Part shown: one piece after another, positions 1 through 11,201 of the stretch
Position numbering within the stretch: position 1 is the first letter of the stretch
Layout: each line of letters starts with the position of its first letter
Assembly: GCA_042218075.1 (NCBI GenBank)
Contig: JBDGRK010000034.1
Coordinates: 1 to 11,201 of the forward strand
DNA: 11,201 nucleotides
Origin: Candidatus Nanohaloarchaea archaeon
GTDB lineage: Archaea > Nanohalarchaeota > Nanosalinia > Nanosalinales > Nanosalinaceae
Direction: 5' to 3'
Made by a program: the position numbers and the translations under genes
The notes under the pieces: generated by a model
Seen by the model: the letters and a program-made list of their open reading frames with translations, nothing else
What the model was told of the DNA's origin: nothing
Databases searched by the model: none

Positions 1-335
1 GCCATGAAAACTCCAAAGCTTATCCTAGCGAGTTGGTACGTGGTAAAACCTGAGTTAAGTCCTAAGTTCATCGAGGCTATAAATATAGCGGTGAAGATTC
101 CGTAAACCGCTGAATCTGTAATCTGCTGCATCTCCATCTCATCGACAATCCCGCAGGTGCCAAAGTAGTTAAGATAAGTGAGCAGATTGAAACCGATCAC
201 TCCCAAAGTCGATATACCGAACAACTGGAAAGCAGAGTATTCAAAGCCTAACAAGAAACCAAACCCCTGGATAAGCATGAAGTAAACTAGTGAAGCTTTG
301 AACGGCATCAAACCGTAATCGGCAAGTGACTTCAT
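1..335 (-). CDS. Small multi-pass membrane protein, truncated by the window edge; paralogue of 1166..1558 (DUF2178-like, tentative)
   Basis: Not in the ORF track. My translation from ATG at 335 stays open to base 1: MKSLADYGLMPFKASLVYFMLIQGFGFLLGFEYSAFQLFGISTLGVIGFNLLTYLNYFGTCGIVDEMEMQQITDSAVYGIFTAIFIASMNLGLNSGFTTYQLARISFGVFMA... It aligns by eye with 1166..1558 (GIS...IG.NL..Y...I.DE......TD....G......IAS...AR..F) and has the same upstream promoter block. Confidence 0.85.
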   Translation of the reverse strand, partial: MKSLADYGLMPFKASLVYFMLIQGFGFLLGFEYSAFQLFGISTLGVIGFNLLTYLNYFGTCGIVDEMEMQQITDSAVYGIFTAIFIASMNLGLNSGFTTYQLARISFGVFM

Positions 336-372
336 GTAATGTATGCTTTACCTTAAGTCTTATAAACTTTAC
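336..372 (-). promoter_or_regulatory. Leaderless archaeal promoter with an imperfect operator palindrome (copy 1)
   Basis: The minus strand reads GTAAAG TTTATAAG ACTTAAG GTAAAG CATA CATTAC ATG. The TATA box lies 24-31 nt before the ATG. Bases 346-372 are identical to 1569-1595. Confidence 0.8.
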
Positions 373-552
373 AAATTCGGTCTGTCTACCTGTTCTACCG
401 TTCTTCGGTTAACGAGATCTACAGATATCGAATTACAAATATTATCTCAGGTTTTTCCTGTATTTCCACAACCTGATGTAGTGGGCCTGGTATACCTTTA
501 TTGACTTTTAACTTTCCTGATAGTTTTTCAAAAATCCGTGTTCCGGTCTCCT

Positions 553-927
553 TCAGATGTAATCCGAGATCTGGTACTCCGACTCCCTGTATGCTGCAAG
601 ATAGAAGAGTAGAGATGCCATCAAGTATCCGGCTCCAGCCAAGGTATCATCAGCTGTTGTGCTCAGCACTAAAAAGGGTGAACCTAGCGCAAGATAACCT
701 GCGGCACCTACTTCATCATGCTCCCCACTCCAATCGCAGCATATAACTTCATCAGTTATTTCAGCGAAGAAGCCGGAGAAGAAAGCACCAAAGCTGACAG
801 CTATCAGCGCCCAGGCAAGTTCACTGGTAGGAATTATCAATTCGTGAAACACCAGTGTGAATAATACCGCTGCTGCAGCCCCTATAAAGCCTTTAGATAC
901 CGCATTTAACCAATCCTCGTTTTCCAT
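553..927 (-). CDS. Hypothetical membrane protein with about 4 TM helices
   Basis: 124-aa ORF with four hydrophobic segments and acidic loops. It starts 23 bp after the HTH gene stop on the same strand, so it is probably co-transcribed. Confidence 0.75.
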   Translation of the reverse strand: MENEDWLNAVSKGFIGAAAAVLFTLVFHELIIPTSELAWALIAVSFGAFFSGFFAEITDEVICCDWSGEHDEVGAAGYLALGSPFLVLSTTADDTLAGAGYLMASLLFYLAAYRESEYQISDYI

Positions 928-950
928 AAAACTGATCTATCGAATTTTTT

Positions 951-1169
951 TTATGAAATTTTCGACTCGATTGAAAAAATATCCTCCACATTGCATTCGA
1001 AGAATTCAGCAAGTTTCAGTGCAAGTTCCAGACTGGGATCGTACTTCCCTGTTTCAATAGCATTAACTGTCTGGCGGGAGACCTCCATCTCTTCCGCCAG
1101 TTCTTCCTGTGTGAGGTCTTTCTTGGCTCTCTCGACCTTGAGCTTGTTTGAAATTTCCAAGTTGTTCAT
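951..1169 (-). CDS. XRE/Cro-CI family helix-turn-helix transcriptional regulator (HTH_3, COG1476-like)
   Basis: Contains NKLKVERAKKDLTQEELAEEMEVSRQTVNAIETGKYDPSLELALKLAEFFECNVEDIF. I placed the start at 1169 rather than 1181 because it forms an ATGA overlap with the upstream stop and follows an SD-like GGCGGTG. Confidence 0.95.
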   Translation of the reverse strand: MNNLEISNKLKVERAKKDLTQEELAEEMEVSRQTVNAIETGKYDPSLELALKLAEFFECNVEDIFSIESKIS

Positions 1170-1558
1170 CCACCGCCCCATTTATGGCTCAGGCTTTTGA
1201 TGGAGAACGTTGCTATCCAGGTCCAGAAGCCGAATCTGGCTATATTCATGAAATCTACAGGTTTGGGGGAGCTTATCAGCTCTGAGGCCAGGACGGATGC
1301 TATTAATGCTGCCATGAACCCCCAGGCCATCGCGTCCGTCAGAATCTTCTGCTTCCTCTCATCTATAATGCTTTTACCATTCTTGTAGTAATTCCAGAGG
1401 TTTACACCTATAGTAACAGAAATGCTTATCCCTGCTATATGTAGCAAGCTAAGACCCAGGCTGGAATCCGAGTTCAGAATTGAAAGCGATACTCCGACAA
1501 CTGTAAGCCACATAGCCGTCATCTTGAAATCCAGAAGGTCAATTCGTTCTTTTATCAT
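1166..1558 (-). CDS. Membrane protein with a cytoplasmic 'IIDER' motif (DUF2178-like), translationally coupled to the XRE regulator
   Basis: 130 aa with about four hydrophobic segments. A DER motif follows TM2, as in small membrane proteins commonly encoded next to this type of HTH regulator. ATGA overlap at 1166-1169. Confidence 0.85.
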   Translation of the reverse strand: MIKERIDLLDFKMTAMWLTVVGVSLSILNSDSSLGLSLLHIAGISISVTIGVNLWNYYKNGKSIIDERKQKILTDAMAWGFMAALIASVLASELISSPKPVDFMNIARFGFWTWIATFSIKSLSHKWGGG

Positions 1559-1595
1559 GTAAAGAATACTTTACCTTAAGTCTTATAAACTTTAC
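1559..1595 (-). promoter_or_regulatory. Leaderless archaeal promoter with operator palindrome GTAAAG-N4-CTTTAC (copy 2)
   Basis: Bases 1559-1574 read GTAAAG AATA CTTTAC, directly against the ATG at 1558. The TATA box (TTTATAAG on minus) is at 1582-1589 and an extra half-site is at 1590-1595. Confidence 0.85.
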
Positions 1596-1670
1596 TTAAT
1601 TTACAGGTTCTCGATATTTTTGTGCAGTTCTCCGACTAACCTCCTGAAACAATCCTATAAGGCAGATGAT

Positions 1671-1877
1671 TTATTCAAGATTAGAACCTGTCAATACTTT
1701 CCATGGTGGCGGCAGTATTCCAGAAACCGTCATGACAGCTACAGGAAACCAGTAGAACGCGGCAAACCTGGAAATTGGCTGGTTCCAGAGGTAGAGAAAT
1801 CCTGCCATGATCACGAAAGACAAAATCAGCATCATCCAGACTCCTGCAACCCGCTGCTCTTCGCCGCCCATTTCCAT
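1671..1877 (-). CDS. Small hypothetical two-TM membrane protein
   Basis: Two hydrophobic stretches and an LPPPW motif. The ORF track starts it at 1922. I prefer ATG 1877 because TTTTAAAA at 1899-1906 sits at leaderless-promoter distance. Confidence 0.6.
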   Translation of the reverse strand: MEMGGEEQRVAGVWMMLILSFVIMAGFLYLWNQPISRFAAFYWFPVAVMTVSGILPPPWKVLTGSNLE

Positions 1878-2069
1878 GTGACCTGGCTGGTTCGCAGATT
1901 TTAAAATTTTATAACCTGTCATAGGTCAGGGATGAATCAGTAAATAGCGAAACCGGAGTTCACTCATGACCGAATCTAACTTTGAATATTATAAGTTGAA
2001 GCGATAGATCGGTATATAATCCGTCGAATTATTCTGCAGAGAGAAGTAAACATCAGGAATTCCTTTTTT

Positions 2070-3353
2070 CTAATTTTCAATCAGTTCAAATATCGATCTT
2101 ACTGTCAATCCGTCATCGCTTTCCAGATCCATCTCAATATCTGCATTATCTGCTATGCGATTGATCGTGTACAATCCGAGACCCCAGTTTTCTTGGGACG
2201 TGTCCATTCCTGGGCCGTCATCGCTTATTTCCACTGCCACTGAATCCTCTTCGAATTCCCAACCTATCTCGATCAAGCCCTCTTGATCCTCATAATGGTG
2301 CTCTATGCTATTCTCAATGATATTTTCGAAATACTGATTTAGATGTGGACTAGACTCAACTATCACTTCTCTTCCGGGATCCTCCAGTTCTACTTCGAGA
2401 CCAGCTGCCTCCGCTTGGTCTCTGTAACCCTCAACGCTGCTTCTAACTTTCTGGTACAGATCAATATTTCCTGCATATTCTGAACTTTCCCGGTTCTTCA
2501 TCTGCTCCAGCTTTTCAACCTTTTTTCCCATCGATCCAAGTCTTTCTTCTATAATATCTATCTCTTGAGGCACTTCTTCCAGTTCATCCTTGAGTAGTTC
2601 AAGATTGCCATCTATAATTGCCTTATCATTAGAGAGATCATGTCTCAGTATTCTCAATATTAATTCGAGATTTTTCCTGTATGATTCTCTCTGGGTCACG
2701 TCACGCTGATATCCCAGGAATACATCCTGGTCTCCTATCTGTACCGGCCATATCTCCAGTTCGTTCCAGAATTCTTCTCCTTCGGCATCATAGTTTATTA
2801 TTGTTTTCTGGACGTGTTCTTTCTCTTCAAGTGCCTGCCTGATCTCAGCTACTTTATCCTGATCTGTATCTTCCCCCTGTAGAAAACGACAATCACGTCC
2901 GAGTGCCTCTGTTCTATCATAACCTGTTAAATCTTCAAAACCCTGATTTACGTAGAAAAGTGGATGATCTCCCTGCTCGTTTCTGATCGCTGCCGTAATT
3001 CCTATCGGAGAGTGTTCAATTCCGTGATATATAGCCGGAATAAGGCCATAAACCTCGAGTTCTCCGTCCTCGACTAGAGTTTCTTCATAAGATCCTTTCA
3101 GCATCTCTGTAAAATTTCTGGGATGTGCCGAAGGTTCTGCTGAAAAGATGGGTATCTGAACCTCACCTCCTATTTCCATTTTTTCTCGGGTCTCTTGATA
3201 GGGAAGATTGGTAATGACAGCAGATGCTTCTCCGCTACTGTATGCTTTCGCTGCTTCCACAGCATCAGAGTATATTTCTACATTTAGGCTGTTTTCTTCT
3301 AAAATATCTGCCTCTCTTTCTGAACGTGTCAGAAGAATTAAATCCTGGTCCAT
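2070..3353 (-). CDS. LOV(PAS)-domain sensor histidine kinase with a degenerate receiver-like N-terminus
   Basis: LOV signatures: YVNQGFEDLTGY, GRDCRFLQG, FWNELEIWPV, FLGYQRD. Kinase signatures: H-box RILRHDLSN, N-box ENIIENSIEH, G1 ISDDGPG, G2 GLGLY. No TM segment; strongly acidic. Confidence 0.93.
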   Translation of the reverse strand: MDQDLILLTRSEREADILEENSLNVEIYSDAVEAAKAYSSGEASAVITNLPYQETREKMEIGGEVQIPIFSAEPSAHPRNFTEMLKGSYEETLVEDGELEVYGLIPAIYHGIEHSPIGITAAIRNEQGDHPLFYVNQGFEDLTGYDRTEALGRDCRFLQGEDTDQDKVAEIRQALEEKEHVQKTIINYDAEGEEFWNELEIWPVQIGDQDVFLGYQRDVTQRESYRKNLELILRILRHDLSNDKAIIDGNLELLKDELEEVPQEIDIIEERLGSMGKKVEKLEQMKNRESSEYAGNIDLYQKVRSSVEGYRDQAEAAGLEVELEDPGREVIVESSPHLNQYFENIIENSIEHHYEDQEGLIEIGWEFEEDSVAVEISDDGPGMDTSQENWGLGLYTINRIADNADIEMDLESDDGLTVRSIFELIEN

Positions 3354-3375
3354 TCACTAATTTCGTGACTGAATT

Positions 3376-3390
3376 CTTTTATAGAAGGTT
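3376..3390 (-). promoter_or_regulatory. Putative TATA box for the leaderless LOV-kinase transcript
   Basis: Minus-strand TATAAAA at 3377-3383, 24-30 nt upstream of ATG 3353. No SD sequence. Confidence 0.6.
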
Positions 3391-3654
3391 ATTGCTCTGC
3401 AAACTGTATTCTGTTCGGTGTTCCGATGAGAGTGTAGAGCTGAAGGTTCTCTGCAAATCTTAGAAGGGAATATACTTAGTTCGCAGTCACTTTACAGTGC
3501 GGGATCAAATCGAAACCGGGTATTTTTGATCACATGGATTGTTTGAGAATTAATTTGTGGAGCTATCAGGTAGCTGATATTTAATGAAGAGAAAAATTTA
3601 CTCGATCGGTACCGATCCATATTTGAACCTAAATATTGAGCCTGTTGGAACTCT

Positions 3655-4857
3655 TTATTCGTATCTGAGGGCTTCTGCCGGCGGCAGTCTGGCCGCTCTC
3701 CTTGCCGGGAGCACACCTGAAATGACTCCTACAATAAACGAGAATAGTGTGGCGCCGGTAAGCAGCTCCAGGCCAAGGTAGGCGTTTATCGTTATACCGG
3801 TGGCTTCCGTGGCTGCATAAGCGGCTGCAGTTGATAGACCGGTTCCAACAACTACTCCAAGAAATCCTCCCATCATGCCAATTATCCCGGATTCAAGTAA
3901 AAACAGAGTCATTATCTGCTTCTGTGTGGCGCCTATAGCTTTCATTACTCCTATTTCCTGCGTTCTCTGCGTTACTGATGTATACATTGTGTTCATGATA
4001 TTCACTGCTCCCACAATCAGCGATATGCTGGCTATACCTATCACAACACCTCTGACAACTGACAGAATCTTATTGAACGAGCTCAGTAGATCTTCATTCG
4101 TCGAGACCGAAAAATCTTCCTCTCCCTTTTCCAGACCTCTCTCATCTCTCAGCTCTTTCTTGACATCTTTCTTTGTTTCTTCAGGCGTGTAGCCTTCCTG
4201 GGTCTGGGCATAGATTCTATCGTATGTATTCTCTTTCCTGCCAAGGAGCTCGACCGCTGAAGCATAAGGCATCACTACAGACTGGTCCACCGCCGGGTCG
4301 CCCGTCGACTTGAATATTCCGACGACCCTGAAACTCTCCCCTTTCACCTTCAGACTCGATCTGAGGCTTAAATCCTCTTTGAAAACACGGTTTGCCACCC
4401 TGCTTCCTATAGCTATGTTTGAGGTATCGGAGCTTCTAATCTGTCTTCCTTCATCGAGGTCCAGAGCCCAGCTCTCCGCCACAAGATCTCTGTTCTCTCC
4501 TGTAGGCATGCCAAGCACTGTCACAGACTCATTCTGCCCGCCGAACTCTGCTCTAGTGGTAGCGAATACTGTTCCATCAGCCTTCTCCACAGACTTTGCT
4601 GATCTAACGGTCTGGAGATCTTCATGGGTCAGAAAGCCTGAACTTGTTGAAACAGCGCTTCCGCCGGAGTTGATGTAAACCTTGTTGCTTCCGATCTCTT
4701 CGAACTGTTGCTGGACTGAGTTCTGCAGTCCCTGTCCCAGAGATACCAGTGCCACCACAGCTGCGATGCCCACCAAAACCCCTATCACCGTGAGCCAGCT
4801 TCTCCTTCCCCTGTAGAAAATATTCCTGACCGCTATGCTGAAGAATTCGAAGATCAT
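3655..4857 (-). CDS. ABC transporter permease, MacB/FtsX family (COG0577), copy 2
   Basis: N-terminal TM RRSWLTVIGVLVGIAAVVALVSLGQG, a large extracytoplasmic domain, IMNTMYTSVTQRTQEIGVMKAIGA, and C-terminal PARRAARLPPAEALRYE. ATGA overlap with the upstream permease. Confidence 0.96.
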   Translation of the reverse strand: MIFEFFSIAVRNIFYRGRRSWLTVIGVLVGIAAVVALVSLGQGLQNSVQQQFEEIGSNKVYINSGGSAVSTSSGFLTHEDLQTVRSAKSVEKADGTVFATTRAEFGGQNESVTVLGMPTGENRDLVAESWALDLDEGRQIRSSDTSNIAIGSRVANRVFKEDLSLRSSLKVKGESFRVVGIFKSTGDPAVDQSVVMPYASAVELLGRKENTYDRIYAQTQEGYTPEETKKDVKKELRDERGLEKGEEDFSVSTNEDLLSSFNKILSVVRGVVIGIASISLIVGAVNIMNTMYTSVTQRTQEIGVMKAIGATQKQIMTLFLLESGIIGMMGGFLGVVVGTGLSTAAAYAATEATGITINAYLGLELLTGATLFSFIVGVISGVLPARRAARLPPAEALRYE

Positions 4858-6059
4858 CCGAACCTCAACGCCTCCACGGGTTCTTTCTTGGCTGCTTTTC
4901 TGGCGGGAAGAGTCCCTGACACTACACCGACCAGGAAGGAGAAAAGCACAGAACCGATTATCAGCTCGACTGATACGTAGGGGGTAAACGGTAGTGAGAC
5001 CTGGCTACGTATGATTATGCCCGCAACATAGCTAAGTCCGATACCTACCGTCGCTCCTATCAGTCCCCCGATCATCCCTACAATGCCCGATTCTATCATA
5101 AAGAGACCGAGGATCTGTCTTCGGGTGGCTCCGACCGCCTTCATCACTCCTATCTGCTTGGTCCTTTCAGTGACGGAGGTATACATCGTGTTCATTATTC
5201 CTATTCCACCTACCAGGAGCGATATGGCGCCGATCCCAAGGAGCACTCCCCTGACTATGCTCAACTGGTTCCTGAAGCTCCTGAGTATATCCTTTGCAGT
5301 CCTTACTTTGAAGTTTTCCGAACCCTTCTTTACACCCCTCTCATTCCTGAGGTTTCTCCTGATCTCATCCGCGGCTTCTTCAGGAGTGAAGCCCTGTCTT
5401 ATCTGGGCTGTAATCATCCCGTACTCATCTTTCTTGTCCAGTACTTCCCTTGCCCTCTCCATCGGCATAATTATTCCCGAGGCCCCGCTTACTGCTCCGG
5501 AGCTGGTGTAGATTCCGACTATCCTGTACTCGTCTTCAAGACCTACATTCGACCTGAGCAGCATCTCGTCCTCAAACTTATCATCTGCGATATCTTTCTC
5601 TACAATTACCGAAGTCCTATCATTCTGCCTTATGTACCTTCCCTCCTCCATCTCTATCCCAAATATTTCCTTAGCGGTATCTCTCTTCGTTCCAGCAGGA
5701 AGACCTATCACCTTGATAAACTTATTGTCCCGACGAAACTCCGCCTGTACGTTTCCAGATATCATGCCTGCGGCGGTCGCCACGCTCCGGGATCTTTCTA
5801 CAGTTTCCAGATCCTCCTCCGTCAGCTTGAAGGTTGTATCTGAGAACCTGCCGCTTATGCCTCCTCCAGGCGATACGAATACCTTGTTGCCCCCCAGTTC
5901 CCTGAGTTCTGATTTAATCGAGTTCTCAAGCCCCTGGCCGATGGAAATTAGAGAGACAACGGCCATTATGCCTATCAGAGTGCCGATTATGGTCAGCCAT
6001 GAGCGTCTTTTCCTGTGTCGAAGACTGTTCAGGGAGAGGCGGAAAAAATCCAGGAACAT
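4854..6059 (-). CDS. ABC transporter permease, MacB/FtsX family (COG0577), copy 1
   Basis: Motifs RRSWLTIIGTLIGIMAVVSLISIGQG, GGIGIMNTMYTSVTERTKQIGVMKAVGA and PARKAAKKEPVEALRFG. AGGAG lies just upstream of the ATG. Confidence 0.96.
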   Translation of the reverse strand: MFLDFFRLSLNSLRHRKRRSWLTIIGTLIGIMAVVSLISIGQGLENSIKSELRELGGNKVFVSPGGGISGRFSDTTFKLTEEDLETVERSRSVATAAGMISGNVQAEFRRDNKFIKVIGLPAGTKRDTAKEIFGIEMEEGRYIRQNDRTSVIVEKDIADDKFEDEMLLRSNVGLEDEYRIVGIYTSSGAVSGASGIIMPMERAREVLDKKDEYGMITAQIRQGFTPEEAADEIRRNLRNERGVKKGSENFKVRTAKDILRSFRNQLSIVRGVLLGIGAISLLVGGIGIMNTMYTSVTERTKQIGVMKAVGATRRQILGLFMIESGIVGMIGGLIGATVGIGLSYVAGIIIRSQVSLPFTPYVSVELIIGSVLFSFLVGVVSGTLPARKAAKKEPVEALRFG

Positions 6060-6062
6060 GTT

Positions 6063-7262
6063 TTACTCCTGTCCTTTTCTCTTTCTCCAGTAGTAGATAC
6101 CTCCTGCAGCAACCAGAAGCACCACTACAGCAATTGGAATCAAACTACTGTTTGATTTCAAGCCGTACTGCTTGAGTTCCTCCTGTGTATATAGCTCCGC
6201 GTTCACGTTCTGTGTCACCGACTGCTCTCCCTTCGCGTCCCTGTAACTTAATTCCACAGGCATCCGGATTTCCTTGACTTTGACACTCTCTGTCTCGGCA
6301 TTCACGTTTAACCTGAAGCTGGCTGTCTGGAAGTCATCCGGGTCCATGGATCCTATGTAAACTTCGTTGCTGCCGATGACCTCAATATTCTCCGTTTCAT
6401 TCAGCTGCATCGAGACAAAGTCCGCTGATCCGTGACCCCTGTTTACCAGCCTGAAAGTTATCTCCTGAGTTTTGCCGTTTTCCAGCGGTTTATCTGTGTT
6501 GATTGCTGCCTTCAGCTGGGGTTCTCCTCCAACCCTGACTCCGGTTGTCAAAGACTGCTCAAACTCAGTCCCGGCCTCGTTCTCAAAACTGATATCCACA
6601 GGTAGCCTGTATACAGAGTTTTCAGCCGATCCGTCTATGTTCAGGGTGTAATTTACCTTCCGCGACTCTGAAGGCCCGATCTGGACGATATGTTTCCTGG
6701 AGGACTCACTTGTCGCCATCGGCAGATCGTCGGAGAGATCAAGTCCGACCTGGATGTTTTTCAGCTGTGAATCCGCAAGATTGGTCAATTTCAGTTGCAT
6801 CTGGTTGCTGGATCCTGGTGCGACATTATCAGGAAACTCCACGCTTTTCACAGCCAGGACGTTTCTATCGCTCCTGACCTCGACATCTACCTTCTCTATG
6901 TAGGAGAAATCTCCCTGTTTTAGCTCGAAATTCAATGTGTTGTTGCCCTGGACGGCGTTGGAATCCACCCTTGTCTGTAGATGTAGCTGGTATTCTTCAC
7001 CAGGGACGATACTTCCTATCGACCATTTTTTCCTGTCGTCGCCGTCCACGGAGAACGGATAGTTTTCCCTGAAGGATACATGGACGTTATCGGCTTCCGA
7101 GTTACCCTCGTTAGTTACTTCAAGCCAGACGTCCGCGTATTCGGAGGTCTGGAGAGGTGCCGGTTCCGTTTTCTTCAGCTCTATCTCCAGCTGGTTTGTC
7201 GGTTGCGCTGCTGAAAGTGAAACAACCAGCAGTAATGCGGTCGCCAATCCAGTTCTCTTCAT
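6063..7262 (-). CDS. Secreted, C-terminally anchored beta-sandwich repeat protein (COG1361 S-layer-domain family), ABC accessory subunit
   Basis: Signal peptide MKRTGLATALLLVVSLSAA. Three repeats of the form 'l.l.N.g...a..v' (VTNEGNSEADNV, LTNLADSQLKNI, LVNRGHGSADFV). C-terminal TM followed by the basic tail WRKRK. Lies between the ATPase and the permeases. Confidence 0.85.
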   Translation of the reverse strand: MKRTGLATALLLVVSLSAAQPTNQLEIELKKTEPAPLQTSEYADVWLEVTNEGNSEADNVHVSFRENYPFSVDGDDRKKWSIGSIVPGEEYQLHLQTRVDSNAVQGNNTLNFELKQGDFSYIEKVDVEVRSDRNVLAVKSVEFPDNVAPGSSNQMQLKLTNLADSQLKNIQVGLDLSDDLPMATSESSRKHIVQIGPSESRKVNYTLNIDGSAENSVYRLPVDISFENEAGTEFEQSLTTGVRVGGEPQLKAAINTDKPLENGKTQEITFRLVNRGHGSADFVSMQLNETENIEVIGSNEVYIGSMDPDDFQTASFRLNVNAETESVKVKEIRMPVELSYRDAKGEQSVTQNVNAELYTQEELKQYGLKSNSSLIPIAVVVLLVAAGGIYYWRKRKGQE

Positions 7263-7266
7263 AGAC

Positions 7267-7962
7267 TCACTCCTCCAGTTCTTCCTGTTTAACTTCTCTA
7301 TCCGGGTTTGTCACACCATCTATTATCTGGATCGTTCTATCCGCGTAATCCGCATCATTCGGGTCGTGAGTAACCATGATGATGGTTTTTCCCTCCTTGT
7401 TTAAATCGGTAAGCAGATCCATTATTTTTGCTCCTGTATCCGTGTCCAGGTTTCCTGTTGGCTCATCGGCCAAAATAATTTCGGGATTGTTGGCCAGCGA
7501 TCTTGCTATTGAGACCCTCTGTCTCTGACCCCCTGAAAGTTCTGAAGGTCTATGTCTCGTTCTATCTCCCAGCCCGACGTCTTCCAGAAGTTTTAGGGCC
7601 CTTTCTTTCCTTTTTTTCTTGCTCTTTCCCCTGAAAAGCATCGGCAGAGCCACGTTCTGCCATGCGTTCATCGAATTTATCAGGTTGAACTCCTGGAAGA
7701 TAAATCCGACTTTGCGGCTCCTGAGATGAGCCAGCTCATCCTCGGTCATTTCCTCTATCTTTTCTTCCCCGATATTCACTTCTCCGCCCGTCGGGACATC
7801 CAGAGCTCCTATCATATTCATCAGGGTGCTCTTGCCTGAACCCGAGGGCCCCATTATCGCGACAAACTCTCCTTCCTCAATCTCGACATCTGAACCTCTC
7901 AGGGCCTTAACTTCTGTCTCACCCAGCTGGTAGACTTTTTCGACATCTTCCAAGCTTATCAT
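7267..7962 (-). CDS. ABC transporter ATP-binding protein, LolD/MacB family (COG1136)
   Basis: Walker A GPSGSGKST, Q-loop GFIFQEFNL, signature LSGGQRQRV, Walker B/D-loop IILADEPTGNLD, H-loop MVTHD. Confidence 0.98.
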   Translation of the reverse strand: MISLEDVEKVYQLGETEVKALRGSDVEIEEGEFVAIMGPSGSGKSTLMNMIGALDVPTGGEVNIGEEKIEEMTEDELAHLRSRKVGFIFQEFNLINSMNAWQNVALPMLFRGKSKKKRKERALKLLEDVGLGDRTRHRPSELSGGQRQRVSIARSLANNPEIILADEPTGNLDTDTGAKIMDLLTDLNKEGKTIIMVTHDPNDADYADRTIQIIDGVTNPDREVKQEELEE

Positions 7963-8091
7963 GTCAGTTTCAGTCCCCTGAATGAATCCTGGACTAATAA
8001 ATAATTTAACCTCCGTCGATGTTTAAAATCCATCTGAATTTGTATGTCTCCGGCACAGGATTAATTAGGCTGGACTTAAAATTTCTGAGGC

Positions 8092-8592
8092 ATGGAGGCA
8101 GAAAAATTCAGACCTCTGATAGGAGTTTTCGGTTTCGTCGCGGTTTCTACCGCTTCCATAACATACTTCCGGTCCGACTACTCCATAATGTCGATCGGGA
8201 AGACGTTCATGTCCATGTTCTTCCTGACTTTCGGTTCGTTCAAGCTTTACAACCTGGAGGGATTCAGGGAAGCCTTCATGAACTACGATCCTGTAGCTGA
8301 GAAAAGTAGTCTTTACGCTACTCTCTACCCGTTTTTAGAGGTTTCAATCGGACTTCTTTACTTCCTTCTGCTCCACGTTTCATTCCAGATGCTGGCGATA
8401 TCGGTTTTCAGCCTGACGATTCTCCTGATGGTAATGAACGGTTCAGGAGTTCTGCATGCGCTCAGAGAAGGCAGGGATCTACAGTGCGCATGCCTGGGTA
8501 ATGTGTTCAACGTTCCGATGACATGGGTGACATTGACCGAGGACTCTCTGATGGCTCTCATGGCTTTCTGGATGCTATTATCGGTTATCTAG
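8092..8592 (+). CDS. MauE/DoxX-family membrane protein
   Basis: Motifs FFLTFGSFKL, F.EAFMNYD, YPFLEVSIG, LQCACLG.VFNVPM..VTL.ED, with about five hydrophobic segments. TATA-like TTAATTA at 8061-8067. Confidence 0.85.
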   Translation: MEAEKFRPLIGVFGFVAVSTASITYFRSDYSIMSIGKTFMSMFFLTFGSFKLYNLEGFREAFMNYDPVAEKSSLYATLYPFLEVSIGLLYFLLLHVSFQMLAISVFSLTILLMVMNGSGVLHALREGRDLQCACLGNVFNVPMTWVTLTEDSLMALMAFWMLLSVI

Positions 8593-8619
8593 TCAAAAGG
8601 ACAGAATACTGTATTGCAG

Positions 8620-9321
8620 CTACCGCAGAGTTTTCAGAATGCTGAAGCTTTCTCTTTCCAGCCTCGCAACGTAGTTCTCAAGTCTCCTCTCGTACTTTAC
8701 GGATAGCAGACTTATACCTGCCAGGAGTGACGCGGAGCCGAGAAGGTTTAAGGGGTTGGCATTAGCGGCGCTGCTTCCGGTCGTGGCCAGAAGGGCTATA
8801 CCGGGTATCCTCCCGATGGATGCCATCAGGAAGAGCTTTTTCAGGTCAAGGTCCGTGAGCCCGGCGACGAAGCAGAGTGCATCGTCGGGGAAGCCCGGGA
8901 ATACGAAGAGCACAAGGAAGGGAAGGTATCCGTGTCCCGAAGTGTACCTGTCAAACTTTTCCATCCCTTCGTCGGATAGAAACTTTTCAACCGCAGACCT
9001 GCCGTACCTCCTCGCGATCAGTAATGCGACCAGACTTCCAATCGCAGCCCCGATGAAACTGTAAAGTGTTCCCTCCACTGCACCGTACAACATGCCGCTG
9101 ACCACCGGTACCGCTGGAGGTAGTGGAGCTATCATGACCTGGGCGAACTGCGCCAAAATCACACCTGGCGGGCCGTAAGGCCCCACTATTCCGGCTATCC
9201 TCTGGGAGGTGAATGTAAAGGAGGAGGAAAAAAGTTCGAAACCTATAAAGCTGACAATTGACACTGTCGCGGCCAGAATGGCTGTTTCTATTTTTCGTTT
9301 CCTGGATGAGAATACTTGCAT
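8620..9321 (-). CDS. TVP38/TMEM64 (VTT domain, DedA superfamily) membrane protein
   Basis: Motifs QFAQVMIAPLP, SGMLYG...GTLYS.IG..IGS...L.IARRYGR, FVFPGFPDDALCFVAGLT and GRIPG. Confidence 0.93.
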   Translation of the reverse strand: MQVFSSRKRKIETAILAATVSIVSFIGFELFSSSFTFTSQRIAGIVGPYGPPGVILAQFAQVMIAPLPPAVPVVSGMLYGAVEGTLYSFIGAAIGSLVALLIARRYGRSAVEKFLSDEGMEKFDRYTSGHGYLPFLVLFVFPGFPDDALCFVAGLTDLDLKKLFLMASIGRIPGIALLATTGSSAANANPLNLLGSASLLAGISLLSVKYERRLENYVARLERESFSILKTLR

Positions 9322-9984
9322 CTATAAAGAGTAATTTCGGACCTCCGACTTTAATTTTTGGCCATACTTCCTGTAGAAAATGTAAACGACCAGAGCAGCA
9401 GCACCGATCAATGTAAGTGTTCTGGAAAAGTTTTTTATCTTTGAGACTATGAGACCGTAGTTTTGCCCGGCCTTCCAGCCTAGGTAGCCGTAACCTATAT
9501 GGCGAGGGATCATTCCTATGAATGTTATTAACCCGTAAGGCTTCCAGTCCATCCTGAAAATGCCGGCAGCTACGGAGACCGTGGTAATCGGAAATATGGG
9601 AAGAATTCTGAACAGCATGAGATAGCTTTTCTCCTTCTCATCGCTGAAATGACTTTCGAAACTCTCAACATCCTGCCAGGAAAAGTTAGCGTATTTTCCT
9701 ATCCTGTTTATGGCGGGTTTGCCTCCATATAAACCCGCCCCGTACATAAAAAACGATCCGGCTGTTATACCCAGTGATCCTATCAGGCTTATCTCCAGGA
9801 ATATCTCGACCAGGGCCGGCCAGAGTGCAGTAGTTTCTACCAGTAGAGCCCCTGCACTGACTATGATTAATGCCGCCGGTATTACGAAGAGCACTTCCTC
9901 CAGTATCATGCCTGTAAAAATCGCTGCCAATCCGTAATTCCGGATGAACTGTACGATGGATGCCTCTGCCACAATCTCCGACAT
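9322..9984 (-). CDS. DedA-family membrane protein
   Basis: Motifs YGLAAIFTGMILEEVLFVIPA, GSFFMYGAGLYGGK, FRILPIFP...SVAAG.FRM and YLGW. Its stop codon directly abuts the TVP38 ATG. TATA-like ATAAATA (minus) at 10007-10013. Confidence 0.92.
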   Translation of the reverse strand: MSEIVAEASIVQFIRNYGLAAIFTGMILEEVLFVIPAALIIVSAGALLVETTALWPALVEIFLEISLIGSLGITAGSFFMYGAGLYGGKPAINRIGKYANFSWQDVESFESHFSDEKEKSYLMLFRILPIFPITTVSVAAGIFRMDWKPYGLITFIGMIPRHIGYGYLGWKAGQNYGLIVSKIKNFSRTLTLIGAAALVVYIFYRKYGQKLKSEVRNYSL

Positions 9985-10087
9985 AATGGGTTTATCTCTG
10001 GGACTCTATTTATGGTTACCTGAAGATGGTAGAAAAATTTACCTGAACTTTCCCTGTGTAAACCATTCGGAACGCTGTAGATGAGTT

Positions 10088-10206
10088 AAAATGAAAATAG
10101 GCAGGGAGAGACGGTAGAAAGTCAGAGACTTTCTCGAACTCTCGAACCTTGCGGTTCGGAGTGGAAATGAATGTGTTAAGCTACCCGATTTTGCTTCCGG
10201 GTAGCT
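10088..10206 (-). other. Structured 3' trailer of the 16S pre-rRNA: three hairpins followed by U-rich tracts (possible terminator)
   Basis: Inverted repeats at 10179-10187/10198-10206 (AGCTACCCG/CGGGTAGCT), 10143-10148/10153-10158 (GCAA tetraloop on minus) and 10116-10123/10127-10134. These are followed on the minus strand by UAUUUUCAUUUU at 10088-10099. Confidence 0.6.
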
Positions 10207-10214
10207 AGGTTTTC

Positions 10215-10256
10215 TGGAGGTGATCCAGCCGATGGTTCCCCAACGGCTACCTTGTT
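10215..10256 (-). rRNA. rrs: 16S rRNA 3' exon (A1499 to 3' end: helix 45 and anti-Shine-Dalgarno)
   Basis: The minus strand reads AACAAGGUAGCCGUUGGGGAACCAUCGGCUGGAUCACCUCCA. The exact mature 3' end is uncertain by a few nt. Confidence 0.97.
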
Positions 10257-11077
10257 CGCTTGCTCCCACACTAAGGTGGTCGGACGTCGTGAAGACGTCA
10301 CCCTGACTCGCGTCAAGGCGCGGACTGTATCATCTCCCTCAGCAGTTGATTTTTTCGTGGATGCCAAGACCCAATCTTTCTGGCAAATTCCTGATGAGAT
10401 TTACTGGATATGTAGAATCTCCAGTAATCAGGTTTTGCGGTTTTACTGGGTCTGTGCAGCTTACCTGTGTTTATGTCGAACTCTTCGAGGAAGTTCTTGA
10501 CTTCCTTGAGATCTTTTTCGTCCTTCTGTGCGAAGTAGATGTAAAATCGCACGTCTTGACTTTTTGGAACGCTTCCTTCCGCGTCGAAATAACCGCGGAC
10601 ATAGTCCTTTCTCTCGGACTCTGAGCTAATCTCAAAGTCTTGAAGAACTTGCTTGCTGAACTCGACGACATGAACTCCTCTCCCACCTTCCTCGTAAATC
10701 CAGGATTTGAATCCCAAATCGTTGATAATCGAGGAAAGTTTTTCGACAAGTTCACGATTTTTCTGCGAGATTCTGTAAGTGTAATCTCGCTCCGTCGAGT
10801 CGTGAAGCATTCCCTTCAGGTAAGCCTTTGACATCCTTGAATCAACTTGTTTAGGGGCCGGCGTGCAGTCTCTGAGGGGCTATCCTTCTCTGTTTCCAGA
10901 TTTGGAGTGAGCTTCCCTGCGGATTGACCGCATCACTCGGAAATTGTTACCTAATGATTCTCCGAGCCTGAAAAAGCTGACGGAGACTATTCCGGTATTC
11001 CGAGATACTTGCGGTGTTTCCCGCATACAGCCGGTTTTATCTCAGACCTTTCGATCTGAGGTCACAATTCAAGGATT
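10257..11077 (-). mobile_element. Group I intron (821 nt, probably subgroup IB) in 16S rRNA at S1498
   Basis: The 5' exon ends in U and the intron ends in G. P1: GUCAU|AAU pairs with AUUGUGAC, with a U-G wobble at the splice site. P2 has a GAAA loop (11041-11060). P UAUGCGGGAAA (11017-11027), Q AAUCCGCAGG (10916-10925), R UCAGAGACUGCA (10864-10875), S AUGAUACAGUCC (10322-10333). P9 has a GCGA loop (10301-10318). Confidence 0.95.
10313..10834 (-). CDS. Intron-encoded LAGLIDADG homing endonuclease, two-motif type with a divergent first motif
   Basis: Motif 2 is DYVRGYFDAEGS followed by IYFAQKD..DL..VK.FL. Motif 1 is AYLKGMLHDS followed by YRISQKNRELVEKL. The ORF starts in the intron L8 loop. 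Confidence 0.92.
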   Translation of the reverse strand: MSKAYLKGMLHDSTERDYTYRISQKNRELVEKLSSIINDLGFKSWIYEEGGRGVHVVEFSKQVLQDFEISSESERKDYVRGYFDAEGSVPKSQDVRFYIYFAQKDEKDLKEVKNFLEEFDINTGKLHRPSKTAKPDYWRFYISSKSHQEFARKIGSWHPRKNQLLREMIQSAP

Positions 11078-11201
11078 ATGACTTAGCCCCCCTTGCCAAG
11101 CTCAGACTTGCATCCGGAAAACCGGAGGCTCGTCTGAACCTGACTCGGGTGACTTGACAGGCGGTGTGTACAAGGAGCAGGGACTTATTCGCCGCTAGAT
11201 G
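11078..11201 (-). rRNA. rrs: Archaeal 16S rRNA, upstream exon (helices 43-44 to U1498), continuing beyond the window
   Basis: The minus strand reads ...GAAUAAGUCCCUGCUCCUUGUACACACCGCCUGUCAAG...GGGGGGCUAAGUCAU. CCCUGCUCCUUG is the archaeal form of this segment. Confidence 0.97.

What the first reader, a model, noticed from the sequence alone, without database searches (positions are those of the whole stretch)
10257..11077. Complete group I intron in the 16S decoding centre (S1498) of a probable nanohaloarchaeon
Seen: removing 10257-11077 restores ...AAGUCAU|AACAAGGUAG..., and the full core can be folded by hand. P1 is 8 bp with the U1498-G wobble. P10 pairs intron CCUUG(AA)UU with 3' exon AACAAGG. 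P3 is CCGGC/GCCGG, P4 UGCGG/CCGCA and P5 ACCGCA/UGCGGU, with a long extension (CUCGGAA/UUCCGAG, UACC/GGUA, A-rich GGUAACAAU). P7 is GACUG/CAGUC, the distal P8 stem is AGUUGAUU/AAUCAACU, and P9, P9.1, P9.2 and the terminal G follow. Established: classic archaeal rRNA introns are bulge-helix-bulge introns cut by the tRNA endonuclease. Group I introns have been reported in archaeal (largely DPANN) rDNA, and position 1498 is a known intron site in giant sulfur bacteria. Inference: this is an active ribozyme that may have to fold at high intracellular salt, and splicing is essential if this is the only 16S copy. I do not know of a characterised example from this lineage.
Basis: partly seen in the sequence, partly recalled or inferred. 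Interest (0 to 1): 0.85.

Follow-up and report, generated by a model that had tools for sequence, protein, structure and literature searches.

The report
Mobile group I intron in 16S
A self-splicing-type (group I) intron that carries its own homing-endonuclease gene interrupts the decoding-centre end of a salt-lake nano-archaeon's 16S rRNA gene; it is real, but it belongs to an intron family already reported at this exact site in a close relative.

Summary
Window 10257-11077 (minus strand, 821 nt) is a complete group I intron after the U equivalent to E. coli 16S U1498. Rfam RF00028 scores it 57.9 bits against a cut-off of 50. Intron-less relatives read AAGUCAU|AACAAGG exactly. Every core helix is intact, and a 27-intron family alignment shows strong covariation.

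It sits in the P8 loop and its last 12 codons run through P8'-J8/7-P7'-P9.

The host is a nanohaloarchaeon. It shares a genome-taxonomy family with Ca. Nanosalinarum J07AB56.

It is not new in kind. Nawrocki et al. 2018 list the J07AB56 homologue as IB4.8, SSU/1498. Same-site introns with homologous endonucleases occur in Aenigmatarchaeota and in many bacterial 16S genes. Among the relatives searched I found all stages: intron with ORF, ORF-less intron, and empty site.

Splicing is inferred, not shown; no RNA data for this organism were found. Verdict: new member of a known kind, moderate interest.

The parts
11078..11201 (-). 5' exon: 3'-domain fragment of archaeal 16S rRNA (helix 44 3' strand), ending ...AAGUCAU; cut off by the contig end
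   Evidence: Rfam RF01959 89.3 bits, model 1309-1478, truncated 5'. Relatives match query 1-126 at 89-94%.
10257..11077 (-). Group I intron, 821 nt, inserted after the U equivalent to E. coli U1498; ends in the terminal G at 10257
   Evidence: RF00028 57.9 bits against cut-off 50. Empty-site alleles in relatives. Helix check.
11061..11068 (-). Internal guide sequence AUUGUGAC (3' strand of P1); pairs with exon GUCAU plus intron AAU, with the U.G wobble at the splice site
   Evidence: 8/8 pairs and MFE. The guide sequence covaries with the exon: A-U in 3 nanohaloarchaeal rows, G-C in 24 others (pair 7-24).
11070..11074 (-). P1-loop CCUUG, complementary to 3' exon C3-G7 (extended P10)
   Evidence: 5/5 pairs. 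The same loop is in G002. 12 of 65 unique same-site inserts have a loop complement of 5 nt or more; 39 have only GUU or another 3-mer.
11041..11060 (-). P2 hairpin CUCAGAUC-GAAA-GGUCUGAG
   Evidence: 8/8 pairs. All 6 family-alignment P2 pairs show compensatory changes.
11030..11034 (-). P3 5' strand CCGGC (pairs with 10858-10862)
   Evidence: 5/5 pairs. 2 of 5 pairs covary.
10875..11025 (-). P4-P5-P5 extension-P6/P6a domain. P4 is 11020-11025 with 10918-10923. P5 is 11010-11015 with 10927-10932. P6/P6a is 10875-10918.
   Evidence: P4 6/6, P5 6/6, P6 4/4, P6a 3/3.
10866..10870 (-). P7 5' strand GACUG (pseudoknot partner 10323-10327)
   Evidence: 5/5 pairs. Pair 276-371 is A-U in 21 rows and G-C in 5.
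10858..10862 (-). P3 3' strand GCCGG
10840..10856 (-). P8 5' strand (CCCUAAACA plus distal AGUUGAUU)
   Evidence: Proximal 7/9, distal 8/8.
10313..10834 (-). Homing endonuclease ORF, 173 aa plus TGA stop; two-domain LAGLIDADG enzyme like I-DmoI. It starts 5 nt after the distal P8 stem and ends inside the P9 5' strand.
   Evidence: ORF. PF14528 at 1.7e-21. 635 homologues. Model pLDDT 89.9. Foldseek I-DmoI E 4.5e-9, TM 0.68.
10336..10351 (-). P8 3' strand AAUCAACUGCUGAGGG (also codes ...NQLLR...)
10323..10327 (-). P7 3' strand CAGUC (also codes Q-S of the ORF tail)
10266..10322 (-). J7/9 with P9.0 (G757-C820 and C758-G819), P9 (10301-10318, GCGA loop), P9.1 (10283-10299), P9.2 (10266-10279)
   Evidence: P9 7/7, P9.1 6/6, P9.2 4/4. 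Family P9.0 and P9 covary. In G000 P9.0 is 2 of 3 pairs by my reading.
10213..10256 (-). 3' exon: AACAAGGUAGCC...GGAUCACCUCC, the 3' end of 16S (helix 45, anti-Shine-Dalgarno)
   Evidence: Relatives match query 946-989 at 93-100%. Sequence.

Best explanation
Window 10257-11077 (minus strand) is a mobile group I intron of the IB4-like family that occupies site 1498 of small-subunit rRNA genes. Here it sits in the 16S gene of a nanohaloarchaeon from a salt lake.

Proposed mechanism: after transcription the RNA folds into the canonical core (P1-P2, P3-P8, P4-P6, P7, P9). An exogenous guanosine bound in P7 attacks after the U of the U.G pair in P1. The 3' exon is then aligned by P10 (CCUUG/CAAGG plus UU/AA) and by P9.0. 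The terminal G at 10257 is used for exon ligation, giving mature ...AAGUCAUAACAAGG....

The P8 loop encodes a 173-aa, monomeric, two-domain LAGLIDADG endonuclease shaped like I-DmoI. It presumably cuts intron-less 16S alleles at this site, so that repair copies the intron in (homing). Its C-terminal 12 codons are also the P8'-J8/7-P7'-P9 ribozyme core.

Shown here: identity, boundaries, intact helices, family covariation, intact ORF and fold, and presence/absence polymorphism among relatives. Inferred only: actual splicing, endonuclease activity and target, and mobility.
For: Identity and boundaries:
- RF00028 gives a full-length hit at 57.9 bits against a cut-off of 50. The same-genus ORF-less copy scores 58.5 bits.
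- In the search of 60 relatives' genomes, 27 matched. By my reading of the match coordinates, 20 have 5' and 3' exon matches abutting (empty site), 3 (G002, G015, G029) have an ORF-less insert at the same site, and 4 are unresolved.
- The empty sites read AAGTCAT|AACAAGG.

Structure:
- All core helices are canonical in this copy. The 5' domain has z = -6.12.
- On 27 ORF-less same-site introns, 96.5% of 1477 cells are paired, against 31.5-41.9% when partners are slid. 30 of 55 pairs show compensatory change. 0 of 500 shuffles reach any measure.
- The guide sequence tracks the host exon: GUCAU with GUGAC in nanohaloarchaea, GUCGU with GCGAC elsewhere.

Need for splicing:
- The single-contig relative G002 has one SSU match, and it holds the intron.

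Endonuclease:
- PF14528 at 1.7e-21. There are 635 homologues, and the ORF keeps every invariant column of a 26-sequence alignment.
- The model has pLDDT 89.9 and pTM 0.87. The best PDB matches are I-DmoI over 175-192 columns, E 4.5e-9.
- Homologous endonucleases sit at the same place in same-site introns: Aenigmatarchaeota at 68% identity, and 31 of 65 metagenome inserts.

Independent support and precedent:
- A run from another study (X2) holds a 657-nt contig covering intron, ORF and 28 nt of 5' exon.
- Nawrocki et al. 2018 Table 1 lists IB4.8, Nanohaloarchaeota, SSU/1498, 293 nt. That is the G015/J07AB56 intron aligned here.
Against: - There is no RNA evidence. No RNA run holds this organism. 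The only RNA contig with the ligated junction comes from a soil metatranscriptome, differs at 3 positions, and could come from an intron-less relative.
- The 16S is truncated at the contig end, and the assembly has no other rRNA. Copy number in this organism itself is therefore unknown.
- The contigs bridging the junctions carry only 28-29 exon letters, under the tool's 31-letter rule.
- Two of the three ORF-less nanohaloarchaeal relatives (J07AB56 and G029) do not reach the RF00028 cut-off.
- The 3' tail alone folds no better than 10 of 200 shuffles.
- P9.0 is only 2 of 3 pairs here.
- The first LAGLIDADG motif (LKGMLHDSTE) is atypical. Sequence similarity to solved enzymes is not significant (E 0.5).
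Confidence: 0.9

Rival explanations
1. A decaying relic. The element is a former group I intron whose ribozyme, endonuclease or both no longer work. It would be removed by host factors, or the 16S copy would be a pseudogene alongside an unassembled intact copy.
For: The homing cycle clearly runs to decay in this family. There are ORF-less copies in G002, G015 and G029. There is an in-frame TAA in the Aenigmatarchaeota L027 ORF. The rest of the 16S and any second copy are not assembled. No splicing data exist.
Against: Every core helix and the terminal G are intact. Lineage-specific compensatory changes in P1, P4, P7 and the base of P8 keep pairing. The ORF is full length and keeps all invariant residues. 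Complete single-contig relatives show one 16S locus each, and G002's only SSU match carries the intron.
Confidence: 0.06
2. Assembly or binning artefact. The intron, or its junctions with nanohaloarchaeal exons, would be a chimera made by the metagenome assembler at a conserved rRNA repeat.
For: The contig ends inside the 16S. Unitigs in the runs break at 11105 and 10228, so no single listed piece has 31 or more letters on both sides of a junction.
Against: Both junctions lie inside the contig, with 10 kb of flanking genes. A VTT-domain gene downstream of the 16S is shared with G029 at 57.6% aa identity. A second study's run holds the same intron-to-5'-exon junction. Three relatives carry homologous introns at the same nucleotide. 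The guide sequence matches the nanohaloarchaeon-specific exon base A1497.
Confidence: 0.02
3. A bulge-helix-bulge (archaeal endonuclease-dependent) intron that merely resembles a group I intron.
For: BHB introns are the classical archaeal rRNA introns and often carry LAGLIDADG genes; I-DmoI itself comes from one (PDB titles; the background is recalled knowledge).
Against: The full-length RF00028 hit, the U.G pair and terminal G, the P3/P7 pseudoknot with covariation, and homologues in bacterial 16S genes, which lack the BHB machinery. By eye, the only exon-intron complementarity at the junctions is of the P1 and P10 type. No formal BHB search was run.
Confidence: 0.01

Closest known systems
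Intron IB4.8 of Ca. Nanosalinarum sp. J07AB56 (Nawrocki, Jones and Eddy 2018, NAR 46:7970, Table 1; Results section read)
   Same: Same insertion nucleotide (SSU/1498; flanks AAGUCAU|AACAAGG). Same genome-taxonomy family as the window's organism. Homologous core with 76-96% identity in the aligned blocks. Same GUGAC guide sequence.
   Different: IB4.8 is 293 nt and has no ORF. A homologous endonuclease gene lies outside the intron, about 110 nt beyond the 16S 3' end. The window's copy is 821 nt with the ORF in P8. IB4.8 does not reach the RF00028 cut-off, while the window's copy does.
Micrarchaeota SSU/1498 introns IB4.19 and IB4.26 (same paper)
   Same: Same site and comparable size (735 and 743 nt), which suggests an ORF. 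Archaeal DPANN hosts.
   Different: Different phylum. I did not fetch their sequences, so homology to this copy is not tested. The paper's supplementary table was not available to me.
16S insertion site '1498' (16IS10) of CPR bacteria, carrying LAGLIDADG_2 or LAGLIDADG_3 proteins (Tsurumaki et al. 2024, J Bacteriol 206:e00074-24; passages read)
   Same: Same rRNA position, group I-like inserts and a LAGLIDADG_3 endonuclease. The window's enzyme has homologues that sources label as Patescibacteria. 57 of 65 metagenome same-site inserts have bacterial-type 5' exons.
   Different: Bacterial hosts. The exon base is G1497 with guide sequence GCGAC. P7 is A-U closed, and its UAG is the ORF's stop codon. 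Their supplementary figures, which detail the site, were not available to me.
I-DmoI (monomeric two-domain LAGLIDADG endonuclease; PDB 2vs7, 1b24)
   Same: Same fold over the whole length (TM 0.65-0.70, E 4.5e-9). Similar size (173 against about 190 aa). Two LAGLIDADG-type helices ending in acidic residues (D12 and E86).
   Different: About 19% identity, and the sequence search is not significant. By recall, I-DmoI sits in a 23S BHB intron of a crenarchaeon. The first motif here is LKGMLHD rather than the consensus.
Group I and II introns in 16S genes of giant sulfur bacteria (Salman et al. 2012, PNAS 109:4203; not held, seen only as cited)
   Same: Self-splicing introns in prokaryotic 16S genes, shown there by experiment according to the citing paper.
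   Different: Whether one of their sites equals 1498 could not be checked. My recollection of a site named S1495 is unverified.

Membership tests
Group I catalytic intron (Rfam RF00028) | Covariance-model score at or above the curated gathering score | tested here: met
   57.9 bits against 50, model 1-253 complete, E 7.5e-13.
Group I catalytic intron (Rfam RF00028) | P1 formed by the 5' exon and an internal guide sequence, with a U.G wobble at the 5' splice site; terminal G at the 3' end | tested here: met
   P1 8/8 with U-1.G13; last intron base is G at 10257. U.G is invariant in 27 of 27 family rows, and the neighbouring pair covaries with the host exon.
Group I catalytic intron (Rfam RF00028) | Conserved core: P3-P8 and P4-P6 domains with the P3/P7 pseudoknot, supported by covariation | tested here: met
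   All helices are intact in this copy. In the family, 96.5% of cells are paired, 30 of 55 pairs show compensatory change, and slid controls give 31.5-41.9%.
Group I catalytic intron (Rfam RF00028) | Guanosine-dependent two-step self-splicing | not testable with these tools
   Needs in-vitro transcription and splicing, or RNA from the organism. No RNA run holds it.
SSU/1498 IB4 introns of archaea (Nawrocki et al. 2018) | Insertion after the position equivalent to E. coli 16S U1498 | tested here: met
   Same flanks as the J07AB56 intron, which the paper numbers SSU/1498. My own E. coli numbering is from recall.
SSU/1498 IB4 introns of archaea (Nawrocki et al. 2018) | Sequence homology to a listed member | tested here: met
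   Alignment A1 with G015, which is J07AB56 IB4.8. blastn blocks show 76-96% identity.
SSU/1498 IB4 introns of archaea (Nawrocki et al. 2018) | Best hit to the GISSD IB4 subtype model rather than to other subtypes | not testable with these tools
   Subtype models are not on hand. The subtype is taken from the paper's call for the homologue.
LAGLIDADG homing endonuclease, LAGLIDADG_3 / I-DmoI-like | Pfam family hit above the cut-off | tested here: met
   PF14528 76.7 bits against 22.5, in two stretches.
LAGLIDADG homing endonuclease, LAGLIDADG_3 / I-DmoI-like | Two alpha-beta-beta-alpha-beta-beta-alpha half-domains in one chain, each with a LAGLIDADG helix ending in an acidic residue | tested here: met
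   The model has helices 3-12 and 72-86 ending at D12 and E86. It aligns full length to I-DmoI. The geometry of the two acids was not measured.
LAGLIDADG homing endonuclease, LAGLIDADG_3 / I-DmoI-like | Site-specific cleavage of the intron-less allele | not testable with these tools
   Needs purified protein and a target plasmid.
Archaeal bulge-helix-bulge intron | BHB motif spanning both exon-intron junctions | not tested
   No BHB search tool was used. Inspection of the junctions shows only P1/P10-type pairing.

The most novel reading that the evidence does not exclude
The S1498 intron and its I-DmoI-like endonuclease form one actively moving element. It is exchanged between DPANN archaea (Nanohaloarchaeota, Aenigmatarchaeota) and ultra-small or other bacteria, and it retunes its guide sequence to each host's exon (GUGAC for the nanohaloarchaeal A1497). 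In the Nanosalinarum lineage the endonuclease gene has left the intron and sits free-standing just beyond the 16S gene. That would be an archaeal case of 'collaborative homing' between an ORF-less intron and a neighbouring endonuclease.
Probability: 0.3. Interest if true: 0.6.

Novelty: new member of a known kind. Interest (0 to 1): 0.35.

Why it matters
It adds an ORF-bearing, apparently complete copy to a family known so far only from computational listings. Together with its relatives it lays out the whole homing cycle inside one archaeal family:
- empty site in 20 of 27 matched relatives;
- intron with endonuclease (this window);
- ORF-less intron in 3 relatives;
- endonuclease displaced outside the intron (J07AB56).

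The exon-guide covariation (A1497 with U in the guide, on top of a U1404-A1497 swap in helix 44) is good comparative evidence that splicing is under selection in these organisms.

There is also a practical point. An 821-nt insert 44 nt from the 3' end of 16S lengthens or spoils amplicons made with universal 3'-end reverse primers. It also breaks assemblies, as it did here. This can bias surveys against such nano-archaea.

If tested, the ribozyme would be a natural candidate for studying group I folding at very high intracellular salt. Nothing here shows salt adaptation.

Tried and rejected
- RNA evidence for splicing. The look-up of sequencing runs listed one RNA run, a soil metatranscriptome holding 0.06 of the words. 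Read laying gave one 170-nt RNA contig joining 10254 to 11076, with 3 other letters. I reject it as evidence because it may be rRNA of an intron-less relative. The DNA runs X2 and X3 show the same joint, which means intron-less relatives are present. No part-without-cover argument is made.
- Own-genome search for the rest of the 16S or for a 23S gene found nothing. The SSU search did not even report the window's own 173-nt fragment, so it says nothing about copy number.
- Sequence search of the endonuclease against the PDB was not significant (E 0.23-0.83). The fold search was used instead.
- The thermodynamic fold of the 5' domain pairs the P4 5' strand with the P5 5' strand locally. I rejected this in favour of canonical P4 and P5, because the bacterial members (UGCUGG with UCAGCA) cannot form the local hairpin while the canonical pairs covary.
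- RNAalifold's extra pairs 373-409, 374-408 and 376-406 were dropped before the count. They clash with P7, involve the terminal G or the exon, and never vary.
- In alignment A2 the 3' ends of G015 and G029 are misaligned by MAFFT, so their P9.0 cells count as unpaired.
- The 'HEG broken/partial' class is unreliable. A single '*' is often the relative's own stop aligned to this ORF's 4-codon extension. I therefore use only '31 of 65 with a tblastn hit, 34 without'.
- The HEG tree used 36 rows that I chose. Bacterial inserts whose longest ORF was under 140 aa dropped out. The order inside the 10-row DPANN clade is unresolved, so no donor is claimed.
- Giant-sulfur-bacteria site: Salman et al. 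2012 is not held, and a search for site names gave only unrelated papers.
- Only Nawrocki 2018 and Tsurumaki 2024 bear on site 1498. Supplements were closed and may hold more.
Full report
WHAT IS THERE

The window is an entire 11,201-base contig (C28) of a 1.10-Mb, 40-contig assembly, 92% complete and 1.2% contaminated. On the minus strand, Rfam finds the last part of an archaeal 16S rRNA (11201-11029, model positions 1309-1478, cut off by the contig end). It also finds a full-length group I intron match (RF00028, 11087-10301, 57.9 bits against a cut-off of 50, E 7.5e-13).

Reading the sequence:
- The 5' exon ends ...GGGGGGCUAAGUCAU at 11078.
- The insert runs from 11077 to 10257 (821 nt) and ends in G.
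- The 3' exon begins AACAAGGUAGCCGUUGGGGAACCAUCGGCUGGAUCACCUCC at 10256.

BOUNDARIES TESTED AGAINST RELATIVES

I searched 60 related genomes with the 989-base exon-intron-exon stretch. 27 matched. From the match coordinates:
- 20 have the 5'-exon match abutting the 3'-exon match, so the site is empty.
- 3 (G002, G015, G029) have a shorter insert at the same place.
- 4 are unresolved because only one exon matched.

Intron-less same-genus (L009) and same-family (L008) genes read AAGTCAT|AACAAGGTAGCC. The inserts in G002, G015 and G029 are 275, 293 and 341 nt. They align with the window's intron everywhere except a roughly 500-nt block. G002's insert scores 58.5 bits on RF00028. G015's and G029's stay below the cut-off.

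WHO THE HOST IS

Locus L004 of G015 is contained in GenBank scaffold GL982569.1 of Ca. Nanosalinarum sp. J07AB56. L006 of G029 is contained in a 'Ca. Nanohaloarchaea archaeon' MAG contig. Both are placed in the same family as the window's genome.

The gene downstream of the 16S (a VTT/DedA-type membrane protein) is shared with G029 at 57.6% identity. The best DNA holder among the sequencing runs is a salt-lake metagenome. 'Probable nanohaloarchaeon' is therefore supported.

STRUCTURE

- P1 8/8 with U-1.G13, P2 8/8, P3 5/5, P4 6/6, P5 6/6, P6 4/4, P6a 3/3, P7 5/5.
- P8 proximal 7/9 and distal 8/8.
- P9 7/7, P9.1 6/6, P9.2 4/4.
- P10 as CCUUG/CAAGG (5/5) plus UU/AA.

The 228-nt 5' domain folds at -88.6 kcal/mol (z = -6.12; 0 of 200 shuffles as good) and recovers P1, P2, P3 and the P5 extension. 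The 74-nt 3' tail is not exceptional by energy (z = -1.75; 10 of 200 shuffles as good).

For comparative evidence I collected more same-site introns in two scans.
- A 20-base core pattern found 16 genome contigs. Two are nanohaloarchaeal, and two are from Aenigmatarchaeota, with the match at the 16S 3' end. The rest are mostly group I introns in bacterial 23S genes.
- A pattern requiring G in front of AACAAGGUAGCC...GGAUCACCUCC found more than 109 metagenome contigs, of which 80 were fetched. In 65 of those 80 I could place both junctions.

I aligned 27 distinct ORF-less introns with 8-nt exon flanks (A2). On that alignment a structure with P1, P2, P3, P4, P5, P6/6a, P7 (as a pseudoknot), the base of P8, P9.0 and P9 gives:
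- 96.5% of 1477 cells paired, against 31.5-41.9% when 3' partners are slid by 1-3 columns.
- 30 of 55 pairs with compensatory changes, against 8-15 in the slid controls.
- 0 of 500 column shuffles reaching any of the five measures.

The tool's own warning applies: related sequences can beat shuffles without any structure. The slid controls are the stronger comparison here.

THE MOST TELLING COVARIATION

The nanohaloarchaeal 16S has A instead of the nearly universal G before U1498 (AAGUCAU). It also has U instead of C at the helix-44 partner: 11 of 11 nanohaloarchaeal loci where both motifs were found, while the Aenigmatarchaeota locus has C and G. The numbering 1404/1497 is from my recall.

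The intron's guide sequence follows this change. It reads GUGAC in the nanohaloarchaeal introns (3 of 3 in A2, and the window's copy) and GCGAC in the other 24. The nanohaloarchaeal copies also carry compensated swaps in P4 (U-A to G-C), in P7 (A-U to G-C) and at the base of P8. This is what a ribozyme kept functional in this host lineage should look like.

The roughly 500-nt block is an ORF, 10834-10313, of 173 aa.
- It matches Pfam LAGLIDADG_3 (PF14528, 1.7e-21, two stretches).
- It has 635 homologues at E <= 0.001 among 696 candidates. The few that sources name are 'LAGLIDADG family homing endonuclease' of Patescibacteria, a Hadesarchaea protein, J07AB56_10270, and a Nanohaloarchaea H01 protein.
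- In a 26-sequence alignment it keeps all invariant columns, including H11 and the GYFDxEG motif. Acidic residues (D12, E86) end the two long helices.
- The AlphaFold model is confident (pLDDT 89.9, pTM 0.87). It aligns over its whole length with the monomeric two-domain enzyme I-DmoI (Foldseek E 4.5e-9, TM 0.65-0.70, about 19% identity). Sequence-only comparison with the PDB is not significant.

The ORF starts 5 nt after the distal P8 stem. Its last 12 codons (NQLLREMIQSAP) are read from the P8 3' strand, J8/7, the P7 3' strand and the first bases of P9. In the bacterial relatives the stop is the UAG of the P7 strand UAGUC (tails ...LRMKI). The nanohaloarchaeal P7 swap to CAGUC removes that stop, and the frame runs 4 codons further to a UGA inside P9. 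This is my reading of those alignments.

A MOBILE FAMILY, NOT A ONE-OFF

- The Aenigmatarchaeota contig L029 has a 780-nt intron at the same site (exon AAGUCGU, guide GCGAC). Its endonuclease is 68% identical over 173 aa.
- A second Aenigmatarchaeota contig (L027) has the ORF with an in-frame TAA.
- Of the 65 metagenome inserts, 31 give a tblastn hit to the endonuclease (35-56% identity) and 34 do not.
- By BLAST of their 5' exons, 57 look bacterial, 1 archaeal and 7 are undecided.
- In a maximum-likelihood tree of 36 chosen endonucleases, the nanohaloarchaeal, Aenigmatarchaeota and J07AB56-type proteins form one clade (support 94/93). That clade sits inside a larger group with the Patescibacteria, Hadesarchaea and bacterial-16S proteins. 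The order within the clade is unresolved.

DOES IT SPLICE?

This is not shown. No RNA run holds this organism, and the one RNA contig with the ligated junction cannot be assigned to it.

The indirect case:
- The core is intact.
- The compensatory changes are lineage-specific.
- G002, a same-genus single-contig genome (98% complete), has one SSU rRNA match, and that gene carries the ORF-less intron. An 821- or 275-nt insert between helix 44 and helix 45 would not be tolerated in the decoding centre; that last point is an inference from established ribosome structure.

An independent study's run (X2) holds a 657-nt contig with 5 differences that spans intron, ORF and 28 nt of 5' exon. This argues against an assembly chimera, although it falls short of the tool's 31-letter bridging rule.

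COMPARISON WITH WHAT IS KNOWN

Nawrocki, Jones and Eddy (2018) searched all archaeal GenBank sequences with subtype models and reported 39 group I introns. Three are in SSU rRNA, all at position 1498:
- IB4.8 from Nanohaloarchaeota (AEIX01000219.1, 293 nt).
- IB4.19 and IB4.26 from Micrarchaeota (735 and 743 nt).

They note that SSU/1498 was the only site not seen before for group I introns. They also report that 21 of the 39 introns carry LAGLIDADG ORFs, and that RF00028 itself found nothing in their search. IB4.8 has the length and source of the G015 intron aligned here.

Tsurumaki et al. (2024) describe a frequent insertion site at 16S position 1498 in CPR bacteria, with LAGLIDADG_2 and LAGLIDADG_3 proteins, and they argue for spread by homing.

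So the kind of element, the site and even the host lineage are in print, all from computation. What this window adds:
- the ORF-containing form in Nanohaloarchaeota;
- the presence/absence series within one family;
- the exon-guide covariation;
- the overlap between the ORF tail and the ribozyme core.

VERDICT

Novelty was overstated. This is a new member of a known kind, of moderate interest (0.35). The boldest reading still open is that the element moves between DPANN archaea and bacteria, and that in J07AB56 the endonuclease has become a free-standing neighbour of the rRNA gene.

Noticed in passing
L147:681-1208 (G015, which is Ca. Nanosalinarum J07AB56, scaffold GL982569.1); also L004:2074-2601: A full-length homologue of the intron endonuclease lies outside the ORF-less S1498 intron, about 110 nt past the 16S 3' end. 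It is 175 aa, has a GTG start, equals J07AB56_10270, and is 61% identical to the window's enzyme. It lacks the ribozyme-encoded C-terminal tail, as do its nearest relatives P0005 and P0006. This is possibly a free-standing endonuclease working with an ORF-less intron.
   Followed up: partly
L147:2475-2800: In the same J07AB56 scaffold, a run of N is followed by a second, intron-less copy of the last ~280 nt of the 16S (AAGTCAT|AACAAGG). The trailer is identical for ~70 nt and then diverges. This is either a scaffolding join of two population variants (intron-plus and intron-minus alleles) or a partial duplication.
   Followed up: partly
window 11078-11084 and 11155-11170 (minus strand); loci L003-L021: Nanohaloarchaeal 16S genes carry A instead of the near-universal G before U1498, and U instead of C in the CCGCC(C/U)GUCA motif. 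This looks like a compensated U-A replacement of the C1404-G1497 pair at the top of helix 44 (numbering recalled). It holds in 11 of 11 loci where both motifs were found; the Aenigmatarchaeota locus L029 has C and G.
   Followed up: partly
L027:1-760: An Aenigmatarchaeota contig starts inside a same-site intron. Its endonuclease ORF has an in-frame TAA (…AWI*EEG…) and an early stop, so it is a decaying copy.
   Followed up: no
L023, L025, L026, L030, L031, L033, L034, L035, L037: The 20-base P6-J6/7-P7-P3 core of this intron occurs exactly in group I introns of bacterial 23S genes (Actinomycetota/Gaiellales, Solirubrobacteraceae, 'Marinacidobacterales'). L031 and L033 each have two RF00028 hits in one 23S gene.
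   Followed up: no
L090, L101 (504 nt), L103 (1011 nt), L061 (897 nt), L067 (814 nt), L085 (684 nt): These same-site 16S inserts give no hit to this endonuclease. L090 and L103 also lack the G[CU]GAC guide motif in the first 40 nt. They may be other insert types or other ORFs at site 1498.
   Followed up: no
window 10254/11076 joint in run X12: A soil metatranscriptome contig (170 nt, 3 differences) carries the nanohaloarchaeon-type ligated junction AAGUCAU|AACAAGG. This is unexpected for soil, and its origin is unknown.
   Followed up: no
window 1-9984: The rest of the contig is ordinary: a PAS-histidine kinase, two MacB/FtsX-type permeases with an ABC ATPase, a CARDB-domain protein, a MauE-like protein, and two tandem VTT/DedA membrane proteins directly downstream of the 16S. 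There is no tRNA and no 23S next to the 16S.
   Followed up: yes
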